A stretch of DNA of 64,000 nucleotides, from the sequence record MK962758; one strand, written 5' to 3'. The translations under genes and the position numbers were made by a program. The DNA comes from Shigella phage JK55. This document shows, in pieces, positions 1 through 64,000 of the stretch. The notes below the pieces were generated by a model. That model saw only the letters and a list, made by a program, of their open reading frames with translations. It was not told where the DNA came from and did no database searches. Each line of letters opens with the position of its first letter. Positions within the stretch are counted from its first letter, which is position 1.

Positions 1-1101
1 ATGCGCATGGTAAACGACCACGCAGAAGTGATTAAGAGTTCAACTTCTTTGGAGACATCTCAAGCACAGATTACAATGACACCTGAAATGTTCAGCCTTT
101 TGAGTTCAGGTGTATACACATTCAAAGAAAGGGCAGTGATTCGTGAACTGTCATGTAACGCAGTAGATGCTCAAAAAGAAGCTGGAAAAGAGAACATCCC
201 ATTCCATGTGCATTTACCTACTCGATTTGAGCCTTACTTTGAAGTCCGTGACTTTGGAACTGGTTTAACCCATGACAAAGTAATGAGTTTGTATCTGAAC
301 TATGGGGCTTCTACGAAGAATGACTCCAATGATTACATTGGTGCAATGGGTATCGGCTCAAAATCCCCATTTGCAATTGCTCAGTCATTCACAGTATCTA
401 GCTATGTTGATGGTGTTGTTAATAAGTACTCTGTTTACCTTGAGAATGGTATCCCTCAAGTAACTAAGCTTACTACCAACCCAACAAATGAACCCAATGG
501 TTTAGCTGTACGTGTGGCAGTTGCTGACCATCGTATTTCAAAGTTCTTTGAAGAGGCTGGTCACGTATACTCATACTTTGCTGTGAAACCAGAAAGTAAT
601 ATTGTATATGATGACGTGTTAGCAGATATGAACGTCATTGCCCGTGAAGAGGGTGTTTATGATGCCATGATTCATAAGCAAAGCTGGCGTTCTAGTGGTA
701 ACAGGACAGAGTTTAATGTGGTGATGGGTAACATTGCCTACCCTGTTAACATGGAAGCATTACTTGGTGATGATTTCTTCAAAATCTTGCCAGAATTTTT
801 CCGTAGGAGCGTAGACCTTGTAAACATCTACATGCCTATTGGTTCAGTTGCTATTGCAGCTTCTCGTGAAGCATTACAGATGAATGACACGACAAAAAAT
901 GTTATCATTGAGGCTACTAAAAAGATAACTGAAGCCATTACAAAGGATGTTATCAAGAAAGTTAATAGCCAACCTACACTCATGGATGCCGCACAGGCTT
1001 ATGCTGAGTTACGTTTGAACTCACGAGAGATGTTTAATGCTGTGTGTCCAAAGCTAGAGTGGGTGGCGTTAAGCTTGATTCTCTGGAAGAAGAATTGCTA
1101 A
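1..1101 (+). CDS. rIIA: rIIA-like protein, N-terminal part (GHKL-type ATPase fold)
   Basis: GHKL motifs visible in translation: N-box RELSCNAVDA, G1 box DFGTG, G2-like GAMGIGSKS; PxGSxxIAxSREAL segment typical of rIIA family; followed by rIIB-like gene. Ends at stop 1099-1101 while an overlapping frame continues (see 1044..2366). Confidence 0.6.
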   Translation: MRMVNDHAEVIKSSTSLETSQAQITMTPEMFSLLSSGVYTFKERAVIRELSCNAVDAQKEAGKENIPFHVHLPTRFEPYFEVRDFGTGLTHDKVMSLYLNYGASTKNDSNDYIGAMGIGSKSPFAIAQSFTVSSYVDGVVNKYSVYLENGIPQVTKLTTNPTNEPNGLAVRVAVADHRISKFFEEAGHVYSYFAVKPESNIVYDDVLADMNVIAREEGVYDAMIHKQSWRSSGNRTEFNVVMGNIAYPVNMEALLGDDFFKILPEFFRRSVDLVNIYMPIGSVAIAASREALQMNDTTKNVIIEATKKITEAITKDVIKKVNSQPTLMDAAQAYAELRLNSREMFNAVCPKLEWVALSLILWKKNC

Positions 1102-2366
1102 ACATTCGTCGTGGAATTATCTACGCAGAAGACGGCTCAGTTATTTATGAACGTGACGGCAAAGGTAATATTAAGGTTGATAGGAACGGGAACAATATCC
1201 CTAAAGTAGATTATCTTTATGACCCAGTTGCTTATGTCAAGTTCAACTCTTTAGAGAGTAAGATTCGTGCAACATCGCTTTCCTACACTCAAGAGGCAAG
1301 TATGTTCAATATCTTTGGTGCAATGCGTAAAAGCCAAATTGAACAGTTTTTGTTTGTTATAAATGACCGTCGCAATAAAAATGGTACTGAGAAGACTGTA
1401 GGACGCAATCAGATTCTGCGTGGTGCATGTCGAGACTATGCCAGCGAGTCAAGCCTGTTTCACAGATATAATGGTATTGTCTTTGTATTCTCTACAGAGA
1501 AAGAGCTAGATGACTTAATCAATCTGCACAAACTTGATAAGAGCTTGTTAAAGATTGTGAAGATGTCTGATAAGGAACACCATTATCAGCGTAAAGAAGC
1601 TGTGAGAGGTGTTGTAAAACTCTGGAAAGCTGTTCCAGCAGAAGGTGTAGCCTCATACACAGAGGTGTCAGAAGACTTAGACACGATTGAAGAGCCTCAG
1701 CTTTATATTAAGGCAGTAGGTGACACAGTTGATGGCGAATGTTTTTGCTCATCTCCAGATGATGTAGCTAAGTCAGTTGCCAATGTCATTGGAAAGACAG
1801 TCTATGTTTTCCGAAAAGCAAATTGGAAAAAGATACCAGAAGACTGGATTGAAGTAGATGAGAAGCTCTTGAACGACAGCTTAACTGATGTTCATTGGAT
1901 TAATCATAACAGGTATATGACACGCGTCTGTATGCGTGGTGTCCTAGACCTTACAAGCTGTTGGATTATTACCAGAAACTTTACGTTCAATAACAGGAAG
2001 ATTTCTGATGGTTATTGCTATTCACGGGATACAAACAAAACTATCTTCCTAGAAGGTAATGAAGATGCTGTTGAGGCAATGTTCGGTAAAATCCAATACA
2101 TTGCTGCACAATTTGCATACACTTACACTATTAGTGTGTTGCAAGATTTGAAAAGGTGTCTTGATAATGATACAAAACTTTACAAGAAAATTAAGAAAGC
2201 TGGTGACCGTATGTTTATTAAGGTAACAAACTACTTCTCAAAAAGAAAACAAGAAAACTTCTTGCTTTCTCATCTAGATTGGAATAAAGTGTCACCCGTC
2301 GAAGTAAGTAAGTTCTTAGGCTTTGATGTGAAGTGTGTTCCAGAAGGAACTACAATTTACGATTAA
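1044..2366 (+). CDS. rIIA: rIIA-like protein, C-terminal part (continues in -1 frame relative to 1..1101; frameshifted or split gene)
   Basis: ORF opens (GTG at 1044) inside the 3' end of the previous ORF; combined length about 790 aa fits rIIA-size proteins; frame change coincides with a (TG)3 tract at 1041-1047. Confidence 0.45.
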   Translation: MSKARVGGVKLDSLEEELLNIRRGIIYAEDGSVIYERDGKGNIKVDRNGNNIPKVDYLYDPVAYVKFNSLESKIRATSLSYTQEASMFNIFGAMRKSQIEQFLFVINDRRNKNGTEKTVGRNQILRGACRDYASESSLFHRYNGIVFVFSTEKELDDLINLHKLDKSLLKIVKMSDKEHHYQRKEAVRGVVKLWKAVPAEGVASYTEVSEDLDTIEEPQLYIKAVGDTVDGECFCSSPDDVAKSVANVIGKTVYVFRKANWKKIPEDWIEVDEKLLNDSLTDVHWINHNRYMTRVCMRGVLDLTSCWIITRNFTFNNRKISDGYCYSRDTNKTIFLEGNEDAVEAMFGKIQYIAAQFAYTYTISVLQDLKRCLDNDTKLYKKIKKAGDRMFIKVTNYFSKRKQENFLLSHLDWNKVSPVEVSKFLGFDVKCVPEGTTIYD

Positions 2367-2371
2367 AGTGT

Positions 2372-2401
2372 TTGACAAGGGGCTTCGAAGCCCCTTAGAA
2401 T
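2372..2401 (+). promoter_or_regulatory. sigma70-like promoter with perfect hairpin in spacer (TTGACA - AGGGGCTTCGAAGCCCCT - TAGAAT); could alternatively act as terminator-like hairpin after rIIA
   Basis: TTGACA at 2372-2377, 18-nt spacer forming 7-bp stem with TCGA loop, TAGAAT at 2396-2401. Confidence 0.4.
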
Positions 2402-2412
2402 AGCCTTACAAA

Positions 2413-3555
2413 ATGATTTATCAACTAACAAGAGAGAGTAATAAGATGACTACTAAAACTAAAGCACAGATTGACGCAGAAATTTACGAACTGGTTAAAG
2501 AAGGTAAGCTGACTAAAACAGCTATTGCACAGAAGTTCAATACTTCAACCCGTTCAGTTGGTCGTGCTGTAGAGCGTCATGAAGCAACCTTAAAAGGTAA
2601 GAAAAAGGTAGCTTCTAAACCAGCTACGAAGACTTTGAAGCAAGTTGCTAAATCAGTTAAAAAGAAAGCTGACAAACCAGTTGAAAAGGTTGTTAAAGAG
2701 CCTGTACAGAAAGCTCCGGTAAATAAACTGCATGAAGCTATGCAGAATGGCAACCAGATTGAGTACATGATTACTGGCGACTCTGTTATCATGACTTTCG
2801 GTGCAGATTCTGAAATCGTTGAATCTACCCATCCGAACTACAAAGAAATCGTGATGGCTGTTGTATCCGGTGAGTATAAGAAAGCTTTCGAACTGATGAA
2901 CATTCGTAAGTCTATCGAAAACTTCACTCAGGGTGCTATCACCATCAAAGGTGACAAGTTATTCTACGGTGCTGTTGAGATGCGTTCTACTCTGGTTGAC
3001 CGTATTCTTCACATGATGAAGACTGGAGATAAGGGTTTTGAACGCCTTGTGATGTTCTTCGAAAAACTGATGGAAAACCCATCTAAAGATTCTGTAGAAC
3101 AACTTTGGGGATTCGTATCTCACCTTGATGTTGAAATTGATGAAGAAGGCTACATCATTGGTTGGAAGAAAGTCTCTACTCGTGAAGGCAAGCTGGTTGA
3201 CTCCCACACCTACAGAGTACCTAATGATTTGGGTAACATTGTAGAAATGCCACGTTGGATGGTTGATAATAACCGTAACGTGACTTGCTCTCAAGGTCTT
3301 CACGTTGGTGCTTGGGATTACGTTCGTTACTTCTCAGGTGATACAATCCTGAAGGTTCGTGTCCATCCACGAGATGTTGTATCTGTTCCAACTGATTACA
3401 ACGATATGAAGATGCGTTCGTCTCGTTATGAAGTTGCAGCAATCGTTGATAATCAACGTAAAGTGCTGAAAGAATGGGATGGCAAGACTGAAGCTTTGCA
3501 TGTCATCGTTGGTACTGCTGGAGAACTTATCTCTCAACGTAAACGTGAAATCTAA
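2413..3555 (+). CDS. rIIB: rIIB-like protein
   Basis: Immediately downstream of rIIA-like gene; C-terminal HPRDVVSVPTDYNDMKMRSSRYEV and LVDRIL segments resemble rIIB family as I recall it; true start may be ATG at 2446. Confidence 0.45.
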   Translation: MIYQLTRESNKMTTKTKAQIDAEIYELVKEGKLTKTAIAQKFNTSTRSVGRAVERHEATLKGKKKVASKPATKTLKQVAKSVKKKADKPVEKVVKEPVQKAPVNKLHEAMQNGNQIEYMITGDSVIMTFGADSEIVESTHPNYKEIVMAVVSGEYKKAFELMNIRKSIENFTQGAITIKGDKLFYGAVEMRSTLVDRILHMMKTGDKGFERLVMFFEKLMENPSKDSVEQLWGFVSHLDVEIDEEGYIIGWKKVSTREGKLVDSHTYRVPNDLGNIVEMPRWMVDNNRNVTCSQGLHVGAWDYVRYFSGDTILKVRVHPRDVVSVPTDYNDMKMRSSRYEVAAIVDNQRKVLKEWDGKTEALHVIVGTAGELISQRKREI

Positions 3556-3572
3556 TAAATAACTTCTTAAAA

Positions 3573-3597
3573 GGCTGCTTCGGCGGCCTTTTTTATT
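3573..3597 (+). terminator. rho-independent terminator (GGCTGC-TTCG-GCGGCC + T-run)
   Basis: GC stem with UUCG tetraloop followed by TTTTTTATTT. Confidence 0.7.
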
Positions 3598-3655
3598 TGT
3601 ATTTTGTGCAGAGTGCTGTATAATTGTTGTCACGATAAACTAAACAGGAGAACCA

Positions 3656-4204
3656 ATGAAGAAATTGATTCTAGGTTTGTGCTTAATGTTTACAGCACAC
3701 TTATCTTATGCAGTTGACTGCCCAGAGCTATCAATTAGCCAAAAAGTAAACATGTTAAAAGCTTACCAGTATGGTGAGAATAACATGGGCAAAGGTTGGG
3801 GTATCACTCTAGCTGCTATAGCCTTACAAGAGTCAGAGTTAGGTCTGAAGGTAGAGAATAAAAAGACACATGATTATGGTATTTTCCAGAATCACTTGAA
3901 GACTGTTGTAAAGCGTAACAAAATTAGTCCTAATGTGGCTAAAAAGAAACTCTTAAAAGACTTTGACTATGCTGCGAAGGAAACGCACAAAGAGCTTGAG
4001 TTTTGGACAAAGGTGCATGGTCAGCCAAAGTCAAAGAAGACTTTACAAAAAGTTTTAGCATCATATAATGCTGGGTATTCGTACAGAATCCCTAAAGCTA
4101 AGAAATACTCTCAAGATGTCTATAACAATATGAAAGTTATCGCTCAATGTGAATTTGCAACAAACATTTCTAAGGTAAATCATGAAAAAATTAAGAAAGT
4201 CTGA
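3656..4204 (+). CDS. secreted lytic transglycosylase-like protein (SLT-domain motifs)
   Basis: N-terminal signal peptide (MKKLILGLCLMFTAHLSYA); motifs LQESELGL, YGIFQ and SYNAG match the E-S / G-x-x-Q / AYNxG pattern of family-1 lytic transglycosylases. Confidence 0.45.
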   Translation: MKKLILGLCLMFTAHLSYAVDCPELSISQKVNMLKAYQYGENNMGKGWGITLAAIALQESELGLKVENKKTHDYGIFQNHLKTVVKRNKISPNVAKKKLLKDFDYAAKETHKELEFWTKVHGQPKSKKTLQKVLASYNAGYSYRIPKAKKYSQDVYNNMKVIAQCEFATNISKVNHEKIKKV

Positions 4205-4877
4205 TGAAGTCCTGTGTCATGCTTATGACTTGCATCCTCATGAGTTTGGTCTTGATTCCTGTGTATGGACTCCAGAACAGTGCAGGGATTTTGAAGACAC
4301 TGCAAGAGAAGTTGTATGTTCACTTGAAGATTTCCACACATCAGAGCCAATTGTGAATGTTGTAGATAAAGAGACTGGACAAACTATAGGTGTAAGTCGT
4401 GATAGCTTAGTCATAGTCAATAAAGACCTTGTAGAAAAAGGTAACCTCATCTTAGCAGATATTGATGGTGTTCTTACAAATTTTAATCACGAAGATTGCT
4501 CAACGGAATTGACTGATGGGTCATTCTCACAGTACACTAATCTTCTTGACTCTGTAAGAGCAAAACCAACGTATGTCTTTAGTATTATTGATGCAATTGC
4601 TAATCATGCTGCCATTGGACTCTTGACAGCGAGAGGTGAATCTCAGAGAATACCTACTGAGATGTTTTTAAGGCATAACACAGAGCATGACTACATGCTT
4701 TTTATGCGTGGTTTTGGGACTAACTCTATAAGTGCAGAAAGTTTGAAAGTGAGGATGATTCAGTCTTGCATTCTGCCTTACTTTAATATAGTATGTTTTA
4801 TAGAAGATACAGAGAAGAATGTGCAGAAGGTGAACAGAATCCTTCCACACATCAAAACCATGTTAGTTAAACATTGA
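4182..4877 (+). CDS. HAD-superfamily phosphatase-like protein
   Basis: Motif ILADIDGVLTNF matches HAD motif I (DxDGx); otherwise unassigned. Confidence 0.35.
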   Translation: MKKLRKSDEVLCHAYDLHPHEFGLDSCVWTPEQCRDFEDTAREVVCSLEDFHTSEPIVNVVDKETGQTIGVSRDSLVIVNKDLVEKGNLILADIDGVLTNFNHEDCSTELTDGSFSQYTNLLDSVRAKPTYVFSIIDAIANHAAIGLLTARGESQRIPTEMFLRHNTEHDYMLFMRGFGTNSISAESLKVRMIQSCILPYFNIVCFIEDTEKNVQKVNRILPHIKTMLVKH

Positions 4878-4887
4878 GAGAAAACTT

Positions 4888-5352
4888 ATGAACAATATCA
4901 TTACGGTAGCACTGGACGTTACGGCAAACAAATCTGAAGTAGTTCGTAACATTATCAAGAGCAACTTTGAGGGTAAAATCTTCCGTGCTGTCAATGTAAA
5001 AGCAGACGGTAACATTCGGGAGTATCGTGCCCTTTTGAATGTTAAGAAACACGTCAAAGGTGCTGGTTCAACGACTGCACACAAAGAAAACCTGATGACC
5101 ATCTATGATATGGGGATGGCTTCAGAATTAGGTGCTGAAGGTATCGTTAAAGAAGGTGCTCCGTATCGCTCTTTCAATCTGGAAACTGCTCTCATGCTTT
5201 CCTTTACAAGTGGTTCTAAAACAACTACTTATCTCTTTACTGATGCTGCAACGGTATCTGCTATCAAGGATAGCACTGTCAAAGCTGGGGTAGCTGCTGC
5301 TGCAAAAGCTTCTTCGATGGCTGCAAATGTCCTTGCTAAAGTCCTCGGTTAA
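4888..5352 (+). CDS. hypothetical protein
   Basis: ORF with upstream purine-rich RBS; followed by terminator. Confidence 0.5.
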   Translation: MNNIITVALDVTANKSEVVRNIIKSNFEGKIFRAVNVKADGNIREYRALLNVKKHVKGAGSTTAHKENLMTIYDMGMASELGAEGIVKEGAPYRSFNLETALMLSFTSGSKTTTYLFTDAATVSAIKDSTVKAGVAAAAKASSMAANVLAKVLG

Positions 5353-5364
5353 GGTTAAGATACA

Positions 5365-5386
5365 GGCTCCTTCGGGAGCCTTTTTC
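5365..5386 (+). terminator. rho-independent terminator (GGCTCC-TTCG-GGAGCC + TTTTT)
   Basis: Perfect 6-bp GC stem, UUCG loop, T-run. Confidence 0.75.
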
Positions 5387-5404
5387 ATTTCAGGAGATTG
5401 TTAA

Positions 5405-5752
5405 ATGACATTTAAAGAGTTCTGTCAAGCTACTTTCATAATTGTTTTCTTAGTTGGGGCAGGTGTCTGGGGAGGATACTCTTACAGAGACTATCAAGTT
5501 GCTGAAGCTGAGCTAAATAATGAGAAACTAATAAGTGTTGCCAAAGATGCTTATCAGGAAGGTTTAGCCACACTGAGCACCAATTACAAAAATGATTTGA
5601 AAGATGTGCTTGCTAAGAATAAGCACACAAAAGAGGTACTAACATATGAAAAAACTAAGCCAGAGTTTTATAATGTTTGTGTTACTGATAATTATGTCAG
5701 GGTGTTCAACGAACAAAGTGAACAGTACATTCAAAAACTCCCAAGTAAGTGA
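5405..5752 (+). CDS. i-spanin candidate (Rz-like, N-terminal TM anchor)
   Basis: Single N-terminal TM helix (FIIVFLVGAGVWGG) then charged helical periplasmic domain; 3' end overlaps a lipoprotein ORF in another frame (classic Rz/Rz1 overlap). Confidence 0.45.
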   Translation: MTFKEFCQATFIIVFLVGAGVWGGYSYRDYQVAEAELNNEKLISVAKDAYQEGLATLSTNYKNDLKDVLAKNKHTKEVLTYEKTKPEFYNVCVTDNYVRVFNEQSEQYIQKLPSK

Positions 5753-5915
5753 GAGTGATAAGTACACTCAAGAAGATTCAAGATTCACTATCAAAGGTAA
5801 TACTGGTAGTGATGTGGCAGCAGCCCTTGAGTTCTATCGTGATGGATTTTACCAGTGCACAATCAAAGCTAATAACCTTATTGATATGATTTTATTAGGA
5901 AATAAACAGCAATGA
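5646..5915 (+). CDS. o-spanin candidate (Rz1-like outer-membrane lipoprotein)
   Basis: Signal peptide with lipobox IIMSGC; starts inside 3' end of the preceding TM-protein gene in a different frame. Confidence 0.45.
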   Translation: MKKLSQSFIMFVLLIIMSGCSTNKVNSTFKNSQVSESDKYTQEDSRFTIKGNTGSDVAAALEFYRDGFYQCTIKANNLIDMILLGNKQQ

Positions 5916-6181
5916 CAGAGAATGAAGATACTTTTTACGTAGAAGGGTACTTACTGTTACCGCGACCAAAAGAAACCTATATGCGAATTGACTTCATACC
6001 AACCATTATGGATAATGTGATGTGTCATATCTTTATGCAGGGTGTCACAGCACAGCTTAAGCATGTTGGTAAAGAGTGCAAAATAAAGGTTGACACTCAT
6101 CCAGAAATCAAAGAGAATCACTACACATGGTTCTTACCAGACTCTAAAGAAATCTTAGCAGTTCTTAAAACGAGGAAGTAA
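5912..6181 (+). CDS. hypothetical protein
   Basis: ORF, start overlaps previous stop (ATGA). Confidence 0.45.
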   Translation: MTENEDTFYVEGYLLLPRPKETYMRIDFIPTIMDNVMCHIFMQGVTAQLKHVGKECKIKVDTHPEIKENHYTWFLPDSKEILAVLKTRK

Positions 6182-6183
6182 CT

Positions 6184-6510
6184 ATGCAGATTAATGGAAG
6201 AGACTTTGTAGCCGTTTACTACGAGAAAGGTAAAGAAGTTGGCGTAGCACAAGTGTCTTATGGCAATGGTAAGTGGCTATATGGAACAATCGCAGTAGTT
6301 GGAACGAGAAGTGATACAAAAACTTTCAAAGATTGTGTTGAACTTCTTGAAGAATCCATCCATAATCATTGGTGTCTGATATGGATGACTGACAACGAAG
6401 TGAAGGAGCGTTTCAAAAAGATTGATATCAACATTGATAGTATTGAGCATGTTGATTTATATGAGCTAACCGAGAAGGTAAACTATGAAAGTAATACTAG
6501 CCAGAGATAA
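6184..6510 (+). CDS. hypothetical protein
   Basis: ORF tightly packed after previous gene. Confidence 0.45.
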   Translation: MQINGRDFVAVYYEKGKEVGVAQVSYGNGKWLYGTIAVVGTRSDTKTFKDCVELLEESIHNHWCLIWMTDNEVKERFKKIDINIDSIEHVDLYELTEKVNYESNTSQR

Positions 6511-6712
6511 AAAGACACGAAAACTTATCAGGTCAGCAGTGTTCATTGGACGAAATGAGGTCATCCCATTTACAGCAAATGATGTGATAGCTTACAGGAA
6601 GAACTTAGTATTCACTGACTGCTTACGTGGCTTCATCTCTGAACCATTGGAAAACTTTAAAAGTCGTTGTGGTAAAGGCATCATCATTCAAGAGGCAATT
6701 ATTCATGGCTGA
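6485..6712 (+). CDS. hypothetical protein
   Basis: ORF overlapping neighbours by a few codons. Confidence 0.4.
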   Translation: MKVILARDKKTRKLIRSAVFIGRNEVIPFTANDVIAYRKNLVFTDCLRGFISEPLENFKSRCGKGIIIQEAIIHG

Positions 6713-6905
6713 CTTCTGCAAAGACTGTTCTATCGAAATGTTCGGACGTGATACAGGTGACTTAAAAGGTCTTATCACTGAAGATGACTTTAAAGCTGGC
6801 TATGCAATGCCAGTAATCTGTGAAGGTTGTGGGTGCATCTGGGTAGACCACGAAGGACAGCGTGTAAAACCTTCAGAAGATAAAGAATCTTGGGAGAGAT
6901 GTTAA
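6705..6905 (+). CDS. hypothetical small Cys-rich protein (CxxC...CxGCGC)
   Basis: Internal ATG at 6705 with AAGAGG RBS about 10 nt upstream; contains CKDC and CEGCGC motifs (possible Zn binding). The ORF track start at 6627 overlaps the upstream gene extensively. Confidence 0.4.
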   Translation: MADFCKDCSIEMFGRDTGDLKGLITEDDFKAGYAMPVICEGCGCIWVDHEGQRVKPSEDKESWERC

Positions 6906-7691
6906 ATGGGTATTGTAAAAATCATCAATGGCGATATCTTTGCCGCATTTGATAAAGGTAAGTTTGACATCATTGGTCACGGTTGCAACTGTATGAATTT
7001 AATGGGTGCAGGTATCGCTGACAAGATTTCTAAACTTTACCCAAAAGCATATGAGACCGATACAGAAGTTTATCTATATGCAGGTGGTATAGGTCACAAA
7101 CCCTGTGAGAATTTACTAGGTAATTTCTCTGTAGCACGCTTAAAACAAGGTCGTATAGCTAACCTTTACACTCAGCTTAAGACTGGTAAAGATGCACGAT
7201 ACAGTGTTTTAGAGTCATCTTTGAAACAGCTTAACAGATACTGTGAAGTTAATCAGTTGAAGAAAGTTGGTTTACCTATGATTGGTGCAGGTATCGGTGG
7301 GCTGGACCCTCAAGCTGTCACAGTTATCATCAATCAGGTGATGAAGAGTGTAGATGTTTATCTGTATGTCTATGAAGGCGAGATGTACCACAAGTTACGC
7401 TCAGGTTGGAAGAACTACTGTGAACCAGAATACTTTGCAGGTGTAGCAGTGTTCACGGATAACGCAGTTACCCTCTTCAGACGAAGAAAAGGTAAGATAC
7501 ATCAAAGTAACCCTCCGGTTGAAAAGATGTCTCTAGGTAATGCTCTAGTTACCCACCTGTCGAAGAGCAATCACAGAATGGCTGTGACATTTGGTAGTGA
7601 TGCAGAAGCTTATATCTATGCAAGAACTGATGAGGATATCGAGGCAATCTTCTCTTCACCAGAAGTTACCTTCTTAGACGCAAAGAACTAA
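6906..7691 (+). CDS. macro-domain protein, TARG1/OARD1/DarG-like (ADP-ribose processing)
   Basis: N-terminal 160 aa show GDIF...HGCNCxNLMGAGIA...LPMIGAGIGGL...VYLYVY, matching the TARG1-type macro-domain pattern (GDLF, MGAGIA, MPRIGCGLDRL); about 100 aa of C-terminal extension unassigned. Confidence 0.55.
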   Translation: MGIVKIINGDIFAAFDKGKFDIIGHGCNCMNLMGAGIADKISKLYPKAYETDTEVYLYAGGIGHKPCENLLGNFSVARLKQGRIANLYTQLKTGKDARYSVLESSLKQLNRYCEVNQLKKVGLPMIGAGIGGLDPQAVTVIINQVMKSVDVYLYVYEGEMYHKLRSGWKNYCEPEYFAGVAVFTDNAVTLFRRRKGKIHQSNPPVEKMSLGNALVTHLSKSNHRMAVTFGSDAEAYIYARTDEDIEAIFSSPEVTFLDAKN

Positions 7692-7760
7692 GAAACTCTG
7701 TAGAATATTCACAATAGACTAAGCCTTTCTTATCTGGTAAATTTTTCAGGTAAGGAGGGC

Positions 7761-7943
7761 TTTTTCATTTCAGGATTGTGCAGGTATATTTCTATAGAGA
7801 AATCTGTAGAGAAAATTTTGAACTCCAAAGAGAAAATTCATTTTCAAACTGTGCAGGTAATCTCCAAAGGGCTTTTTCATTTTCAAAACGTGCAGACCCC
7901 GCTCAGGTCGGGCAAGAAAAATCATTTTAGAATTGTGCAGGTA
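7761..7943 (+). repeat. four direct copies of about 22-bp motif TTCATTT(T)CAnnA..GTGCAGGTA in intergenic region
   Basis: Copies near 7765-7786, 7838-7860, 7876-7896, 7922-7943; a fifth partial copy follows the terminator at 5380-5394. Confidence 0.6.
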
Positions 7944-7967
7944 GGTTTTTATAGAGAGCCAGACCAA

Positions 7968-7998
7968 CCCCTCTCCCCCTCTTACTCCCCCTCTCCCC
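7968..7998 (-). other. G-quadruplex-forming motif on minus strand (GGGG-AGA-GGGGG-AGTAAGA-GGGGG-AGA-GGGG); C-rich i-motif strand on plus
   Basis: Plus strand reads CCCCTCTCCCCCTCTTACTCCCCCTCTCCCC; four C/G tracts of 4-5 with loops of 3, 7, 3 nt in an otherwise AT-rich intergenic region. Confidence 0.6.
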
Positions 7999-8119
7999 AA
8001 AAGTCAAGAGAAAAATTTGTAGCGGATTGAAAAATAATTCTTGATTTGTGTTCTGTTTTGTGGTAGTCGTGTGCGCCCGTTTCATTACAGTTTTGCCAAA
8101 GATATTTTTAAAATTTTTC

Positions 8120-8179
8120 TTGACTCTTTGAACGGGGTTATCTAGTATTTGCATCAACGGGGAGGGAATGACCTTCCCC
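8120..8179 (+). promoter_or_regulatory. type-A early cassette: promoter (TTGACT-17-TAGTAT) plus 5'UTR hairpin GGGGAGGGAATGACCTTCCCC and GGAG RBS
   Basis: -35 at 8120-8125, -10 at 8143-8148, hairpin 8159-8179, conserved tail ACTAAATAAAGTCCTAAACTGGAGATTCAAAAATG to start 8212. Confidence 0.6.
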
Positions 8180-8211
8180 ACTAAATAAAGTCCTAAACTG
8201 GAGATTCAAAA

Positions 8212-8592
8212 ATGAAATATCGTGCGCCTAAATTCATCAACAAAGACAACTTTCGTAGCGTACTGGAGAAGTCACTTGATGAAAATTTCAAAGGTAATGT
8301 GATTGTTGTTCACTCGTTCAATTTTAAGTATGATATCAACGGGAATAAAATCAACCATTACACGGCAACCATGTTAGATGGCACTCTTTCAAGTGAAAAA
8401 ACAATTCTACATGCACTTGCTGGGCGTGGAAAAAACCTGATAAGATGCGATAAGAGACGTTATCAGGGTGGCGCATATGGTTACGATGACGCTATTTATC
8501 ATCTTGAAAATATGGGCTATCAAGTAGAAAAAGCTGGAGTATCACAAATCATCGGGAGCGATGGTTATGTAACAATCTTCAAAATTAACTGA
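8212..8592 (+). CDS. hypothetical small early protein
   Basis: ORF directly behind type-A cassette with GGAG RBS 8 nt upstream. Confidence 0.6.
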   Translation: MKYRAPKFINKDNFRSVLEKSLDENFKGNVIVVHSFNFKYDINGNKINHYTATMLDGTLSSEKTILHALAGRGKNLIRCDKRRYQGGAYGYDDAIYHLENMGYQVEKAGVSQIIGSDGYVTIFKIN

Positions 8593-8600
8593 TAAAGTAC

Positions 8601-8636
8601 TTTACAAGGGGCTTATAGTTCGATAAAGTAAGCCCC
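8601..8636 (+). promoter_or_regulatory. type-B early cassette: TTTACA-17-TAAAGT promoter-like element overlapping hairpin GGGGCTTA...TAAGCCCC
   Basis: -35-like TTTACA 8601-8606, -10-like TAAAGT 8624-8629, 8-bp stem hairpin 8608-8636, then AGATAAAGAGCTTTACCACT..GGAGA..ATG. Confidence 0.5.
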
Positions 8637-8681
8637 AGATAAAGAGCTTTACCACTCAATCCTAAATTGGAGAACTAAAAA

Positions 8682-8939
8682 ATGGCTATTATCAAAAACG
8701 TTGTAGTTACTGCAAAGACTCGCGATGACGCTCGCATTATGGCTAAAAAGTTATGCGGAAAAGTGGTTGACAACGGAAAACAATCTGCTGTAAGATGGGG
8801 CGTAAAGGCTGATAAACAACTAACCTTAAAACGCAGTTCAAACAACCTTTTTAAAGGTGTAAAATCACTCGGTAAAGTGAACGTCTTTACCAAAAAAGGC
8901 TATAAAATGCACTTATCATTAACTGGCAATTTAATCTGA
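8682..8939 (+). CDS. hypothetical small early protein (basic, 85 aa)
   Basis: ORF behind type-B cassette. Confidence 0.55.
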   Translation: MAIIKNVVVTAKTRDDARIMAKKLCGKVVDNGKQSAVRWGVKADKQLTLKRSSNNLFKGVKSLGKVNVFTKKGYKMHLSLTGNLI

Positions 8940-8947
8940 TAAAGTAC

Positions 8948-8983
8948 TTTACAGGGGGCTTAAAAGTTGATATCTTAAGCCCC
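8948..8983 (+). promoter_or_regulatory. type-B early cassette (TTTACA-17-TATCTT; hairpin GGGGCTTAA...TTAAGCCCC)
   Basis: Same architecture as 8601-8636 with 9-bp stem. Confidence 0.5.
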
Positions 8984-9027
8984 AGATAAAGAGCTTTACC
9001 ACTAAATCCTAAACTGGAGATTCAAAA

Positions 9028-9540
9028 ATGAAAACTGTAGACGCTACCTTTGAAGTTGTAAAAGAAAAATTCACCATTATTTATGAAGCTGTCAATTGCT
9101 TTGAAGCAAGCCATAATCTCGATAATTGGGAGTTTACAAACGACCATCAAGGCGGTGTGACTGTTAAAAATCCTAACTGTCAGCATAATGATTTTAAATA
9201 TGCAATCCCTTTGCATTACAGCCTTAAACAGCTTTCAAGTGACTATGCAAAACAAGGCCGCGATAATCCATCGAAAGAGGCTTACACGAGCTTACAGAAA
9301 GAACTAGAAAGAGATTTAGAGGCTTCAGAGTATAACCTTGCCGCGAAAGTTGTGGATGCAAACGGTAACACGGTTTTAGAAAGTTTTTATCTTGGTTATG
9401 CTTTCGATTGGTGCTATCGTGACGGCGATGATTTAGAGGATAGACTAAAAGAAGAGGTGAACAACGCAGACGCAGAATCTGAAGTATTAGAACGTTTGGA
9501 ATCATTGAAAGACTCAGTGATGAATATCTTTAAGAACTAA
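9028..9540 (+). CDS. hypothetical early protein (170 aa, acidic C-terminus)
   Basis: ORF behind type-B cassette. Confidence 0.55.
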   Translation: MKTVDATFEVVKEKFTIIYEAVNCFEASHNLDNWEFTNDHQGGVTVKNPNCQHNDFKYAIPLHYSLKQLSSDYAKQGRDNPSKEAYTSLQKELERDLEASEYNLAAKVVDANGNTVLESFYLGYAFDWCYRDGDDLEDRLKEEVNNADAESEVLERLESLKDSVMNIFKN

Positions 9541-9550
9541 ATAGATTTCT

Positions 9551-9590
9551 TTACACGGGGTTATCAAGCTGGTAGGATAGCCCCAGATAA
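9551..9590 (+). promoter_or_regulatory. type-B-variant early cassette (TTTACA-17-TAGGAT; hairpin GGGGTTATC...ATAGCCCC)
   Basis: Variant hairpin sequence but same positions relative to ATG at 9633. Confidence 0.4.
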
Positions 9591-9632
9591 ATAGATTTAT
9601 CAAATAAAGCCCTTAAACTAGGAGATTCTAAA

Positions 9633-9929
9633 ATGAAATTATCAAATCAAGTGCGTGAAAATTTGAGCAAATTACTCAACAAAATTGATTTCATTGAAAC
9701 ATCAAGGAATAGTCATGATGTTATGGAATGGTTACACGGCAAAATAAAAGGTCGTCGTGTAGTGATTTGCTTATGGAATAGTTGCAGGGAGTATAAAAAA
9801 CCTGTATTGCAAGTCAATATTTACGATGATACTTTTAAAAGCCCTGTAAAGTCTAAAAGCGATTTATTAGAATCTTATGAGATAACTGTAAGTGGCAAAG
9901 TATCACGTAAAGAGGAAACACCATGTTAA
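9633..9929 (+). CDS. hypothetical small early protein
   Basis: ORF behind cassette; 3' end overlaps next ORF. Confidence 0.5.
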   Translation: MKLSNQVRENLSKLLNKIDFIETSRNSHDVMEWLHGKIKGRRVVICLWNSCREYKKPVLQVNIYDDTFKSPVKSKSDLLESYEITVSGKVSRKEETPC

Positions 9930-10255
9930 TGACTGGTATCACTGCAATCATTGCCATTTTCGCGCTATATAAGGCATATAAAGCCTATAATCTAGCAAAT
10001 AAGGCAATCACACAGCAGGTTAGCAATAACCTTGTAGAAAGCTTTCTAGGACGTCTCAGTGATGAGCAAATAAAGCGGCTAGAGATGAGCTTCAGATATA
10101 AAGCGAAAACCTATCAGATAAGTGACATCTTCAAAGATGATTTTCAGCTTGTCGATGATTATAATGCTCTGATAAATGCTTTAAATATCAGTGACTTAAA
10201 AGACTACTACGCTGTAATTGTTCAAGAACTGAGCAAACGAAAAAATTCCTCTTGA
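9923..10255 (+). CDS. hypothetical small membrane protein (N-terminal TM helix)
   Basis: Hydrophobic segment LMTGITAIIAIFALY; start overlaps previous gene; no own cassette. Confidence 0.45.
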   Translation: MLMTGITAIIAIFALYKAYKAYNLANKAITQQVSNNLVESFLGRLSDEQIKRLEMSFRYKAKTYQISDIFKDDFQLVDDYNALINALNISDLKDYYAVIVQELSKRKNSS

Positions 10256-10310
10256 TTTTGGTTTTTAAAGCAAGTAAATTACTAATCAACGGGGAGGAAA
10301 TGACCTCCCC
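10252..10310 (+). promoter_or_regulatory. type-A early cassette (TTGATT-17-TAAATT; hairpin GGGGAGGAAATGACCTCCCC)
   Basis: -35 10252-10257, -10 10275-10280, hairpin 10291-10310 with compensatory stem change relative to other copies. Confidence 0.55.
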
Positions 10311-10343
10311 ACTACATAAAACCCTTAAACTAGGAGATTCAAA

Positions 10344-10616
10344 ATGTATACTACTAACAACGGTCGCACCTTAAACGTAACCCTGCGCCACTATGTGAAC
10401 GGTGTAATGCACTTCGAGGATTTACAAGCCGAACAACATATTCTGAATTGGCAACTTGCAGGGCTGCAAAAAACTGCTACAGGATACGGTAAAAAGATTC
10501 CAACTAGTTGGAAAGTATACTACGAAGGCCGTTTGCGTAGAATTTATCAAGATGTACACAGCAATAGCGCAACAAGTTACATCATGGTAAAAGGTAAAAA
10601 GCTGCATTTAGTATAA
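10344..10616 (+). CDS. hypothetical small early protein
   Basis: ORF behind type-A cassette. Confidence 0.55.
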   Translation: MYTTNNGRTLNVTLRHYVNGVMHFEDLQAEQHILNWQLAGLQKTATGYGKKIPTSWKVYYEGRLRRIYQDVHSNSATSYIMVKGKKLHLV

Positions 10617-10621
10617 AGTAC

Positions 10622-10657
10622 TTTACAAGGGGCTTATAGTTCGATAAAGTAAGCCCC
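10622..10657 (+). promoter_or_regulatory. type-B early cassette (identical hairpin to 8608-8636)
   Basis: AAGTACTTTACAAGGGGCTTATAGTTCGATAAAGTAAGCCCCAGATAAAGAGC repeated. Confidence 0.5.
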
Positions 10658-10702
10658 AGATAAAGAGCTTTACCACTAAATCCTAAATTGGAGAACTTAA
10701 AA

Positions 10703-11107
10703 ATGGCTATTAATAACCGTGAATTATCAATTTTAAAAGCACGTTTGACCGTTAACCGGATTAATGTCATCACGTCATCAGCACCAGATGAAACACTGCA
10801 AAACATTATTGGGAAGATTCAAAGTGTTATCTTAGACGTTGAAAGCGTAAAAAATTCATTGGCTGACGTTGCAGCAGGTATCACACTAGACGGTGCGCAA
10901 TATGAAATGTCCGACATGTTAGGCAAATCTAAGGTAATGAATAAAGAGTTAGATTTGAAAATGTTCCGATTTGCTGTTAAAGTGTGGCTATCTGTCGAGT
11001 ATGATGCTAACTTTGCAATCGCTGACTTTTTCGCCACTTGGTTGCAGCGTAATTTGACTAATCATGACTTCCGCGATATCTGTGATGCAATTTATGCAGA
11101 ACTCTAA
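10703..11107 (+). CDS. hypothetical early protein
   Basis: Start chosen at ATG 10703 (conserved GGAGAACTTAAAAATG context) rather than the track ATG at 10688, which lies within the RBS region. Confidence 0.5.
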   Translation: MAINNRELSILKARLTVNRINVITSSAPDETLQNIIGKIQSVILDVESVKNSLADVAAGITLDGAQYEMSDMLGKSKVMNKELDLKMFRFAVKVWLSVEYDANFAIADFFATWLQRNLTNHDFRDICDAIYAEL

Positions 11108-11116
11108 AAAATTTTG

Positions 11117-11176
11117 TTGACACTGGTTTTTAGATAGATTAAATTACACATCAACGGGGAGGGAATGACCTTCCCC
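11117..11176 (+). promoter_or_regulatory. type-A early cassette (TTGACA-17-TAAATT; hairpin GGGGAGGGAATGACCTTCCCC)
   Basis: -35 11117-11122, -10 11140-11145, hairpin 11156-11176. Confidence 0.6.
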
Positions 11177-11208
11177 ACTAAATAAAGTCCTAAACTGGAG
11201 ATTCAAAA

Positions 11209-11412
11209 ATGGCTATTATTAATGGTTTAACCATTGAAACTACACACATCAAAGATATCAAAGTTGGTGATATAGTCCTTTCCCACGGCGTAGAAAAAAC
11301 TGTCACTGCAAAGGATATCAAAGAGGATTCTTTCATGGGTAGGACTCTCTTCGGTGATTCTTATTGCTTAGGCTATCTTGCAGTTTTAAAAGTTGTCAAA
11401 AATAACAAATAA
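11209..11412 (+). CDS. hypothetical small early protein (67 aa)
   Basis: ORF behind type-A cassette. Confidence 0.5.
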   Translation: MAIINGLTIETTHIKDIKVGDIVLSHGVEKTVTAKDIKEDSFMGRTLFGDSYCLGYLAVLKVVKNNK

Positions 11413-11416
11413 AGTA

Positions 11417-11452
11417 CTTTACAAGGGGCTTAAAAGTTGATAACTTAAGCCT
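11417..11452 (+). promoter_or_regulatory. type-B early cassette (hairpin GGGGCTTAA...TTAAGCCTC)
   Basis: Same architecture; one stem mismatch. Confidence 0.45.
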
Positions 11453-11497
11453 CAGATAAAGAGCTTTACCACTAAATCCTAAACTGGAGATTCAAAA

Positions 11498-12040
11498 ATG
11501 AAATGTTTTCACGGAACTACTCAAGAAAATTTCCTCAACCTGATTAATAACGGTGATAAACCATCAGGCGCATGGAATTGTTCGGATATGGACGGCAATT
11601 TTTACGTGTATCCAGAAAATAAAATCTATGGCGACGATGAGGAAGAGATAACATCAGAAGGCATCCAGCAAGCTCTAGGCAATGCCACTATCACCGCAGC
11701 TTTTCAGATGAAGACTCAAAATATTGTTATCTTAGAACTCGATATTCCAGAGGATGAGCTGAATGACGATTATTATTGTGATAATATGTCGAGTGTAGCA
11801 AGTTTTACAGAGTACTTTGATGTAAATTGGATTAAAAAGGTCTATACAACAGAGTTTAACGCTATGTATTCACCTTTTTGTCTTCCTTCATTGGATAACC
11901 CAAATTTAAACTATCTTGATGAGTCTCTGGAGCTTCTTGCTAAAAGTGTTCAACAGTCGGACAGTATTCAGGTTTTTTGTGACATCATGGACACGCTGAC
12001 AGGAAACATCACAGAAGAGGATTTAAAGAGCTTTTTCTAA
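11498..12040 (+). CDS. hypothetical early protein (180 aa, acidic)
   Basis: ORF behind type-B cassette. Confidence 0.55.
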   Translation: MKCFHGTTQENFLNLINNGDKPSGAWNCSDMDGNFYVYPENKIYGDDEEEITSEGIQQALGNATITAAFQMKTQNIVILELDIPEDELNDDYYCDNMSSVASFTEYFDVNWIKKVYTTEFNAMYSPFCLPSLDNPNLNYLDESLELLAKSVQQSDSIQVFCDIMDTLTGNITEEDLKSFF

Positions 12041-12072
12041 AAACCTACACAATCACCTTATAAACACTGATT

Positions 12073-12093
12073 AGCCCCTTGTAGGGGCTTTTA
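12073..12093 (+). terminator. rho-independent terminator (AGCCCCT-TGT-AGGGGCT + TTTT)
   Basis: 7-bp GC-rich stem, short loop, T-run. Confidence 0.6.
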
Positions 12094-12106
12094 GAGGGCT
12101 TAAATC

Positions 12107-12340
12107 ATGCTAACAACCGTTTATCTCATCCTCTCAATTTGTAATGGCCATTCATGTGACTTTAAAGGGCTTGAAGAGTTTACAGGGAGTAAAGAAAATG
12201 CTATTCAAGTTTGCCAGATAGCAAGGCAAGACTATCCCGCCAGTGATGATATACAATGCTACTTTAAGACAGAAGATGAAGAAGGAATCTATTTCGACAG
12301 CGTTGATGGTCAATATGAAATTATCATTGAAAAAGACTAG
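12107..12340 (+). CDS. hypothetical small protein (77 aa)
   Basis: ORF with AGAGGG RBS; the only gene in the array without a cassette. Confidence 0.45.
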   Translation: MLTTVYLILSICNGHSCDFKGLEEFTGSKENAIQVCQIARQDYPASDDIQCYFKTEDEEGIYFDSVDGQYEIIIEKD

Positions 12341-12397
12341 ACAAGCCTGATAAAAGTCTGTAAATTGTCAATCAACGGGGAGGGAATGACCTTCCCC
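12338..12397 (+). promoter_or_regulatory. type-A early cassette (TAGACA-17-TAAATT; hairpin)
   Basis: -35 12338-12343, -10 12361-12366, hairpin 12377-12397. Confidence 0.55.
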
Positions 12398-12432
12398 ACT
12401 AAATAAAGTCCTTAAACTAGGAGATTCCAAAA

Positions 12433-12774
12433 ATGGCTTATGTAACCGTAATTACCGATAAAGCTGGCGCATCTTGGTCAACTCAGGTTAGTGATAAGAT
12501 GTCGCCTATGCAGTGCCTAAAATACTTTGAACAGTGGAACAAAGGCGAGGACACAAGCCCCTTTCAAGTGATGCAGATTATCCATGTAGACAACGAAGGG
12601 AAGAAAACAACTCTGAATAGTGAGTACTATGCAAGCCGTTTTGAAACGAGAAGTAAAACAATGAAGCTTCTACGTGAATCCGGTTATACCCATATCGCCG
12701 CGTTAATCTGGGATGACCTTCTAAAAAGTCAACGTATCAGCTATGTAAAGCCTGAAAAAATATTCATCAGTTAA
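12433..12774 (+). CDS. hypothetical early protein (113 aa)
   Basis: ORF behind type-A cassette. Confidence 0.55.
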   Translation: MAYVTVITDKAGASWSTQVSDKMSPMQCLKYFEQWNKGEDTSPFQVMQIIHVDNEGKKTTLNSEYYASRFETRSKTMKLLRESGYTHIAALIWDDLLKSQRISYVKPEKIFIS

Positions 12775-12903
12775 TCAATAACTTACAAAAAACTTTTAAA
12801 AAAGTGTTGACAATACCCCTTGACATTGGTAACTTTGTTCGAGGGGGTTTATCTAAAAGGGATTCACTTAAAAGATTCTTTATAGATAAGCTTAAAAAAT
12901 TGC

Positions 12904-12960
12904 TTGCAATCAGCTATCAAAACAAGTAAATTACTAATCAACGGGAGGGATAACCTCCCC
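12904..12960 (+). promoter_or_regulatory. type-A early cassette (TTGCAA-17-TAAATT; hairpin GGGAGGGATAACCTCCC)
   Basis: -35 12904-12909, -10 12927-12932, hairpin 12943-12960 with covarying stem. Confidence 0.5.
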
Positions 12961-12993
12961 ACTAAATAAAATCCTTAAACTAGGAGAGTCAAA

Positions 12994-13524
12994 ATGAACA
13001 AGTTTAAAGCTATCAACTTCATTCGTTCAAATGCTGTAATGTCAAAACCTGTAAAAGACACATACGAATTTCGCTGCAATGGGGTACACTTTGCAACCAT
13101 CACTAAGTCAGAAAACGGGGCTTATTACATTCATCGCCGTAATGTTTCTACTGTTGTAGTCTCTCACTTTATGCAAGCTGTAGCGGAATTATTACCGTTA
13201 TTCTTAGAGATTTACTTAGATGAGTGCAAAAACGTTCGTAACCACGTTAAAAACCTTTTAAACGGTTATAAAATGGCTTATGAACGTTCTATCAAGTCCT
13301 TAAACAAGTTTTATAAAGCCCCTGTAAATACTGTTTCAATGGCTTACAGTGTAAGCGGTGAGTTGGTTAGCCTCTTCGAAGTAGAAGAAATTGAACTATA
13401 TGACTCACGTCCTAGCGGTTACTCTAAGACACTGGGAGAAGGTTTATCTTTCAATATCAAGAACTTAGAAAAAACTTTAAAAGATATTGAAAAAGATATT
13501 GACGAAACAATCAAAAGTCTGTAA
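12994..13524 (+). CDS. hypothetical early protein (176 aa)
   Basis: ORF behind type-A cassette. Confidence 0.55.
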   Translation: MNKFKAINFIRSNAVMSKPVKDTYEFRCNGVHFATITKSENGAYYIHRRNVSTVVVSHFMQAVAELLPLFLEIYLDECKNVRNHVKNLLNGYKMAYERSIKSLNKFYKAPVNTVSMAYSVSGELVSLFEVEEIELYDSRPSGYSKTLGEGLSFNIKNLEKTLKDIEKDIDETIKSL

Positions 13525-13558
13525 ATTGTCAATCAACGGGGAGGGAATGACCTTCCCC
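13499..13558 (+). promoter_or_regulatory. type-A early cassette (TTGACG-17-TAAATT; hairpin); promoter lies inside 3' end of upstream gene
   Basis: -35 13499-13504, -10 13522-13527, hairpin 13538-13558. Confidence 0.55.
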
Positions 13559-13603
13559 GCTAAACAAAACCCTTAATCAACTTCCTAAACTGGAGATTCT
13601 AAA

Positions 13604-13852
13604 ATGGCTACTATCCGCGCAACTGTTAACGAATTTGGCTTCTACTCTCTGGACGTTAAATTTGACCTTGTAGGTACTGATAACGCCTTTGAAATGGTGA
13701 AAGGCCTTATCAGCCAGACCATCAGTGACTACAACCCCTCTGATGAATTCTGGAAAGAAACAAAACAAGAAGCCCTTAAAGATGGTTACACTTATCACTA
13801 TTGGGGCGAAAAAATTGTCTCCCTGTACTACGACAAAAAAGGCACTAACTAA
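13604..13852 (+). CDS. hypothetical small early protein (82 aa)
   Basis: ORF behind type-A cassette; last gene before the non-coding region. Confidence 0.55.
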   Translation: MATIRATVNEFGFYSLDVKFDLVGTDNAFEMVKGLISQTISDYNPSDEFWKETKQEALKDGYTYHYWGEKIVSLYYDKKGTN

Positions 13853-13890
13853 ACGCCGCAACGGGGCTAAATAGCCCCAGATACCTTTAC

Positions 13891-13941
13891 AGCCCCTTTC
13901 CCATATAGATTCGATAGAGTCTATCTCATAGGGGCTTTTTT
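13891..13941 (+). terminator. terminator-like hairpin (AGCCCCT...AGGGGCT + TTTTT) closing the plus-strand early array
   Basis: 7-bp stem with long structured loop then TTTTT; preceded by smaller hairpin GGGGCTAAATAGCCCC at 13864-13879. Confidence 0.5.
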
Positions 13942-14288
13942 ACGTCTTATCAAATCCCTTATACAACCCTTTCCCTTTCCTTTCCAGAATCTTATCAGAC
14001 CTTAAAAGCAATAACTCTATAGCTTACTCTATAGCCTTTTATTAAATCAACTTAAATATAAGCCCATAACCCGAAAGGGAAGGGCAACCATTTAAACGCT
14101 CTATAAAGCCCTATAACGGCCTTATTAACCTAACTTAAGGGATTGCATTACCTCACCCTTAAAAGCCCTTTATAAAGCTTCCCAGAGCCTTAAAAGAATC
14201 TTATAAGGGTATAAGCTTTATTATCTCGTTAGCTATCTTGTGAATAACTAAAAAGGGCTTGTTAGTGTCTTAAAAGTATGTTATAGGG

Positions 14289-14347
14289 GCTTAAAAGTTA
14301 CTTTGAAGTAGCTTAAAAGTTACTTTGAAGTAGCTTAAAAGTTACGT
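14289..14347. repeat. short tandem repeat, about 2.6 copies of 22-bp unit GCTTAAAAGTTACTTTGAAGTA
   Basis: Read directly: ...GGGGCTTAAAAGTTACTTTGAAGTAGCTTAAAAGTTACTTTGAAGTAGCTTAAAAGTTACG. Confidence 0.8.
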
Positions 14348-14389
14348 AAATGCTAGCCCCCTTAACAATTTCTTAACAATCCCTACATA

Positions 14390-15051
14390 GTTATGCTTTT
14401 AAGGCACTTGTTAGCAACTTGTTAGCCCCTTGTTAAATCTCTGTTAAGACCACGTAAAAGCCTTGTAAGAGTCTTTGACATAGCCTTTAAAGCTTCTGTA
14501 AAGCCTTATAAAAAGGTGTCTGTATAGTTGGGCTGTAGATACTAGGAAGAGACTTAAAAGAGCTTACAAGGAGCTATAGAGAGCTTTTAAGAGGGCTATT
14601 TAGAGATTCACTAGGGATTGGTAACAATACCAATTAAGAGGGAAAGGGAACGATAAGAAAAGAGTAGTGACCATGTTAACAACTTGTTAAAAAGATTAAA
14701 CACTTGTTAGGAACTTGTTAATTATCTTAACAAAATAACTCTTAACATTTAACTACTTAGCTCTTGTTAGTCATCTGTTAAGATTCTGTAAAGCCTATTC
14801 AGCAACTGTTAAGATTCTGTTACATCCTTGTTAGTTCTGTTAAGAATCTGTTAAGGCCTTTGAAGATTTGTTAAGAGCTTGAGAGAGTTGTTAAGAGATT
14901 GTTAAGGATATTTTAAAATTTTGCAAAGTACTTGTAAGGGAGTTGTTAAGGGCTACCAAGCAGATATACATCCTAATCAGATATTTTTCAGTTCCTTCAA
15001 AGACCCTAAAAAATGACTTGATAGCTCTATTTTATAAAAATTTTAAGATTC
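14390..15051. repeat. 662-bp tandem direct repeat, copy 1 (iteron-rich)
   Basis: Sequence from 14390 repeats at offset 662; all line-by-line spot checks identical. Confidence 0.85.
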
Positions 15052-15713
15052 GTTATGCTTTTAAGGCACTTGTTAGCAACTTGTTAGCCCCTTGTTAAAT
15101 CTCTGTTAAGACCACGTAAAAGCCTTGTAAGAGTCTTTGACATAGCCTTTAAAGCTTCTGTAAAGCCTTATAAAAAGGTGTCTGTATAGTTGGGCTGTAG
15201 ATACTAGGAAGAGACTTAAAAGAGCTTACAAGGAGCTATAGAGAGCTTTTAAGAGGGCTATTTAGAGATTCACTAGGGATTGGTAACAATACCAATTAAG
15301 AGGGAAAGGGAACGATAAGAAAAGAGTAGTGACCATGTTAACAACTTGTTAAAAAGATTAAACACTTGTTAGGAACTTGTTAATTATCTTAACAAAATAA
15401 CTCTTAACATTTAACTACTTAGCTCTTGTTAGTCATCTGTTAAGATTCTGTAAAGCCTATTCAGCAACTGTTAAGATTCTGTTACATCCTTGTTAGTTCT
15501 GTTAAGAATCTGTTAAGGCCTTTGAAGATTTGTTAAGAGCTTGAGAGAGTTGTTAAGAGATTGTTAAGGATATTTTAAAATTTTGCAAAGTACTTGTAAG
15601 GGAGTTGTTAAGGGCTACCAAGCAGATATACATCCTAATCAGATATTTTTCAGTTCCTTCAAAGACCCTAAAAAATGACTTGATAGCTCTATTTTATAAA
15701 AATTTTAAGATTC
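15052..15713. repeat. 662-bp tandem direct repeat, copy 2
   Basis: Identical to 14390-15051 in every segment compared. Confidence 0.85.
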
Positions 15714-16218
15714 TGAATAATTACCTATACAGTCTTTTAAAAATACAGGTAGAAACAGGCTTATAAGATACCTTGTTAGTACCGTGTTAGACCTTGTGAG
15801 ATAAGGTCTGTAAAGATATTCCTGTTAAGTTTGTTAAAACAGTCTATATAGAGGCTTAGTAATACCTAGTGAACACCTATAGAGAGTATCATAGCTAACC
15901 TAGAGATTAAGAGGTGTATAGGAGCTTCTAAGAGGGTGTAGAGAGATGGTTAAGGTGATTGTATAGGTTGTTAAGAAGGCTTGTTAGAAGAGTGTTTAGA
16001 AGGCTTGTTAGAGGGTTATTTAGAAGGGCTATACAGATGGGCTATTAAGACCACTAGATAGTTACTAAGATACTATATAGTACTATATAACTATATAGAG
16101 AGTAAGATTAAGAAGGTTGTTAAGAAGGATAGATATTTTGTTCACATATGATGGTGACCCAGAGGTTGGGACAACCGATAAAATTTTATAAAAAATATAA
16201 ATTTCGTAAATTTTACTC

Positions 16219-16249
16219 AATAAAAAGCCCCCAATTAAGGAGGCTCTTA
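16219..16249 (-). terminator. rho-independent terminator for minus-strand block
   Basis: On minus strand: GAGCCTCCTTAATTGGGGGCTTTTTATT (stem plus U-run) just after the stop of 16257..16850. Confidence 0.5.
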
Positions 16250-16256
16250 AGATATT

Positions 16257-16850
16257 TTAAATCAATGTTTCCAGAACTGTTTTTAGGGATGACTTAGTTG
16301 TCTGATAAAAATGAGTGAATCCGTTGTTGTTATCGAATATCTGCATCATGATATCATCTCCCTTGATTGGGTATACTCGGATATCATAGTGAAACCCGTT
16401 AAAGACAGCAGAACCATTACAGAACACACTAAAATCGTCCACTGAGATATACTCTTCATGTCCTGTGATTTTTATACAGACGCCTTTGCTCGGTCTCTTA
16501 GGGTTGATATCTTCCATCACAGACATACTCTGTCCACCAAGAGATACCATAGTGACCACTTTACGGTTCTTCTGTCTAAAGTACATTTTAACTTTCTGTA
16601 AAGTGTCTTCATAGAACGGATAAGACTTCTCTACAAAGATTCCTTCAAGTGGCTCTTTACCATTTTCAACTTCTCTGGTATGTCGTACTGCAAAGATAAT
16701 TTGTTGGAACCAGTCAAGATTTTCTTCGGAGAGTGCTTCACGAACATCACTCCAGTCAAGGACTAGGTAGTTACCTTCAACTTCTTTTAAGTTATCTTTT
16801 TCCATAGCTATCACACCATTATCGTAAAACTTGGTAGGCTGGTACTGCAA
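16257..16850 (-). CDS. hypothetical protein
   Basis: ORF in co-directional minus-strand block. Confidence 0.5.
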   Translation of the reverse strand: MQYQPTKFYDNGVIAMEKDNLKEVEGNYLVLDWSDVREALSEENLDWFQQIIFAVRHTREVENGKEPLEGIFVEKSYPFYEDTLQKVKMYFRQKNRKVVTMVSLGGQSMSVMEDINPKRPSKGVCIKITGHEEYISVDDFSVFCNGSAVFNGFHYDIRVYPIKGDDIMMQIFDNNNGFTHFYQTTKSSLKTVLETLI

Positions 16851-17283
16851 ACTTGTTGCTGTTGTGCTTAATAAGGTCTTCTTCTGTTACTAAGAATGTA
16901 ATCCCACATAAGTGCGTATAGTGGCTGTCATACTCAAATATTTTAAGTAAGTATTTACCATCATGATAGACAGATTCTACTACACCTTTTGCAACAATCT
17001 TTCCAGTCTTGAAATCTTTAAGAGGGTATGTATTACCGACTCTAGGGACTGTTTTCATCTCAGGCTCTTTTAGCTTATCACCAGCTTCTACATCACCTAG
17101 CAAGTGAGAACTTTCAAAAGCTACATATTGCATATAAGCCTCTGAGCATTCCCAGATAAAACAATGTACAAGAGCCTTAGCAGCATGTCTTGAACAATTC
17201 AACTTATCACAAATCTCTTTGTACATTTCATCTTTAGTTGAGTTGTCAAGCATTGCTTTTTGAACGACTTCTTTAATTTTCAT
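16819..17283 (-). CDS. hypothetical protein
   Basis: ORF; overlaps neighbour by about 30 nt so true start may be internal. Confidence 0.45.
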   Translation of the reverse strand: MKIKEVVQKAMLDNSTKDEMYKEICDKLNCSRHAAKALVHCFIWECSEAYMQYVAFESSHLLGDVEAGDKLKEPEMKTVPRVGNTYPLKDFKTGKIVAKGVVESVYHDGKYLLKIFEYDSHYTHLCGITFLVTEEDLIKHNSNKFAVPAYQVLR

Positions 17284-17335
17284 TTCGCTACCTTCTAAGC
17301 TTCTATAAAGGGGCTATCAAGTAACCCCTAAGTTA

Positions 17336-17560
17336 TTACTCAGACTTTTCAGTCTTCTTATCAGATTTCTTACTAGTCTTCTTCTCAGCTTTCTGCTCAG
17401 GTTCCTTCTCAGAAGTTGCCTTAATAACCATATCAAGAAGCTCTGATAAGTCACTCTTCAGCAAAGTAACAGGCTGCTCGTTGTAGAAGTTTTTGTCAAG
17501 ATAAACTTTAAACTCTTCTATAGAAGGAAATCCAAAAATTGGTACAGGTGTTTTAATCAT
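17336..17560 (-). CDS. hypothetical small protein with Lys/Glu-rich C-terminus
   Basis: ORF 74 aa. Confidence 0.4.
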   Translation of the reverse strand: MIKTPVPIFGFPSIEEFKVYLDKNFYNEQPVTLLKSDLSELLDMVIKATSEKEPEQKAEKKTSKKSDKKTEKSE

Positions 17561-17636
17561 TACTTAGTCTCTCCATAGGCATCTTTTAAGATTGCCTTGT
17601 TAATCATTTCAGCGATTGCAAAACGAACACATACAG

Positions 17637-18170
17637 CTATAATTGTAGGTTGCATTCTTTACTTACCTCTTCAAGTTTAACCTCAGAATCCTTAAGTCGT
17701 TTCTTATGAACTCTGAACCTTATTAGTGAGATGATAATACCAGCTAAAGGAACAGCATACAAGTACCAGATATCGTGTATCTTTGCAGTAATCTGTGTAA
17801 TGGTCAAGTCTTGAGCTATGCAGCTAATTGCTGATACTGCCAGTAACATTGCTAAGAAGAACGCCAGTACCATAACAATACTTAGGCAACCTCTGGCATG
17901 GTGTTCATGCTTAATACACTTATTCTTTTCGTCAACAACTCTGTTGTAGTCATTTGCAAAGTCTCTGTAGAAAGCTTTCAAGTATTCTTGAGTGTAGCCT
18001 TCAAAGCAACCTGTACCATACCAATAATCACCACCAAAATGTGCTATGATACCAACCTCTCCATTTGGTTTCGTCACTCTTAAAGAAGTATGATGGCAAG
18101 TATCCTGAAAATCTATCTTGTATCTTTCTTCGTAAATCATTTTCCAACCCCTCTCAATCGTTTGTTCCAC
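17637..18170 (-). CDS. hypothetical membrane protein (two predicted TM helices in C-terminal half)
   Basis: Hydrophobic stretches VMVLAFFLAMLLAVSAI and YLYAVPLAGIIISLI. Confidence 0.5.
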   Translation of the reverse strand: MEQTIERGWKMIYEERYKIDFQDTCHHTSLRVTKPNGEVGIIAHFGGDYWYGTGCFEGYTQEYLKAFYRDFANDYNRVVDEKNKCIKHEHHARGCLSIVMVLAFFLAMLLAVSAISCIAQDLTITQITAKIHDIWYLYAVPLAGIIISLIRFRVHKKRLKDSEVKLEEVSKECNLQL

Positions 18171-18355
18171 TCAAGGTCAACAAGTCTTTGCAGGACTTTC
18201 CCTCTAGGTGTTACGCCTTTTAAATCTGCATCGTAGCAACGGTAAAAGTCACCTTCAGCGTGTTTACCGTAGCATTTTCTGATATTCTGACTTCTGCGAT
18301 ACTGTTCTAACAGGGAAAGTTTGTAGTAATCTTCAACTGTAGTTAACTTTTTCAT
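18137..18355 (-). CDS. hypothetical small protein
   Basis: ORF 72 aa overlapping neighbour. Confidence 0.4.
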   Translation of the reverse strand: MKKLTTVEDYYKLSLLEQYRRSQNIRKCYGKHAEGDFYRCYDADLKGVTPRGKVLQRLVDLEWNKRLRGVGK

Positions 18356-18438
18356 TCTTTTACCATGTCTCTTCTCTAGAAACTAAAAAGGGAACTACCT
18401 CTCGATAGCTCCCATCATAATCAGTTTTGTATACTCGG

Positions 18439-19020
18439 TCAAGAGTATTTTTTAGGCAGTAACGCACTACGCTTGTTACTCTCTTCACTCAATAGTGCAA
18501 TGAAATCATCACTTTTACCTTTCCACGGGCTGAATGAAGGGATATGTTCACGGATAGCCTCGATAACCGTCTTAAGTGCTGTGTTCTTCATCCACCAATC
18601 AGAATCTGCTGATGCTACCACGTAGTATCCACCGTCATCAGTTAAAATTGGCTCTGAAATACATGGTGAAATTAAAGTGGTGATGATTGAACCATTGTTC
18701 ATGTAATATGTGCGCTTAATAACCTTTTCAAGAAGCTTGTGAAGGTCACCAAACAGTGTTACAAGTTCTTTGTGGTCGATGTCTTTTTCTAGGTTTGCTC
18801 GGTACTTCAATAGTGCAGCGTCAACCTCTCTATCATTAAACTTGAAGTACTGGACTTCATCAACAAGGCAAACACTGATGTTGTTAACATTCATAGTCAG
18901 CTTGCAAACTTTTGCAGGAGAGTTGATGCTTGGTTGAAAAAGTGCAACACACCCTTCAATATTCCCAAAGTGTTGTACAAGTGTTACTTGTGGAATGATA
19001 TCCTGTTGCTCTTCGGACAT
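18439..19020 (-). CDS. hypothetical protein
   Basis: ORF 193 aa. Confidence 0.5.
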   Translation of the reverse strand: MSEEQQDIIPQVTLVQHFGNIEGCVALFQPSINSPAKVCKLTMNVNNISVCLVDEVQYFKFNDREVDAALLKYRANLEKDIDHKELVTLFGDLHKLLEKVIKRTYYMNNGSIITTLISPCISEPILTDDGGYYVVASADSDWWMKNTALKTVIEAIREHIPSFSPWKGKSDDFIALLSEESNKRSALLPKKYS

Positions 19021-19364
19021 TACAGTTTCCTCATTAAATACTTTTTAAGTTGTGTGTTAGGTTTCTCAAAAACTTCTATAGAAGATATCTTAACAGATTC
19101 ACCACGCATACCAGTATGTTTGAATATGTAATACTCTAACATCCCTATGTACTTTGCTGGTAAGTCATATTTGACATACACCGTCACAGAATCTTCAAAT
19201 TCGACAACCTTTGTACCATCTTTGTAGTTAAACTCTTTAGGATGGTTGTAGTTGTCTATATCGTACATTAAAAAGAGTCTTTTACGTTGTAAGTCAAGCT
19301 TATTTGTTAAAGACTCTTTAATATCTGAGAAGTTTTTGTACACTGTGACATGGAGCTTACTCAT
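19020..19364 (-). CDS. hypothetical protein
   Basis: ORF 114 aa, start/stop overlap with neighbours. Confidence 0.5.
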   Translation of the reverse strand: MSKLHVTVYKNFSDIKESLTNKLDLQRKRLFLMYDIDNYNHPKEFNYKDGTKVVEFEDSVTVYVKYDLPAKYIGMLEYYIFKHTGMRGESVKISSIEVFEKPNTQLKKYLMRKL

Positions 19365-19650
19365 CGTTAAACTCTCTGACGAAGAAATAGTTGACTTTGT
19401 TATTACCTACCATAAGGTCAAAGCAGGTATTTTCAAAAGGTTTGTTGTAGGCATCGTATGAAATATATGGGTCAGCTACTTGCTTAGTGCTTAACTTCTT
19501 ACTTGATGGATTTAAGAGGCCACCATACAGTTTCTTGATAGCCTCTTCTACAACAGACCAGATAATTTCGTCAGTAATTTCTTCGTACAGGTCAAGTTCA
19601 CGCTCTAGTGAGAAGTCACAAATTGGGAAAATAACCTGTACTTTACTCAT
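19357..19650 (-). CDS. hypothetical protein
   Basis: ORF 97 aa. Confidence 0.45.
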   Translation of the reverse strand: MSKVQVIFPICDFSLERELDLYEEITDEIIWSVVEEAIKKLYGGLLNPSSKKLSTKQVADPYISYDAYNKPFENTCFDLMVGNNKVNYFFVREFNDE

Positions 19651-20039
19651 TAACGAATAACCTGTGTGACTTGAATTGCTTCAGTTACAGACAAGTCCCC
19701 TACTTTCTCTTCTTTGACAAAGGTGAAGGTAAGCTCAACAGGCTCTTGCTCTTCTTGCTCAACTGGAACACCATTAAGCTCATCAAAGATTGATTGAGTT
19801 GTCCAGTCTTCTCCACCATCTGGATAGTGGATTGCGTAAAGAGGGAACTCGATGCCAAACCAACCAAATACAGGGCAACCATCTTCATCATCACGCACTC
19901 TGCGAAGGGTGCTACCTGAGTCTGTAAAACGAAGACTAATATTGCCGTTACACTCAAAAATTATTGCATCAGCGAGACCAATATCTTCTCGACCATCATG
20001 AGCAAAAGTGTCAACTTTTACTTGAATCTCTTTATTCAT
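19650..20039 (-). CDS. hypothetical protein
   Basis: ORF 129 aa. Confidence 0.5.
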   Translation of the reverse strand: MNKEIQVKVDTFAHDGREDIGLADAIIFECNGNISLRFTDSGSTLRRVRDDEDGCPVFGWFGIEFPLYAIHYPDGGEDWTTQSIFDELNGVPVEQEEQEPVELTFTFVKEEKVGDLSVTEAIQVTQVIR

Positions 20040-20430
20040 AAAAACCTCTCTCTGCTAGTTTTATCTTTTCTCTTAGAGTTTCGCAACGCTCAATGTGGTA
20101 GTTTGCTTCACGCTCATGGGTTGCTAACTCTCTTTCAAGGATGGATTTATAATAACCTGCTAATTGCTCTTCTGTCAATGGGTGTTCAGAAATAATATCT
20201 AATCCACTTTCTCCAAGAGGGTTGAACCGACCATACTCGTCCACTTTGTATATCTCGAACCTGAAAAACCCATTTTTAGCATGAGTAATAGGTGATAGCT
20301 CAGCTAACTCTACAGTGAACTTTGTACAAACCTTATCACCACTTACTACAATCTGGCTGCCAATGATTCTCACCATTGAGCCATTGCGAGTGTACTTAAA
20401 AGTTCCAAAGTCACTAGCCCAAAGTTTCAT
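20032..20430 (-). CDS. hypothetical protein
   Basis: ORF 132 aa. Confidence 0.5.
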   Translation of the reverse strand: MKLWASDFGTFKYTRNGSMVRIIGSQIVVSGDKVCTKFTVELAELSPITHAKNGFFRFEIYKVDEYGRFNPLGESGLDIISEHPLTEEQLAGYYKSILERELATHEREANYHIERCETLREKIKLAERGFYE

Positions 20431-20481
20431 AGCTTTCTCCTTAGAAAATAAAAAAGGCTCCCGAAGGAGCCTATGAAGATA

Positions 20482-20946
20482 TTACTTTGGATATAGATTG
20501 TCAAGATAAATGTCAGCTTCCATTCTACGTCTGTTTTTCAGTCCGTTTGAAGTGACCTTCTGACCTTTGACTGTAACCTTGTTCCACCACTGCATAGCTT
20601 CTGCACAACCTACCTTATTACCAGCATTGTGTCGCTTGATAAATGTAGAATCCTGCATAGCTGTGATACCGATGTTGTATGTTTCACTTACAAGTGCATC
20701 GAACTCGTTCTGAGAAGTTGGAACCTTGATAGCTTTATTCACTGCTGCAACGAACTTCTCAACATCTGCAAGAAGATACCGTTCAGCTTGTTCAGCAGTA
20801 ATTTTCATACCCATCTTAACAGGTTTTCCGTCAATACGGATTGTACCATACCCGATTGTTGGGATTCCGGCAGAGTCTTCGTAAGCCTCTAACTTCAGAC
20901 CTTCAAAGAACTTAATAGCTTCTAAACCTTTTCTTGAGAGTTGCAT
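20482..20946 (-). CDS. endolysin, T4-lysozyme-like (glycoside hydrolase family 24)
   Basis: N-terminal GLEAIKFFEGLKLEAYEDSAGIPTIGYGT matches the catalytic E...D...T region of GH24 phage lysozymes. Confidence 0.75.
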   Translation of the reverse strand: MQLSRKGLEAIKFFEGLKLEAYEDSAGIPTIGYGTIRIDGKPVKMGMKITAEQAERYLLADVEKFVAAVNKAIKVPTSQNEFDALVSETYNIGITAMQDSTFIKRHNAGNKVGCAEAMQWWNKVTVKGQKVTSNGLKNRRRMEADIYLDNLYPK

Positions 20947-21830
20947 TATGCCTCCCCTGCTGGGTTAACTGTAACTGTTGCCGCATTAGATGTTACAGAG
21001 CCACCTGCGCCAGTCACTACACAGGTGTAGCTTCCTGCATCAGCAGCGGTTGCACCTTCTTTGGTGTAAGTTGCAGCAGTTGCGTCTGGGATGACTTCCT
21101 CATCTTTCTTCCACTGATAACCTGTTGCACCTGTTGCCACAACATTCAACGTTAAGGTCTCACCTTCATTGATTTCTTGATTGGTTGGCTGTTGAGTGAT
21201 GACAGGAAGTGCATTCACAGTCACTGTTGCTGCATCTGAGGTAACACTTGTTCCACCCTCTCCAGATACAACACAAGTGTATGAACCAGCATCAGAAGGT
21301 GCTACTGACTGTTTTGTGTAAGTTGCAGAATTGGCACTAGGGATGTCCTCACCATCCTTCTTCCACTGATATCCAGTGGCGTTAGTTGCTAGAATGCTTA
21401 GAGTAAGTGTGCCACCCTCATTGACTGTTTGACCTGTCGGTTGCTGAGTAATTGCTGGTGGCTTAATAGCATCCTTCAACTTAGCATTCAACATTGAGAA
21501 CGGCTTAACTCTTGCCAACCATTCACAGTAAATTGTGTCAACATCTTTACCATTGATGATTGCATACTGCAAATCCATGAAGAAATCAGCAGTTCTCATC
21601 TGTGCACCAACACTGTAAAGCAATTCATCACTAAATGGAACTTTGTAGTCTGGTTTGTAGTCAAACTTCTCAACTTCTGCAATATCAGCTTCAGGCCAAT
21701 ATGAACTATAGGTAAGTGGTAAAATAGCCTCTTGATATGTTCTAAAATCATACCTCTTACCAGCCTTTACATTTGCAATGAAACCCTTCACAAACTCTTT
21801 GAAGTCTGGGTAAGTCTTTGCTTTAATCAT
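20946..21830 (-). CDS. protein with N-terminal domain paralogous to 21827..22198 and two C-terminal Ig-like repeats
   Basis: Two about 85-aa repeats each ending AGSYTCVV(S/T)G and ATVTVN (Ig-like signature); N-terminal 125 aa alignable by eye with the adjacent upstream gene product. Confidence 0.55.
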   Translation of the reverse strand: MIKAKTYPDFKEFVKGFIANVKAGKRYDFRTYQEAILPLTYSSYWPEADIAEVEKFDYKPDYKVPFSDELLYSVGAQMRTADFFMDLQYAIINGKDVDTIYCEWLARVKPFSMLNAKLKDAIKPPAITQQPTGQTVNEGGTLTLSILATNATGYQWKKDGEDIPSANSATYTKQSVAPSDAGSYTCVVSGEGGTSVTSDAATVTVNALPVITQQPTNQEINEGETLTLNVVATGATGYQWKKDEEVIPDATAATYTKEGATAADAGSYTCVVTGAGGSVTSNAATVTVNPAGEA

Positions 21831-22198
21831 TTCTTTTTAGCCTCTAAATGTGCGTTTAGTTTAAAATAACCTTTGTGATGCGGAGATACATCACCAACAA
21901 CAATACCTTTAACCTTATAGCCTTTACCAATTACATACTGGATATCCATAAGGAATCTTCCAAGTCCAACAATATGGAACATTGGATATAATAGGTTCTC
22001 AGAATCTGGAATATTGATTTCAGGTTTGTAGGTACGCTGTTCGATTGTTGGTGTAATATCTTCTTCAGGCCATTTGCTGAGTCTCCATGTCAAAGGTGTT
22101 GGGATAACATCATTAAGGTTGTACCTTTCACCATTTTGCACGGAATTGATATAGGATTGTAGGAAGCAATAAAAGTCTTTTGCACTCTTAGCTTTCAT
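21827..22198 (-). CDS. hypothetical protein, paralog of N-terminal domain of 20946..21830
   Basis: Shared pattern K..DF..F...I..V..G.RY........P......W.E.DI......YKP... Confidence 0.5.
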   Translation of the reverse strand: MKAKSAKDFYCFLQSYINSVQNGERYNLNDVIPTPLTWRLSKWPEEDITPTIEQRTYKPEINIPDSENLLYPMFHIVGLGRFLMDIQYVIGKGYKVKGIVVGDVSPHHKGYFKLNAHLEAKKK

Positions 22199-22245
22199 TA
22201 AATATCCTTATAAATAGTTAAAGGGGCATCAGCCCCTATTCACAC

Positions 22246-22836
22246 TTAAGCTTTGGTCTTAAGTAGGTTCTTAAGTTTTTTAAGATTCATACTCTCATCA
22301 AACTTAAAACCAAATCCATTGACATAATCAATGAACTCGGATTTCTTACTAAGTGACAATGCGTAACTCATATCAAAGTTCTTACTTGTTTCTGCGTCTG
22401 GACTAGAGTTCACATCAAATGAAATTTCTGTAGGCTCTTGCTTACTTTTTCTCATATTATCAACCAACAAACATGTATAGTTTGCTGGATAGAAGTTTAC
22501 ACTACCATCAACGTAGCTGTATTTATTATTATGGATAAGGTTGGAAAATACCTTAAGGAATGTTTCTGAGTCGTGGCAAACAAGTTTGAATTGGCTGCTC
22601 TCTCCAAGCGCAACTAATGAGTACGGACTTTCACTATCAAAGTCATAATTTGGATTCGATGCCGTCACTGTTACACGCATCAAGTTATTAGCAATAGTCT
22701 TCTGTTTAAAAGAATTTTGAACATAGTGAAGACCCCTCTCACACTGATTGACTAGCTCTTTAAGTAGGTCATTTGCATATGGTGAGTTAATTGATACAGA
22801 GCCATCACTATTGTAATTAAAACTTACTGTTAACAT
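22246..22836 (-). CDS. hypothetical protein
   Basis: ORF 196 aa. Confidence 0.5.
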   Translation of the reverse strand: MLTVSFNYNSDGSVSINSPYANDLLKELVNQCERGLHYVQNSFKQKTIANNLMRVTVTASNPNYDFDSESPYSLVALGESSQFKLVCHDSETFLKVFSNLIHNNKYSYVDGSVNFYPANYTCLLVDNMRKSKQEPTEISFDVNSSPDAETSKNFDMSYALSLSKKSEFIDYVNGFGFKFDESMNLKKLKNLLKTKA

Positions 22837-23063
22837 TTTTCAGTTCTCCTGCGATTTATAATTTTGCTGCAATAGAAAAACGAAGTAAACTCACTGGAAG
22901 AAACCACTAAGTGTTGTTCACTAGATTGAGCCATTGCCCTGAAATACATTCCAGTCAAAGCATCATAGTGACTATTCTTTCCAATTGAGGTTATATAGCC
23001 ATGACTCTTTGCAGTTTGATATAAATCTATAATATCTGCGATTTCTAATTGGGAACTACACAT
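22830..23063 (-). CDS. hypothetical small protein
   Basis: ORF 77 aa. Confidence 0.4.
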   Translation of the reverse strand: MCSSQLEIADIIDLYQTAKSHGYITSIGKNSHYDALTGMYFRAMAQSSEQHLVVSSSEFTSFFYCSKIINRRRTEKC

Positions 23064-23227
23064 AGATAATCCTCTTGTCTTCTGTAATTTTGAAAGAACA
23101 GGTACAGACCAATTTCAGAGGATGAATAGTAGATTAACTCTACCCTTTTTGATTCCTTACAGTGATTGGTATTCTTACCTTTCTTCGGTTTATTTGATTT
23201 TCTCATTAAGTCTCCTTTGTAGAACAA
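23045..23227 (-). CDS. hypothetical small basic protein
   Basis: ORF 60 aa, first gene of minus-strand block. Confidence 0.35.
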   Translation of the reverse strand: MFYKGDLMRKSNKPKKGKNTNHCKESKRVELIYYSSSEIGLYLFFQNYRRQEDYLCVVPN

Positions 23228-23455
23228 GGCAGACCTACAGCTTTAAGTAAGATGGTACAGTAATCCATACAACAAGTCAAGAACTATTGCAAGTTAAAAA
23301 AGTTGTTGACAAAGTACTTGACAAGGTGTAGGCTTATAAATACTTAGAAGATAACTTAAAAGGTTCCTCTAAAAAGGCTATTTAAACAGATATCTTTCTG
23401 GATATCTATCTTTTATCTTAAAAGCCTTTTAAGAGGTCTTATAAGAGGCATACCA

Positions 23456-23827
23456 ATGAAAAACAGAACAAACAAAGGCCAGTTTAAAAAAGGCCAGTCT
23501 GGAAACCCATCTGGAAGACCGAAAGGCTCACGTAACAAAAGCTCTCTCGTAAAAGCTCAACTGACCATTGATAATTCTGCTGAGTTTGCTGCAAAGTTGT
23601 TTGAGGCGATTGTTACAAGGGATGCTGCTAAGCTTGCAGAGTTCGGTTTGACGACTGACGATGTAAACCTGAAGTCGATGATGGAAGCTGGTAAAACTAT
23701 CATGACCCACTCAGCAGGTGAGATGAAAGCGATTGCAGCAGACACTAAGAAAACCCCTGATAATGGTGGTCAAACCCAGACAGATAACAAACCAACGTTT
23801 TCTGCTGTAGCGACTCTCAAAAAATAA
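23456..23827 (+). CDS. hypothetical protein with N-terminal basic GNPSGRPKGSRN motif (DNA/RNA-binding-like)
   Basis: Motif KGQSGNPSGRPKGSRNK near N-terminus; TTGACA boxes upstream at 23305-23322. Confidence 0.45.
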   Translation: MKNRTNKGQFKKGQSGNPSGRPKGSRNKSSLVKAQLTIDNSAEFAAKLFEAIVTRDAAKLAEFGLTTDDVNLKSMMEAGKTIMTHSAGEMKAIAADTKKTPDNGGQTQTDNKPTFSAVATLKK

Positions 23828-23839
23828 TTTTAAAAGGTG

Positions 23840-23875
23840 TTGACAGACTCTATAAAGTTGCTCTAAAGTCTGTCA
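23840..23875 (+). promoter_or_regulatory. promoter-like TTGACA overlapping 9-bp inverted repeat TGACAGACT-N17-AGTCTGTCA (operator-like)
   Basis: Perfect inverted repeat 23841-23849 / 23867-23875 upstream of the vWA gene. Confidence 0.4.
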
Positions 23876-23908
23876 CATCAAACAACAAATGAGAGAAGAG
23901 AGTAAAAT

Positions 23909-25324
23909 ATGAGCGAATTATTTAAACATGCGCACCTTCATGCAGGTCGAACTGAAAATGGTGCTGTAAACCATACTTCATCAATGTCTGCTCTAGTAAA
24001 CTTTTACAAAGCTGCTGGTTCAAGCCGTAGCAATGTAGAAATCTTACCAGACCTGTTCTACAAAGCTTTGCGTGAGGATGTTGATGTTGCAGTTCGTATT
24101 TTACTGCATATGCGAGATGTACGAGAAGGTATGGGTGAGCGTAAAGCCTTCAGAACTGTTTTGCTTCAAGCAATTGAAGACAAAGTTTTAGAGCCTACAC
24201 AGGTTCTTCGCATTATGGATAAGGTTGCAGAACTTGGTCGTTTTGATGACTTCAAAATCTTCGTAGGTACTCGTTTCGAGACGGATGCCTTCAAACATTT
24301 AGAGGCAGCATTACTAGACCCTGCAACAGCAGGTTTGGCAGCTAAGTGGTTACCACGAGTCAAACCACGTCATAAGCAGTTTGTAAAACGTTTCTGCAAG
24401 TTTGCCAACTTGAGTGAGAAAGAGTACCGCACACTGTTATCTGCACTGTCTGATACGGTTGAGCAAAAAATCTCTGCTAATGAGTTTGGTAAGATTGACT
24501 ACAGCAAGATTCCTTCACTCGCTGCTGCACGTTACCAAAAGCTCTTTAACCGTAAAGATGGAGAACGTTACAAAGCTTACATCGAATCACTCTCAAAGGG
24601 TGAGGCTAAGATTAACGCTGGTGCTGTTTATCCATACGATGTGATTAAGTCTATCAAGCATGGTAATGCAGATGTTGCCAATGAGCAGTGGAAAGCACTA
24701 CCAAACTGGATGGCAGAAGGTGAGAACATCTTGTGTATGACTGATGTTTCAAGCTCAATGTCTTGGGTGAATCTTGGTTCAATCACTGCTCTGGATATTG
24801 GTGTATCACTTGCCTTGTATGTAGCAGAACGCAATACAGGTTGCTTTAAGAATGAGTTAATGGTTTATTCAACAAACCCTCACTTCATCGAACTGAGTGG
24901 TGATTTACGAAACCGTCATCGTCAGGTGATGCGACACGTTGAATATGGCTCAACTAACTTACAAGCAGCTTTTGACCGCATTCTTGAAACAGGTAAAAGA
25001 AACAACTTGACTCAGAAAGATATGCCAAGTAAGCTTATCATCTTCTCCGATATGGAGTTCAATCAGGTTGATGGAGCTAACGGTCGTACAAACTTTGAAG
25101 CAATTCAGAGTAAGTACAAAAAAGCTGGATATGAGATGCCACAACTGGTATTCTGGTACTTAGCAAACCGTAATGGTACTTGCGAAGTGTCTGTTAAGGA
25201 TAACGGTGTAGCAATGGTATCTGGTTTCTCTCCAGCCACTTTAAAAGCTTTGCTTGGTGGTGAGAAGTTTGACCCAATCAGTGTAATGCTCAAAGCAGTA
25301 ATGATTGACCGTTACATCTGGTAA
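23909..25324 (+). CDS. vWA-domain protein with MIDAS motif (DUF2828-like or Ro60/TROVE-like; unresolved)
   Basis: MIDAS-type DxSxS motif (CMTDVSSSMS) at about residue 280; N-terminal TENGA motif; lies directly upstream of the tRNA array. Confidence 0.5.
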   Translation: MSELFKHAHLHAGRTENGAVNHTSSMSALVNFYKAAGSSRSNVEILPDLFYKALREDVDVAVRILLHMRDVREGMGERKAFRTVLLQAIEDKVLEPTQVLRIMDKVAELGRFDDFKIFVGTRFETDAFKHLEAALLDPATAGLAAKWLPRVKPRHKQFVKRFCKFANLSEKEYRTLLSALSDTVEQKISANEFGKIDYSKIPSLAAARYQKLFNRKDGERYKAYIESLSKGEAKINAGAVYPYDVIKSIKHGNADVANEQWKALPNWMAEGENILCMTDVSSSMSWVNLGSITALDIGVSLALYVAERNTGCFKNELMVYSTNPHFIELSGDLRNRHRQVMRHVEYGSTNLQAAFDRILETGKRNNLTQKDMPSKLIIFSDMEFNQVDGANGRTNFEAIQSKYKKAGYEMPQLVFWYLANRNGTCEVSVKDNGVAMVSGFSPATLKALLGGEKFDPISVMLKAVMIDRYIW

Positions 25325-25342
25325 AAAGTTTCAAAAAGGGTA

Positions 25343-25371
25343 TTGACAATGTGTTTGATACCCTTTAATAT
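25343..25371 (+). promoter_or_regulatory. sigma70-like promoter ahead of tRNA cluster (TTGACA-17-TAATAT)
   Basis: -35 25343-25348, -10 25366-25371. Confidence 0.55.
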
Positions 25372-25489
25372 GTTCTACATAGAAACGAAACGAGAGCTTT
25401 TCTAAGATACTGAAAAATATTTTAAAAAAGTTCTTGACAATCACTAAAAAATAATGTTAAAGTGGTTACATAGAGTTTGAAAAGTTTAT

Positions 25490-25566
25490 CTCTGTTTAGC
25501 TCAGCTTGGTAGAGCGTTCCGTTTGGGGCGGTAAGGCCGGAGGTTCAAGTCCTCCAACAGAGACCA
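25490..25566 (+). tRNA. tRNA-Pro (anticodon TGG)
   Basis: Hand-folded cloverleaf: 7-bp acceptor CTCTGTT/AACAGAG, D-arm GCTC..GAGC, anticodon loop TTTGGGG, T-arm GGAGGTTCAAGTCCTCC, CCA encoded. Confidence 0.7.
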
Positions 25567-25573
25567 AATTAAT

Positions 25574-25651
25574 GTTCCAGTAGACAAAATGGTATAGTCA
25601 CCACTCTTTCAAAGTGGATATCTGAGGGTTCAAATCCCTTCTGGAACGCCA
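25574..25651 (+). tRNA. tRNA-Glu (anticodon TTC)
   Basis: Acceptor GTTCCAG/CTGGAAC, anticodon stem CCACT/AGTGG with loop CTTTCAA, T-arm GAGGGTTCAAATCCCTT, CCA encoded. Confidence 0.6.
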
Positions 25652-25738
25652 GTTTTGACAGAAGACCAATTACAGCAAACTGAATCTACTCATCTGACAC
25701 GAAATCGGACAAAGAAGATATTTGGTCTGGTCATTAAG
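25652..25738 (+). ncRNA. repeated structured element, copy a (ACAGAAGACCAATTACAGCAA ... TTGGTCTGG)
   Basis: Shares 5' motif and covarying closing stem with copies b, c, d. Confidence 0.4.
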
Positions 25739-25741
25739 AAT

Positions 25742-25818
25742 TGCGGGTATAGAGAAAGGGCGTCTCACATGTCTCATTAGCATGGTATCGGCAGGTTCGA
25801 CTCCTGCACCCGCCTCCA
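25742..25818 (+). tRNA. tRNA-Met or Ile2 (anticodon CAT)
   Basis: Anticodon loop CTCATTA, T-arm GCAGGTTCGACTCCTGC, acceptor about 6/7 bp, CCA encoded. Confidence 0.55.
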
Positions 25819-25819
25819 A

Positions 25820-25892
25820 ATTTACAGAAGACCGTTTACAGCAATACTTATTAAATTTTTAGCGGAAAAATTGAAAGATGCGGTCTGGTAAT
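25820..25892 (+). ncRNA. repeated structured element, copy b (ACAGAAGACCGTTTACAGCAA ... CGGTCTGG)
   Basis: As above; closing stem AGACCG/CGGTCT. Confidence 0.4.
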
Positions 25893-25901
25893 ACTAAACA
25901 T

Positions 25902-25975
25902 GGTTAGGAAGCACATAAGGTATGTGCGGTCGCCTGTTAAGCGAATGGCACAGGGTTCGAATCCCTGACTAACCG
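25902..25975 (+). tRNA. tRNA-Asn (anticodon GTT)
   Basis: D-arm GCAC..GTGC, anticodon loop CTGTTAA, T-arm CAGGGTTCGAATCCCTG; no CCA encoded. Confidence 0.55.
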
Positions 25976-25986
25976 CAAAATTTAAA

Positions 25987-26075
25987 TGTGTCGTTATCCC
26001 GTAGATGGTAGCGGTGGGGACTGTAAATCCCTTGTCATTGAGACTCGGTAGGTTCGACTCCTACACGGCACACCA
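25987..26075 (+). tRNA. tRNA-Tyr (anticodon GTA), long variable arm
   Basis: Anticodon loop CTGTAAA, about 15-nt variable arm, T-arm GTAGGTTCGACTCCTAC, CCA encoded. Confidence 0.6.
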
Positions 26076-26080
26076 ATAAA

Positions 26081-26158
26081 GGTTATGTAGTTTAATTTGG
26101 TTAAAATACTCCCCTGTCACGGGAGATGATGAGGGTTCAAATCCCTTCGTAACCGCCA
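26081..26158 (+). tRNA. tRNA-Asp (anticodon GTC)
   Basis: Anticodon stem CTCCC/GGGAG with loop CTGTCAC, T-arm GAGGGTTCAAATCCCTT, CCA encoded. Confidence 0.6.
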
Positions 26159-26216
26159 ATTTTGAGAGGGCTATTTAGCCCCTCCCTTAAAGAGTTCTTA
26201 CGAGTATTCTTTAAAG

Positions 26217-26296
26217 GAGTAGAAGACCAAATACAGCAAGAATGTATGATATTTTCAAGCCAATTCAATTTTGAAAAAATTTAAAACTTGGTCTGG
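26217..26296 (+). ncRNA. repeated structured element, copy c (AGAAGACCAAATACAGCAA ... TTGGTCTGG)
   Basis: As above; closing stem AGACCAA/TTGGTCT. Confidence 0.4.
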
Positions 26297-26306
26297 CTCA
26301 ACAAAT

Positions 26307-26450
26307 TTACAGAAGACCGTTTACAGCAAAACTTAAACAATCTATTTCTCGGTAAAGAAAAGGCGAAGGTTCGATTCCTTCACTCGGCAGAGGTCGAGTT
26401 GGTGTAATGGTAGCACTTAAGATGATAAACAACGGTCTGGTAATTATCTT
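26307..26450 (+). ncRNA. repeated structured element, copy d, expanded; contains tRNA-like T-arm (GAAGGTTCGATTCCTTC) and D-arm-like segment
   Basis: Closing stem AGACCGTT/AACGGTCT; internal T-loop motif and TGGTGTAATGGTAGCAC D-arm-like segment, but no complete cloverleaf found. Confidence 0.35.
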
Positions 26451-26585
26451 TGTAGATAAGTTATTAAGCTTACCTGTGAGTATGCGACCACAAAGGGTGA
26501 AAGGGTAAATTCTAGATTTAAACCCAAAAAGTCACATCGCTACAGACCTTAAGCAAGTCTGGGTAGCTTATCTACAAAGATAATT
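26441..26585 (+). repeat. 19-bp perfect inverted repeat (TAATTATCTTTGTAGATAAG / CTTATCTACAAAGATAATT) enclosing 105 bp
   Basis: Arms at 26441-26460 and 26566-26584; candidate RNase III-type processing stem or miniature inverted-repeat element. Confidence 0.6.
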
Positions 26586-26589
26586 TAAT

Positions 26590-26665
26590 GGAAGTGTAGC
26601 AGAATGGTGATGCGGCAGACTTTTAATCTGACAGGCGATGGGTTCGAATCCCTCCACTTCTACCA
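26590..26665 (+). tRNA. tRNA-Lys (anticodon TTT)
   Basis: Acceptor GGAAGTG/CACTTCT, anticodon loop CTTTTAA, T-loop TTCGAAT with weak T-stem, CCA encoded. Confidence 0.5.
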
Positions 26666-26669
26666 AAAT

Positions 26670-26746
26670 GGTTCAGTCGCAGATAAGGTAATGCAAGGGT
26701 CTCATAAGCCCTATGAATGTGGGTTCGAATCCCATCTGAACCTCCA
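26670..26746 (+). tRNA. tRNA-Met or Ile2 (anticodon CAT), second copy
   Basis: Acceptor GGTTCAG/CTGAACC, anticodon stem AGGGT/GCCCT loop CTCATAA, T-arm GTGGGTTCGAATCCCAT, CCA encoded. Confidence 0.6.
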
Positions 26747-26748
26747 AT

Positions 26749-26823
26749 TGTGGGTTAGCATAAATGGTAATGCAAACGGCTGATAACCGTTAGAAGAGGG
26801 TTCGATACCCTCACCTACAACCA
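26749..26823 (+). tRNA. tRNA-Ile (anticodon GAT)
   Basis: Anticodon stem AACGG/CCGTT loop CTGATAA, T-arm GAGGGTTCGATACCCTC, CCA encoded. Confidence 0.6.
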
Positions 26824-26838
26824 AATTCAATAAAGTTG

Positions 26839-26867
26839 TTGACATTGAGATGTGACTACTTTATAGT
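26839..26867 (+). promoter_or_regulatory. sigma70-like promoter inside tRNA cluster (TTGACA-17-TATAGT)
   Basis: -35 26839-26844, -10 26862-26867; about 200 nt of non-tRNA sequence follows before the next tRNA. Confidence 0.55.
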
Positions 26868-27070
26868 ACCCTTAGTTTTCGTTGCGTAGCGTCTATTTTG
26901 CAAATTTAAAATAAATGCAAACGACAATGTTTTTCTGGCAGTAGCTTGATAGGCTAAACACCAGTGAGGTCTTCCAATCCCTCATCAAAGAATTTGGCGT
27001 ACTCGCCCACGGTATGATTAATAAGGTGGGCATCTTTAAGGGCTTTCTAAGAGAGTCTTTAAAGATTAAT

Positions 27071-27147
27071 GCACCCTTAGTTCAACTGGACAGAGCAAAT
27101 GACTTCTAATCATTGAGTTACAGGTTCGAATCCTGTAGGGTGCGCCA
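27071..27147 (+). tRNA. tRNA-Arg (anticodon TCT)
   Basis: Acceptor GCACCCT/AGGGTGC, anticodon stem AATGA/TCATT loop CTTCTAA, T-arm ACAGGTTCGAATCCTGT, CCA encoded. Confidence 0.65.
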
Positions 27148-27289
27148 ATTAGTTAGCAGATTACTTAGACGACCTAAGCGGGTCTTCCTGTAGGGAGGTG
27201 GTCTGTATCTCATGTTTTCCAGAACATGTAAATAATCTGAGAAGGGGCTTTACAGTGTTGAGATAATACGGTAAGTTTCGAATTATAGT

Positions 27290-27372
27290 ATGGGACGATG
27301 TTAAGACTCTAAGGCATGAGCAACGGCCTCCAAAACCGTTTCAAAGGGGTTCAACTCCTCCGTCCCATGCCA
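27290..27372 (+). tRNA. atypical tRNA-like gene (possible anticodon CCA in an enlarged 9-nt loop; isotype unresolved)
   Basis: Perfect acceptor ATGGGAC/GTCCCAT, T-arm AGGGGTTCAACTCCTCC, CCA encoded, but 83 nt long with about 7 extra nt between acceptor and anticodon arm; stem AACGG/CCGTT encloses CCTCCAAAA. Confidence 0.35.
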
Positions 27373-27385
27373 AAGTCTTATTAGT

Positions 27386-27473
27386 GGTAGGTAGCGGCTA
27401 ATGGTAGCCAAACTGTCTTGAAAACAGTTGCCACTGTAGAGATACGGTGAGGGTTCGACTCCTTTACTTACCG
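27386..27473 (+). tRNA. tRNA-Ser (anticodon TGA), long variable arm
   Basis: Anticodon stem ACTGT/ACAGT loop CTTGAAA, long variable arm, T-arm GAGGGTTCGACTCCTTT; no CCA encoded. Confidence 0.55.
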
Positions 27474-27730
27474 CCTAATAAGATTTAAAGCCAAGCTTCA
27501 TTCGGATGTTGCTTTGGTATCCCTCGTGTATTGTCGTACACACTAATAAAGCACCTAGTAGGTGTCACGGAGAAGAGATAATATCAAGCTCTCCAAAGGT
27601 TCTAGTCACCGGATTAAACAAGACTATGCAAAGACCTTTTTAGGTCTTTTTAGAGGGCTTCTAAGGTTATTACAGCTTGTTGTGGAACCTTGTTGCTTAG
27701 GTTCTTAGAAGTTCTCTAAAAAGGTTTAAT

Positions 27731-27808
27731 GGGAGATTGACGGTAATTGGTAAACCTATCTCGCTTAGAACGAGATGTTTGAGGGTTCGAATCCCTTGTC
27801 TCCTACCA
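27731..27808 (+). tRNA. tRNA with anticodon TAG (Leu by code) but short variable arm
   Basis: Anticodon stem TCTCG/CGAGA loop CTTAGAA, T-arm GAGGGTTCGAATCCCTT, CCA encoded; class-I length. Confidence 0.45.
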
Positions 27809-27815
27809 AATTAAT

Positions 27816-27891
27816 GCAGGTGTAGCAAAATGGTTATGCGGCTGACTCTTAATCAGTAAGACGATGGGTTCAATTCCCTCCACCTGTACCA
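27816..27891 (+). tRNA. tRNA-Lys (anticodon CTT)
   Basis: Acceptor GCAGGTG/CACCTGT, anticodon stem GCTGA/TCAGT loop CTCTTAA, T-loop TTCAATT, CCA encoded; paralog of tRNA-Lys(TTT). Confidence 0.5.
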
Positions 27892-27897
27892 AACAAT

Positions 27898-27973
27898 GGG
27901 GTCATAGTTTATATGGTTAAAATTCGAGTTTTGCAAACTTGGGAACTGAGTTCAATTCTCAGTGACTCCACCA
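27898..27973 (+). tRNA. tRNA-Ala (anticodon TGC)
   Basis: Anticodon stem CGAGT/ACTTG loop TTTGCAA, T-arm CTGAGTTCAATTCTCAG, CCA encoded. Confidence 0.5.
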
Positions 27974-27979
27974 ATTAGT

Positions 27980-28054
27980 GCATCCATAGTTTAAACGGGA
28001 AAATTACAGTCTTCCAAACTGAGGTTGAGGGTTCGATTCCCTCTGGATGCTCCA
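27980..28054 (+). tRNA. tRNA-Gly (anticodon TCC)
   Basis: Perfect acceptor GCATCCA/TGGATGC, anticodon loop CTTCCAA, T-arm GAGGGTTCGATTCCCTC, CCA encoded. Confidence 0.6.
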
Positions 28055-28060
28055 AACAAT

Positions 28061-28137
28061 GCTGCTTTCGTATAATTGGCTATTACACATCCCTTGTAAG
28101 GATGGAAATGCAGGTTCGAGTCCTGTGAGCAGCACCA
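28061..28137 (+). tRNA. tRNA-Thr (anticodon TGT)
   Basis: Anticodon stem CATCC/GGATG loop CTTGTAA, T-arm GCAGGTTCGAGTCCTGT, CCA encoded. Confidence 0.65.
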
Positions 28138-28140
28138 ATT

Positions 28141-28232
28141 CAGAGGTCAAGTGAAAGACCGCTGGTGTCAACTGAAGACCGTAACAAATTCCACGGAGTT
28201 GAGTTAGCGGCACAACTTCAGACCTCTTTCAC
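28141..28232 (+). ncRNA. structured non-tRNA element between tRNA-Thr and tRNA-Val (nested inverted repeats)
   Basis: AGAGGTC...GACCTCT outer inverted repeat, CTGAAG...CTTCAG inner repeat, contains the GAAGACCGT motif shared with copies a-d; no T-loop motif. Confidence 0.35.
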
Positions 28233-28307
28233 ACTCGCTTAGTTTATATGGTAAAACATCACCCTTACAAGATGAAGAAAAAGGTTCAAGTCCTTTAGTG
28301 AGTACCA
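28233..28307 (+). tRNA. tRNA-Val (anticodon TAC)
   Basis: Acceptor ACTCGCT/AGTGAGT, anticodon loop CTTACAA, T-arm AAGGTTCAAGTCCTT, CCA encoded. Confidence 0.5.
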
Positions 28308-28308
28308 T

Positions 28309-28386
28309 GTTCCAGTATCCCAATTGGCAGAGGATGCAAGCTCAAACCTTGTATTAGTGACGGTTCGAATCCGTCTTGGAACACCA
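28309..28386 (+). tRNA. tRNA with anticodon CAA (Leu by code) but short variable arm
   Basis: Acceptor GTTCCAG/TTGGAAC, anticodon stem GCAAG/CTTGT loop CTCAAAC, T-arm GACGGTTCGAATCCGTC, CCA encoded. Confidence 0.45.
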
Positions 28387-28405
28387 ATTTTAAGAGGCTA
28401 TTTAG

Positions 28406-28963
28406 ATGAGATATTTGAAGTATGCTTCATGGATTTTCTTAGCTTTACTAGAACCATTTGCAGCAACCCTAGCAGTCATCTTAGCACCTTTCGTAGTTCC
28501 ATTCTACAGTGAGAAGAAAGGGCATCTACCTTTTGGATTCAGATGGATGGAGACCTATGACAACCCGATTGATGGTGATAAAGGCCACGTTGAGAGATGG
28601 GCTAAGATTAGAAAGATTGGCAAGCTCGGTGTTTATATGCAGAGAGTTGGATGGCTCTGGAGAAACAAAGCTTATAACTTCTCTTACCATGTATTAGGAA
28701 GAGATGTAAAAGATGTTACTAAGTGGAAAGGTAATATCAACGTAAGTTCTGACCCTGAAGATAATCAGACAGGTTATCTCCTAATGTGGAACAACAATGC
28801 TTGGGGATTATTCGCTTTTATTCCGTCAATTAAAATCTTTGGTAAACAGTTTTACTGGAGAATTTATGTTGGATGGAAACTAAAAAGTGTTGTCCCAGAA
28901 GAAAGAGCATTCTCAAGGGAAAGAGTTATGTTGGCATTCTTTATTCATCCACTGAGAAAGTAA
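28406..28963 (+). CDS. hypothetical membrane protein embedded in tRNA cluster
   Basis: N-terminal hydrophobic segments (IFLALLEPFAATLAVILAPFVVPF); AAGAGG RBS 9 nt upstream. Confidence 0.55.
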   Translation: MRYLKYASWIFLALLEPFAATLAVILAPFVVPFYSEKKGHLPFGFRWMETYDNPIDGDKGHVERWAKIRKIGKLGVYMQRVGWLWRNKAYNFSYHVLGRDVKDVTKWKGNINVSSDPEDNQTGYLLMWNNNAWGLFAFIPSIKIFGKQFYWRIYVGWKLKSVVPEERAFSRERVMLAFFIHPLRK

Positions 28964-28971
28964 AGATTTAA

Positions 28972-29047
28972 AGGGGATTAGTTTACAAGGTTAAAACCTC
29001 GGTCTTTGAAATCGAAGAAGTTGGTTCAATTCCAACATCCCCCGCCA
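28972..29047 (+). tRNA. tRNA-Gln (anticodon TTG)
   Basis: Anticodon stem TCGGT/ATCGA loop CTTTGAA, T-arm GTTGGTTCAATTCCAAC, CCA encoded. Confidence 0.55.
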
Positions 29048-29049
29048 AT

Positions 29050-29128
29050 GCTCCATTACTCCAATTGGCAGAGAGGCCAGACTTAAAATCTGTGTTATGT
29101 ATCGGTTCGAATCCGATATGGAGTACCA
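29050..29128 (+). tRNA. tRNA with anticodon TAA (Leu by code) but short variable arm
   Basis: Acceptor GCTCCAT/ATGGAGT, anticodon loop CTTAAAA, T-arm ATCGGTTCGAATCCGAT, CCA encoded; D-arm paralogous to the CAA tRNA. Confidence 0.45.
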
Positions 29129-29133
29129 AATTT

Positions 29134-29209
29134 AGCGGTATAGCATAACTGGCAATGCAGCAGTCTCTGAAGCTGTCTTATTAAGGTTCAAATCCTTATG
29201 CCGCTGCCA
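29134..29209 (+). tRNA. tRNA-Gln (anticodon CTG)
   Basis: Acceptor AGCGGTA/TGCCGCT, anticodon loop CTCTGAA, T-arm TAAGGTTCAAATCCTTA, CCA encoded. Confidence 0.5.
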
Positions 29210-29240
29210 CTTCTAAGGGTTCTTACGAGAGTCCTTAAAT

Positions 29241-29316
29241 GTGGCCTTATCATAAATGGTAATGACCCATGCTGTGAACATGGTCTATACGGGTTCAAAT
29301 CCCGTAGGTCACCCCA
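29241..29316 (+). tRNA. tRNA-His (anticodon GTG)
   Basis: Anticodon stem CCATG/CATGG loop CTGTGAA, T-arm ACGGGTTCAAATCCCGT, CCA encoded. Confidence 0.65.
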
Positions 29317-29322
29317 ATTTAT

Positions 29323-29398
29323 AGTCCAAGTAGCTTATATGGTTAAAGCGCGTGTCTGAAAAACATGAGAAGAGGGTTCGAATCCCACTGGACTACCA
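29323..29398 (+). tRNA. tRNA-Phe (anticodon GAA)
   Basis: Anticodon stem CGTGT/ACATG loop CTGAAAA, T-loop TTCGAAT, CCA encoded. Confidence 0.55.
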
Positions 29399-29416
29399 AT
29401 TTCAAAGGTGCTTAAT

Positions 29417-30149
29417 GAAAGAGATGACAGAACAAGGTAAGGAGATTTTTAATCTCTTAAAAACCGGTAAAGGGTTTTCTAACCCACTTATTACTGGTGC
29501 AGCAGTTCTCGGTGGAACCGTAGCTGCTTCTACATCACTTGTAAGCTCTATTAGTTCTGTAACAGACCCTACAATGCAGGAGAAACTTGTTGCTGCTGGA
29601 CTTACAACAGTCCTTCTAAACAGCTTTACAACAAGCCTTACAAGCACTACAGCAACTACTAAAACTCTGACAGACTACGGTCAAAAGTCTATTGATGAGT
29701 TTTCATCACGTATGCAGGTAGCAAAGGGGTATTCCAATGTTATGGGTGCAGCAGGAGAGCAAGTTGGTTGTACACCATTCAGTGGTATCATGGGTGTTGC
29801 TACAGAGTATGGTCAAAAAGCTATTAACATGATGAACAGTACACTAGATAGTGTTAATGGTGTGTTAAGTGACTTACAAGATGCTATTGATAAGGGTCTT
29901 GATACTGTTTCTGATTTAGCTAATCAGGCTGTTAGTAAGATTAATGAAGGTATTTCAAAGATTACAGCTTATGCAGATGAAGTTGTGCAGATGATTGAAG
30001 AAGAAGCTTCCCTTATTGCAGAGTACCTTAAAACGAATATCAATGGGTTCTTAGCAGGTATCTTACCAGACTGGTTTGATGATGCCTGTAAAACTGGTGT
30101 GATTGACACTATTGCAACACCAGAAATGAAGAGCGCATTACAGAAATAA
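29417..30149 (+). CDS. hypothetical protein (Ser/Thr/Ala-rich N-terminal region) embedded in tRNA cluster
   Basis: Start moved to ATG 29417 (AAAGGTG upstream) because the track start 29352 lies inside tRNA-Phe. Confidence 0.5.
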
Positions 30150-30150
30150 T

Positions 30151-30243
30151 GGAAGATTAACCCTAAAAGGTAAGGGAGCAGTTTGCTAAACTGCCAGTAG
30201 CTGAGAAATCGGTGTACCAGTTCAAGTCTGGTATCTTCCTCCA
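30151..30243 (+). tRNA. tRNA-Ser (anticodon GCT), long variable arm
   Basis: Perfect acceptor GGAAGAT/ATCTTCC, anticodon stem GCAGT/ACTGC loop TTGCTAA, about 20-nt variable arm, T-arm ACCAGTTCAAGTCTGGT, CCA encoded. Confidence 0.7.
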
Positions 30244-30247
30244 ATTT

Positions 30248-30323
30248 GAATCCGTGACAGAAATGGATATGTGCCTGTCTGCAAAACAGGTTTATAAGGG
30301 TTCGAGTCCCTTCGGATTCTCCA
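30248..30323 (+). tRNA. tRNA-Cys (anticodon GCA)
   Basis: Perfect acceptor GAATCCG/CGGATTC, anticodon stem CCTGT/ACAGG loop CTGCAAA, T-arm AAGGGTTCGAGTCCCTT, CCA encoded. Confidence 0.7.
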
Positions 30324-30360
30324 AGTTATTTTACTCTCTCTCAATTAAAATAATAATAAT

Positions 30361-30420
30361 GCCCTGCTATAAGTATTCTTCCTTTCGCTACCGAAGAGTA
30401 TTTTTAGACAGGGCTTTTTT
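30361..30420 (+). terminator. rho-independent terminator closing the tRNA cluster
   Basis: GCCCTG...CAGGGC stem enclosing an inner hairpin, followed by TTTTTT. Confidence 0.6.
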
Positions 30421-30485
30421 ACAGAGTTATACTTTATAAGAAGGCTTATACAGTATGTCTCTGACGTACATTGTGGTTTCTCCTT

Positions 30486-30509
30486 GACGGTCTCTGTGCC
30501 GTCTTTTTT
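30486..30509 (+). terminator. rho-independent terminator (GACGG-loop-CCGTC + TTTTTT)
   Basis: 5-bp GC stem plus T-run ahead of the morphogenesis module. Confidence 0.5.
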
Positions 30510-30545
30510 AAGGAGAAACATGGTTAATTATTTGGAGAAAACATA

Positions 30546-30746
30546 ATGAGTGAGGCCGTTTATAAAGAACTTTATGAAGCTAACAAAAAGCTAGAATTTA
30601 TGCAGAACACTATCATGGCAATTGCAGATAGATTATCTGTAGCAACAGGTATTGATATCAAAGAAGCCTCTATGGATGCACTTCTTGATGCTGTTGATGC
30701 AAAGTTCGAAGTTAAGAAAGAAGAGACTGCTACAGACTCTGAATAA
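30546..30746 (+). CDS. hypothetical small protein upstream of terminase (small-terminase candidate by position only)
   Basis: 66-aa ORF immediately 5' of the large terminase gene. Confidence 0.35.
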   Translation: MSEAVYKELYEANKKLEFMQNTIMAIADRLSVATGIDIKEASMDALLDAVDAKFEVKKEETATDSE

Positions 30747-30767
30747 TTCTATTTGCGGAGGTGCTTA

Positions 30768-32369
30768 ATGGACTTAAATGCTGTTAAGCAGAAGCGAGTG
30801 GAAGATGTTAGGAAAGTCCTAGCTGGAGAGTTGGGGCTTTCTGATGAAGTAAAAGAAATTATCAAATCATTCGGTAAAGACCCCTCTAAATTCCTTCCAA
30901 CTCAAATTCTGACTTTATTAAGATACACACCAGACCAAGTTCGCCTTATCTTTAAGTTGATGACTGATAAGAACTATGTAGCCCCTCAGCCGGGTTCTCA
31001 AGAGGTCTTTTTAAACACTAATGCTGACTTGGTACTCTATGGTGGTGCTGCTGGTGCTGGTAAGACTGCTGCATTGTTAATGGACTCTTTAAGATTTATT
31101 GAAGACCCTAACTATAATGCTGTGTATTTCCGTCGAAACACAACACAGCTACAAGGTGGTTTATGGCCTGCTGCAAAGAAACTATTTGGTAAGTTTGGTG
31201 GGATTCCTCACGAGCAGAAAATGACTATTACATTCCCTTCTGGGGCAACTATCAAGTTTACCTACCTAGAACTTGAAAAGCACGCTGAAGGTCATCAGGG
31301 TATTGAATACTCAGCTATTTACTTTGACGAAGGTACACACTTTTCTGCTTCACAGATTTCATATCTACAAACCCGTTTACGTTCTGGTGCTGAAGGTGAT
31401 TCATACATGAAGATTTCCATGAACCCAGACAGAGACCACTTTATTTATGATTGGGTAGAACCATTCTTAGATGAAGAAGGTTATCCAGACCCTGAAAAGT
31501 GTGGTCGTATTCGTTGGTATGTAATGAATGATGGTGTGATGGTTTCTGATTGGGAGAGAGACAAGATTCTTGAAATGTTCCCTCTGGAGATTCCTCAAAC
31601 ATACACCTTCATCTCTGGTACGATTGATGATAACCCAATTCTTGACTTCTTAGAACCTAAGTACCGTGGTAAGCTGGAAAACAACACCCCTGTAAACGTT
31701 GCAAGACTTCGTTTCGGTAACTGGAAGGCTCGTGCAGAAGGTTCAAACTATTGGCAAAGGCAATGGTGTGAAATTGTTGATTCACTCCCAGAGGATGTAT
31801 TTGATGTTAGAGCATGGGACTTAGCAGCAACTTTACCATCTGAAATTAACCCTAATCCAGACTGGACAGCAGGTGTTAAGATGGGTAAATCTAAAAAAGA
31901 CGGTTGCTATTATATCATTGATGTAGTAAGATTTAGAGATAGACCCTCTGGAGTCGAAACACAAATTAATTTGACTGCTGAAAGTGACGGTAAGCGAACT
32001 GGTATTTTTATCCCTCAAGACCCAGGCGCTGCTGGTAAATCCTACGCAACATCCCTCATCAGGAAACTTGCCGAGAAAGGTTATCGAGCAAGAGCCAAAC
32101 CAACAAATAAAGATAAAGTTACCCGCTTTGCGGGGTTTTCTGCTGCTTCTGAAGCTGGACTTGTAAAAGTTTTGAGAGGTAGTTGGAACGAAGCTTATTT
32201 CCAAGAGCTTGAAGGCTTTTGTGGTGATGGCAAAACTAAAGATGACCAAGTGGATGCTACCAGTGATGCTTTCAACAGTCTTAACGAAGTTAAATTATTC
32301 AAGCCACCATCAATGGGTGCTCACACAGACTTAGTGAGAGGAAACCCATATGAGGGGCTTAGACGTTGA
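30768..32369 (+). CDS. terminase large subunit
   Basis: Walker A P-loop LYGGAAGAGKT near N-terminus; first gene of head module; start set at ATG 30768 behind GGAGG RBS (track start 30753). Confidence 0.75.
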   Translation: MDLNAVKQKRVEDVRKVLAGELGLSDEVKEIIKSFGKDPSKFLPTQILTLLRYTPDQVRLIFKLMTDKNYVAPQPGSQEVFLNTNADLVLYGGAAGAGKTAALLMDSLRFIEDPNYNAVYFRRNTTQLQGGLWPAAKKLFGKFGGIPHEQKMTITFPSGATIKFTYLELEKHAEGHQGIEYSAIYFDEGTHFSASQISYLQTRLRSGAEGDSYMKISMNPDRDHFIYDWVEPFLDEEGYPDPEKCGRIRWYVMNDGVMVSDWERDKILEMFPLEIPQTYTFISGTIDDNPILDFLEPKYRGKLENNTPVNVARLRFGNWKARAEGSNYWQRQWCEIVDSLPEDVFDVRAWDLAATLPSEINPNPDWTAGVKMGKSKKDGCYYIIDVVRFRDRPSGVETQINLTAESDGKRTGIFIPQDPGAAGKSYATSLIRKLAEKGYRARAKPTNKDKVTRFAGFSAASEAGLVKVLRGSWNEAYFQELEGFCGDGKTKDDQVDATSDAFNSLNEVKLFKPPSMGAHTDLVRGNPYEGLRR

Positions 32370-32385
32370 TAGCTAGGTGAGAAGA

Positions 32386-33852
32386 ATGGCAGATATTACA
32401 GAAACACAAGAAAGCTTACCACCATTTAGAATGGGTGAAGTAGGTTCTTTGGGTCTGAAGGTTAAGAATGGAAGAATCTATGAAGAACCTCGTCAGGCAC
32501 TAAGGTTCCCTGAAAGTATTAAAACTTTTCAATTAATGATGCGTGACCCTGCTGTAGCAGCATCTGTAAATATTATTAAGATGTTTGTCAGAAAAGTCAA
32601 CTGGAGATTCGTACCTCCAAAGGGAAAAGAGCAAGACCCTAAAATGCTTGAAAGAGCAGACTTCTTTAATTCTTTAATGGATGACATGGAGCATGATTGG
32701 GCAGATTTTATTAACTCTGTAATGTCATTCTGCACTTATGGGTTCTGTGTTAACGAGAAAGTTTATAAGAAACGTCAGGGCAAGAAAGGGAAGTACCAGT
32801 CTAAGTTTGATGATGGTCTAATTGGATGGGCTAAATTACCAATCAGAAACCAATCAACACTTGATAAGTGGTATTTTGATGAAGACTTTAGAAAAGTTAC
32901 TGGTGTCAGACAAAATCTGAGAAATGTTTCACATATTGCTGGAGCAATTAATCTTGGAGAAAGACCACTAACAAGAAAACTTCCACGAGCTAAATTCATG
33001 CTGTTTAAGTATGATGATGAATATGGAAACCCAGAAGGTCGTTCACCATTACTTAATGCCTATGTACCGTGGAAGTATAAAGTTCAGATTGAAGAGTACG
33101 AAGCTGTTGGTGTTTCAAGAGACTTGGTAGGTATGCCAAAAATTGGTTTACCACCAGATTATCTGGATGAAAATGCAGAACCTGAAAAGAAAGCTTTCGT
33201 ACAATACTGCAAAACTGTTGTTAACGATATGATTGCTAATGATAGAGCAGGTTTAATCTGGCCTAGATATATCGACCCAGATACTAAAGAGGATATTTTC
33301 GAGTTCTCATTAGTATCTAGACAGGGTGCTAAAGCATACGATACAGGTTCTATTATTGACAGATATTCCAAGCAGATTATGATGGCATTTATGTCAGATG
33401 TTCTTGCTATGGGTCAGTCAAAATATGGTTCATTCTCTCTTGCAGATTCTAAGACAAGCTTACTAGCAATGTCAGTGGATATTCTGCTGAAGCAAATTAA
33501 GAACGTAATTAACCGTGATTTAGTTGCACAGACTTATGCTCTTAATATGTGGGATGATGAAGAACATGTACAAATCACATATGATGATATCGAAACTCCA
33601 GACCTTGAAGCAATTGGTTCTTATATTCAGAAGACTGTTGCAGTAGGTGCTTTGGAAGTTGACAAAGAGCTATCTAACAAACTTAGAGAGCATATTGGTC
33701 TTCCTCCTGCTGATGAGTCTCAACCAGTATCTGAAAAGCTTTCTCCAAATAGCCAAAGCCGCTCAGGAGATGGTTATAAGACCGCTGGAGAAGGTACTGC
33801 AAAGACACCTTCAGCGAAAGACCCAAGCACAGCAAATAAGGCAAATAAATAA
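32386..33852 (+). CDS. portal protein
   Basis: About 490-aa protein immediately after terminase, with acidic Gly/Ser-rich C-terminus; start ATG 32386 behind AGGTGAG. Confidence 0.6.
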   Translation: MADITETQESLPPFRMGEVGSLGLKVKNGRIYEEPRQALRFPESIKTFQLMMRDPAVAASVNIIKMFVRKVNWRFVPPKGKEQDPKMLERADFFNSLMDDMEHDWADFINSVMSFCTYGFCVNEKVYKKRQGKKGKYQSKFDDGLIGWAKLPIRNQSTLDKWYFDEDFRKVTGVRQNLRNVSHIAGAINLGERPLTRKLPRAKFMLFKYDDEYGNPEGRSPLLNAYVPWKYKVQIEEYEAVGVSRDLVGMPKIGLPPDYLDENAEPEKKAFVQYCKTVVNDMIANDRAGLIWPRYIDPDTKEDIFEFSLVSRQGAKAYDTGSIIDRYSKQIMMAFMSDVLAMGQSKYGSFSLADSKTSLLAMSVDILLKQIKNVINRDLVAQTYALNMWDDEEHVQITYDDIETPDLEAIGSYIQKTVAVGALEVDKELSNKLREHIGLPPADESQPVSEKLSPNSQSRSGDGYKTAGEGTAKTPSAKDPSTANKANK

Positions 33853-34352
33853 TGGCTGAAGTTATCTCTATTTCAAATGCTACACGAGTGCATTCGTATA
33901 GGGGTGTACTTATCATTACTGATAAATTATCTGTAGAGGCTGGCTCAAGGGTCAGCCTTTCAGGTTATGTAAGTGATGGTGGAGCCTCTGACGTTTTCAC
34001 TATTTGCAGGTTACTTGATGCACCAATGAGTGGAAAACCGTTTATTTCAGGAAATTGTAGTGAAATTGTTAAAATTCCATTTGACAGTTCATGCCTTTTG
34101 GGTGTAAAGTTATATAACTGCGAGAATAAACGTATCAATGTTAATAGCATTGAAGCCGCTTTCATTACCCTCGACACTGCATTTCAATCTCCAATGACAG
34201 TTAATAAAGAAACAAACAGACTTGAGTACATTTTTTCACAAAATGATTACAAAGTACTTGTCAAAGGTAAAGTTTATGATATGATTGTAAATGTGGTAGA
34301 TGAATCTGGTAACCATTCAACAGTCCTTAAACAAAAAGTAAGGTTTAATTAA
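33852..34352 (+). CDS. hypothetical head-module protein
   Basis: ORF between portal and protease genes; overlapping stop/start. Confidence 0.45.
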   Translation: MAEVISISNATRVHSYRGVLIITDKLSVEAGSRVSLSGYVSDGGASDVFTICRLLDAPMSGKPFISGNCSEIVKIPFDSSCLLGVKLYNCENKRINVNSIEAAFITLDTAFQSPMTVNKETNRLEYIFSQNDYKVLVKGKVYDMIVNVVDESGNHSTVLKQKVRFN

Positions 34353-34684
34353 TGGGAACATTAACTATTGATGGTAAGAATAAAATCCTCGCCACGCTAA
34401 CCCCAACGACTATTATTTTACACAATGTAGACCCAACGGCAGACCCTACAGCAAATAAGGTTACTCAGCCAGTGGCTATTTATTTTTCTGAACCGGATAA
34501 TGGCTTAATTGCCTCAGAAGACACAGTTAACATTACTGTCCCAGCTTCTGCAACGGTCTCACACTATAGCTTGTGGGATGCTAACGATAAATGCGTGGCA
34601 ACTGGTGCTCTTAGCAAACCTCAATTCTTTGCTGAAGAAGGTATTTATGTTATCTCTTCAGTCTCTGTAGATTTAAACAAATAG
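34352..34684 (+). CDS. hypothetical head-module protein
   Basis: ORF 110 aa. Confidence 0.45.
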   Translation: MGTLTIDGKNKILATLTPTTIILHNVDPTADPTANKVTQPVAIYFSEPDNGLIASEDTVNITVPASATVSHYSLWDANDKCVATGALSKPQFFAEEGIYVISSVSVDLNK

Positions 34685-34695
34685 GGTGAGTAAAA

Positions 34696-36042
34696 ATGAG
34701 TTCGAATATCTTCAGACTTGCTGATAGATTATTCAACCAACCTTTACTAGCCACTGAATCATTAGCTCACTCAGCAGCAACTTATGTGAATAACAGATTG
34801 CTGGGTGATGTCCAAGCAGCAGTAAACTTTGATAAACCCAAAGGTGAAGCAAGAAGTCTTTTAAAAGTGAAAGATGACATTGCTATTATCCCTATTATGG
34901 GTGGTTTAACCCATCGTATGACATTCATTGATGCAATGTGTACAGGTGGATTAAGCTCTTATGAAGGTTTGCGTAGAGGCTTTGACGAAGCTTTAGCAGA
35001 TGAGTCAATCAAGACTATTGTTCTGCACATCGATTCTGGTGGTGGTGAAGCTTCAGGTTGCTTTGAATTAGCACGTCACATTATGGCTTCAAGAGGCCAA
35101 AAGAAAATTATTGCTTATGTAGATGAGTTCGCTTGTTCCGCTGCATACGCTCTTGCATCTTCTGCTGAAGAAATTATCGCATCACCAGATGCAGATGTTG
35201 GTTCGATTGGTGTAATTATGGTTCATCAGGAATTAACTAAGGCATTTGAAAAGAATGGCGTAACAATTAACGTCATCAAAGCTGGTGAGTTTAAAGGTAT
35301 GGGTTCACCATTCCAAGCACTTTCAGAAGAAAGCAAAGAAAGACTTCAAAAGAGAATTAATGATACCTACGCAACCTTTACAGGTTTTGTAGCCGAATCT
35401 CGTAATCTCTCTGAAGAAGCTGTAAAGAATACTGAGGCGAATGTTTATTCTGCTCAGGAAGCTCTTGAACTTGGTTTAATTAACTCAATCATGTCTCAAG
35501 ATGATTTCTTAAATTACTTACAAGGTTCTGAAGAGGCTCCTGTAAGTTTAAACGTTAACAATTCAGGTGAAGAAATGACTGAACAAGAAAAGCAAGAACT
35601 AGAAGCTTTGCGTCTTCAGGTTGCTCAAATGAAAGCTAAAGAACAGGAAGCTGCTTTGTCAGATTTGACTAATAAGATTTCTGCTTCTGCTGAAGCTTTT
35701 GGATTTGATGCAAAAGAAGCTGCAACGACTATTTTAGGTGCTGGTCTTGATAACCCTCTGAGTGTTCTGTTTATGAATGCTATGGAAGGTGCTAACCAGA
35801 AACTTAATGAAACTATCGCGTCCCATGCTTCTGCAATGGAAGAAAAAGAATCAGAAATTACCAAGCTGAAAGAAACTGCTGGTGCTGTTCTTGAACATTC
35901 TAATGCTATGGAAGAAATGGGTAATGACGGCGAAGCTGATTTGGTTGAAGAAGAAAAAGAACCAGCTAAGAATGCTTCCGAAGACACCGCTGAACAACGC
36001 AAACTGGCTCTCCAGAATGCTCTAAAATCTCTTATCAAATAA
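34696..36042 (+). CDS. prohead protease (S49/SppA-like) fused to coiled-coil scaffold domain
   Basis: Motifs IVLHIDSGGGEASG and FACSAAYALASSA resemble the SppA/lambda C peptidase core; C-terminal about 170 aa are Ala/Glu/Lys-rich helical. Confidence 0.65.
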   Translation: MSSNIFRLADRLFNQPLLATESLAHSAATYVNNRLLGDVQAAVNFDKPKGEARSLLKVKDDIAIIPIMGGLTHRMTFIDAMCTGGLSSYEGLRRGFDEALADESIKTIVLHIDSGGGEASGCFELARHIMASRGQKKIIAYVDEFACSAAYALASSAEEIIASPDADVGSIGVIMVHQELTKAFEKNGVTINVIKAGEFKGMGSPFQALSEESKERLQKRINDTYATFTGFVAESRNLSEEAVKNTEANVYSAQEALELGLINSIMSQDDFLNYLQGSEEAPVSLNVNNSGEEMTEQEKQELEALRLQVAQMKAKEQEAALSDLTNKISASAEAFGFDAKEAATTILGAGLDNPLSVLFMNAMEGANQKLNETIASHASAMEEKESEITKLKETAGAVLEHSNAMEEMGNDGEADLVEEEKEPAKNASEDTAEQRKLALQNALKSLIK

Positions 36043-36053
36043 GGAACACAATA

Positions 36054-36431
36054 ATGGCATATCAAGGTTTTACTAAGTTAGGTAACAGAGAACCTCTGAA
36101 TGATATCATTCTTTGGGAACAGATTACACCAACAGGCCACTCTCGTAAAGAGTACACTCCAGTTGCTTCAACAGAATACCGCGTAGGTGAAGTTCTGAAA
36201 GCAGATGGTACTAAGGTACAAGCTGGAGAAGAAGCCCAAGCAGACTCTGTATGTATCGTTAATTTCTACGCAGACCTGCAACTGTCTTATCATGGTCAGT
36301 TGAAAGTGGTAGGTATCCACCGTGATGCAGAACTGAAAGACCTGCTAACTCTTGAATCAAGCGTTGATGCTACTGAAGTCAAGAAAGCTCTGGCTGCTAA
36401 AGGTATTGATTTCGTACCAACTGGCCTGTAA
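36054..36431 (+). CDS. head decoration protein candidate
   Basis: 125-aa ORF between protease-scaffold and major capsid genes (lambda D position). Confidence 0.45.
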   Translation: MAYQGFTKLGNREPLNDIILWEQITPTGHSRKEYTPVASTEYRVGEVLKADGTKVQAGEEAQADSVCIVNFYADLQLSYHGQLKVVGIHRDAELKDLLTLESSVDATEVKKALAAKGIDFVPTGL

Positions 36432-36464
36432 TAACAATAATAAGACATTCTGGAGAATTTTACA

Positions 36465-37574
36465 ATGTTGACTAATTCTGAAAAAAGCAGATTTTTCCTT
36501 GCTGACCTGACTGGTGAAGTCCAGTCTATCCCTAATACTTATGGGTATATTTCCAACTTAGGTCTGTTCCGTTCAGCACCAATCACCCAAACTACTTTCC
36601 TTATGGACTTGACTGATTGGGATGTTAGCTTGCTTGATGCGGTAGACCGTGATAGCCGTAAAGCAGAGACTAGCGCACCTGAGCGTGTTCGTCAAATCAG
36701 CTTCCCAATGATGTACTTCAAAGAAGTTGAAAGCATTACTCCTGATGAGATTCAGGGTGTACGTCAGCCAGGCACTGCAAACGAACTGACTACTGAAGCT
36801 GTAGTACGTGCTAAGAAGCTGATGAAGATTCGTACCAAGTTCGATATTACTCGTGAGTTCTTGTTTATGCAAGCTCTGAAGGGTAAAGTTGTTGATGCTC
36901 GTGGTACTCTGTATGCTGACCTGTACAAGCAGTTCGACGTTGAGAAGAAGACTATTTACTTCGACCTTGACAACCCTAATGCTGACATCGATGCTGCTAT
37001 TGAAGAACTGCGTATGCACATGGAAGACGAAGCTAAGACTGGCACTGTAATCAACGGTGAAGAAATTCACGTAGTTGTTGACCGTGTATTCTTCAGCAAA
37101 CTGGTTAAGCACCCTAAGATTCGTGACGCTTATCTTGCACAGCAGACTCCACTGGCTTGGCAACAGATTACTGGTTCTCTGAGAACTGGTGGTGCTGACG
37201 GCGTTCAGGCTCATATGAACACTTTCTACTACGGTGGTGTTAAGTTTGTCCAGTACAACGGTAAGTTCAAAGACAAGCGTGGTAAGGTTCATACTCTGGT
37301 TAGTATTGATGGTGTTACTCAGGATGGAACTGTAGGTGTAGGTCATGCTTTCCCTAACGTTTCTATGCTGGGTGAAGCAAACAACATCTTCGAAGTGGCA
37401 TATGGCCCATGTCCTAAGATGGGTTATGCAAATACTCTGGGTCAGGAACTGTACGTATTCGAATACGAAAAAGACCGTGACGAAGGTATTGACTTTGAAG
37501 CTCACTCTTACATGCTGCCATACTGCACACGTCCTCAGTTGCTGGTAGATGTTCGTTCTGACGCTCAAGAATAA
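36465..37574 (+). CDS. major capsid protein
   Basis: 369-aa ORF after protease/decoration genes; strongly biased codon usage; lambda E-like order. Confidence 0.65.
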   Translation: MLTNSEKSRFFLADLTGEVQSIPNTYGYISNLGLFRSAPITQTTFLMDLTDWDVSLLDAVDRDSRKAETSAPERVRQISFPMMYFKEVESITPDEIQGVRQPGTANELTTEAVVRAKKLMKIRTKFDITREFLFMQALKGKVVDARGTLYADLYKQFDVEKKTIYFDLDNPNADIDAAIEELRMHMEDEAKTGTVINGEEIHVVVDRVFFSKLVKHPKIRDAYLAQQTPLAWQQITGSLRTGGADGVQAHMNTFYYGGVKFVQYNGKFKDKRGKVHTLVSIDGVTQDGTVGVGHAFPNVSMLGEANNIFEVAYGPCPKMGYANTLGQELYVFEYEKDRDEGIDFEAHSYMLPYCTRPQLLVDVRSDAQE

Positions 37575-37595
37575 TATTCTTAAGGAGGGTTATGA

Positions 37596-38045
37596 ATGTG
37601 TTATACAGGCGACCCAGCCAATAACCCTCTTGATAGAGTAAGAATCCTCTGCACAGACACCAATAATGATGAAATTCTTATTGAGCAGTCTGTGCTAGAG
37701 TGGTTCTATCTAGAATCTGGAAAGGATGAAAAGAAAGCAGCCATCAAAGCTCTTAAATATTTACTCTTTCAAGTAGCCAAGATGGGAGATGAGAAGGTTG
37801 GTGGTGTTTATTTACGTAACTCTTCCAGATTCAAGTCTCTGAAAGCTGTTTATGACGACCTTGTTAAAAGCTCTGTTTCAGGACTACCCTATGCAGGTGG
37901 TATTAATCAGTGTGATATTGACATGCGTCGTCAGAATCCTTGCTCTGTCAAGAAATACACAGAATATGGTGATGCTGCCAGATACGAAGGCAGAGATTAC
38001 TGCAACCGTGTTAATGGCGTATTTATTATCGAGCGAGATGAATAA
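37596..38045 (+). CDS. head-tail connector/completion protein candidate
   Basis: Position between capsid and tail genes. Confidence 0.4.
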   Translation: MCYTGDPANNPLDRVRILCTDTNNDEILIEQSVLEWFYLESGKDEKKAAIKALKYLLFQVAKMGDEKVGGVYLRNSSRFKSLKAVYDDLVKSSVSGLPYAGGINQCDIDMRRQNPCSVKKYTEYGDAARYEGRDYCNRVNGVFIIERDE

Positions 38046-38527
38046 TGGTTAAAAGGGTTATTCACCCCGCTAGAGCAAAATTAGTCGGGGCTATGAAGAA
38101 CTTGCAAACGGCTAATGCTCAAGTTGGGTATTTTCAAGAACAAGGTCAACATAGCTCTGGTTTTTCTTATCCTGCTTTAATGTATTTACAAGAAGTTATT
38201 GGGGTTCCTTCAGCTTCTGGTAAAGTATATCGTAGGTTGTTTGAAATTACTATGATGCTAAACAAACAGACCTTGTTAGAGCAGACTAAGAAGAATCTAT
38301 ATAAGCAACTTAGCAGTCTCAACACAGACCCTTCGAATACCTTAGAAGCATTTGCAAAAAATGCTCAAAAGGCAATTAAAAGAGGCTTTGGTAATTCTGC
38401 TATCCTCCCTCCTAACGCACCTTCCACAGTCAAGAAAAAAGGCTTTAATGCACCTCTTGTTGAGACAGGTGACTTAAGAGATAACCTTGCTTATAAAATT
38501 TCTACTAAGAAGGGTATTAAGAAATGA
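38045..38527 (+). CDS. head-tail connector/completion protein candidate
   Basis: Position; overlapping start/stop. Confidence 0.4.
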   Translation: MVKRVIHPARAKLVGAMKNLQTANAQVGYFQEQGQHSSGFSYPALMYLQEVIGVPSASGKVYRRLFEITMMLNKQTLLEQTKKNLYKQLSSLNTDPSNTLEAFAKNAQKAIKRGFGNSAILPPNAPSTVKKKGFNAPLVETGDLRDNLAYKISTKKGIKK

Positions 38528-38925
38528 GACTCTTAAACAGACACAGCTTTGTAGTAAAGCGTAAAGTCTCTGAAGACGGTTATTATAACGATGATGGTGA
38601 TTGGGTAGCTTCACAAGATATTGTAGAGGTTAACTGTAAAGGTAATATCCAGCCATATATCAAAGGTTCTGTAAAGAACGGTACACAGATTGCTTTACCG
38701 GAAGGTATTAGACTTACCGATACAAGAATCCTGTATACCACATATAAGCTTAGAACTTCAGATGATGTAGAGTGGAATGAGTCTGATATTGTTATGATTG
38801 ATGGTCATGAGTATGAAGTATTTATGACTATGGATTGGTCACAGCAATTAGCCCATACGTCCCATTATGAATATATCATTATTAGAAGGGATAAAATGAA
38901 TGCAGTTAGAAACAGCAGAACTTGA
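38524..38925 (+). CDS. head-tail connector/completion protein candidate
   Basis: Position. Confidence 0.4.
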   Translation: MRLLNRHSFVVKRKVSEDGYYNDDGDWVASQDIVEVNCKGNIQPYIKGSVKNGTQIALPEGIRLTDTRILYTTYKLRTSDDVEWNESDIVMIDGHEYEVFMTMDWSQQLAHTSHYEYIIIRRDKMNAVRNSRT

Positions 38926-39499
38926 AAAAGGTCTAGTTAGAACCTTAGTGGATGTTATTGGTCACAGACTAGCTCGTGATAAAAATAATAGGCCAAACGT
39001 AATTAGAGCTTACCCTTCTGATAACTCAAATGACAAAGGTTTAAAACCTGACCAGCCATTTATCACCGTATATTGTCAAGATGCTGCAACACCTTATGGT
39101 TGGGTTCTTGATAAGTTTGTTGAGGATGATGTAGTTTGCTACAGAATTGCTTTTCAGATTCCTGTATTGATTACGGTAAATGGTAAAGGTGCTCACAGTA
39201 TTATGCTTGAGCTTAAACAACGATTAGAGATGAGTTCAGTCAGAGATTTAATCCTTGAAGAAACAGGAGCTACAGTACTAGACACTGGAGCTATCCCGAA
39301 TGACTACACTTATCTCAATACAGATTTCGAAAATTCTGCGCCTCTTGTTGTAACTCTTGTAAAAAACTCAGTCCTGAAGGATGAACGTGGAAGTATTATT
39401 GAGCGTGTCATTGTTGATGGTGAGTTGGTTTATGAAGAAGGACAAGAGCCACCAGAATATACTATCCATCTAGATGTAGACTCCAAAGGGGTAAAATAA
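38900..39499 (+). CDS. tail completion protein candidate
   Basis: Position before sheath gene. Confidence 0.4.
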   Translation: MQLETAELEKGLVRTLVDVIGHRLARDKNNRPNVIRAYPSDNSNDKGLKPDQPFITVYCQDAATPYGWVLDKFVEDDVVCYRIAFQIPVLITVNGKGAHSIMLELKQRLEMSSVRDLILEETGATVLDTGAIPNDYTYLNTDFENSAPLVVTLVKNSVLKDERGSIIERVIVDGELVYEEGQEPPEYTIHLDVDSKGVK

Positions 39500-40852
39500 A
39501 TGTGGAATCCAATTGTTAATGTAGATATTACATTGAACACCGCAGGAACTACAAGAGAAGGTTTTGGTTTGCCACTATTCTTAGCTTCAACAGATAACTT
39601 TGAAGAAAGAGTGCGTGGTTACACTTCCTTAACTGAAGTTGCTGAAGATTTCGATGAGAGGTCTGCTGCATATAAGGCTGCTAAACAACTTTGGAGTCAG
39701 ACTCCTAAAGTAACTCAGCTTTATATTGGTAGACGTGCTATGCAGTACACTGTATCAATTCCTGATGCCGTTACCGAAAGTACAGACTACTCAATTACTG
39801 TAGCTGTTGGCGGTGGAATTTCTCAACCATACCAGTACACAGCACAAGATTCAGACACTGCTGAGGTAGTGTTGCAACAGTTTAAAACACAGATTGAAGC
39901 TGACCCAACAATCAAAGATAAGGTTTCTGTGAATGTAACTGGTAGCAATGGCTCTGCCACAATGATTATTACCAAAGCTGGTGATAATGACTTTGTGAAA
40001 GTAACAACCACAGCACAGACTGTATATATTGCAAGTACAACTGCTGATACAGCAGCAACTGCTCTGGCAGCTATCGAAGCTTACTCTACTGACTGGTATT
40101 TCATTGCAGCAGAAGACAGAACTCAACAGTTTGTCTTAGCAATGGCTTCTGAGATTCAGGCTCGTAAGAAAATCTTCTTTACGGCTAACTCTGATGTAAC
40201 AGCCCTACAAGGTACAGAATTAGCCAGTGCAAATGATGTTCCAGCACAGCTTGCTAAGAATATGTACACTCGTACAGTTTGCTTGTGGCATCACGCAGCA
40301 GCAGAAGATTACCCAGAGATGGCATACATTGCTTATGGTGCTCCATATGATGCAGGCTCAATTGCTTGGGGTAATGCTCAGCTAACTGGCGTAGCAGCTT
40401 CTCTACAACCATCTAATCAGAGACCTCTGACAAGTATTCAGAAGTCTGCTTTAGATGTACGTCACTGTAACTTTATTGACCTTGATGGTGGTGTTCCAGT
40501 GGTTCGTAGAGGGATTACTTCTGGTGGGGAATGGATTGATATCGTCCGTGGTGTTGACTGGTTAGAATCAGACCTGAAAACTTCTCTGAGAGACTTGCTA
40601 ATTAACCAGAAGGGTGGTAAGATTACTTATGATGATACTGGTATTACCCGTATTCGTCAAGTCATTGAAACCTCTCTGCAAAGAGCAGTCAACAGAAACT
40701 TCCTGTCATCTTACACAGTTAATGTTCCTAAAGCCTCTCAAGTTGCTTTAGCAGACAAGAAAGCACGTATCCTGAAAGATGTTACCTTCGCAGGTATCTT
40801 AGCAGGGGCTATCTTGGATGTTGACTTGAAAGGTACAGTGGCTTACGAATAA
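39500..40852 (+). CDS. tail sheath protein candidate
   Basis: 450-aa protein followed by a 148-aa tube-size protein, chaperone pair and tape measure (P2/Mu-type order). Confidence 0.5.
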   Translation: MWNPIVNVDITLNTAGTTREGFGLPLFLASTDNFEERVRGYTSLTEVAEDFDERSAAYKAAKQLWSQTPKVTQLYIGRRAMQYTVSIPDAVTESTDYSITVAVGGGISQPYQYTAQDSDTAEVVLQQFKTQIEADPTIKDKVSVNVTGSNGSATMIITKAGDNDFVKVTTTAQTVYIASTTADTAATALAAIEAYSTDWYFIAAEDRTQQFVLAMASEIQARKKIFFTANSDVTALQGTELASANDVPAQLAKNMYTRTVCLWHHAAAEDYPEMAYIAYGAPYDAGSIAWGNAQLTGVAASLQPSNQRPLTSIQKSALDVRHCNFIDLDGGVPVVRRGITSGGEWIDIVRGVDWLESDLKTSLRDLLINQKGGKITYDDTGITRIRQVIETSLQRAVNRNFLSSYTVNVPKASQVALADKKARILKDVTFAGILAGAILDVDLKGTVAYE

Positions 40853-40867
40853 TAGAGGTAAATTGGA

Positions 40868-41314
40868 ATGGCTATGTATCAGCAATATTCCCCTAAAGAC
40901 GTTGTATGTAGCTGGAACGGCATTGCTATTGAAGGCTTTGCTCCAGACTCATTCTTGCGTCTACAGAGAACATCACCACTTGTGACACCAGTTGTTGGTG
41001 CAGGTGGTCAGGTTGCTCTGACAAGAAATGCAGACAAGACAGGTACTATTGAGATTGAGTTAATGCAGACTTCTCTCTCTAACCAGATGCTTTCTGCAAT
41101 TCAAGCTAAACAAGACAATATGGAACTTGAAGAAGATATCTCTTCTAACTTCGTAATCTACGACCCATCAGGCTCTGTTCTGGCAACTGGTATTAACGCT
41201 TGGTTGCAGGAGTTACCGCAGATTGAACTTGGTCGTGACCAGAACTCTAAAACTTGGATTTTTGGTTGTGAGAAGTTAGACTACACTTCTACAATTCCAG
41301 CGTCAAGTGTTTAA
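40868..41314 (+). CDS. tail tube protein candidate
   Basis: 148 aa, immediately before chaperone genes; followed by terminator. Confidence 0.5.
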   Translation: MAMYQQYSPKDVVCSWNGIAIEGFAPDSFLRLQRTSPLVTPVVGAGGQVALTRNADKTGTIEIELMQTSLSNQMLSAIQAKQDNMELEEDISSNFVIYDPSGSVLATGINAWLQELPQIELGRDQNSKTWIFGCEKLDYTSTIPASSV

Positions 41315-41326
41315 TAAATCCTATAA

Positions 41327-41358
41327 GGGGGAGACTTTAAAAGGTCTTCCCCTTTTTT
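41327..41358 (+). terminator. rho-independent terminator after tube gene
   Basis: GGGGAGAC...GTCTTCCCC stem plus TTTTTT. Confidence 0.55.
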
Positions 41359-41387
41359 GTTTCTTTTAAAAGTATTAAGGAATCACA

Positions 41388-41786
41388 ATGAAAACAGAAT
41401 CTAGAGTAATTAATGGTAAGAAAGTAAATATCATCCTGCTTGGGGCAAGAGATGGTATTAAGATGTCTATGAAGTTGGGTAAAATTGTTGTTCCAACATT
41501 TGCACAGATGCTGTCAAGTCTTACGGATAAAGATAAGAAAGAAGCTCCAATGGTTCCATTTAAAGAGCTTGTTGAAGCTTGTTTTGACAGAATTGAAGAA
41601 ATTAACCTTGAAGAGATGGCAACCCTGTTATTTCAAGGGGCAACTGTTGATGACTTCCCACTTAATATTGATACGTACTTCCAAGCAAACTATGGTGAGT
41701 TCATTGATTACTTAGCATTTGCGCTGGAGGCAAACTTCGGAAGTTTTTTCGAAGCAAGCATTTTCAAAAGCCTAACTTCTCAGTAA
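41388..41786 (+). CDS. tail assembly chaperone (G/E-like)
   Basis: Position upstream of tape measure; slippery heptamer T_TTT_TTC at 41744-41750 with -1 frame open into the next gene. Confidence 0.6.
   Translation: MKTESRVINGKKVNIILLGARDGIKMSMKLGKIVVPTFAQMLSSLTDKDKKEAPMVPFKELVEACFDRIEEINLEEMATLLFQGATVDDFPLNIDTYFQANYGEFIDYLAFALEANFGSFFEASIFKSLTSQ
41744..41750 (+). promoter_or_regulatory. candidate -1 programmed ribosomal frameshift slippery site (T TTT TTC)
   Basis: Heptamer in the zero frame of the chaperone gene; -1 frame is stop-free from 41708 through the ATG at 41789. Confidence 0.5.
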
Positions 41787-41788
41787 AC

Positions 41789-42027
41789 ATGGGTAACACT
41801 CTACAGACACCACTAACTGATGCTGCTGTAGAGGCAACCTATGAAGAAGCAGACGAGATGAAATTTGTGCTTGCTATTTATGGTATGGAAGGGTGTAAAG
41901 AAACACTTGACCAACTCTTTGCTATGACATTCTCTGATTTATTATCATTGAGACAATTTCTTGAAATTCAGAGGTCGTATAAAGAGGAAATTGCTTACAA
42001 CGAACTTAGAAGAGCAGGAAAAATGTA

Positions 42028-42028
<1 letters not shown>
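41789..42028 (+). CDS. tail assembly chaperone extension (GT/E'-like)
   Basis: 79-aa ORF in -1 frame relative to upstream chaperone, just before tape measure. Confidence 0.5.
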
Positions 42029-50029
<8,001 letters not shown>

Positions 50030-50031
50030 TA

Positions 50032-51180
50032 ATGGCAGTAGGTGAAATTCAAATTAGTGCCTTGCCTCAAGCAGCCTTACCAATTGACCTTAGTGATATC
50101 TTCCATCTTAAACAGGGTATCGAGGATAAGAGATGCACTCTTGAGCAATTACTTGCTCCACACTCAAGCCTAAGAAATAACCCTCATGGTGTTACTAAGA
50201 CACAAATTGGTTTAGATAACGTTATTAATGCTCTCCAGTTAGTTGCTGAAAATAACTTATCAGACATTGTTAATGTAGCTGAGGCAAGAGCAAATCTACA
50301 GATTATGTCTTCAGAAGAGGTTAATAATCTTATTCAACAACATATTGATGATAAGAGCAACCCACACAATACCACTAAGGCACAGGTTGGGTTAAGTAAT
50401 GTTCAGAACTGGGTGACATCTAACCTTTATAACGAGGATGCAGATAAGTATGCTACAGCAAGAGCAGTAAATAACTTGTACAAGGCTGTTCAGGCTTCTT
50501 ATCCAGTAGGTACTATCCATCTCTCTATGAATCCTGCAAACCCTTCTACATATTTAATTTGTGGAGGTACTTGGGAGTTAGTTTCAAAAGGAAGAGCACT
50601 TGTAGGTTATGATAGTGCTTCTAGGCCAGTTGGCTCAACGTTTGGTTCGCAGACTACTGCACTGACAGTTAACAACATTCCTGCACATACTCACTCAGTA
50701 TACGTCACTGGTGGTGGTCACACACACGGTGCAACGGCCTCTATCAGTGCTTTTGACTACGGTACTAAAGGGACTACAACGTTTGACTATGGAACAAAGA
50801 CTGTATCTACTTATGACTATGGTAACAGAACAACCAGTGCTGCTGGTTTAACACAAACAACATTCATTAATCGTGGTTATGCTGATGGTGGTTGGAGAGG
50901 TTTATCAGTTGAGGGGGCAAGCTATGACCCAAGAGCTACGCTGACAACAGCTAACAACCACACTCACTCTGTAGCAATTGGTGCACATAATCACACAGTT
51001 GGTATTGGTGCTCACAGTCATTCTGTTGCAATTGGCTCCCACAACCACTCAGCAACAGTAACAGTAACCGGAGCAGGTGAGCATTCGCACTCTGGCACAA
51101 CTGGCACAACTGGTTCTGGTCAAGCATTTAGCGTTGAACAGCCATCCTTCGTATTGTATGTATGGCAGAGAACAGCTTAA
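50032..51180 (+). CDS. tail fiber protein with C-terminal tail-collar-like domain and HxH repeats
   Basis: Motifs NIPAHTHSV, GGGHTHGA, NNHTHSVAIGAHNHTVGIGAHSHSVAIGSHNHS; C-terminus FSVEQPSFVLYVWQRTA shared with the next fiber. Confidence 0.65.
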   Translation: MAVGEIQISALPQAALPIDLSDIFHLKQGIEDKRCTLEQLLAPHSSLRNNPHGVTKTQIGLDNVINALQLVAENNLSDIVNVAEARANLQIMSSEEVNNLIQQHIDDKSNPHNTTKAQVGLSNVQNWVTSNLYNEDADKYATARAVNNLYKAVQASYPVGTIHLSMNPANPSTYLICGGTWELVSKGRALVGYDSASRPVGSTFGSQTTALTVNNIPAHTHSVYVTGGGHTHGATASISAFDYGTKGTTTFDYGTKTVSTYDYGNRTTSAAGLTQTTFINRGYADGGWRGLSVEGASYDPRATLTTANNHTHSVAIGAHNHTVGIGAHSHSVAIGSHNHSATVTVTGAGEHSHSGTTGTTGSGQAFSVEQPSFVLYVWQRTA

Positions 51181-51189
51181 TTTCTTTAC

Positions 51190-51210
51190 AGGGGCTGTAT
51201 AGCCCCTTTT
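51190..51210 (+). terminator. rho-independent terminator between fiber genes (GGGGCTGTATAGCCCC + TTTT)
   Basis: Perfect hairpin plus T-run. Confidence 0.55.
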
Positions 51211-51226
51211 AAGAGGAAAATTTATA

Positions 51227-53614
51227 ATGGCAGATTACAAGTTGAGTGAATTAAACTCAATTGATACAATTCGTTCAGACGACCTCCTTCATGTCAGGGT
51301 TAAAAAGAGACCTGAAATGCTGGGTGATGAAGACCGTCGAATGACCTATCAAGACTTCTTAGCATCTTTTAAACTAGAAAGGTTTGTCCAGATTGCTGGT
51401 AGCACTATGACGGGTGACTTAGGAATTGTCAAGTTACTTTATGGTGGTAAGGCAGTATTTGACCCTACAGGTTCTTCTGAGATTACTATGGGGGATGTTT
51501 TAAAGGCTTTTAAAATCAATGCAAATGGTCTTAAACTAACTATTGCAGATGCTTCAAGGTCTGCAACTGTTTATCATACTCTTAATAAGCCAAGTCCTAA
51601 TGAGCTTGGAATGAGAACCAATGAAGAGAATGATGCAAGATATGCAAGACTCGCTGTAAATAACGCCTTTAGGGCCACTCAAAATATTCTATCTGATAAT
51701 GAAACTATTATTGTTAAGAATGTTACACAAGGGATGCCGCTGTATATTCGCGGTCAAGATGCAGATGGCTCTAACAGGTGGTATCTAGGCAATGATAACA
51801 AAGGTACAGACAATCTTGTTTTAAAAAATGTTAAATCTGGTGCATATGTAGCTATTTTGGATAGCTTAATCACTGTGAACAAATCTATCCAGATTACTGG
51901 TCAAGTTCAGCCTTCTGACTTCTCTAACTTAGATGCTAGATACTTTACTCAGACAGCAGCTAATCAGAGATTTGCACAGTTAGTTGGTAATAACACATTC
52001 AGTGGTTTAAACACATTCAACCAACTAAGTGTTTTCAAAAAAGATGGTGAAGCAATTAGGCTACAGAATGCCAATGCTGCACAACCATTGTACATTAAGG
52101 CGATTGATAGCACAGGTGTCAACAGATGGTACATTGGTAATAGTAACGAAGGTGATAACGTAGCTCTAGAAAACTACAAAACTAGTGGCAAGATTACTGT
52201 AGGGACAAGTGTTAATATCAATAAAACACTAACTGTAACTGGTCAAGTTCAACCTTCAGATTGGACTAACATTGACTCTCGTTATGTTCTTATCGGTTCA
52301 TACGCAAATCTTGCTAAGAAGAATGAAGCTAACACATTCACTTTACAGCAGAATATTCAATCTGATGGTGAAGCATTAAGAATCTACAGCAAGGCTCAGA
52401 ATAATTCTTCTTACATTGTTGGTAAGAATACTGATAACACAAATAAGTGGTTTATCGGTTGTGGTACTAATGGTTCTGGTACGGCATCATTCCATAACTA
52501 CTTGACTGGTGCAAGACTCGATTTAGCTGACGAAGTTCTTCTGTCTAAATCTCTACAGATTACTGGACAGGTAAAACCTTCTGATTGGTCTAACTTAGAT
52601 GCTAGATTCTTGAAGGTTTCTGGAAGCACAGCAGCGAACCTTATTATTGACTCTACTAACCACGGTGTGATGACTGGTAAGCTTATCTCCATCCCAACTA
52701 GGGCTGACTGGAACAGACCACAAGGTTTTACAGCTATGGCTATAGCGCCTGATTCAAGTGTCATCCCAGACTTCCCAGCAGGTCCAATCGCATACCTACA
52801 CGTCTTTGCTAAAAGAGATACTAAAGGTGGTCAATTAGCATTCTTGGCAAACTACTCTACTAAGGGCATTTGGCTAGCGAGAAGTTTAACTTCAACTGAT
52901 GCGATTACCTTTGAGAAAATCTATACAGATGGTACTAAGCCAACCCCTTCTGAGCTTGGTGCATACACTAAAGCTGAAACTGACCAGAAGATTGCACAGG
53001 CAGTAAGTGACTCTACAGACCTTAACAAAATCTACCCAGTAGGCATTGTAACGTGGTTTAACAGTAATGTTGACCCTAATACAGCACTGCCTGGCCTAAC
53101 TTGGACGTATCTGAAGAATGGCGTTGGTAGGACTATTAGAATTGCAGCAGCAAATGGTTCAGATGTTGCTACAACTGGTGGTTCAGATTCTGTAACGTTA
53201 GCTGTTGGTAACTTACCTTCACACACTCACAGTTTTTCTGCTACCACTTCATCTTTTGACTACGGAACAAAAAACACTAACACGACTGGTGCTCACGCTC
53301 ACTCTGTAAGTGGCTCTACTTCATCTGATGGTTACCACAACCACGCTATCTCGTGGATTGGTCAGAACTCTACACACTACTCTGGTGGTGGTGGTGGTAG
53401 AATCGGTACAGGTCCGGGTTACACTGATGCGGGTGGTGCGCACACCCATACAATCTCTGGTACTGCCGCTTCTGCTGGTAACCATGCTCACAGTGTAGGT
53501 ATCGGTGCTCACACTCATACAGTTAGTGGTAACACTGGTGGTACAGGTTTTGGTTCAGCATTTAGTGTTACTAACCAGTTCTACAAGTTAATGGCTTGGG
53601 TAAGAACTGCTTAA
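51227..53614 (+). CDS. long tail fiber protein with internal about 100-aa repeats and C-terminal tail-collar-like domain
   Basis: Three repeats containing ITGQVQPSD(F/W)(S/T)N(L/I)D(A/S)R(Y/F); C-terminal [37 protein letters not shown] and [17 protein letters not shown]. Confidence 0.65.
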
Positions 53615-53693
53615 TCCCTTGTTGACTGATTGTTAAGATGGTGTTAATATTCTTTATGGGTATTCTCACCATCTTGGCTGATGAGGTGATTAA

Positions 53694-53891
53694 ATGCCTA
53701 CAATCCTAGCAATTCTTCTAAAAAATCTAGGTAGCTTCTTCTGGAAACTCATTTTATCCCTTCTAAGTGAATACATGATTGAGAAAGTGTTCTTTAGGCT
53801 TGCAAGATATCTTGCGAGTAAAACAGACACACCTATTGATGATGAGTTCGTAGATAACTTAGAAAAAGCTTTTAAGGGGGAGAATAAATGA
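53694..53891 (+). CDS. hypothetical small membrane protein
   Basis: 65 aa with N-terminal hydrophobic helix. Confidence 0.4.
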   Translation: MPTILAILLKNLGSFFWKLILSLLSEYMIEKVFFRLARYLASKTDTPIDDEFVDNLEKAFKGENK

Positions 53892-54259
53892 AGTGGCTAG
53901 AGGAAGCTTTTAAAAACAATATTGGTGCAATTGTTGTTGGTATTTTTAGTGTTATTGGGATGTATACCACTATGCAAGTTTCAAGTGGTAAGCAAGAAGT
54001 GTCTGTCACAACAAAGTTACAGCAGCTAGATAATTATTCCAAAAGTAACTATTCAGCTATTCGTGATTTACAGTCTGACATGAGACTGATTCAGCTAGGG
54101 ATGGAGAACCAGAAAGTTCAGTTAGAGAATGTTAAGGGTGAAAACGCAAAACTTACCAAAACTCTTGATAAATTCTCTGACAGTGTAAATAATCTGGCTC
54201 AATCAGTATCAGCCCTCCAAGCTATTACTGAGAAGAACACAAAGAATACTGAAAAATAA
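53888..54259 (+). CDS. hypothetical membrane-anchored coiled-coil protein
   Basis: TM helix IGAIVVGIFSVIGMYT then heptad-like region. Confidence 0.45.
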   Translation: MKWLEEAFKNNIGAIVVGIFSVIGMYTTMQVSSGKQEVSVTTKLQQLDNYSKSNYSAIRDLQSDMRLIQLGMENQKVQLENVKGENAKLTKTLDKFSDSVNNLAQSVSALQAITEKNTKNTEK

Positions 54260-54267
54260 AATTTTAA

Positions 54268-54293
54268 GGCTCCTTTTTACGGGAGCCTTTTTT
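54268..54293 (+). terminator. terminator between convergent blocks (GGCTCC-loop-GGAGCC + TTTTTT)
   Basis: GC hairpin flanked by A-run upstream and T-run downstream. Confidence 0.65.
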
Positions 54294-54297
54294 GTTT

Positions 54298-55197
54298 CTA
54301 CTTACCTACTGACAAAGGTGCTTCAATCTTTCCTGCATGTTGGTAGTTACTAATTCCACCGATAAAGTCACTTGCAGTAAGATGTTTCAGGTCACTTAAA
54401 GTATTAAGTTGTAGACCAATCTCAAAAGTTGGTGCATGGAACTCTTCATTGTTCATCAGTTCATAAACCTGCTTCATATGGTTCTGATAAATCTGAGTAT
54501 CCCCAAAGACACCTATCAAGTACCGTGGAGTATATCCAGTCATCTTGCAAAGTACTTCCAGAATAAAACCATAAGATGCAATGTTAAATGGAAGACCTAA
54601 AAAGGTGTCTACAGAACGTTGATACCATTGTAAGTCAACCTCACCTTCGTTAGTGATATAAATCTGAAACAGAACATGACAAGGTGCTAAAGCCATTGAG
54701 TTAGCTGCAATATCTGCTGCATTCCAAGCATTAACAAGCATGTAACGGTCTGTGATATCACCTTTCATCTTCGTTACTAAGGTCTCTAACTGGTCTACAA
54801 CACAACCGTTATGACCTTCAAAGTTTCTCCACTGAACCCCGTAGATTCTCCCACCTGCATCTTCTAACCAGTCTTGCTCAGAAGAATAGTTAGAGCTTAA
54901 CCAGCGTTTAAAATCATCTGACCAGATAGTCCAACGTTCCCCATCATTTTCACCCCAAGTACGATAACGGAGTTCACCAAGTTTATTCTCACCATTCAGG
55001 AACCATAAAGCTTCCCCAATAACTTGCCGTGTAAACACCTGTTTAGATGTTAAGAGTGGGAAACCAGTACGCATATCAAAACGAAATTGTGGTGGAGCAA
55101 ATGCAGAGATAACATCTCCAGTTCGTGTAGTACGCAGTTCACCAACGGATAAAACATGGTTCAGGATATTTTTGTAACTCAAATCAGCTTGTGACAT
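54298..55197 (-). CDS. thyA: thymidylate synthase (ThyA type)
   Basis: Active-site region NSMALAPCHVLFQIY matches the ThyA ALAPCH signature; length 299 aa. Confidence 0.8.
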   Translation of the reverse strand: MSQADLSYKNILNHVLSVGELRTTRTGDVISAFAPPQFRFDMRTGFPLLTSKQVFTRQVIGEALWFLNGENKLGELRYRTWGENDGERWTIWSDDFKRWLSSNYSSEQDWLEDAGGRIYGVQWRNFEGHNGCVVDQLETLVTKMKGDITDRYMLVNAWNAADIAANSMALAPCHVLFQIYITNEGEVDLQWYQRSVDTFLGLPFNIASYGFILEVLCKMTGYTPRYLIGVFGDTQIYQNHMKQVYELMNNEEFHAPTFEIGLQLNTLSDLKHLTASDFIGGISNYQHAGKIEAPLSVGK

Positions 55198-55198
55198 A

Positions 55199-55744
55199 TC
55201 AAAAGTGCCCTTTTACTTGTGGAACATAAATCTCAAAGGTTGCTTTACCATCCTCTGAGGGTCTTGATTGTACCTTTGCAAATACACGGCTATCATACAG
55301 TTTATCAAAGAAGTTTTCAAAAGGTAAATACACAGTGGCCTCTTCAGTGACTTTATGGAAAACTGTATGGAAAACTACACCAGCATACGGCAAAGCATCG
55401 ACAAGAACACCTGCACCACCAATTACAAAGACATCTTCATCAATAGAGCTATCAAGATACTTCAAAAATGCTCCAAATGACTCTTTACTGGCTTTAGCAT
55501 ACATTACATCATCTTTGCCAAAGTCTATGCCTAAGTATGGTACAGAATTTGTTAAGATGAGGTTTGCACGTTCTGGTAAAGGTTTACTACCCAGAGTCTT
55601 AAAAGTCTCATTACCCATGACTACTAAGTTATTTTTAGTGAGTCTCTTAAACTCTTGCATGTCCTGTTTATGTCGAGGCCACGGCATACCAGTCGGTGTA
55701 CCAAATTCACCGTTTTCACCACTTGCAAATATTAGTTTAATCAT
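55199..55744 (-). CDS. frd: dihydrofolate reductase
   Basis: N-terminal MIKLIFA...GMPW pattern typical of DHFR; directly upstream of thyA. Confidence 0.7.
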   Translation of the reverse strand: MIKLIFASGENGEFGTPTGMPWPRHKQDMQEFKRLTKNNLVVMGNETFKTLGSKPLPERANLILTNSVPYLGIDFGKDDVMYAKASKESFGAFLKYLDSSIDEDVFVIGGAGVLVDALPYAGVVFHTVFHKVTEEATVYLPFENFFDKLYDSRVFAKVQSRPSEDGKATFEIYVPQVKGHF

Positions 55745-55784
55745 TTTGTAAACCCTTTCTTAATGAACCAGTTGATGACACTCT

Positions 55785-56000
55785 TCACAAATTTACTACG
55801 ATGGTAGATAAAATGTGAGAGGGTTGGTATGAACCATAAGCCCAGAAAGCGATAATTTCATTACACCCTGTGCATCGGGTACTTTCTTCAGCAATATGAC
55901 CATTGACTATTTCACTTACCTCACCTTGTAAGTCTGTACACCCACAATGTGGACAACGGATAGGTGTTCCATCAGACTCATAGCAGTGTTCAATTTTCAT
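55785..56000 (-). CDS. small zinc-ribbon protein
   Basis: CPHCGC ... CTGCN Cys pairs. Confidence 0.45.
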   Translation of the reverse strand: MKIEHCYESDGTPIRCPHCGCTDLQGEVSEIVNGHIAEESTRCTGCNEIIAFWAYGSYQPSHILSTIVVNL

Positions 56001-56516
56001 CTATTTAACCTCAAAAACTGGCTCAAGAACCAATATAAAGCCTACACAGTCATCTTCTTCATCCAGAATACCATCAAAGTTCTTAGGAACGAAGTCGAAG
56101 AGGCTCATAACAAAGCAGTCAGAAGTGACCTTGATAGTTCCTCCCATGTTCTCTACAGTCAACACTGTACGACTTTCTTTTACCTCCCTCAGAAGATTAC
56201 CCACAAAGTCGTCTAAGAAGTACTTCATCAATGACTTAAAACCTTTAGGATAATCTGTACCAGAGTATGTTTCAATCTGAGGTACAAGCTTAACATTTAT
56301 ACTAGTCTTTGTTAAGAACGTTTTAGAGAACATACTATCAGGTAACTTACAAACAGTCTTTCCAGTACCTTCATGCTCAATCTCAACAAAACCAGCTTCG
56401 TCGCCACATGTAACTATTTTAAAAGATGCTTCATTCTCATACTGTGAAGCCATAAACTTTTTAAGCATCTCTTTAAGGAAGTCTGCATGAGCATCTTGTA
56501 AGAAGATATCAATCAT
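56001..56516 (-). CDS. hypothetical protein
   Basis: ORF 171 aa. Confidence 0.5.
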   Translation of the reverse strand: MIDIFLQDAHADFLKEMLKKFMASQYENEASFKIVTCGDEAGFVEIEHEGTGKTVCKLPDSMFSKTFLTKTSINVKLVPQIETYSGTDYPKGFKSLMKYFLDDFVGNLLREVKESRTVLTVENMGGTIKVTSDCFVMSLFDFVPKNFDGILDEEDDCVGFILVLEPVFEVK

Positions 56517-56529
56517 AGTTAATCACCTA

Positions 56530-56889
56530 TTATGGGAACAAACACTTAATGTCATCGTTTTTGAAAACAAAACTTGTGTAATTATGACCATCAACATCCA
56601 GCCAAACAGCCTGAACATCTACACCATCAAGATTTTGGTAAAGCTCTTTGATGAAGTGGTCTTTTACAATCTGACTGCTAGTTGTTTCCAACTTAATGTT
56701 CGAGATTGCTGAACCTACAGCCATATAGCCCATGACACGTTTCTTCTCAGTATGCTTAATCTTACCATCTTTGTAAGCCATAATGAGATTGGAAAGAATC
56801 TTTACACCATAATACTTTTCAAGGTGAGTAGGTACACCATAAAAGCCTAATGCGAAGTTTTCAGAGTGGATAATGTTTTCACGTTTCAT
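56530..56889 (-). CDS. hypothetical protein
   Basis: ORF 119 aa. Confidence 0.5.
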   Translation of the reverse strand: MKRENIIHSENFALGFYGVPTHLEKYYGVKILSNLIMAYKDGKIKHTEKKRVMGYMAVGSAISNIKLETTSSQIVKDHFIKELYQNLDGVDVQAVWLDVDGHNYTSFVFKNDDIKCLFP

Positions 56890-56890
56890 A

Positions 56891-57220
56891 CTAGTCTGCC
56901 AACCTTAAATTGAAATTAACACCAAATTTTTCACATACTTCCAACATATACTCAAGGGAAACATTACCAGTGAGGTGGATTATGTTGGATACACGAGCCT
57001 GAGAGATACCACAAATTTTAGCAACTTGCTCTTGAGAAAGACCTCTGGATTTAATCTCTCTCTTAAAACGATGTGCAACGAAGTCTCTCATTTCGTCTAC
57101 ATCCATTGGACAAATATAACTCTCCATTTCAGCCTCTCTATCAGCCTCCCAATCATCTTGTGGAGCATAAGGGTCAAAAACTTCATTCATCTTTCTTCTT
57201 CCGTTTGCGTGAAGTGTCAA
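56891..57220 (-). CDS. helix-turn-helix DNA-binding protein (XRE/Cro-like)
   Basis: RGLSQEQVAKICGISQARVSNIIH matches HTH pattern. Confidence 0.55.
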   Translation of the reverse strand: MTLHANGRRKMNEVFDPYAPQDDWEADREAEMESYICPMDVDEMRDFVAHRFKREIKSRGLSQEQVAKICGISQARVSNIIHLTGNVSLEYMLEVCEKFGVNFNLRLAD

Positions 57221-57395
57221 TCAATGAATCTATGTTTGTAGCCCTAACCTTTTCACGTTCATCGTTAAGATAATCATCAAGAGCCTTTTCAATCTGTGAA
57301 TCATCTTGACAGATAACTGTAAAGACTGTAAAGCCGTCTGTATCGTCAATTATCTTACCATAACCGCTTCTGGGATGTAACTTTTTAAGAGCCAT
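57183..57395 (-). CDS. hypothetical small protein
   Basis: ORF 70 aa. Confidence 0.4.
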   Translation of the reverse strand: MALKKLHPRSGYGKIIDDTDGFTVFTVICQDDSQIEKALDDYLNDEREKVRATNIDSLIDTSRKRKKKDE

Positions 57396-57396
57396 A

Positions 57397-57780
57397 TCAA
57401 ATACCTGTGCAGCTTCTGTTTTCTAAGAAATACTCAACACCATACATAGCTTTTTGCATCAAATCTTCTTTAAACTGGATACGATGATTAAGCATAGCCT
57501 GTACATCAATATCATCATGGTGCTTCTCTTTGATATTTGCAGATTGCAGGAAATACTCTGCAAGAACACGATACTGATAGTCAGTTACCTTATCAGTCAT
57601 CTCTGTTAAAGACTCTTCAGAGATTGGTTTAAGTAGCTCACCATTAGCCAGAGCAACACCTTTTACAATCTGACAAGTGTCTTCTGAAACACCTGATAAG
57701 TCAACATTTGGAAGTTCTGTTGCATTGACTGGTAAATTTATTGCCATAACCATTGCAGCAGCTAATAAAATCTTTTTCAT
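57397..57780 (-). CDS. secreted/periplasmic hypothetical protein
   Basis: Signal peptide MKKILLAAAMVMAINLPVNA. Confidence 0.5.
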   Translation of the reverse strand: MKKILLAAAMVMAINLPVNATELPNVDLSGVSEDTCQIVKGVALANGELLKPISEESLTEMTDKVTDYQYRVLAEYFLQSANIKEKHHDDIDVQAMLNHRIQFKEDLMQKAMYGVEYFLENRSCTGI

Positions 57781-57963
57781 AATGACCTCAAAGTTATATT
57801 AAATTTTGTATTACATTGAGTATAAAAATAAGCTATAACACCTGACTTGTCAACAGATTTTATAGCTTATTTGGCAGATTTTTTATAAGGCTACTGCCAT
57901 CCTTCCATACCAAACCCTACCGAACAGAACCATGCTTTGCCATACTGGACAACACCTGACCAG

Positions 57964-58003
57964 ACATCACTTAAAAACCCTTTCAAAGACTCTTAAGTGA
58001 TGT
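57964..58003. repeat. inverted repeat hairpin ACATCACTTAA-N18-TTAAGTGATGT, copy 1
   Basis: 11-bp perfect arms. Confidence 0.7.
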
Positions 58004-58247
58004 AATCGAATTTTAATGTAGCTCCGATTAACTACCCATACCTTGCATTACTTCACCAAACCGTACATTACTTCACCAAACCATACATTACCAGACCATG
58101 CCACACCTGTCCAAACTCAACCTCATTAAAAGACCCTGTTTAAAGACCTTTTAAAAAGGTAAGTCTCATTTTAATGTAGCTGAGACTAACTACCCATACC
58201 AAACAGCACCGCACTATGCCTTACCCCACCTCACCGAGCCTCGCCCC

Positions 58248-58289
58248 ACATCACTTAAAAAACCCTTTTCAAAGACTCTTAAGTGATGT
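58248..58289. repeat. inverted repeat hairpin ACATCACTTAA-N20-TTAAGTGATGT, copy 2
   Basis: Same arms and near-identical loop as copy 1. Confidence 0.7.
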
Positions 58290-58502
58290 TGGTGAGTACC
58301 CGTTGGTTTATGCTGCTCAGTATACTCACCAAATTTTCTATGTCAACAACTTTTTATAAAAAGTTCTGATAGCTATATGTGTCACGAAACAAAAGATTGT
58401 AAACAAGACACCCATTGCAAAAGATGTGTCCAAAAGCTTACTTGCAACATATGACAATACAAAGACAACCAGTATAAACATAATGACTGTACTGAACATA
58501 GT

Positions 58503-59639
58503 TTACTCATAATCCCTAATAACTAGCCCAACAGGAAACTGTAAAGAACCCTTACGAGTCATCTTCTGGAACTGAACCGTTAAAGGTTTCCCGATAAACT
58601 CTTCAGGATGCTCAGCAAGATACTGTTTCTTCTCATGAGTAGTCTTCCATGAGACATCTACAAAGACGTTAGGAAGAGTCTCTACAACGAACTTACCGTG
58701 ACCACGTTTATCGGTCTTGACACCAGTCACTTTAAACTCTTCAGTGTGCATCTTCTTGTGCTTAATCAAGAAGTATGAACGGTGACAACACTCATAGAAG
58801 GAGTCTTCAGAGATTGAACGGTACATTGCACCTTCAAACTTAGCTTCAACCCACTTATCATGAGCTTCATCAAACTCTTCCCAAGAATTTACACGACGAG
58901 ATTTAACAGGGACAACTTTACAGCCGTCTCTAAAGTCATTCAATGGTGAAGTCTCAATAATATCTCTACGCTCAGGCCACGTTTTAGTACTGTCACAGAT
59001 ATCATACCAGTAGAACTTAAGTAAGTGTCTGTCAGGATTGTCTTCATTTTTAATCATGGAGACAATATCTTCTAAGTCCCACCCATGAGCATAAATCTCT
59101 CCATCAAATTCATCAACATCTTTGTGGAGCCTTAACATTGCCATAATGTCAGGTATTAGTTCAGTAGGGATTTTGTAAACAGTATTCTCACGAGAATATG
59201 CTGTAAATACACTGCCAATACTTAAGTGTCTTGAAATTCTACAACGTACACCATCAAGTTTTGGTTGAGCATCAGCAGGGAACTTCAGATACTTTGCATG
59301 ACTAACCTTTGCAGCATCATGAGCAAGTTGTACACCTACTTTCTCAGTATTCTTTGCAGACTCTTTTGTGTAAGCGTAGCCTTTACGGTCAACTTGCTTT
59401 TTATACTTAGCAGCAACTTCAAAGAGAGCTTGCTGTTCAGCGTTACGCTCATTCTTTTTACCGATGTTTTTCGGTTCTGCTGTGTACTCTTCAAACATCA
59501 TCTTGCCATTTTCTTTACCATAGGTTGTAATAACTTTGTCACCTACAGCAACGCATGACCAGACGTTGAAAGAGCCATCTTTATTTTGTTTGTATAGGAT
59601 TGTCATTTTTATTCCTCTGAGTGATACCAAGTATTGCAA
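58503..59639 (-). CDS. ATP-dependent DNA ligase
   Basis: Adenylation motif I KLDGVR (AQPKLDGVRCRIS); 378 aa. Confidence 0.75.
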   Translation of the reverse strand: MQYLVSLRGIKMTILYKQNKDGSFNVWSCVAVGDKVITTYGKENGKMMFEEYTAEPKNIGKKNERNAEQQALFEVAAKYKKQVDRKGYAYTKESAKNTEKVGVQLAHDAAKVSHAKYLKFPADAQPKLDGVRCRISRHLSIGSVFTAYSRENTVYKIPTELIPDIMAMLRLHKDVDEFDGEIYAHGWDLEDIVSMIKNEDNPDRHLLKFYWYDICDSTKTWPERRDIIETSPLNDFRDGCKVVPVKSRRVNSWEEFDEAHDKWVEAKFEGAMYRSISEDSFYECCHRSYFLIKHKKMHTEEFKVTGVKTDKRGHGKFVVETLPNVFVDVSWKTTHEKKQYLAEHPEEFIGKPLTVQFQKMTRKGSLQFPVGLVIRDYE

Positions 59640-59800
59640 GCATTACATGCGTAAAGCTCTAAGTCATTTTTATCTGGTTTATGAAAACAGTTTGCTCCGC
59701 AGTGGCAACGAAATGGCTTTCCACCAACTGTCAGGACGAAGGACTGAATCTTTCCATCAGGAGTCCGTACAGCATTTTTATGCTTATCTTCTTTGTTCAT
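59609..59800 (-). CDS. small zinc-finger protein
   Basis: CHCGANC ... CNAC Cys/His pattern. Confidence 0.45.
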   Translation of the reverse strand: MNKEDKHKNAVRTPDGKIQSFVLTVGGKPFRCHCGANCFHKPDKNDLELYACNACNTWYHSEE

Positions 59801-60102
59801 TTCCTCTTGCCACCAATTTCTACGTCAATAACTTGAACATCACCAGCAACATCAAACTTATGAATGATGCTTTCCACAGTGTAAGTCCAACCATCAATGC
59901 GAACCAACTCACCTTCTCGTGGGACGATTGGGTTACGTTGAGCTACCGTTGTAGTAGAGTGAACAACATCATAACAATAGATATAGTTTACTAGGACTTC
60001 CATCGTGAAACCCTCACTCAATAACCGTAGTGTGTGATTGACCATTTTTGCCATAGCTATAAGATGTTGTTGTTTGGGAGTTTGGACATCTGACAACAAC
60101 AA
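59797..60102 (-). CDS. hypothetical protein
   Basis: ORF 101 aa. Confidence 0.45.
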   Translation of the reverse strand: MLLSDVQTPKQQHLIAMAKMVNHTLRLLSEGFTMEVLVNYIYCYDVVHSTTTVAQRNPIVPREGELVRIDGWTYTVESIIHKFDVAGDVQVIDVEIGGKRK

Positions 60103-60250
60103 TATCTCTGCTTATAGCATCACCATGTAACTTGTATACTCTGCAATCTTGCATCTCTGGTGGGAGGCTGTAAGAAGCATTTTTATCTTCATAAGAAGGG
60201 TTGCAGCCAGATAGAAAAATAACACCAAGCGCAATTACTGATTTCCACAT
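60014..60250 (-). CDS. small lipoprotein (lipobox LSGC)
   Basis: MWKSVIALGVIFLSGC signal peptide; start taken at internal Met giving a canonical signal peptide. Confidence 0.5.
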   Translation of the reverse strand: MWKSVIALGVIFLSGCNPSYEDKNASYSLPPEMQDCRVYKLHGDAISRDIVVVRCPNSQTTTSYSYGKNGQSHTTVIE

Positions 60251-60437
60251 AATACACCCCTGTTTACTGTTCACGATGCTCTACTTCTCTGTATGTACGT
60301 CGATAATGAATGATAAGTGGTGCTAATTCATTGCTTTTAACATTTGAGCGTAACAGTTGCCAGTCAAAACCTTTACCAACTCTTCCATATAAATTAAAAA
60401 ACTTAACTTTGCGTTTCATTTTCGGTATCTCCAATAT

Positions 60438-60665
60438 TCAGAGGTTAATATTAATACGTTCGCCCTTAAGGACTCCAGTACGGTCCCTTGCAATCTTACC
60501 ATCAACAATAAGGATATGCGCAGACCTTAAAGAGTCATTATTAAAACCTTTTACGAACTTACTAGGCATCACTACAATAAGCATCTCCTGAATCAACTCT
60601 GGAGTATAGCAGTTATCATGAAGTTGTTGGATAACGTCTGCAAGTGTCATTTTTGATGTCTCCAA
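60438..60665 (-). CDS. hypothetical small protein
   Basis: ORF 75 aa in minus-strand block. Confidence 0.4.
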   Translation of the reverse strand: METSKMTLADVIQQLHDNCYTPELIQEMLIVVMPSKFVKGFNNDSLRSAHILIVDGKIARDRTGVLKGERININL

Positions 60666-60856
60666 TACTCAATGTCAATAAGTTCTTGTGCAATGCTTTT
60701 CAGATTACCTTTCAAGAAAACCTTCTCAGAACCTGAAAGAGATGAATTGTCAATTAACCTGTTCATTCTCTCAAACAACTTCTGCTTACGGTTCTTGATA
60801 GTTTCCTTTGAAGCGCCTTTCATCATCGCTGCATGGGTTCTTCCACGATGGCTCAT
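60647..60856 (-). CDS. hypothetical small basic protein
   Basis: ORF 69 aa. Confidence 0.4.
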   Translation of the reverse strand: MSHRGRTHAAMMKGASKETIKNRKQKLFERMNRLIDNSSLSGSEKVFLKGNLKSIAQELIDIEYWRHQK

Positions 60857-60907
60857 AAGTCCTCCTATACAAGATATTGTATAAGGTACTCTTCCCTGAG
60901 CACCTTG

Positions 60908-61459
60908 TCAAGATAGTTTTGCAAACTCTCCGTGGAGTTTAATAGCAGCTTCACAGTAAGCTTTATGGGCTTCTTCTGGTGTGTCAAACATACCAAGATG
61001 ATAGTTTTTACCTTGTAAACGTATCATTGCTCGAAACCTTTTACTTATCTTCTGTACACCTTTTGGCAACCCAGATGGGGACTCTCTTGACCGATTGCAA
61101 GAGTTTTGTGAAGCTGTACAAACCCTTAAATTCAAGTACCTATTGTCCCAACCGTCCCCATTCTTATGGTCAACCTGTAAGGTTTTATCAGGTAGATATC
61201 CATCCATATACAAGATAACTAAACGATTTGCTTGGTAACCCCTTCCATCAATCAGCAACTGAACTGACTTGTGTCCATCAGTATTTGTTCTGTAGTTTCC
61301 AGCCCTCTTACCTCCAAATCTAGAGTTAAAGTTTGCATTACCTTCTCTAAACTTCCAAGTAAAGACCCCTGTTTCGGGGTCGTAGTCCAATAGCTCCTTA
61401 AGACGAATTTCTGTAATCATTTCAACACCATCAATGCACTTCCAACCAGCTCTTACCAA
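60908..61459 (-). CDS. HNH homing endonuclease with AP2-type DNA-binding domain
   Basis: HNH core QVDHKNGDGWDNRYLNLRVCT and C-terminal KGV...FRAMI..QGKNYHLGMF.TPEEA..AY..A...LHGEFA (AP2-like); sits at the 3' end of the DNA polymerase gene, overlapping its stop. Confidence 0.7.
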   Translation of the reverse strand: MVRAGWKCIDGVEMITEIRLKELLDYDPETGVFTWKFREGNANFNSRFGGKRAGNYRTNTDGHKSVQLLIDGRGYQANRLVILYMDGYLPDKTLQVDHKNGDGWDNRYLNLRVCTASQNSCNRSRESPSGLPKGVQKISKRFRAMIRLQGKNYHLGMFDTPEEAHKAYCEAAIKLHGEFAKLS

Positions 61460-64000
61460 CCTTACCTGTGCCAGTTACAAGCGTCTCACTCTTCAAACCT
61501 AAATTCTTAGATGCCTGACCATACATCCAGTCAGTTATGGCTTTAACTTCTTGAGTCATACTTTCTGGGCACTCCCAACTGTTTTCATCGTGGTATGCCA
61601 GCAAAAGCCTAGCACCAATTGCTGGTTTTCGTCCATTTAATTTTGTCAACCCTTCTTCACATGCTCTTCTACAAGCAAGGTTAATTGCCTCATTTTGAAT
61701 CTGAGCCTCTGAACCCATCAAAAGATAGTTCAATAATTTGTGTGGAGATTTACACCACAACCAAGCTCCTGCAACCTTTACAAAACCTCCTTTAGAGATT
61801 GCAGCAGTCTTACCAAACACCTCTTCAAGTGCCTTTTTAGTTGCTTTGTAGTCAGCTTCCAAGTCATCTAGCAGCTTCTTAATTTTAGGCAAACGAATAA
61901 AGTAAGTCTGTTTAGTTAGTGCGCCTTCCTGAGTAGTTGCAGCTTTAATCGTCTTAGCAAACTTCTCATCACCTGCACCGAACAGCAGTGCATAGATACC
62001 ATTCTTAGCTTTCTTACGACCCTTACTAATCTCATGGAGAAGGTTCTCATCCTGAGTAGCACGACAAGTCAAGATGTCCTGCTCATCATTCAAGCTAAAG
62101 TAAATACTATTCAGTGTATGCGCATCAGTCCCTGAATAGACAACATACAGGTCATTCTCAGAGTCATAACGAAGGTACTTATCAATCTCTGGGTTGAGGT
62201 ACTCATCAAAGTGTTTGCAGTAATAGCGTCCATCTTCTTGACGAATAAACTCAATCTCTTCTTTACCTTGCGTTACCGCTTTGGTGAAGTCTTTGTCACC
62301 CATAAAGTTACAAAGGAGAACTAGCTGGGCTGAGTTCATGTCTACAGAGACAACGTTAGTACCTTCTTCACAAATCCACACTGCCCTCATTGGTTCCCCA
62401 TAGACAGCAGCACCAGACGGTACGTTTACAATACCATATTGTGTCATACGTCCAGTTGAAGTGCCAAATACCATTGCACCAGCACTAAGGCGACCATCAG
62501 GACGAATCTGGTTCAACCAACCTTTTTCATCATCTTTTGAGTTCTCAATAGTTCTGCGTCGGTGCATTAAAGTATAGTACTTAGCAATCTTCTGTCCAAG
62601 CTCACCTTCAATCGTATCATAAGATGATTCAGTAAGTTTTGGTGAAGTACGGATTAAGCAAGGCTCAAGCAAATCTGTGTACTTCTTCACAGACCAGTTA
62701 TGCTCAATGTACTGTACACCTTCGTGCTCAACATAGCTCAAACCACACCGCTCAACCATTTCCTGCCACTTAGGATGTTTTGTAATCATCTTTTTATTGT
62801 CTTTGAAACGACAAACTTTGACAGGGCGACCGTCTGAGTCTTTCTTGTAGTTCCAGTCATCTGGAATCCAACCAACTGATTTCAAGTAGTCTTTAACAAC
62901 TGCTACCTGAGTCATACGAGAAACTTCAAACTCAATTGGTGTATATGGTGCATCAATCAAACCTGTGTAGCGACTTGACTCAAGTTCAAAGTGGTTAACA
63001 ACGTGGCTGTTATAGTACTTCACAGTTTTGACTGTTTTTACTGGCTTCCAGTCTTTGCATTTCTTACCAATCTTTGCATTCAACTCATTGCAAATTGCAC
63101 GAGCATCCTTCATTGCTACAAAACCTTCCTTGTACTCTTCACCAGTTACAGAGTTGGTTGGTGTATAGCAATTCCTTTTTTCAATGTTAAAAATCTTTGT
63201 AGTTGGCTTACCAAATGGTTTGATTTCATAAGTCTGCATCTCACCATTACGTACCTGCTGACGATACTTTGTCTTAGGGTACTTGGTAATTCTTTTCAGT
63301 CCATCTGCATGACCAAATGTTTCAACATACTCATTCCAAGCTTTTGCAAACTCTTCTCCAGTGACTTTACCTTTGGTCTTAATAGTTGGAGGTAGATGTG
63401 GTTCAACCTCTGAAGCAAGCTCATTAGTCAACTTGTCAAGCTCCTTTACATGGAACTCCATAAGCTCTTTATCAGCTTTCCAACCATTGATAGCTTGTTG
63501 ACTCATCCAGAAAGATGTTTCTTTAGCTCGCATGTAAGTTTCATAAGTGTCTATACCACACTTCTTAAGCTTGAGATACTCGTTATCAAGTGCCCGTTTA
63601 GTTTTGGCATTAATACGGATATCTTCTACAACACGAGTGAAGATTTCTGCATTCCACACACCCCAATGTTCAATCTCTGGTTTACGGACACCAACACGAG
63701 CACCCCATGCAGCCAAACCATGAGCACCTTTATAGCCCTTTGGAGTTGGTCTATCCATCCACTGAACACGGGACTGGATAAGAGAATCCTGAAAGAAATT
63801 ACTCCACGGTTTACACTTTGGATTATCAAAGTTCCATAAATCAGGTGCAATGTGATTAAAAACCCACCAGTCATAACCGAGACCATTATGGATGCAAAGA
63901 CGTTTTGCCTTTAACGCAAATTCAACACCTTCACGTAAACCACCTTTGATGTACTTAGTGTACTTGTGACCGAGGATAGGCTCATCTGTAAAGACCCATA
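61431..64000 (-). CDS. DNA polymerase, family A (T7-like), 5' end beyond window
   Basis: Motif A VDMNSAQLVLLCNFM, motif B RKKAKNGIYALLFGAG, motif C LAYHDE; reading frame stays open upstream of the track ATG (63758) to the window edge and includes an exonuclease-like HNGLGYD segment. Confidence 0.75.
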   Translation of the reverse strand, partial: WVFTDEPILGHKYTKYIKGGLREGVEFALKAKRLCIHNGLGYDWWVFNHIAPDLWNFDNPKCKPWSNFFQDSLIQSRVQWMDRPTPKGYKGAHGLAAWGARVGVRKPEIEHWGVWNAEIFTRVVEDIRINAKTKRALDNEYLKLKKCGIDTYETYMRAKETSFWMSQQAINGWKADKELMEFHVKELDKLTNELASEVEPHLPPTIKTKGKVTGEEFAKAWNEYVETFGHADGLKRITKYPKTKYRQQVRNGEMQTYEIKPFGKPTTKIFNIEKRNCYTPTNSVTGEEYKEGFVAMKDARAICNELNAKIGKKCKDWKPVKTVKTVKYYNSHVVNHFELESSRYTGLIDAPYTPIEFEVSRMTQVAVVKDYLKSVGWIPDDWNYKKDSDGRPVKVCRFKDNKKMITKHPKWQEMVERCGLSYVEHEGVQYIEHNWSVKKYTDLLEPCLIRTSPKLTESSYDTIEGELGQKIAKYYTLMHRRRTIENSKDDEKGWLNQIRPDGRLSAGAMVFGTSTGRMTQYGIVNVPSGAAVYGEPMRAVWICEEGTNVVSVDMNSAQLVLLCNFMGDKDFTKAVTQGKEEIEFIRQEDGRYYCKHFDEYLNPEIDKYLRYDSENDLYVVYSGTDAHTLNSIYFSLNDEQDILTCRATQDENLLHEISKGRKKAKNGIYALLFGAGDEKFAKTIKAATTQEGALTKQTYFIRLPKIKKLLDDLEADYKATKKALEEVFGKTAAISKGGFVKVAGAWLWCKSPHKLLNYLLMGSEAQIQNEAINLACRRACEEGLTKLNGRKPAIGARLLLAYHDENSWECPESMTQEVKAITDWMYGQASKNLGLKSETLVTGTGKVGKSWLEVH

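Follow-up and report, generated by a model that had tools for sequence, protein, structure and literature searches.

A stretch of 662 bp is written twice in direct succession in the DNA of Shigella phage JK55 (sequence record MK962758), of which 64,000 nucleotides ("the window") were analysed here. The locus raises the question of whether the second copy is part of the phage genome or a product of record handling, and of how the repeated unit relates to the direct terminal repeat (DTR) in which the genomes of related phages end. The two copies and the locus that holds them are as follows:

14390..15051, + strand: copy 1, exact 662-bp unit, 0 mismatches to copy 2
15052..15713, + strand: copy 2, exact 662-bp unit, identical to copy 1
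13853..16256, no strand: non-coding terminal locus (ca. 1.74 kb minus one copy), delimited by the ORF list and the converging flanking genes

Direct comparison of 14390-15051 with 15052-15713 (662 nt each) gave 0/662 mismatches, and the identity that the original prediction had noticed in the segments compared therefore holds over the full length of the copies. Beyond either edge the period-662 match fails at the very first base, so that the repeat region is exactly 14390..15713; the layout is X-U-U-Y, and its sole novel junction is 15051|15052 (AAGATTC|GTTATGC; with wider surroundings, …AAAATTTTAAGATTC|GTTATGCTTTTAAGG…). A chance origin or mere near-identity of the 662-nt repeat was rejected, since a match without mismatches and with such sharp edges is impossible by chance in 64 kb. 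The 662-bp repeat was missed by TRF, the longest period of which is 500; the program did report the short-period arrays inside the unit, once per copy and at a spacing of 662 nt. No microhomology was found at the breakpoints (0 bp; the period match stops exactly at 14390 and 15713), and the breakpoints do not share the homology by which slippage or a microhomology-mediated tandem duplication would be recognised. The nearest TTTTAAG words common to both breakpoints, read directly from the sequence, lie 644 bp apart, not 662. A restriction site or microhomology as the cause of the breakpoints was likewise looked for by reading the sequence, and none was found.

No other non-coding stretch is as large as the locus, which is dense in short repeats. 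Genes on the + strand stop at 13852 and a gene on the − strand stops at 16257, both sides converging on the locus. No ORF of at least 60 aa lies in 13853-16256, which bears out the earlier description of the repeat as non-coding DNA; just two small TTG-started ORFs (51 and 53 aa) were listed there, one of which spans the junction. An Rfam search of the region gave no family above noise, and with neither credible ORFs nor an Rfam match, a coding or RNA role of the 662-bp unit was rejected. No credible genes are annotated at the locus in the relatives' records, and promoter-like matches reach only about twice the shuffle mean, most of them reusing the TTAACA motif. After removal of one copy, conservation across ten relatives is comparable to that of coding DNA (mostly >0.9 per 20-nt window). 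In the collapsed locus, TGTTA(A/G) motifs are enriched 16-fold (15.6 per kb vs 0.97 per kb elsewhere), with 27 forward copies in 1.74 kb, nearly all on one strand and often in 11-bp phase. The principal repeats are:

14763..14907 (and 15425-15569 in copy 2), + strand: phased TGTTA(A/G) arrays with periods of 11, 20 and 31, from the repeat analysis
14289..14345, + strand: perfect 22-bp tandem repeat, 2.6 copies, found by TRF directly upstream of the DTR left boundary

Besides these, CTTAAAAG is ca. 20-fold enriched in the collapsed locus, chiefly upstream of the DTR, and TRF reported a 24-bp array (2.6 copies, 82% matching) at 15965-16027, downstream of the duplication.

The window represents the genome of a Felixounavirus (Felix O1-like), with the record opening at rIIA. 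Over the locus and the 13.8 kb on its left side, it matches upwards of 250 Felixounavirus records with ca. 88-94% identity, and base 1 of the window corresponds to record base 1 of UAB_69, Alf5 and IME338, opening at rIIA being an annotation convention in the genus (PMC3185647). Because the record is laid out from rIIA, the physical ends must fall inside it. A portal gene is present, as expected for the genus, and so is a cluster of tRNA genes (25490-30323, + strand); with 25 genes, this cluster slightly exceeds those of Felix O1 and Ro111lw, for which 22 are reported. Also present is the enzyme by which the DTR boundaries are expected to be cut:

30753..32369, + strand: terminase large subunit (TerL; PHROG 979, E=1e-233), the expected cutter at the DTR boundaries

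It shares at least 99% amino-acid identity with the TerL of 205 Felixounavirus records and is the TerL of the DTR-forming Felix O1 group.

In this genus, the DTR has been described repeatedly. A 608-bp DTR was proven for UAB_Phi87 by Bal31 digestion and run-off sequencing (PMC4837284); DTRs were called with PhageTerm for Ro111lw (613 bp; PMC6454146) and for the Philippine phages, D4 among them (PMC11737134), and a short DTR was reported for UAB_69 (PMC11350853), the rIIA-first record of which annotates it as a single internal 618-bp feature in the same stretch. Exact repeats were found at both record ends of ZX4221 (591 bp), ECP2307 (592 bp), NBEco004 (628 bp), Ro111lw (613 bp), SeKF_63 (613 bp) and D4 (581 bp). 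The end repeats of these six share their boundaries, GCCCCCTTAACA... at the 5′ side and ...GTTAAGGGCTACC at the 3′ side: all open with GCCCC(C/T)TTAACA… and all close with the latter sequence. The ends of the six relatives (E. coli, Salmonella) and the UAB_69 annotation agree to within 2 bases, and the records of SPJ41 and pEP20 likewise begin exactly at a DTR boundary.

These ends could be transferred to the window, which is colinear in this region with the mapped DTRs of ZX4221, Ro111lw, SeKF_63, D4, ECP2307, NBEco004 and UAB_69:

14356..14957, + strand: DTR-equivalent stretch of 602 bp, by homology to relatives with mapped ends
14356..14379, + strand: left DTR boundary motif GCCCCCTTAACAATTTCTTAACAA, which recurs in inverted orientation as TTGTTAAG-type sequence close to the right boundary
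14945..14957 (second instance 15607-15619), + strand: right DTR boundary motif GTTAAGGGCTACC, by homology

The left boundary sequence occurs a single time in the window, at 14356, and the right boundary sequence ends at 14957 and again, in copy 2, at 15619. The first ca. 24 bp of the DTR (CCTTAACAATTTCTTAACAA) are the inverted complement of TTGTTAAG pairs near the right end (95% for I7 and 81% for I15). The two boundaries are thus inverted copies of one motif, TAGCCC(CC)TTAACA / TGTTAAGGGCTA (14356-14379 vs 14888-14907 and 14932-14957), with cut positions 4 nt apart relative to the motif. Read inward from either physical end, the DNA opens with GCCC(CC)TTAACA, nearly the same sequence, and transcription of the genes on either flank runs toward the ends. 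These two mutually inverted boundary motifs allow the termini of Felixounavirus genomes to be located by homology with single-base precision. At 14360/14361, right at the beginning of the DTR, the window lacks one 11-bp CTTAACATTTT unit, which is present in all four aligned relatives covering the site (momo, mio, Andreotti and UAB_69) and was also seen at the record starts of six further relatives. The 662-bp unit is 87-91% identical to the relatives (85-91% is given for the homologous DTR sequence).

The duplicated unit and the DTR coincide in large part. The unit covers 568 of the 602 DTR-equivalent bases (94%), begins 34 bp inside the DTR and extends 94 bp beyond the right boundary; the left motif GCCCCCTTAACA... 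falls outside it, and the stretch 14390-15051 is not delimited by the conserved pair GCCCCCTTAACA... and ...GTTAAGGGCTACC. A true head-to-tail join of DTRs would be expected to show a period of ca. 602 and the junction GGGCTACC|GCCCCC, whereas a period of 662 and the junction AAGATTC|GTTATGC were found; because of the offset of +34/+94, 15051/15052 is not a clean right-end/left-end join. If a 662-bp duplication were placed at random in the genome, ca. 129 of ca. 87,000 starts (ca. 0.0015) would give an overlap of at least 568 bp, and with starts limited to the non-coding locus 129 of ca. 1073 (ca. 0.12) would do so, both by our own arithmetic. The unit matches the DTR too closely for the two to be unrelated. 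The underlying element is an already described class, the Felixounavirus short DTR: it has in common with the DTRs of UAB_Phi87 (608 bp), Ro111lw (613 bp), UAB_69 and Felix O1 the locus, the convergent genes, the boundary motifs and a near-identical terminase. It differs from them in that the relatives' copies stand at opposite record ends or are written once internally and are adjacent here, and in that the unit measures 662 bp, not ca. 600 bp, with its edges shifted by +34 and +94 bp.

A comparison of copy number in related phages, suggested together with the original prediction, was carried out and gave a single internal copy in every relative examined. With one copy removed, the window is colinear with 10 of 10 aligned relatives across both breakpoints, and in every one of them the sequence at either breakpoint runs on without interruption and is conserved; in Felix O1 and in one metagenome relative the locus is single-copy as well. 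A 300-bp junction query was split in two pieces in all of the best 60 of 254 matching phage records. A 50-bp junction query gave no match by megablast against 50,697 phage records, a search that is insensitive to relatives below ca. 95% identity, and exact and degenerate patterns of the junction were not found in IMG/VR or in JGI metagenome contigs. The canonical DTR-DTR junction, used as a control, was also not found in IMG/VR, nor in the 60 best records, which indicates that adjacent DTR copies are not the usual way of writing these genomes. Exact look-up of the two proteins nearest the locus in a contig collection gave no match; with a third protein, only two related metagenome contigs were matched, the longer of which carries a single-copy locus. 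The phage itself is thus absent from that collection.

The tandem arrangement was seen in none of the relatives examined, and record handling is the best explanation for it: the duplication probably consists of redundant contig ends, caused by the DTR, that were rotated to rIIA untrimmed. The virion DNA of the genus is linear and has an exact DTR of ca. 0.6 kb, which the terminase would generate by processing concatemers at a pair of fixed boundary sites, in the manner of T7-type packaging. With the DTR present twice per molecule, one contig could traverse the DTR region twice, and its ends would overlap because that region occurs twice per genome. Such a contig would start at 14390, ca. 34 bp inside the true left end, would continue across the right-end copy and for another 94 bp of sequence that truly follows the left-end copy, and would have its last base at 15051. 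Re-opening of this contig at rIIA without trimming of the overlapping ends would produce the layout X-U-U-Y: the junction would be blunt, the copies would be perfectly identical, and microhomology would be absent. This is the assembly and rotation history that we infer for the record. The duplication resembles untrimmed contig ends in a re-opened "circular" phage record in being an exact tandem copy with a blunt junction, in being confined to one record and in lying at a doubled-coverage site. SPAdes and typical de Bruijn assemblers leave overlaps of k-mer length (PMC13108922), from which the present case differs; as 662 bp is no k-mer size, one has to suppose that a different assembler or a manual step was involved.

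A precedent is given by the record of Escherichia phage humlepung (MN850564.1), positions 1-199 of which hold a fold-back: a reverse-complement DTR copy equivalent to window 14430-14498 and, after it, forward sequence from the equivalent of window 14362. The record stops 27 bp past the DTR left boundary. This fold-back at a physical end looks like an assembly artefact, and it shows that assemblies in the genus misbehave within ca. 30 bp of this left end. Against redundant contig ends it must be held that the offsets of +34/+94 fit no standard assembler signature (such as a k-mer-length overlap), that no software step can be named that yields exactly these ends, and that the finished sequence would look no different if the duplication were genuine and had occurred in a tolerant non-coding locus. 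A peak shift of the Nextera or PhageTerm kind was considered as the cause of the offset and rejected: it could give +34 on the left, and it cannot give the outward +94 on the right.

The last of these objections leads to the chief rival, a genuine and very recent 662-bp tandem duplication in the isolate that arose through illegitimate recombination, or through an error of replication or packaging, in the terminal locus with its many repeats. An insertion would be tolerable in this largest, repeat-packed non-coding stretch, perfect identity suits a recent event, and boundaries that differ between unit and DTR are to be expected if the duplication has nothing to do with record handling. The breakpoints, however, lack microhomology, the junction occurs neither in the relatives examined nor in any collection searched, and the 94% overlap with the DTR would have to be a coincidence (ca. 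12% within the locus, ca. 0.15% genome-wide), so that a genuine duplication appears possible and rather unlikely. We are doubtful, by a shade more, that the duplication is real in virion DNA and spans the right DTR boundary there, in which case the terminase could make DTRs of 602 bp or of 1264 bp. A genuine duplication would leave the phage with a single left-end site (14356) and with right-end sites at both 14957 and 15619; it would then serve as a natural experiment on the way in which a terminase of the T7 type selects and measures its repeat, and as a modest but usable handle on the choice of the DTR boundary.

As one alternative, the original prediction had named direct terminal repeats joined head-to-tail by circular representation, with the physical ends at 15051/15052. 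Its terminal-repeat part stood insofar as the locus is that of the DTR and the identity of the copies is what terminal redundancy gives; the ends map to 14356/14957, not to 14390/15051. Read literally, it calls for a 662-bp DTR with physical ends at 14390 and 15051, the copies of which were joined on re-opening at rIIA. A period equal to the unit length and a blunt junction are indeed what a DTR-DTR join gives, the DTR of the genus sits at this locus, and the 11-bp deletion at the canonical left boundary might alter cutting. A shift of the ends is nevertheless improbable: six relatives and the UAB_69 annotation place them at the equivalents of window 14356/14957, both canonical boundary sequences are intact in the window, nothing like a boundary motif is seen at 14390 or 15051, and a TerL so nearly identical throughout the genus makes a changed cutting specificity unlikely. 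Physical ends at 15051/15052 are, in view of the boundaries at 14356/14957 and of the mismatch in period and junction, almost certainly wrong. Active homogenisation, which had been raised as well, found no support, as no relative has a second internal copy. An older duplication held identical by gene conversion or concerted homogenisation would account for the perfect identity of the copies and for nothing else; the relatives, at 85-94% identity, each carry just one internal copy, which leaves no older duplication to homogenise, and a search for a relative with two diverged internal copies found none. We consider this explanation hardly credible.

If the second copy is a product of redundant contig ends, as we think probable, the deposited genome is 662 bp too long and does not mark its true ends (14356 and 14957, placed by homology), and comparisons or copy-number counts that rely on the locus would be misled.

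In T7-type packaging, one repeat is present per concatemer junction, the terminase cuts at specific sites, and the repeat is duplicated during packaging. T7 reportedly has arrays of short repeats in and beside its terminal repeat, according to the description by Dunn and Studier. The Felixounavirus ends resemble this system in their short, exact, non-permuted DTR and in the short-repeat arrays in and beside it; they differ in that the repeat is ca. four times longer than the 160 bp of T7, and the packaging mechanism is assigned here by analogy. On this analogy, the terminase would cut the concatemer junction at the two inverted boundary motifs, and the repeat would be copied in the course of packaging. 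We infer that the phased TGTTAAG arrays are candidate binding sites of the packaging machinery.

Two minor observations concern the surroundings of the duplication and its interior. Two genes upstream of the locus, 12994-13524 encodes a 176-aa product that is listed with Pfam PF26821 (Phage_T4_Y16F), and a protein identical to it occurs on two ENA metagenome contigs. Inside the unit, a palindromic mini-element of 22-24 nt, T-AATTGGTA-TTGT-TACCAATCCC-T, was found at 14611-14637 and 15273-15299; it has a 7-bp stem and a loop with the locus motif TTGTTA. The mini-element is absent from momo, mio, D4 and ECP2307, and it occurs at five or more different sites in the terminal non-coding locus across different Felixounaviruses, its orientation at the site in the window being opposite to that at the other four. 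One IMG/VR contig (L028) carries two copies, and the version in NBEco004 has an extra hairpin of 26 nt in the loop. Always flanked by T on both sides and adding 22-23 nt relative to empty sites, the mini-element behaves like a tiny mobile or hairpin insertion.

Follow-up and report, generated by a model that had tools for sequence, protein, structure and literature searches.

The window, a 64,000-nucleotide stretch of Shigella phage JK55 (MK962758), belongs to a Felix O1-like myophage of the genus Felixounavirus. Three closely packed genes on its minus strand encode, in order of translation, a protein of 123 aa (21827..22198), a protein of 294 aa (20946..21830) and a T4-lysozyme-type endolysin (20482..20946; PF00959, E = 2e-40; phrog_7 endolysin), exactly as listed in a first-pass annotation made from the letters alone. 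That annotation had set the start of the 294-aa gene against the stop of the endolysin gene. The two genes do abut, but the reverse arrangement holds: because all three genes lie on the minus strand, it is the stop of the 294-aa gene that overlaps the endolysin start (TAATG). The stop of the 123-aa gene likewise overlaps the start of the 294-aa gene (ATGA), and the endolysin ribosome-binding site, GGGGAGG, sits within the 3' end of the 294-aa gene.

Direct reading of the sequence places a Shine-Dalgarno-like AAGGA (22205..22209, minus strand) 6 nt from the ATG of the 123-aa gene. Past the endolysin, a terminator scan identified an intrinsic terminator (AGGCTCC-TTCG-GGAGCCT followed by a T-run; 20455..20472, minus strand) at the operon end. 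A short GC hairpin (GGGGC-TGAT-GCCCC, then TTT; 22220..22236, minus strand) separates the 123-aa gene from a 196-aa gene and is retained in the aligned sequences of phages REP11 and Z31; the terminator scan did not accept it, and it is at best a weak terminator or attenuator. Since a scan for sigma-70 promoters returned counts equal to chance expectation, no promoter is claimed. The 294-aa protein and the endolysin would be expressed from a single minus-strand operon.

The 196-aa protein (22246..22836, minus strand; phrog_4034) is the first conserved member of a syntenic block, and Erwinia phage phiEa104 has a homolog of it at the corresponding place (E = 5e-21). At all loci compared the block reads 196-aa gene, 123-aa gene (where present), 294-aa gene and lysozyme, and the last two follow one another in Felix O1, Bas63, Sf14, Moogle, mistaenkt, phiEa104 and LPML1. 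The neighbourhood of Ig-like domains and lysis genes had been thought unusual; it is not, because this order is conserved across the subfamily Ounavirinae. The locus lies about 15 kb from the major capsid protein (MCP) gene and the structural module, as it does in Bas63 (genome record MZ501086.1, found by similarity).

The 294-aa protein is an ortholog of two solved capsid decoration proteins, Hex-Dec of Bas63 (PDB 9NCF chain S) and gp20 of Sf14 (PDB 9C2D chain S). Searched against the PDB with phmmer, it aligned collinearly from residue 1 with 9ncf_S (E = 5e-249) and with 9c2d_S (E = 3e-164), and phrog_3995 matched it over its full length. Residues 1-122 (21465..21830, minus strand) form the capsid-binding domain (CapBD) and include the anchor residues Arg79 and Arg107; this domain shares 97% identity with the part modelled in 9ncf_S and 88% with the CapBD of Sf14 gp20, and its AF2 model superposed on the solved chains with TM scores of 0.80 (9ncf_S) and 0.79 (9c2d_S). 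The two Ig-like repeats reported in the first-pass annotation are borne out by Pfam (Ig_3, 9.4e-23; Ig_2, 1.3e-19; I-set, 4.6e-16; two stretches each). Domain 1 covers residues 124-207 (21210..21461, minus strand; Ig_3, Ig_2 and I-set; DAGSYTCVVSG) and domain 2 residues 208-290 (20961..21209, minus strand; Ig_2 and I-set at 209-288). The repeats share 70% identity in protein and 66% in DNA, both carrying the motif DAGSYTCVV[ST]G.

How such a protein sits on the head is known from the two relatives. The Sf14 and Bas63 decoration proteins are Hoc-like monomers whose CapBD, of about 120 aa, plugs the hexamer centres of a T=9 head; the occupied sites are the 60 pentamer-proximal hexamers, from which the Ig string projects outward (PMC11821841, PMC12609058). 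Arg79 and Arg107 serve as anchors, with Asp221 of the capsid protein as their partner, and Hex-Dec is kept off the true 3-fold hexamers because the geometry of Asp221 differs there (PMC11821841). Both arginines are present in JK55 and were invariant in the nine Hex-Decs compared. The JK55 MCP (36465..37574, plus strand), which is the docking partner, matched 9ncf_A (E = 2e-243) and 9c2d_A (E = 4e-234) by phmmer, has Asp at aligned residue 221 (within KIRDAYL) and is nearly invariant. In JK55, each of the 60 pentamer-proximal hexamers would hold one Hex-Dec monomer, its N-terminal CapBD docked in the depression at the hexamer centre and its Arg79 and Arg107 salt-bridged to Asp221 from three capsid subunits. 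The two flexible Ig domains would point outward from the head, where they probably provide weak adhesion to hosts or other surfaces. For JK55 itself we infer docking, site selectivity and virion presence from the 88-97% domain identity and the conservation of both contact partners.

The proposal that the gene encodes a virion decoration protein is therefore upheld, cryo-EM and virion mass spectrometry having placed the orthologs of Bas63 and Sf14 on the particle (PMC12609058, PMC11821841). We regard the Hex-Dec identity and mechanism of the 294-aa gene as secure, and this protein, the main object of the study, as already explained by the structures solved in relatives. The Bas63 ortholog, bas63_0124, adjoins the endolysin gene and was mildly needed on host S17-1 only (PhageMaP).

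Relatives of the protein, and PHROG 3995 itself, are nevertheless named 'tail protein', and the adjacency and translational coupling of the genes to the endolysin could suggest either tail proteins or helpers that bind the cell wall on its behalf, the latter also having been put forward in the first-pass annotation. We give these readings of the pair hardly any credence. Cryo-EM puts the ortholog on the capsid, which refutes them for Hex-Dec (PDB 9NCF, 9C2D); tail PHROG matches beyond its own family cover the Ig region only; and the fold of the N-terminal domain matches capsid-binding domains and no cell-wall-binding domain. The Bas63 authors also stated outright that the tail annotation of Hex-Dec is wrong (PMC12609058), and its name in the databases is an inherited error.

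The 123-aa gene had been described as a paralog of the N-terminal domain alone, a description that pairwise alignment supports: BLASTP against JK55 Hex-Dec gave 38% identity over 101 aa (E = 1e-16), and the gene product also matched residues 3-117 of 9ncf_S (E = 6e-12). It spans the entire N-terminal domain of Hex-Dec and nothing beyond, ending after the CapBD, with no Ig-like display domain found and no Pfam match. It is a full-length member of PHROG 4463 (E = 2e-79), and each of the two proteins matches the PHROG family of the other. Structure prediction (AF2) likewise returned the CapBD fold for both, with the same order of secondary-structure elements. In the PDB, Foldseek matched the paralog model only to 9c2d_S and 9ncf_S (TM 0.62-0.67, probability 1.00; next hit E > 1), values to be read against a control ceiling of TM 0.80, obtained with the Hex-Dec CapBD model and the solved chains. 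A fold search of BFVD matched Ounavirinae proteins only, and an exhaustive profile search recovered the CapBD fold in just 12 clusters among 1.84 billion representatives, all of them from Ounavirinae-type loci. Paralogy of the 123-aa gene with the CapBD, and with no other part of Hex-Dec, is thus genuine and far beyond chance.

Orthologs of the paralog are Felix O1 ORF37, bas63_0125 (84% identical), Sf14 gp21 and VpaE1 ORF40c. A 40-aa UniProt entry for Felix O1, which hints at a broken gene, is a legacy annotation artefact, as RefSeq shows an intact 123-aa ORF37. We found no mention of the relationship between the paralog and the Hex-Dec CapBD in the literature searched, and neither cryo-EM paper (PMC12609058, PMC11821841) mentions the paralog, though Bas63 and Sf14 both encode one. 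The gene is conserved and its role appears undescribed.

Of 252 phage records, 232 have the paralog intact, at 73-99% identity; up to 19 genomes are without it. A divergent 87-kb metagenomic phage also carries the gene, with an intact copy at 45% identity. It is absent from the Kolesnikvirus and LPML1 loci, where Hex-Dec homologs are present (phiEa104, LPML1); it is therefore the later duplication, a lineage-specific tandem duplicate of the capsid-binding domain only. The duplication would have taken place after the Felixounavirus/Mooglevirus/Suspvirus lineage split from the Erwinia-type Ounavirinae. At each of nine loci the end of its reading frame runs 1-8 nt into the start of Hex-Dec, and its dN/dS is 0.125, compared with 0.091 for the endolysin; translation of the two genes is coupled, and the paralog is under purifying selection. 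Decay as the general state of the gene was rejected because of this dN/dS, the ORF intact across three genera and the intact 45%-identical metagenomic copy; in the REP11/Z31 lineage it has truly decayed, to a pseudogene. That the paralog is a functional, diverged CapBD duplicate is highly probable.

The overlap of the two genes raised the possibility of a programmed -1 frameshift at GCT AAA AAG AAA TGA, giving a CapBD-CapBD-Ig-Ig fusion. The Hex-Dec frame in JK55 is indeed -1 with respect to that of the paralog, with an A AAG-type slippery run three codons before the stop. The A-rich run is not conserved, however (Mooglevirus has GCTAAGAAATGA), and the frame relation is +1 in Suspvirus mistaenkt, the overlap varying from 1 to 8 nt. 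The solved Hex-Dec chains, moreover, begin at residue 1 of the downstream ORF. As neither the slippery run nor the frame relation is conserved, the fusion was rejected as exceedingly improbable.

Conservation within the paralog peaks at residues 66-95, which correspond to the contact helix of Hex-Dec, and 31 conserved positions are specific to the paralog. Thirteen positions are conserved in both proteins but differ between them, among them the anchor Arg79, which is Gly in all nine paralogs compared. Arg107 is replaced by His or Gln in eight of the nine, the most divergent paralog having Arg there. The net charge varies from +4 to -3, and the paralog evolves some 3-4 times faster than the Hex-Dec CapBD. 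The paralog thus keeps the core of the fold with conserved, different residues at the capsid-contact positions. It may still act on the capsomer centre with altered specificity: at a different site, in a different maturation state or at low occupancy. Against such a capsid-directed role stand the loss of both anchors, the variable charge, the fast evolution beside a nearly invariant MCP, the decay or absence of the gene in some genomes, the lack of a consistent knockout defect in Bas63 and the findings on virions set out below.

The first-pass annotation had suggested an assembly partner, and an obligate chaperone for the folding of Hex-Dec or its loading onto the head could be envisaged, since the paralog lies upstream, is co-translated with Hex-Dec through the ATGA overlap and shares with it a domain that makes mimicry or heterodimerisation conceivable. 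On an assembly partner as such the evidence tells neither way, but an obligate role is very unlikely because Hex-Dec homologs assemble without the paralog in other Ounavirinae and in phages that have lost it. REP11 keeps an intact 293-aa Hex-Dec beside the decayed paralog, and in phiEa104 and LPML1 a Hex-Dec homolog occurs without any paralog. The knockout profiles of Bas63 genes 125 and 124 also differ from one another. The scores for gene 125 are noisy (for example -1.34, +1.08 and -0.75 on MG1655; PhageMaP), show no consistent defect, and may reflect insertions polar on genes 124 and 123.

Alternatively, the 20 true-threefold hexamers, or some other site unused by Hex-Dec, could be capped by the paralog, acting as a minor second decoration protein. 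It has the fold of a proven hexamer-centre plug, is co-expressed with Hex-Dec, and differs in a conserved manner exactly at the Asp-contacting positions, Hex-Dec being excluded from the 3-fold hexamers (PMC11821841). A small Ig-less monomer on a symmetry axis would be smeared by icosahedral averaging, which could explain why it had been missed. Against this, the Bas63 paper found no density at other hexamers (PMC12609058), and the decoration distribution in Sf14, for which there is also an asymmetric map, agrees with Bas63 (PMC11821841). Although Sf14 gp21 and bas63_0125 are both encoded, the paralog is modelled in neither 9NCF nor 9C2D. Sf14 gp21 is not in Table 1 of the Sf14 paper, which gives gene products with their MS-detection status (PMC11821841), and VpaE1 ORF40c was left 'hypothetical' in an annotation table (not an MS table) in which virion-assigned proteins had been relabelled. 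The paralog also changes faster than a protein binding the almost invariant MCP would be expected to. Taken together, we consider a second decoration protein unlikely.

A related proposal, which we likewise hold to be improbable, is that the paralog acts as an antagonist or placeholder, an Ig-less mimic that occupies capsomer centres closed to Hex-Dec (procapsid hexamers ahead of expansion or the 20 true-threefold hexamers), or that titrates Hex-Dec, thereby setting the 60-site pattern and the occupancy of the Ig fibres.

Greater weight falls on neofunctionalisation, in which the paralog would bind a non-capsid target (another phage protein, Hex-Dec itself or a host factor) and act only inside the cell. 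The loss of both capsid anchors with the gain of the 31 paralog-specific conserved positions, the absence from virion structures and proteome lists, and the faster evolution with a charge that varies between genera, as expected for a varying partner, all point this way. Conversely, the MCP hexamer is the only known ligand of the very rare CapBD fold, the tight translational coupling to Hex-Dec is conserved, and positive evidence for an alternative partner is lacking; searches of the defence (PADLOC), NCBIfam and Pfam libraries gave no match, and hence no indication of a defence or anti-defence role. Neofunctionalisation is accordingly possible but doubtful, and that the paralog is still capsid-directed is a notion we hold tentatively, with slightly more favour.

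The reading to which we commit is that the paralog is an Ig-less accessory protein of the CapBD fold, dispensable and not an ordered, stoichiometric component of the virion. The explanation of the locus as a whole, Hex-Dec together with a functional, Ig-less CapBD paralog of altered specificity, is likely.

Felix O1-like phages are widely used for the biocontrol and typing of Salmonella and E. coli, and the practical value of the analysis lies in the correction of an annotation, the label 'tail protein' being wrong. Being non-essential, with 60 defined sites and room for one to four Ig domains, Hex-Dec also lends itself naturally to use as a display scaffold. Should the paralog modulate the sites or the timing of Hex-Dec binding, it would bear on the engineering of capsid display in these phages and on how T=9 heads come to be decorated site-selectively; as no more than a diverged accessory gene, it would be of minor interest. 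Were the antagonist or placeholder proposal true, this would be, to our knowledge, the first case in which a phage adjusts the display on its surface by means of a truncated decoration-protein paralog.

A search for related Ig-domain capsid decoration proteins, which the first-pass annotation had recommended, led to Bas63 Hex-Dec and Sf14 gp20 and, through the Ig domain only, to pb10 of T5. Like Hex-Dec, pb10 has an N-terminal capsid binder and a C-terminal Ig domain and binds at hexamer centres. The second Ig domain of JK55 Hex-Dec matched that of pb10 in the PDB (5lxk_A, 6.6e-13; 8zvi_a, 1e-12; phmmer), and the likeness is confined to this region (JK55 residues 216-290, pb10 residues 81-159), the N-terminal binding domain of pb10 giving no sequence or fold match to the CapBD.

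T4 Hoc, for which adhesion or environment sensing has been proposed (PMC12609058, PMC11821841, PMC10385173), resembles Hex-Dec as a non-essential monomer at hexamer centres that combines a small capsid-binding domain with an Ig string. The Bas63 authors described the CapBD as larger than the binding domain of Hoc, topologically distinct and pseudo-C2 symmetric (PMC12609058). The domain order is also reversed, the capsid-binding domain of Hoc being C-terminal, after the Ig domains, and that of Hex-Dec N-terminal. 'Hoc-like' PHROG matches to the JK55 protein are limited to residues 120-292, the Ig region; no Hoc chain was found among the PDB fold matches of the Hex-Dec CapBD or paralog models, and fold and profile searches found no link between the CapBD fold and the binding domains of pb10 or Hoc. 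Hoc is an analogue of Hex-Dec and not a member of its family. We know of no paralog of Hoc that consists of the capsid-binding domain alone.

The Hex-Decs of Bas63 and Sf14 are the same system as that of JK55, with the same gene place directly upstream of the endolysin, the same Arg79 and Arg107 and the same Asp221 in the MCP. The sole difference is the number of Ig domains, which ranges from one to four within the genus: two in JK55, as in Felix O1 and Moogle, compared with four in Bas63 and three in Sf14.

A 3-kb stretch around the Ig-domain gene matched 249 phage records (top identity 96.6%), nearly all from Felixounavirus or close relatives with Escherichia, Salmonella, Shigella and Citrobacter hosts, and the phage in the window is a Felix O1-like myophage. 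Both ORFs of the first-pass annotation were confirmed at exactly the coordinates it gave: a 294-aa gene with two Ig domains (20946..21830, minus strand), hereafter Hex-Dec after its Bas63 ortholog, and a 123-aa gene corresponding to the N-terminal domain only (21827..22198, minus strand), hereafter the paralog. A T4-lysozyme-type endolysin of 154 aa (20482..20946, minus strand; PF00959, 2e-40) follows, with a strong intrinsic terminator after it (20455..20472). The start of the Ig gene had been said to abut the endolysin stop; the relation is the reverse, with the Ig-gene stop overlapping the endolysin start (TAATG), and the paralog stop overlaps the Hex-Dec start (ATGA). Taken with the terminator, these overlaps indicate that paralog, Hex-Dec and endolysin end one operon and are translationally coupled.

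Next to the paralog lies the gene for a 196-aa protein (22246..22836, minus strand; phrog_4034, without a Pfam hit) that is syntenic with Hex-Dec and the lysozyme subfamily-wide, and whose Bas63 counterpart, gene 126, has mildly negative fitness scores in a genome-wide knockout screen. The order 196-aa gene, paralog (where present), Hex-Dec, lysozyme was found in every locus examined, namely in the Felixounavirus phages ASO1A, EC6, BPS17W1, LNA1, Felix O1 and Bas63, the Mooglevirus phages Sf14 and Moogle, Suspvirus mistaenkt and an 87-kb metagenomic relative. The block minus the paralog occurs in Erwinia phage phiEa104 (Kolesnikvirus) and in an Ounavirinae record named Listeria phage LPML1; direct tests of the flanks in these remote phages gave homologs of the 196-aa protein (E = 5e-21, 28% identity for phiEa104) and of Hex-Dec (3e-15, 4e-14). 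Ig domains beside lysis genes, which had been called unusual, are therefore an arrangement inherited within the subfamily, and the position of Hex-Dec beside the endolysin most simply reflects co-expression, as we infer it, rather than a lysis function. The records labelled "Staphylococcus phage SA1" (ACZ55588) and "Listeria phage LPML1" (L013) represent Felix O1-like or Ounavirinae genomes that carry genes of enterobacterial type (e.g. lysozyme RrrD), and their Gram-positive host labels look doubtful.

The 294-aa protein carries, as the sequence had first suggested, two Ig domains by Pfam (Ig_3 9.4e-23, Ig_2 1.3e-19, I-set 4.6e-16); the repeats share 70% identity, and DAGSYTCVV[ST]G occurs in each. 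The search for related Ig-domain capsid decoration proteins that the first-pass annotation proposed found two, by full-length, collinear matches in the PDB: 9NCF chain S of phage Bas63, entitled "Immunoglobulin-like domain protein" (Hex-Dec; E = 5e-249), and 9C2D chain S of Shigella phage Sf14, entitled "tail protein" gp20 (E = 3e-164). Two 2025 cryo-EM papers describe Hex-Dec in Bas63 (PMC12609058) and gp20 in Sf14 (PMC11821841) as a monomeric, Hoc-like decoration protein whose capsid-binding domain at the N terminus (CapBD, ∼118-122 residues) plugs the hexamer centre of the T=9 head, at only the 60 pentamer-proximal (facet-edge) hexamers, leaving the 20 true-threefold-axis hexamers unbound. 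In Sf14, where gp20 was detected in virions by MS, Arg79 and Arg107 anchor it to Asp221 of three capsid subunits (PMC11821841). In the window, CapBD shares 97% identity with the Bas63 chain as modelled and 88% with the Sf14 chain; both arginines are present and are invariant across nine orthologs, and Asp221 is present in the major capsid protein (MCP; 36465..37574), which differs very little from its Bas63 counterpart (E = 2e-243). Hex-Dec and capsid genes lie ∼15 kb apart in the window, and the papers report a decoration gene >10 kb from the structural module (PMC12609058; PMC11821841). The Bas63 authors explicitly reject the widespread "tail protein" label (PMC12609058); that label probably began with Felix O1 ORF36 (gene 12, "tail protein"), which also has the 294-aa, two-Ig form. 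The protein belongs to the Hex-Dec/gp20 family, every defining feature that could be tested having been found in it, and we hold with great confidence that its identity and mechanism are essentially established by orthology. The early suggestion of a virion decoration/adhesion protein was thus right for this gene, and had already been shown in the literature and the PDB for Bas63 and Sf14; the finding is known, and ordinary within the Felix O1-like group.

For the Ig fibre, a Hoc-like part in adhesion or in sensing the environment is proposed in both papers; its domains, which number from 1 to 4 across the genus, could not be resolved because of their flexibility (PMC12609058; PMC11821841). 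In the Bas63 screen gene 124, verified by sequence as Hex-Dec, was dispensable on MG1655 (+0.32 to +0.41) and, with the conjugative-plasmid host S17-1, was needed to a mild degree (-0.11 to -0.23). Relatives carry 1, 2, 3 or 4 Ig repeats (210, 294, 372-377 and 460-461 aa), variation consistent with gain and loss by recombination. At the DNA level, Ig2 (21017..21209) and Ig1 (21261..21461) are 66% identical. In Shigella phage Z31 (L003, 2498..3070) what remains of Hex-Dec is a CapBD-only ORF of 134 aa and a fragment of 55 aa, alongside a decayed paralog.

The claim of paralogy was borne out, at 38% identity over 101 residues (E = 1e-16) with reciprocal PHROG hits, and the paralog aligns with the solved Hex-Dec chain over residues 3-117 of the latter (6e-12). 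An AlphaFold2 model of the paralog (pLDDT 74.9) matched 9C2D_S and 9NCF_S (TM 0.62-0.67, probability 1.00), with a helix/strand order identical to that of the CapBD model; a whole-PDB search with it gave nothing beyond these two chains, the following hit having E > 1. As a control, the model of the true Hex-Dec CapBD from the same sequence set reached a TM of just 0.80 against its own solved structure, in agreement with the caution of the Sf14 authors that AlphaFold reproduces CapBD poorly (PMC11821841). A profile of both families searched against 1.84 billion representative proteins returned 12 clusters, those traced to a genomic locus belonging to Ounavirinae-type phages and the distant ones being fusions of CapBD with Ig or Big_2 domains and, once, with a lysine-rich tail; BFVD gave the same picture. 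The CapBD fold is very rare. Tail or cell-wall-binding roles for the paralog are extremely improbable. Three genera and one divergent metagenomic phage (45% identical, the adjoining CapBD 58%) carry the paralog, which is absent from Kolesnikvirus and LPML1 and is a later duplication. Assigned to PHROG 4463, a family without assigned function, the gene is real and conserved and seems not to have been described before.

The paralog is kept by selection: 232 of 252 phage records have an intact copy at 73-99% identity, and the median dN/dS is 0.125 (range 0.07-0.21), as compared with 0.091 for the endolysin, 0.165 for Hex-Dec Ig1 and 0.037 for Hex-Dec CapBD. Orthologs include Sf14 gp21 and bas63_0125. 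In every one of the nine loci compared, paralog stop and Hex-Dec start overlap, by 1-8 nt; a frameshift fusion of the two proteins is barely credible and is refuted, neither slippery run nor frame being conserved. Arg79 is replaced by Gly in 9/9 paralogs and Arg107 by His or Gln in 8/9. At thirteen positions each family has its own conserved residue, and at 31 conservation is confined to the paralogs; conservation within the paralog is greatest over residues 66-95, which correspond to the contact helix of Hex-Dec, so that the contact surface looks like a specificity change rather than decay. Because two defining features of Hex-Dec, the Ig domains and the Arg anchors, are missing, the paralog ought not to be classed among decoration proteins.

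Each of the two phages whose capsids are solved has a gene for the paralog (Sf14 gp21; bas63_0125, 84% identical), which is present in neither 9NCF nor 9C2D, is unmentioned in either paper, and is missing from the Sf14 table of gene products with MS-detection status (PMC11821841). In the VpaE1 table it is still "hypothetical", though virion-assigned proteins were relabelled. It is unlikely that the paralog is a minor decoration protein of the true-threefold hexamers, concealed by symmetry averaging; both papers report no density at the other hexamers (PMC12609058; PMC11821841). Knockout scores of Bas63 gene 125 were noisy, without a consistent defect, and an intact paralog is missing from up to 19 of the 252 records. 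REP11 and Z31 carry it as a pseudogene (start codon lost, ∼220 bp internal deletion, frameshift); the REP11 remnant (L002, 2306..2497) is the same as that of Z31, and REP11 Hex-Dec is intact. Such natural paralog-less phages with intact Hex-Dec speak against an obligate Hex-Dec chaperone, which we consider very unlikely. The paralog is dispensable and not a visible virion component; Z31 and REP11, as natural variants of the "no fibre" and "no paralog" kind, are useful for comparison.

Our tentative preference, held with less than even confidence, is for an accessory protein of CapBD fold, Ig-less but functional, that may still target the capsomer centre of the capsid protein with altered specificity, whether for another site or another maturation state, or with an occupancy that is low. 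This reading is favoured because the MCP hexamer is the sole known ligand of a rare fold, the contact region stays the most conserved part of the paralog, and the gene is locked to Hex-Dec expression; confidence is limited by the negative structural and proteomic evidence, and by evolution faster than expected for a ligand of a nearly invariant MCP. Neofunctionalisation toward a non-capsid partner is only slightly less probable.

A 132-aa protein just downstream of the endolysin terminator (20032..20430, minus strand; phrog_4266) may be lysis-related, since knockout scores of its Bas63 ortholog, gene 122, are as negative as those of the endolysin (-0.9 to -1.3). A DUF5681 protein of 123 aa (23456..23827, plus strand) corresponds to Bas63 gene 129, among the most strongly required in the screen (-1.5 to -3.5). 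A cluster of 25 tRNA genes (25490..30323, plus strand), typical of Felix O1-like phages, separates the Hex-Dec/endolysin operon from the terminase/structural module. Directly upstream of it, a 471-aa DUF2828 and DUF7788 protein (23909..25324, plus strand) goes under the name "RNA-binding protein" in Felix O1 and in Sf14; the ortholog in Bas63, gp130, has been described as Ro60-like and as countering the ppl defence system, and was moved into T7 to improve infectivity (bioRxiv 10.1101/2024.10.10.617714). A 331-aa ORF antisense within the MCP gene (36573..37568, minus strand) is almost certainly spurious.

Among known decoration systems, Hex-Dec works like T4 Hoc but is not its homolog, the domain order being reversed and the binding domain unrelated; PHROG "Hoc-like" matches cover the Ig region only. 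With T5 pb10, Hex-Dec shares the domain order and a homologous Ig domain (5lxk_A, 6.6e-13), whereas the pb10 binding domain is unrelated to CapBD.

What the first reader, a model, noticed from the sequence alone, without database searches (positions are those of the whole stretch)
23909..25324. vWA/MIDAS protein directly upstream of the tRNA and tRNA-like RNA array
The 471-aa protein has a MIDAS-type DxSxS motif (TDVSSSMS) in its C-terminal half and an N-terminal TENGA motif that I associate with phage vWA proteins of unknown function (DUF2828-like). The architecture (N-terminal helical domain plus C-terminal vWA) is also that of Ro60/Rsr, which binds tRNA-like Y RNAs encoded next to it. Placement immediately upstream of an array containing tRNA-like elements makes a Ro60/Y-RNA-like ribonucleoprotein a testable hypothesis; the sequence evidence for the TROVE part is weak.
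Basis: inference. Interest (0 to 1): 0.55.

Follow-up and report, generated by a model that had tools for sequence, protein, structure and literature searches.

The report
Phage Ro60-like protein with Y-like RNAs
This phage gene encodes a ring-shaped RNA-binding protein of the Ro60 type, and the small repeated elements among the neighbouring tRNA genes look like its partner RNAs (one is a tRNA mimic); the Ro60 likeness was already suspected, but these RNAs, which sit next to this gene in very diverse phages, appear to be undescribed.

Summary

It is 98% identical to Bas63 gp130. A 2024 preprint already called gp130 Ro60-like and an inhibitor of the Ppl defence, and guessed that Y RNAs hide among the tRNAs.

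What I add are the candidate RNAs. Four elements lie between the tRNAs: E1 25656-25733, E2 25823-25890, E3 26218-26298 and E4 26309-26443. All share a terminal stem followed by UACAGCAA. E4 encloses a permuted tRNA-like domain (T-arm, closed acceptor, D-arm), as in bacterial YrlA.

The same module, with different but complementary stems, flanks DUF2828 genes on the same strand in phages of Proteobacteria, Campylobacter, Firmicutes and Actinobacteria. Covariation is strong (92% of cells paired against 57% in shuffles). The canonical Ro-binding motif is absent and Rfam's YrlA threshold is not met.

Protein-RNA binding is inferred, not shown. I rate it a new variant of a known kind.

The parts
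23840..23869 (+). sigma-70-like promoter (TTGACA-18-TAAAGT) in front of the Ro-like gene
   Evidence: a consensus match only
23909..25324 (+). 471-aa Ro60-fold protein (DUF2828 + DUF7788): N-terminal helical-repeat ring and C-terminal vWA domain; 98% identical to Bas63 gp130
23951..23965 (+). TENGA motif (T15, N17 and G18 invariant in the family)
24743..24757 (+). MIDAS DxSxS (D279, S281, S283); the site is completed by T349 (24953-24955) and D381 (25049-25051)
   Evidence: invariant columns; sequence
25343..25463 (+). two promoter-like sites (25343-25371, 25434-25463) in front of the tRNA and Y-like RNA array
   Evidence: a consensus match only
25656..25733 (+). E1, short Y-like RNA between tRNA-Glu and tRNA-Met: outer stem UGAC/GUCA, inner stem AGACCAA/UUGGUCU, then UUACAGCAA
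   Evidence: (R1 26.4 bits)
25823..25890 (+). E2, short Y-like RNA between tRNA-Met and tRNA-Asn: UAC/GUA, AGACCGU/GCGGUCU, UUACAGCAA
   Evidence: (R1 32.7 bits)
26218..26298 (+). E3, short Y-like RNA after tRNA-Asp: AGU/GCU, AGACCAA/UUGGUCU, AUACAGCAA
   Evidence: its homolog in L086 is hit by R2
26309..26443 (+). E4, tRNA-like Y-like RNA: basal stem AGACCGUU/AACGGUCU, UACAGCAA, AC-like stem, variable-arm hairpin, T-arm (GAAGG UUCGAUU CCUUC), closed 7-bp acceptor hairpin, U8-like position, and D-arm with GG

Best explanation
The gene encodes a Ro60-type toroidal RNA-binding protein: a helical-repeat ring closed by a vWA domain with a MIDAS site. It belongs to the large, mostly phage-borne DUF2828 family. 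The four elements E1-E4 between the first tRNAs are its cognate Y-like RNAs. They are transcribed with the tRNA array from the promoters at about 25343 and 25434 and cut out by the tRNA-processing enzymes that trim the flanking tRNAs. Each RNA carries a common handle: a terminal stem (AGR-NNNN / NNNN-YCU-G) followed by single-stranded UACAGCAA. This is most likely the protein-binding site and sits where the Ro-binding motif sits in canonical Y RNAs. The apical parts differ. In E4 the apical part is a permuted tRNA mimic whose acceptor stem is closed by a loop, as in bacterial YrlA. By analogy with Rsr-YrlA-PNPase and the Thermus phage Ro60-Yrl-PNPase complex, the RNAs would tether the ring to, or gate its access to, host RNA-handling enzymes or tRNA-recognising factors during infection. 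What is shown: the fold, the MIDAS site, the existence, conservation and covariation of the RNA modules, and their linkage to the gene. What is shown by others for the 98%-identical gp130: it counters the Ppl defence. What is inferred: transcription and processing, protein-RNA binding, and the downstream effector.
Against: There are no binding or expression data. The TROVE sequence signature is absent, as is the canonical Ro-binding motif GNCGAAN0-1G / GGUCCGA. Rfam shows no Y_RNA or YrlA hit in the window even at E<=10. gp130 alone, expressed from a plasmid or inserted into T7 without these RNAs, restores plaquing on Ppl hosts, so at least that phenotype does not need the phage RNAs. Single-sequence folding z-scores are modest (-0.9 to -2.3). 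The alignments used for pair counts were fitted to the model. The descriptor search selects for paired stems. Twenty of 85 loci showed no module within 1.2 kb under the strict descriptor.
Confidence: 0.72

Rival explanations
1. The protein works alone as a protein-level inhibitor of a host defence such as Ppl, using its vWA/MIDAS face or ring to bind a host protein. The neighbouring RNA elements are then functionally unrelated to it.
For: gp130 alone rescues T7 on a Ppl host and even improves plaquing beyond the no-defence control. MIDAS sites are classic protein-ligand sites, and the MIDAS residues are invariant here.
Against: This does not explain why a covarying RNA module with one conserved motif is linked to the gene, on the same strand, across phages of four bacterial phyla. 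It also does not explain why that motif sits on the gene's own ribosome-binding region in some lineages. An RNA-independent anti-Ppl effect and an RNP function are not mutually exclusive, and the protein could bind host RNAs in the T7 experiment.
Confidence: 0.13
2. The modules are cis-acting signals rather than stable trans-acting Y-like RNAs. They would be autoregulatory operators and/or processing or stability determinants of the gene's mRNA and of the tRNA precursor, bound by the protein or by host RNases.
For: Minimal hairpins end 2-6 nt before the Shine-Dalgarno sequence of the DUF2828 gene in L006, L010, L016, L028, L031, L013, L064 and L067. Many modules lie in the gene's 5' or 3' untranslated region and are followed by a terminator.
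Against: In the window and in Bacillus phage vB_BcoS-136 the modules are separated from the gene by tRNAs and have their own promoters. The elaborate, covarying tRNA-like domain is unnecessary for a simple operator. Canonical Y RNAs are likewise co-transcribed with rsr (PMC4201824). Both roles may coexist.
Confidence: 0.12
3. The elements are decayed tRNA genes or spacer repeats of the tRNA array with no function of their own, and their nearness to the vWA gene is incidental.
For: E4 contains tRNA-like arms. tRNA arrays in phages do carry pseudo-tRNAs, for example the tRNA-like stretch at 27292-27366.
Against: The modules occur next to DUF2828 genes in loci with no tRNAs at all: 43 of 80 viral loci have none within 6 kb, e.g. 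L008, L012, L021-L023 and L025. Compensatory changes maintain every helix. The permuted order with a closed acceptor is conserved, which decay would not produce.
Confidence: 0.03

Closest known systems
Bas63 (Escherichia phage JohannRWettstein) gp130, PhageMaP preprint PMC11482910
   Same: It is the same protein (462/471 identical) in the same position directly upstream of the tRNA block. The preprint reports it as structurally similar to Ro60, as a counter of the Ppl defence, and as transferable to T7. The authors guessed that some annotated tRNAs might be Y RNAs.
   Different: The preprint does not identify any RNA. The candidates found here are not among the annotated tRNAs. They lie between them, and in Bas63 partly under two tiny minus-strand 'hypothetical protein' CDS (bas63_0137 and bas63_0138).
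Bacterial Rsr (Ro60) with YrlA/YrlB or Yrn1/Yrn2 Y RNAs (Salmonella, M. smegmatis, D. radiodurans; PMC4201824)
   Same: Both have a ring plus vWA fold. Both have several small RNAs encoded within a few kb on the same strand, each with a terminal stem carrying a conserved motif at the stem/loop junction. In both, one RNA has a tRNA-like domain in the order AC-stem, T-arm, closed acceptor, D-arm, alongside shorter hairpin-type RNAs.
   Different: There is no TROVE Pfam match. The motif is UACAGCAA instead of GNCGAAN0-1G. The Rfam YrlA score is 39.6 bits or less against a gathering score of 69, and there is no hit for the window's E4. No rtcBA neighbours are present here; RtcB lies nearby only in Listeria phage List-36.
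Thermus phage phiLo Ro60 with Yrl1/Yrl2 (PMC12135203; PDB 9KOP, 9L5Y)
   Different: phiLo Ro60 is a TROVE-domain protein and its Yrl RNAs carry the CGAA motif. The present family is DUF2828 with a different motif, and nothing has been tested biochemically.
Mycobacteriophage 'Ro-like RNA binding protein' (cluster L, e.g. Krypton555 gp56)
   Same: It is a full-length homolog (about 34% identity). Its downstream gap holds the same trio of short, tRNA-like and short modules with ACAGCAA, followed by a terminator (R1 37.4 bits, R2 86 bits).
   Different: Only the protein name exists in the annotation. I found no paper describing RNAs for this type. The stems begin UGGAC rather than AGR.

Membership tests
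Ro60/Rsr (TROVE-domain) proteins | TROVE domain detectable by sequence (Pfam PF05731) | tested here: not met
   There is no TROVE hit for the query or for any of 40 homologs at E<=10. Single-sequence and profile HMMER searches against PDB sequences find no Ro60.
Ro60/Rsr (TROVE-domain) proteins | Helical-repeat ring closed by a C-terminal vWA domain | tested here: met
Ro60/Rsr (TROVE-domain) proteins | MIDAS motif DxSxS...T...D in the vWA domain | tested here: met
   D279, S281, S283, T349 and D381 are invariant in 40 homologs.
Ro60/Rsr (TROVE-domain) proteins | Ro60-type vWA by sequence (Pfam vWA_Ro60, PF25045) | tested here: inconclusive
   Weak hits appear in 6 of 40 homologs (best E 9e-4) and none for the window protein.
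Ro60/Rsr (TROVE-domain) proteins | Physical association with Y RNAs | not testable with these tools
   The only evidence is genomic linkage and a shared motif.
Y RNA / YrlA (Rfam RF00019, RF02553) | Score at or above the Rfam gathering threshold | tested here: not met
   The window has no hit at E<=10. Relatives score L088 39.6, L089 38.3 and L077 26.7 bits against a gathering score of 69.
Y RNA / YrlA (Rfam RF00019, RF02553) | Conserved Ro-binding motif (GGUCCGA in animals; GNCGAAN0-1G in bacteria) near the 5' end | tested here: not met
   UACAGCAA (variants UUCAGCA, UACCGCAA) takes its place at the same topological position.
Y RNA / YrlA (Rfam RF00019, RF02553) | Terminal stem formed by the 5' and 3' ends; 60-140 nt; encoded within a few kb of the Ro gene on the same strand | tested here: met
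   All 73 R2 hits are on the gene strand.
Y RNA / YrlA (Rfam RF00019, RF02553) | At least one RNA per genome with a tRNA-like domain (T-arm, D-arm, closed acceptor-like stem) | tested here: met
   E4 meets this. The class has 22 members in which 30 of 32 pairs covary.
Pfam DUF2828 / DUF7788 | Scores above the gathering thresholds for both domains | tested here: met
   DUF2828 scores 101.2 bits (cut-off 29) and DUF7788 148.5 bits (cut-off 27.1). All 40 homologs match both.
tRNA (for E4) | Canonical cloverleaf with free 5' and 3' acceptor ends and an anticodon loop | tested here: not met
   ARAGORN does not call it. Rfam tRNA matches only the T-arm and acceptor 3' strand (model positions 9-71, cut at the 5' end), at 15 bits. 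The acceptor stem is closed by a loop, and the anticodon stem opens into the basal stem.

The most novel reading that the evidence does not exclude
DUF2828 proteins and the UACAGCAA-stem RNAs form a previously unrecognised, phage-wide second lineage of Ro/Y ribonucleoproteins with its own RNA recognition code. The family has about 5,800 protein clusters at 50% identity and occurs in 709 of 50,697 phage records. The RNAs come in at least three classes: short hairpins, permuted tRNA mimics, and forms of about 250 nt. The protein would also autoregulate through a minimal operator on its own ribosome-binding site. The tRNA mimic sometimes has NCCA encoded right after the acceptor 3' strand, so it could be split by RNase P into a two-piece tRNA-like RNA. 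It would serve as a decoy for, or an adaptor to, tRNA-directed host enzymes or defence nucleases, linking phage tRNA arrays to counter-defence.
Probability: 0.35. Interest if true: 0.8.

Novelty: new variant of a known kind. Interest (0 to 1): 0.66.

Why it matters
Ro60/Y RNA particles are conserved from bacteria to humans, and their mechanism is still debated. A large, phage-borne sister family with a different and very simple RNA handle (a 7-8-bp stem plus UACAGCAA) would give a tractable system for asking how Y RNAs recruit and gate the ring. The family already has a genetic phenotype: the 98%-identical gp130 counters the Ppl defence and boosts T7.

The finding also makes the PhageMaP authors' guess directly testable, because it names the RNAs and the nucleotides to mutate. 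It suggests a function for conserved "spacers" in phage tRNA arrays. It also flags systematic mis-annotation, since tiny hypothetical CDS are called over these RNAs in GenBank records.

Tried and rejected
- Sequence-only detection of Ro60 failed. phmmer and profile hmmsearch against PDB sequences gave only noise, and Pfam TROVE never hit.
- Rfam on the window gave no Y_RNA or YrlA hit even at E<=10.
- MAFFT could not align the tRNA-like RNAs of distant phages (L077 was misaligned), so I switched to covariance models.
- Single-sequence folding was weakly informative (z -0.9 to -2.3).
- I looked for an Rtc-type RNA-repair neighbourhood. RtcB lies 1.3 kb downstream of the gene only in Listeria phage List-36. 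tblastn with that RtcB found nothing in the window or in the other loci, so the link is not general.
- KVP40 showed no convincing module adjacent to its gene.
- The supplementary tables of Chen et al. 2014 (the list of 22 phages with YrlA) and the 2020 Annual Review are not held. I therefore could not check directly whether any DUF2828-type phage was included in that survey.
- Other stem+ACAGCA matches in the window (e.g. 33821, 39829, 43683) are background: their number is similar on both strands and none has the AGR/YCU ends.

Full report
**1. The observation**

The ORF at 23909-25324 (+) exists as described: ATG start, 471 aa. The N-terminal TENGA (residues 15-19) and the C-terminal-half TDVSSSMS (278-285) are both present. 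In an alignment of 40 homologs with 42-88% identity, T15, N17 and G18 are invariant. So are D279, S281, S283, T349 and D381, which together make a complete MIDAS site. Pfam assigns DUF2828 and DUF7788. PHROGs assigns phrog_850, "RNA-binding protein".

ARAGORN finds 25 same-strand tRNAs from 25490 to 30323, so the gene ends 165 nt before the first one. The window is a Felixounavirus, about 98% identical to Escherichia phages pinkbiff and Alf5.

**2. The protein has the Ro60 fold but not the TROVE sequence signature**

Sequence methods do not connect it to Ro60. phmmer and a 40-sequence profile against all PDB sequences return only noise. Pfam TROVE is not hit by any of the 40 homologs even at E<=10, and vWA_Ro60 is hit weakly by 6 of them.

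Structure does connect it. The AlphaFold2 model is confident (mean pLDDT 87.5, pTM 0.88).
- Foldseek against the PDB puts seven Ro60 structures on top, aligned over the full length: Xenopus and human Ro60, D. radiodurans Rsr and Thermus phage phiLo Ro60 (E 3e-8 to 1e-6, TM up to 0.67). After them come only vWA domains.

The N-terminal ring is therefore Ro60-like, not just the vWA domain.

**3. Prior art**

Bas63 (MZ501086) gene bas63_0130 occupies the same position and is 462/471 identical. The PhageMaP preprint (PMC11482910) makes these statements about gp130:
[quoted passage not shown] - Deleting it cripples Bas63 on a host carrying the Ppl defence.
- gp130 alone, from a plasmid or inserted into T7, rescues T7 on that host.

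Full-length homologs (about 34% identity) in cluster-L mycobacteriophages are annotated "Ro-like RNA binding protein", and RefSeq calls the family "RNA-binding protein". Phage Ro60/Y-RNA particles of the TROVE type are known from mycobacteriophages and others (PMC4201824) and from Thermus phage phiLo, where binding to Yrl RNAs and PNPase was shown (PMC12135203). I found no paper that identifies RNAs for the DUF2828 type.

**4. The RNAs in the window**

Four elements lie between the first tRNAs. They share a 5' arm, CAGAAGACC(R)NUUACAGCAA, and a 3' arm, (N)YGGUCUGG (repeat finder families D6 and D11; sequence).

Each folds so that its ends pair. There is an outer 3-4-bp stem (UGAC/GUCA, UAC/GUA, AGU/GCU), a small internal loop, and a 7-8-bp stem AGACCRN/NYGGUCU. 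Single-stranded (U)UACAGCAA follows immediately.

| Element | Coordinates | Position |
|---|---|---|
| E1 | 25656-25733 | between tRNA-Glu and tRNA-Met |
| E2 | 25823-25890 | between tRNA-Met and tRNA-Asn |
| E3 | 26218-26298 | after tRNA-Asp |
| E4 | 26309-26443 | before tRNA-Lys |

E1-E3 are short. E4 encloses, in this order: an anticodon-stem-like helix, a variable-arm hairpin, a T-arm (GAAGG-UUCGAUU-CCUUC), a 7-bp acceptor stem closed by a tetraloop, a U8-like position, and a D-arm with the GG dinucleotide. This is the permuted tRNA-like layout of bacterial YrlA (PMC4201824).

No other such unit exists in the 64-kb window. Promoter-like sites precede the gene (23840) and the array (25343, 25434). 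Because the flanking tRNAs border each element, the tRNA-processing enzymes would release them; this step is inferred.

**5. The same module accompanies the gene across phage diversity**

I fetched 80 viral-metagenome loci encoding homologs, most at about 40% identity, plus annotated phages.

*Motif and module counts*
- The 8-mer TACAGCAA occurs 119 times on the gene strand and 17 times on the other strand in 0.99 Mb; chance would give about 15.
- Of the 180 gene-strand occurrences of the 7-mer ACAGCAA, 98 lie within 1 kb of the gene.
- A descriptor (stem of at least 7 bp, 1-3 nt, NCAGCA/ACNGCAA) within 1.2 kb of the gene finds 149 modules on the gene strand in 65 of 85 loci. The other strand has 37, and dinucleotide shuffles average 30.8 with a maximum of 41.
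- A catalogue of 97 non-redundant modules gives the consensus a|AGR-NNNN(N)|(n)U|ACAGCAA ... (N)NNNN-YCU|g. It contains more than 30 different, always complementary, stem sequences. Features not imposed by the search are also conserved: U before ACAGCAA in 78/97 and G after the stem in 64/97.

*Examples*
- Klebsiella phage FBKp34 (52% protein identity, a different subfamily) has AGAAGAA/UUCUUCU and AGAAGCU/AGCUUCU units, the latter tRNA-like, in the gap between its gene and its tRNA array.
- Metagenomic locus L077 has a 241-nt unit, a 117-nt tRNA-like unit and a 92-nt unit just upstream of the gene.
- L008-type loci have a 60-nt unit and a unit of about 250 nt just downstream, followed by a terminator.
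- Mycobacteriophage Krypton555 has short, tRNA-like and short units followed by a terminator.
- Listeria, Enterococcus and Campylobacter phages have units just upstream of the gene. A Staphylococcus phage has three just downstream. Bacillus phage vB_BcoS-136 has six interspersed in its tRNA array.

The linkage is to the gene, not to tRNAs as such: 43 of the 80 viral loci have no tRNA within 6 kb.

**6. Independent tests with covariance models**

Model R1 was built only from five Felixounavirus-group E4 sequences. In 884 kb of non-Felixounavirus loci it found full-length matches with E down to 2e-8, and all 51 reported hits were on the gene strand.

A second model, R2, was trained on 19 of those matches. 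It found 73 hits at E<=0.01 in 1.0 Mb, again all on the gene strand. They included strong matches that were not in its training set, such as L077 at 66 bits, L054, L007, L016 and L030. It also scored 74 and 54 bits in the Bacillus phage. A few weak hits of about 28 bits overlap true tRNAs and are false positives.

On the 22 tRNA-like members:

| Measure | Observed | Controls |
|---|---|---|
| Cells forming standard pairs | 92.3% | 57.5% in column shuffles (0/500 reach it); 41-46% with partners slid |
| Pairs changed on both sides | 30 of 32 | - |
| Covariation score | 0.72 | 0.18 in shuffles |

RNAalifold run on that alignment recovers the basal stem, T-arm, closed acceptor and D-arm by itself, with 21 of 23 pairs showing compensatory change. 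The alignment was fitted to the model, which favours the structure. The margins over both controls, the strand exclusivity and the position next to the gene do not depend on that.

Rfam's YrlA model gives sub-threshold matches to the tRNA-like cores of L088 (39.6 bits), L089 (38.3) and L077 (26.7), against a gathering score of 69. The helix order is the same, but the YrlA GNCGAA region is not matched. The window's E4 is not hit at all.

**7. How it most likely works**

*Shown*
- A Ro60-fold protein with an intact MIDAS site.
- A family of structured RNAs genetically linked to it. They share one stem+motif handle and have diversified apical domains, one of which is a tRNA mimic.

*Shown by others*
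- The near-identical gp130 counters Ppl and generally improves T7 growth.

*Inferred*
- The handle is the protein's binding site. It occupies the position of the Ro-binding motif in Y RNAs, it is the only feature common to all classes, and in at least eight lineages a minimal 32-41-nt hairpin with ACAGCAA in its loop ends 2-6 nt before the gene's own Shine-Dalgarno sequence. That is the geometry of a translational operator.
- The RNAs are released from the tRNA precursor by tRNA-processing enzymes.
- As in Rsr-YrlA-PNPase and phiLo Ro60-Yrl-PNPase, the apical domains recruit or gate host RNA-handling factors. The tRNA mimic addresses enzymes that recognise the tRNA elbow.

The T7 experiment shows that the anti-Ppl effect does not need the phage RNAs. 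Either the RNP has a further role, or the protein can use host RNAs, or the two activities are separate.

**8. Classification**

This works like a Ro60/Y RNA particle, but it is not a member of the TROVE protein family by sequence, nor of the Rfam Y_RNA or YrlA families by score or motif. It is a member of Pfam DUF2828/DUF7788. That family is large: 5,782 clusters at 50% identity have E<=1e-3 and 2,254 have E<=1e-30, and 709 of 50,697 phage records carry it.

I rate it a new variant of a known kind. The protein-level resemblance is already published. As far as I could search, the cognate RNA family, its recognition motif, its breadth and the putative operator are new.

**9. Limits**

- No expression or binding data exist.
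- The descriptor search selects for paired stems.
- E-values from the shortened calibration are rough.
- I could not read the 2014 supplementary list of phage YrlA loci.
- Some loci (20 of 85) lack a detectable module under the strict descriptor, partly because contigs are truncated.

Noticed in passing
window 26441-26588 (+): A 148-nt element between E4 and tRNA-Lys folds with a 24-bp terminal stem (MFE -46.3 kcal/mol, z -6.65, 0/200 shuffles as good). Inside it is a mini-hairpin, CAGAC-CUUAAGCAA-GUCUGG, that resembles the E-module (AGAC stem, UAAGCAA loop). It may be a fifth, divergent partner RNA.
   Followed up: partly
L006 5954-5986; L010 1764-1795; L016 2859-2890; L028 5950-5985; L031 5903-5937; L013 5946-5986; L064 5906-5944; L067 5909-5944: Minimal 32-41-nt hairpins with ACAGCAA in the loop end 2-6 nt before the Shine-Dalgarno sequence of the DUF2828 gene itself. 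They are candidate translational autoregulatory operators and the smallest version of the binding site. The window has no such hairpin.
   Followed up: partly
L088 (Klebsiella phage FBKp34) 6003-6116: An annotated 114-nt 'tRNA-Asp' is an otherwise normal tRNA with an inserted hairpin AACUUCU/AGAAGUU followed by UUACAGCA, placed between the D-arm and the anticodon arm. The module appears to be embedded in a non-permuted tRNA.
   Followed up: partly
L008 7471-7720, L009 7471-7721, L011 7473-7729, L015 2145-2379, L019 7284-7539, L027 7459-7685, L066 6080-6320: A long (about 227-257 nt) class of the module lies directly downstream of the gene. It has conserved blocks (UACAGCAAAAAGUA, UAGUAGAC, AGCCGAAGAC, CUGCCGA, ACGAAC) and a covarying basal stem, and in L008 it ends at an intrinsic terminator. 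Its internal structure is unresolved.
   Followed up: partly
L091 (Listeria phage List-36) 4575-6455: An RtcB tRNA-splicing ligase (Pfam E 1e-57) and a gene annotated as a metal-dependent phosphohydrolase (no Pfam match here) lie 0.6-1.3 kb downstream of the DUF2828 gene on the same strand. This recalls the bacterial rsr-yrlBA-rtcBA operon. tblastn found no RtcB in the other loci held.
   Followed up: yes
L084 (Bas63) 10749-11023; L085 (SUSP2) 5368-5538; L092 2323-2439; L095 3971-4060 and 4190-4318: Public records annotate tiny 'hypothetical protein' CDS, some on the opposite strand, over the Y-like RNA elements. These are probably mis-annotations.
   Followed up: no
L030 7942-8070 and 8149-8293; L054 7523-7640; L089 4518-4655: In some tRNA-like members the loop that closes the acceptor stem begins with (N)CCA right after the acceptor 3' strand: ACCA, ACCA, GCCA and CCA (alignment). 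RNase P cleavage could then leave a tRNA-like 3' CCA end, as reported for M. smegmatis YrlA. The window's E4 has AGAG instead.
   Followed up: no
window 27292-27366 (+): A tRNA-like stretch not called by ARAGORN has a 10-bp acceptor-like stem, a T-arm-like hairpin and a 3' GCCA (Rfam tRNA-Sec 23 bits, E 0.6; fold z -3.0). It is probably a pseudo-tRNA or an aberrant tRNA.
   Followed up: partly
window 26766-27070 (+): Weak tmRNA-like Rfam matches (tmRNA_permuted 30.8 bits, tmRNA 15.9 bits, both below threshold) lie in the 250-nt gap after tRNA-Ile, which also holds the best promoter-like site of the region (26839, 11/12 match). ARAGORN called tmRNAs near the DUF2828 gene in six metagenomic loci.
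   Followed up: no
window 23456-23827 (+): A 123-aa DUF5681 protein (Pfam E 7e-14) lies immediately upstream on the same strand. It is conserved in that position in Bas63, SUSP2, pEC-M719-6WT.1 and SFPB. Its function is unknown, and it may be co-expressed with the Ro-like gene.
   Followed up: partly
window 28406-28963 and 29352-30149 (+): Two protein-coding ORFs (185 and 265 aa) are embedded in the tRNA array on the same strand. The equivalents in Bas63 are bas63_0153 and bas63_0159, both annotated as hypothetical.
   Followed up: no

Follow-up and report, generated by a model that had tools for sequence, protein, structure and literature searches.

The region at 25490-30323 of the DNA analysed here (64,000 nucleotides of Shigella phage JK55, record MK962758; hereafter the window) is best explained, with a probability that we put at about 0.7, as a translation-support array in which leucine tRNAs without a long variable arm are charged by the host and the spacers carry additional RNAs. 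As such, it would act as a translation-support module of a virulent Felix O1-type phage. Transcribed rightward from sigma70-like promoters, the array would supply at least one tRNA for each of 19 amino acids, with the set possibly completed by a twentieth, non-canonical tRNA that bears a Trp anticodon. Gene presence, fold, conservation, covariation, identity nucleotides and codon usage were established directly.

ARAGORN identified 25 tRNA genes in the region, all on the + strand, and 23/25 also passed the gathering score of the Rfam tRNA model (RF00005). The two missed by Rfam were tRNA-Tyr(GTA), which keeps a long variable arm (25988..26075), and an atypical tRNA-Met, the first of two tRNAs with anticodon CAT (25742..25818; U1.C72 mismatch, U37, 3-nt linker). 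Both programs detected tRNA-Pro(TGG) (25490..25566), Glu(TTC) (25574..25651), Asn(GTT) (25902..25976), Asp(GTC) (26081..26158), Lys(TTT) (26590..26665), the second CAT tRNA (26670..26746), Ile(GAT) (26749..26823), Arg(TCT) (27071..27147), Ser(TGA) (27386..27475), Leu(TAG) (27731..27808), Lys(CTT) (27816..27891), Ala(TGC) (27898..27973), Gly(TCC) (27980..28054), Thr(TGT) (28061..28137), Val(TAC) (28233..28307), Leu(CAA) (28309..28386), Gln(TTG) (28972..29047), Leu(TAA) (29050..29128), Gln(CTG) (29134..29209), His(GTG) (29241..29316), Phe(GAA) (29323..29398), Ser(GCT) (30151..30243) and Cys(GCA) (30248..30323). A first-pass annotation folded by hand had counted about 26 genes. Its anticodon list, numbers and positions agree with those of ARAGORN, which returned neither a different anticodon nor a pseudogene call for any of the 25 genes; its observation is confirmed and its interpretation supported. 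The window belongs to a Felixounavirus (Ounavirinae) of the Felix O1 type (97.6% identity to VpaE1 over 5 kb), and the locus is flanked by a Ro60-fold gene and a terminase gene. Because hundreds of GenBank records already annotate the cluster, the array as such is not new: annotations of Felix O1-like phages have long included it, a point that the first-pass annotation had missed.

Bacterial leucine tRNAs normally have a long extra arm. In the structures drawn by ARAGORN, the variable loops of the Leu TAG, CAA and TAA tRNAs measured 4, 5 and 7-8 nt, respectively, as expected from the short class-I arms first proposed by hand-folding, and these tRNAs are 75-76 nt long without CCA. A paired extra arm was drawn for the tRNA-Tyr and both tRNA-Ser of the array. 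The Leu(TAG) gene of the window scored only 44.5 bits in Rfam and has an odd 3-4 nt linker, both points against the favoured explanation. Across six phages, A73, an encoded CCA and a T at the last variable-loop position were found in 16/16 Leu genes, and 15/15 arm-less Leu genes shared a 3-bp D stem with the loop (C)AATTGG(C/T)A(G)A. Compensatory changes were detected in 18/20 stem pairs (RNAalifold, 14 arm-less Leu tRNAs from eight phages), and the Leu(TAA) gene was at least 99% identical in 215/272 records. Three other Ounavirinae lineages (Mooglevirus, Kolesnikvirus and Wc4) also carry arm-less Leu tRNAs, as do a T5-like Epseptimavirus, the KVP40-like vibriophage phi-pp2 and three metagenomic phage contigs, one of 143 kb. 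Class-I Leu tRNAs are widespread among other large phages, which had also gone unremarked in the first pass.

The Leu UAG, CAA and UAA isoacceptors would be phage-specific arm-less (type I) tRNA-Leu that have lost the long variable arm. Host LeuRS would most likely charge them with leucine, since they keep all of the reported E. coli LeuRS determinants: A73 and A20a, a Levitt pair A15-U48, and G18G19 within a long D loop whose stem has 3 bp. Charging by another synthetase is unlikely: the identity check of these tRNAs found no G3.U70, no long arm and no anticodon of another synthetase; under the identity rules, Leu anticodons lack determinants for ValRS, IleRS, PheRS and LysRS. Counting against the host-charged reading, G1.U72, which is not known as the host tRNA-Leu pattern, was present in 11/14 Leu tRNAs. 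The long arm of E. coli tRNA-Leu is reported to be dispensable, with truncated arm-less forms still active (PMC9976931). The E. coli enzyme has nonetheless been described as charging only type-II tRNA-Leu, and it left type-I tRNA-Leu(CAA) from Streptomyces coelicolor uncharged (PMC6614811). Once charged, the arm-less tRNAs would decode TTA, TTG and CTA/CTN, codons that the phage uses far above host use (phage Leu fractions: TTA 0.28, CTT 0.27, TTG 0.14, CTG 0.13 and CTA 0.12); among phage Arg codons, the AGA fraction is 0.42. We infer that the array tRNAs are expressed, processed, aminoacylated and used in decoding, the Leu tRNAs being charged by LeuRS.

Two sigma70-like promoters lie upstream of the array on the + strand, TTGACA-17-TAATAT at 25343..25371 and, ahead of tRNA-Pro, TTGACA-18-TAAAGT with a TG at 25434..25463; a terminator-like hairpin with a T run lies downstream (30486..30511, +). 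Two internal promoters had been proposed, and one near-consensus site was found inside the array (TTGACA-17-TATAGT, 11/12 match; 26839..26867, +). The remaining internal sites are weak, and the total of 16 promoter-like sites does not exceed the number expected from shuffled sequence (11.6 +/- 4.1). The array also holds two protein genes on the + strand. An ORF of 185 aa with a hydrophobic N-terminus (28406..28963; DUF7338, Pfam E 3e-61, PHROG 2143) was placed exactly in the first pass, whereas the start of the second, of 244 aa (29415..30149; DUF7217, Pfam E 1.6e-87, PHROG 2114), moves from 29417 to 29415. The DUF7217 ORF has the same position in Omen, Wc4 and L011.

Further conserved RNA genes, overlooked in the first pass, occupy gaps between the tRNAs. 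One is a + strand RNA (26874..27031) that would be promoter-driven and that contains a tmRNA-like tag frame, running from GCA at 26917 through stops at 26947-26952 and encoding ANDNVFLAVA followed by two stops. Like tmRNA (SsrA), it has a 10-codon frame that starts with GCA, without a start codon, and encodes AND..L.VA; the stops lie within a hairpin and an A-rich tract precedes the frame. Unlike tmRNA, the RNA measures ~160 nt and is preceded by a promoter of its own; a tRNA-like domain was looked for and not found, and its scores against the tmRNA models were below gathering thresholds (30.7 bits vs 47).

Directly upstream of the array is a Ro60-fold protein (23909..25324, +; DUF2828 and DUF7788/vWA in Pfam, PHROG 850). 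The best Foldseek matches of its AF2 model (pLDDT 85, pTM 0.85) were the TROVE/Ro60 structures 9kop, 2i91, 1yvr and 9l5y (E 7e-9 to 7e-7; TM 0.54-0.64). On the same strand, Y-RNA-like modules were found at 25657..25732 (GAC-AGA-AGACCAA-U-UACAGCAA ... UUGGUCU-G-GUC), 25822..25891, 26217..26299 and 26307..26443. The fourth carries a permuted tRNA-like domain with the order of the YrlA architecture (V hairpin, T arm, closed acceptor-like hairpin, D arm) and 13/23 compensated pairs (fold and RNAalifold); the window copy had no Rfam YrlA match at E <= 10, and its counterpart in L013 scored 40.9 bits. An RNA of about 145 nt with a 24-bp terminal stem follows (26442..26585, +; fold z-score -6.5, with 0/200 shuffles equally stable). 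Its inner hairpin (26540-26566, ACAGAC-CUUAAGCAA-GUCUGG) resembles a minimal Y-RNA-like module, and a homologue with a changed stem occurs in L011. These four or five spacer modules are probable RNA partners of the Ro60-fold protein. Ro60 with YrlA-type Y RNAs was reportedly described by Chen and colleagues in 2014. As in Ro60/YrlA (Rfam RF02553), RNAs with a terminal bulged helix lie on the same strand within ~1.2 kb after the Ro60-fold gene, and one has the V, T, closed-acceptor and D elements in the same order; unlike in YrlA-type Y RNAs, the conserved motif is UACAGCAA and not GNCGAAN0-1G. The protein is the counterpart of Bas63 gp130, whose Ro60 fold has already been reported by authors who speculated that Y RNAs could be among the annotated tRNAs (PMC11482910). 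Our candidates sit instead in unannotated gaps and, in contrast to both Ro60/YrlA and the Bas63 account, are interleaved with the tRNAs.

The array also includes an 83-nt element (27290..27372, +) that is a conserved tRNA-shaped gene, as proposed in the first pass; the '9-nt loop enclosing CCA' was dropped in favour of a 7-nt loop (CUCCAAA) whose closing position is a conserved C31.A39 mismatch, also present in the canonical tRNA-Trp of Erwinia phage Omen. The gene has a CCA anticodon (27330-27332), A1-U72, G73 and an encoded CCA end, and is found in 235 phage records, in none of which it is annotated as a tRNA. Its 10-nt linker GAUGUUAAGA, followed by a 3-bp D stem, explains why both detectors missed it (no ARAGORN call at default settings; no Rfam tRNA call, only tRNA-Sec at 23 bits). 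Compensatory series were observed in the anticodon stem (AACGG/CCGUU to GUAAG/CUUAC to GUAGG/CCUAC) and the D stem (CUC/GAG to CAC/GUG to CAU/GUG), and compensatory changes in the acceptor stem as well. Having failed ARAGORN and Rfam, the gene may not be a decoder, and it is a tentative but substantial possibility that it does not decode and instead serves as a regulatory RNA or decoy shaped like a tRNA, for instance as a ligand for the Ro60-fold protein or for some enzyme that binds tRNAs. The invariant linker separating acceptor and D stems would fit this role, as would the other tRNA mimics in the array and a potential pairing of the D-loop GGCAUG with the 3'-end CAUGCC, preserved in Wc4 as GGUGUG/CGCGCC. 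On the other hand, no variation is seen at U33, the CCA anticodon or A37, the anticodon stem covaries, the Trp identity set is matched, and the UACAGCAA module of the Y-like RNAs is absent. Moreover, Trp is the sole amino acid absent from the array's set, and Omen has its canonical tRNA-Trp but not the 83-nt element. These features favour a tRNA that would be charged by TrpRS, in phages (Ounavirinae) that published work describes as lacking tRNA-Trp.

For the Leu tRNAs, a rather unlikely reading is that the arm-less form is mainly an escape variant, invisible to a nuclease, toxin or defence that recognises class-II tRNAs: arm loss and changes such as G1.U72 would hide the phage tRNAs from a host or phage nuclease, and leucine decoding would survive destruction of host tRNA-Leu. 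This would add a selective reason to host-charged translation support and does not exclude it. Sequence changes are known to let phage tRNAs escape defences that target tRNAs (PMC10264068), and the Ro60-fold protein encoded upstream is, in Bas63, reportedly an anti-defence factor that acts against Ppl (PMC11482910); that the arm-less form recurs in virulent phages that are unrelated but have large tRNA sets points to selection and not to drift. However, the literature examined names no nuclease targeting the tRNA-Leu variable arm, long arms persist in the Tyr and Ser tRNAs of this array and in the tRNA-Leu of T2, and nuclease evasion found no support in the Sf14 study. It is very improbable that the Leu-anticodon genes are uncharged decoys or decaying pseudogenes. 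The failure of E. coli LeuRS to charge a foreign type-I tRNA-Leu would be in line with this, as would the Bas63 tRNA genes being mostly non-essential in laboratory hosts (PMC11482910), a result that also counts against the favoured explanation, but the near-identity of Leu(TAA) across records, the covariation across phage families, the invariance of A73, U48, the D-loop determinants and the CCA end, and the fit of the anticodons to codons preferred by the phage all argue against it. Least credible is that these tRNAs carry another amino acid and recode Leu codons. Because LeuRS ignores the anticodon, the identity of these tRNAs depends on elements of the tRNA body, where drift is conceivable; yet these are the exact Leu set, there is no long arm for SerRS, the anticodons lack what ValRS, IleRS, PheRS and LysRS read, G3.U70 is absent, and alignments of phage proteins to homologues gave no sign of recoding.

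Compared with other Felix O1-like clusters (VpaE1, REP9, SP116 and Sf14), the array has the same locus, gene order and two ORFs, with nothing structurally different. Published annotations of these clusters contain 20-27 tRNAs; 27290-27372 is not called in any of them, and none remarks on how short the Leu variable arms are. The T2 (T-even) array is also phage-encoded (Gln, Leu, Gly, Pro, Ser, Met, Tyr, Asn and Arg), but it has only 9 tRNAs and its tRNA-Leu is annotated at 84 nt, a long-arm length. Short variable loops and reliance on A73 and core elements are shared with Streptomyces coelicolor tRNA-Leu(CAA) and human mitochondrial tRNA-Leu(UUR). Those systems have a LeuRS shown to accept type-I substrates, and the E. 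coli enzyme rejected the Streptomyces tRNA; the phage tRNAs differ in keeping an enterobacterial-type D arm and A15-U48, and in needing the host enzyme. Engineered arm-less E. coli tRNA-Leu variants (cited in PMC9976931) likewise depend on A73 and D/T-loop tertiary contacts; they are laboratory constructs, whereas the phage arm-less Leu tRNAs form a natural gene family conserved across phages.

Sequence comparisons of the 5-kb array region showed 97.6% identity to Escherichia phage vB_EcoM-VpaE1 and matches in 355 phage records, in 237 of which most of the region was covered. The next ORF after the array encodes a large terminase of the Felix O1 type (99.8% identity). Given these phage matches and this terminase, we place the window in Felixounavirus (Ounavirinae). 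At the array locus, VpaE1, REP9, and SP116 are annotated with 20–27 tRNA genes and the same two ORFs, and the tRNA cluster as such is already known and is textbook phage biology. The first-pass annotation had described a tRNA cluster with atypical members, and our analysis confirms the observation and supports the interpretation given to it: ARAGORN returned 25 genes across 25490–30323, each of them on the + strand, and their anticodons are exactly those listed by hand-folding. The Rfam RF00005 gathering score was reached by 23 of the 25 tRNAs, including all three tRNA-Leu (44–47.5 bits), and those below it were the long-arm tRNA-Tyr and the first CAT gene (Met no. 1). The latter (25742–25818) was called by ARAGORN only and is atypical in its U1.C72 mismatch, U37, and 3-nt linker; it lies between Y-RNA-like modules 1 and 2 (see below), with initiator, elongator, and Ile2-type tRNAs as candidates for its type. 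Of the two protein genes proposed inside the array, 28406–28963 was borne out and encodes a DUF7338 protein, and the other is also present, encoding a DUF7217 protein, with its start at 29415 instead of 29417. Two internal promoters had been proposed as well; one near-consensus site does lie inside the array (26839–26867), and two others lie just upstream of tRNA-Pro rather than within it. The total of promoter-like sites in the scan showed no excess over chance.

The most far-reaching reading, to which we give roughly one chance in four, is that the tRNA cluster of Felix O1-like and many other large virulent phages is a composite RNA module. It would combine a phage-specific arm-less tRNA-Leu lineage charged by the host LeuRS, an aberrant yet functional tRNA-Trp that escapes standard detectors and completes the 20-amino-acid set, UACAGCAA-type Y RNAs as real partners of the Ro60-fold anti-defence protein (Bas63 gp130), and a tmRNA-derived RNA that has no tRNA-like domain and uses its tag frame in a new way. 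What we say on charging, decoding, and protein binding is inferred from sequence, covariation, predicted structures, and synteny. Both the arm-less Leu tRNAs and the aberrant Trp-type gene are genuine variants that have been conserved, and we found no description of either in the literature searched; the spacer RNAs probably exceed the tRNAs in novelty.

Bacterial tRNA-Leu is taught as class II. The Leu genes of the array had been noted as carrying short class-I arms, and this was upheld by the ARAGORN structures, in which the variable loops measure only 4–8 nt: 4 nt in Leu(TAG) (27731–27808), 5 nt in Leu(CAA) (28309–28386), and 7–8 nt in Leu(TAA) (29050–29128). None of the three has the class-II variable arm of at least 10 nt with a stem, and a paired extra arm is kept by tRNA-Tyr and both tRNA-Ser of the same array. 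Long forms used for comparison were the Leu(TAA) of Pectobacterium phage Wc4, with a 14-nt variable loop in an 87-nt gene, and the T2 tRNA-Leu, which is 84 nt overall. In a set of 16 Leu genes from six phages, 15 of them arm-less, all 16 have A73, an encoded CCA, and a T at the end of the variable loop, and the D arm of the 15 arm-less genes consists of a 3-bp stem and the loop (C)AATTGG(C/T)A(G)A. A sequence-level test also found the bases of the A15-U48 Levitt pair, G18G19, and A20a of the LeuRS set in the arm-less copies (D loop cAAttGGcAga). The discriminator rule of E. coli LeuRS is A73, the anticodon and long arm are not crucial for tRNA-Leu, and a truncated tRNA-Leu lacking the arm is still active (PMC9976931). 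Judged by their sequences, the phage Leu genes keep all of the reported E. coli LeuRS elements. On the other side, E. coli LeuRS has been described as charging type-II tRNA-Leu only, and it failed on the type-I tRNA-Leu(CAA) of S. coelicolor (PMC6614811). For an alignment of 14 arm-less Leu tRNAs taken from eight phages, RNAalifold predicted a cloverleaf in which 18 of 20 pairs show compensatory changes. We note that a G1.U72 wobble tops the acceptor stem in 11 of these 14 aligned tRNAs. We also note that the Leu(TAG) at the same Felixounavirus position is one of two unrelated alleles (27731–27808 vs. 4101–4177 in comparison locus L006 and 2529–2605 in L010). In type A (the window, Wc4, and L012) both the linker and the D arm are odd, and in type B (ESh20, SP116, L011, and L013) the D arm is the standard one for Leu.

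Arm-less tRNA-Leu is no peculiarity of Felixounavirus. It occurs in Mooglevirus ESh20 and Kolesnikvirus Omen, in Wc4 (TAG only, the TAA gene being long-arm), in the T5-like Epseptimavirus bastian, in three phage contigs from metagenomes, including one of 143 kb, and in the KVP40-like vibriophage phi-pp2. The Leu codon fractions of the phage are 0.28 for TTA, 0.27 for CTT, 0.12 for CTA, and 0.13 for CTG, and AGA makes up 0.42 of its Arg codons; in E. coli, CTG is dominant and AGA is rare. A decoding role fits this codon usage. We found no comment on arm-less phage tRNA-Leu in the literature searched, a set from which older T5 tRNA papers were absent and to which an earlier description may be external, and the word 'variable' appears nowhere in the text of a dedicated Sf14 tRNA study. 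Across hundreds of coliphage and Salmonella phage genomes, the Leu tRNAs are solely arm-less and keep the LeuRS determinants. If LeuRS charges them, they would form a natural set of minimal substrates useful for identity studies and tRNA engineering.

The proposed 83-nt tRNA-like gene with CCA (27290–27372) proved to be real and conserved, being present in 235 phage records with compensatory changes in three stems. None of these records annotates it as a tRNA; most have no feature there and a few have a hypothetical protein. Its CCA (27330–27332) stands, and the 9-nt loop drawn around it gives way to a 7-nt one with U33 and A37, for which the best reading is CUCCAAA (UUCCAAC or UUCCAAA in relatives), with a C31.A39 mismatch closing the loop. 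The canonical tRNA-Trp of Omen has a C31.A39 mismatch too. Among copies from Felixounavirus, Mooglevirus, and Wc4, compensatory changes affect the anticodon stem (AACGG/CCGUU, GUAAG/CUUAC, GUAGG/CCUAC), the 3-bp D stem (CUC/GAG, CAC/GUG, CAU/GUG), and the top of the acceptor stem. The window copy has A1-U72, G73, and an encoded CCA at its ends, and the Wc4 copy has G1-C72. Both G73 and A1-U72 are acceptor determinants of E. coli TrpRS. A1-U72 is found in E. coli tRNA-Trp (PMC9976931), and the combination of A1-U72, G73, the CCA anticodon, and the encoded CCA end would fit a Trp identity.

In place of canonical cloverleaf geometry (a 2-nt linker and a normal D arm), the gene joins its acceptor and D stems by an invariant linker of 10 nt, GAUGUUAAGA. 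Because of this linker, Rfam tRNA gives no match, and ARAGORN has to be relaxed to 80% thresholds before it calls the gene, to which it then assigns an incorrect 4-base anticodon (agca). The gene could instead be a tRNA mimic and no decoder, an explanation to which we give a sizeable minority chance. Read as a tRNA-Trp, it would be a candidate to fill the tryptophan gap, given that Ounavirinae tRNAs cover every amino acid but tryptophan in recent analyses. A conserved, covarying, Trp-marked gene missed by the detectors would alter that no-Trp conclusion and would also reveal a blind spot of tRNA annotation. Apart from this, the D-loop segment GGCAUG (27313–27318) is complementary to CAUGCC at the 3' end (27366–27371), and pairing is still possible between the Wc4 counterparts, GGUGUG and CGCGCC. 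This complementarity suggests a possible alternative conformer that would hide the CCA end.

Downstream of the strong internal promoter lies a tmRNA-like tag RNA (26874–27031) with a GCA-initiated 10-codon frame, ANDNVFLAVA, followed by two stops (26917–26952). As in a tmRNA tag, the frame has no initiation codon and the stop falls inside a hairpin, and the Rfam permuted-tmRNA model aligned the resume-codon region with 30.7 bits vs. a gathering score of 47. We found the element in 627 phage records from several families, among them Ounavirinae, Ackermannviridae, Klebsiella siphoviruses, T1-like phages, and SSU5; none of the records annotates it as an RNA gene, and the tag varies across phages (ANDAQFLAVA, ANEEMYLAVA, ANDNTFLAVA, ANDDVVLMAA). 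In close relatives, changes within the frame are mostly synonymous, the stop does not move, and the hairpins show covariation. An ATG frame over the tag (MQTTMFFWQ*) was rejected because the inter-phage substitutions are synonymous only when read in the GCA frame. Default ARAGORN, Rfam, and inspection did not find an alanine-type tRNA-like domain (G3.U70 acceptor stem, T arm, and CCA), and no tRNA-like domain for the tag RNA was found in the window, SE14, EspM4VN, YX3973, or Omen. An acceptor pairing with the downstream tRNA-Arg (GUACCCU/AGGGUGC) was discarded as it is not conserved in ESh20 or Omen. Relaxed ARAGORN searches (80–95%) made several 'permuted tmRNA' calls that borrow the T arms of adjacent tRNAs and that we treat as artefacts, with the exception of the ANDNVFLAVA frame; a second tag, AQLQTSFTLA, which overlaps tRNA-Val, is among these artefacts. 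A separate feature of this region is GTACCCTTAGTT (26868–26879), which overlaps the -10 box of the internal promoter and repeats the first 12 nt of tRNA-Arg(TCT), GCACCCTTAGTT (27071–27082). The repeat may have been left by an insertion or a duplication.

Further structures were observed in the spacers. A 145-nt RNA (26442–26585) has a 24-bp terminal stem and a z-score of -6.5, with a changed-stem homologue in comparison locus L011, and its inner hairpin (26540–26566) is like a minimal Y-like module. Hairpins with the loop UUCUUACGAG or UUCUAAGAG recur between RNA genes (26182–26219, 27034–27064, and 29214–29237), also in Omen and L011, and may be processing sites. The segments 28138–28232 (z-score -3.0) and 27600–27730 (z-score -2.8) are structured as well and could be assigned to no family.

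Immediately upstream of the array, 23909–25324 encodes a DUF2828/DUF7788 protein with a confident AF2 model. Foldseek gave full-length matches of this model to Ro60/TROVE structures (TROVE ring and vWA; E down to 7e-9, TM 0.54–0.64), and the best PDB matches include the Ro60 of Thermus phage phiLo. Fold comparison alone succeeded here: searches of PDB sequences with phmmer and a 38-sequence profile gave no Ro60 match, and Pfam found DUF2828 and DUF7788 only, with no TROVE. tblastn reaches mycobacteriophage genes annotated 'Ro-like RNA binding protein' (33.6% identity), and genes so annotated are among the 709 phage records of the DUF2828 family. A Ro60-like fold has been reported for the Bas63 orthologue gp130 in the PhageMaP preprint, where gp130 is described as a counter to the Ppl defence system (PMC11482910). 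When four distant DUF2828 homologues were looked up, the tRNA array was directly downstream in three and ~3.4 kb upstream in one. In phi-pp2, a UACAGCAA motif (5973–5990 of its locus) precedes the Ro60-fold gene's start codon by ~20 nt and might be an autoregulatory site; the 5' UTR of the window gene is without the motif.

Four modules in the array spacers (25657–25732, 25822–25891, 26217–26299, and 26307–26443) look like Y RNAs for this adjacent Ro60-fold protein. A 19-nt motif, AGAAGACC-R-W-W-TACAGCAA, has four copies in the 64-kb window, all inside the array and on the + strand, and GGTCTGG comes 58–125 nt after each. Its 16-nt core, AGACC-N3-UACAGCAA, was observed four times vs. 0.12 expected in the window. 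The modules share one fold, in which an outer helix leads through an AGA/G internal loop to an inner helix (AGACCRN/NYGGUCU) adjoining single-stranded UACAGCAA. A cross-module helix that would enclose tRNA-Met, built from module 1 (3' strand) and module 2 (5' strand), was rejected because helix positions that vary find their match inside the same module and because each module at the distant loci has helices of its own. Modules were found in VpaE1, REP9, SP116, and ESh20, and the comparison loci with modules are L006, L011, L012, L013, and L014 (the last being phi-pp2); in the fetched loci of Omen and Wc4 the modules are absent, and the array has no DUF2828 gene upstream of it. Downstream of each of three distant DUF2828 genes (63%, 56%, and 51% identity) comes a tRNA array that contains UACAGCAA modules, and the distant helices differ with complementarity kept (AGACUCU/AGAGUCU, AGAAGCU/AGCUUCU, AGAAGGU/ACCUUCU, GUAGUU/AACUAC). 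One module in the 143-kb contig (L013) matched Rfam YrlA at E 1.7e-7; its 40.9 bits fall short of the gathering score, 69. We link the modules to the Ro60-fold protein because of this match, the co-occurrence, and the complementary UACAGCAA modules at distant loci.

YrlA Y RNAs have the order V, T, closed acceptor-like stem, and D inside a terminal helix, and lie within 4 kb of the Ro60 gene on the same strand (PMC4201824). Module 4 (26307–26443) agrees with this order and location by fold and alignment: it contains a hairpin, a T arm (GAAGG-UUCGAUU-CCUUC), a closed acceptor-like stem, and a D arm, and lies 1.0 kb downstream of the Ro60-fold gene on the same strand. RNAalifold on seven tRNA-like modules showed compensation at 13 of 23 pairs. 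Rfam found no Y RNA in the window, where matches to Dicty_Class_I_RNA, Plastid-ycf2, and miRNA models were sub-threshold noise, and the YrlA model (RF02553) gave no match at E <= 10 to 26290–26470. The YrlA motif near the 5' end, GNCGAAN0-1G, is absent from the window modules, which have AGACC-N3-UACAGCAA in its place. Without a YrlA match or a GNCGAA motif, we therefore describe the modules as YrlA-like in architecture and not as RF02553 members. The spacers hold concrete candidate Y RNAs for a Ro60-fold protein with an experimental link to counter-defence, and these turn published speculation into testable coordinates. The PhageMaP authors speculated that Y RNAs might be found among the annotated tRNAs (PMC11482910), whereas the candidates described here lie in spacers without annotation.
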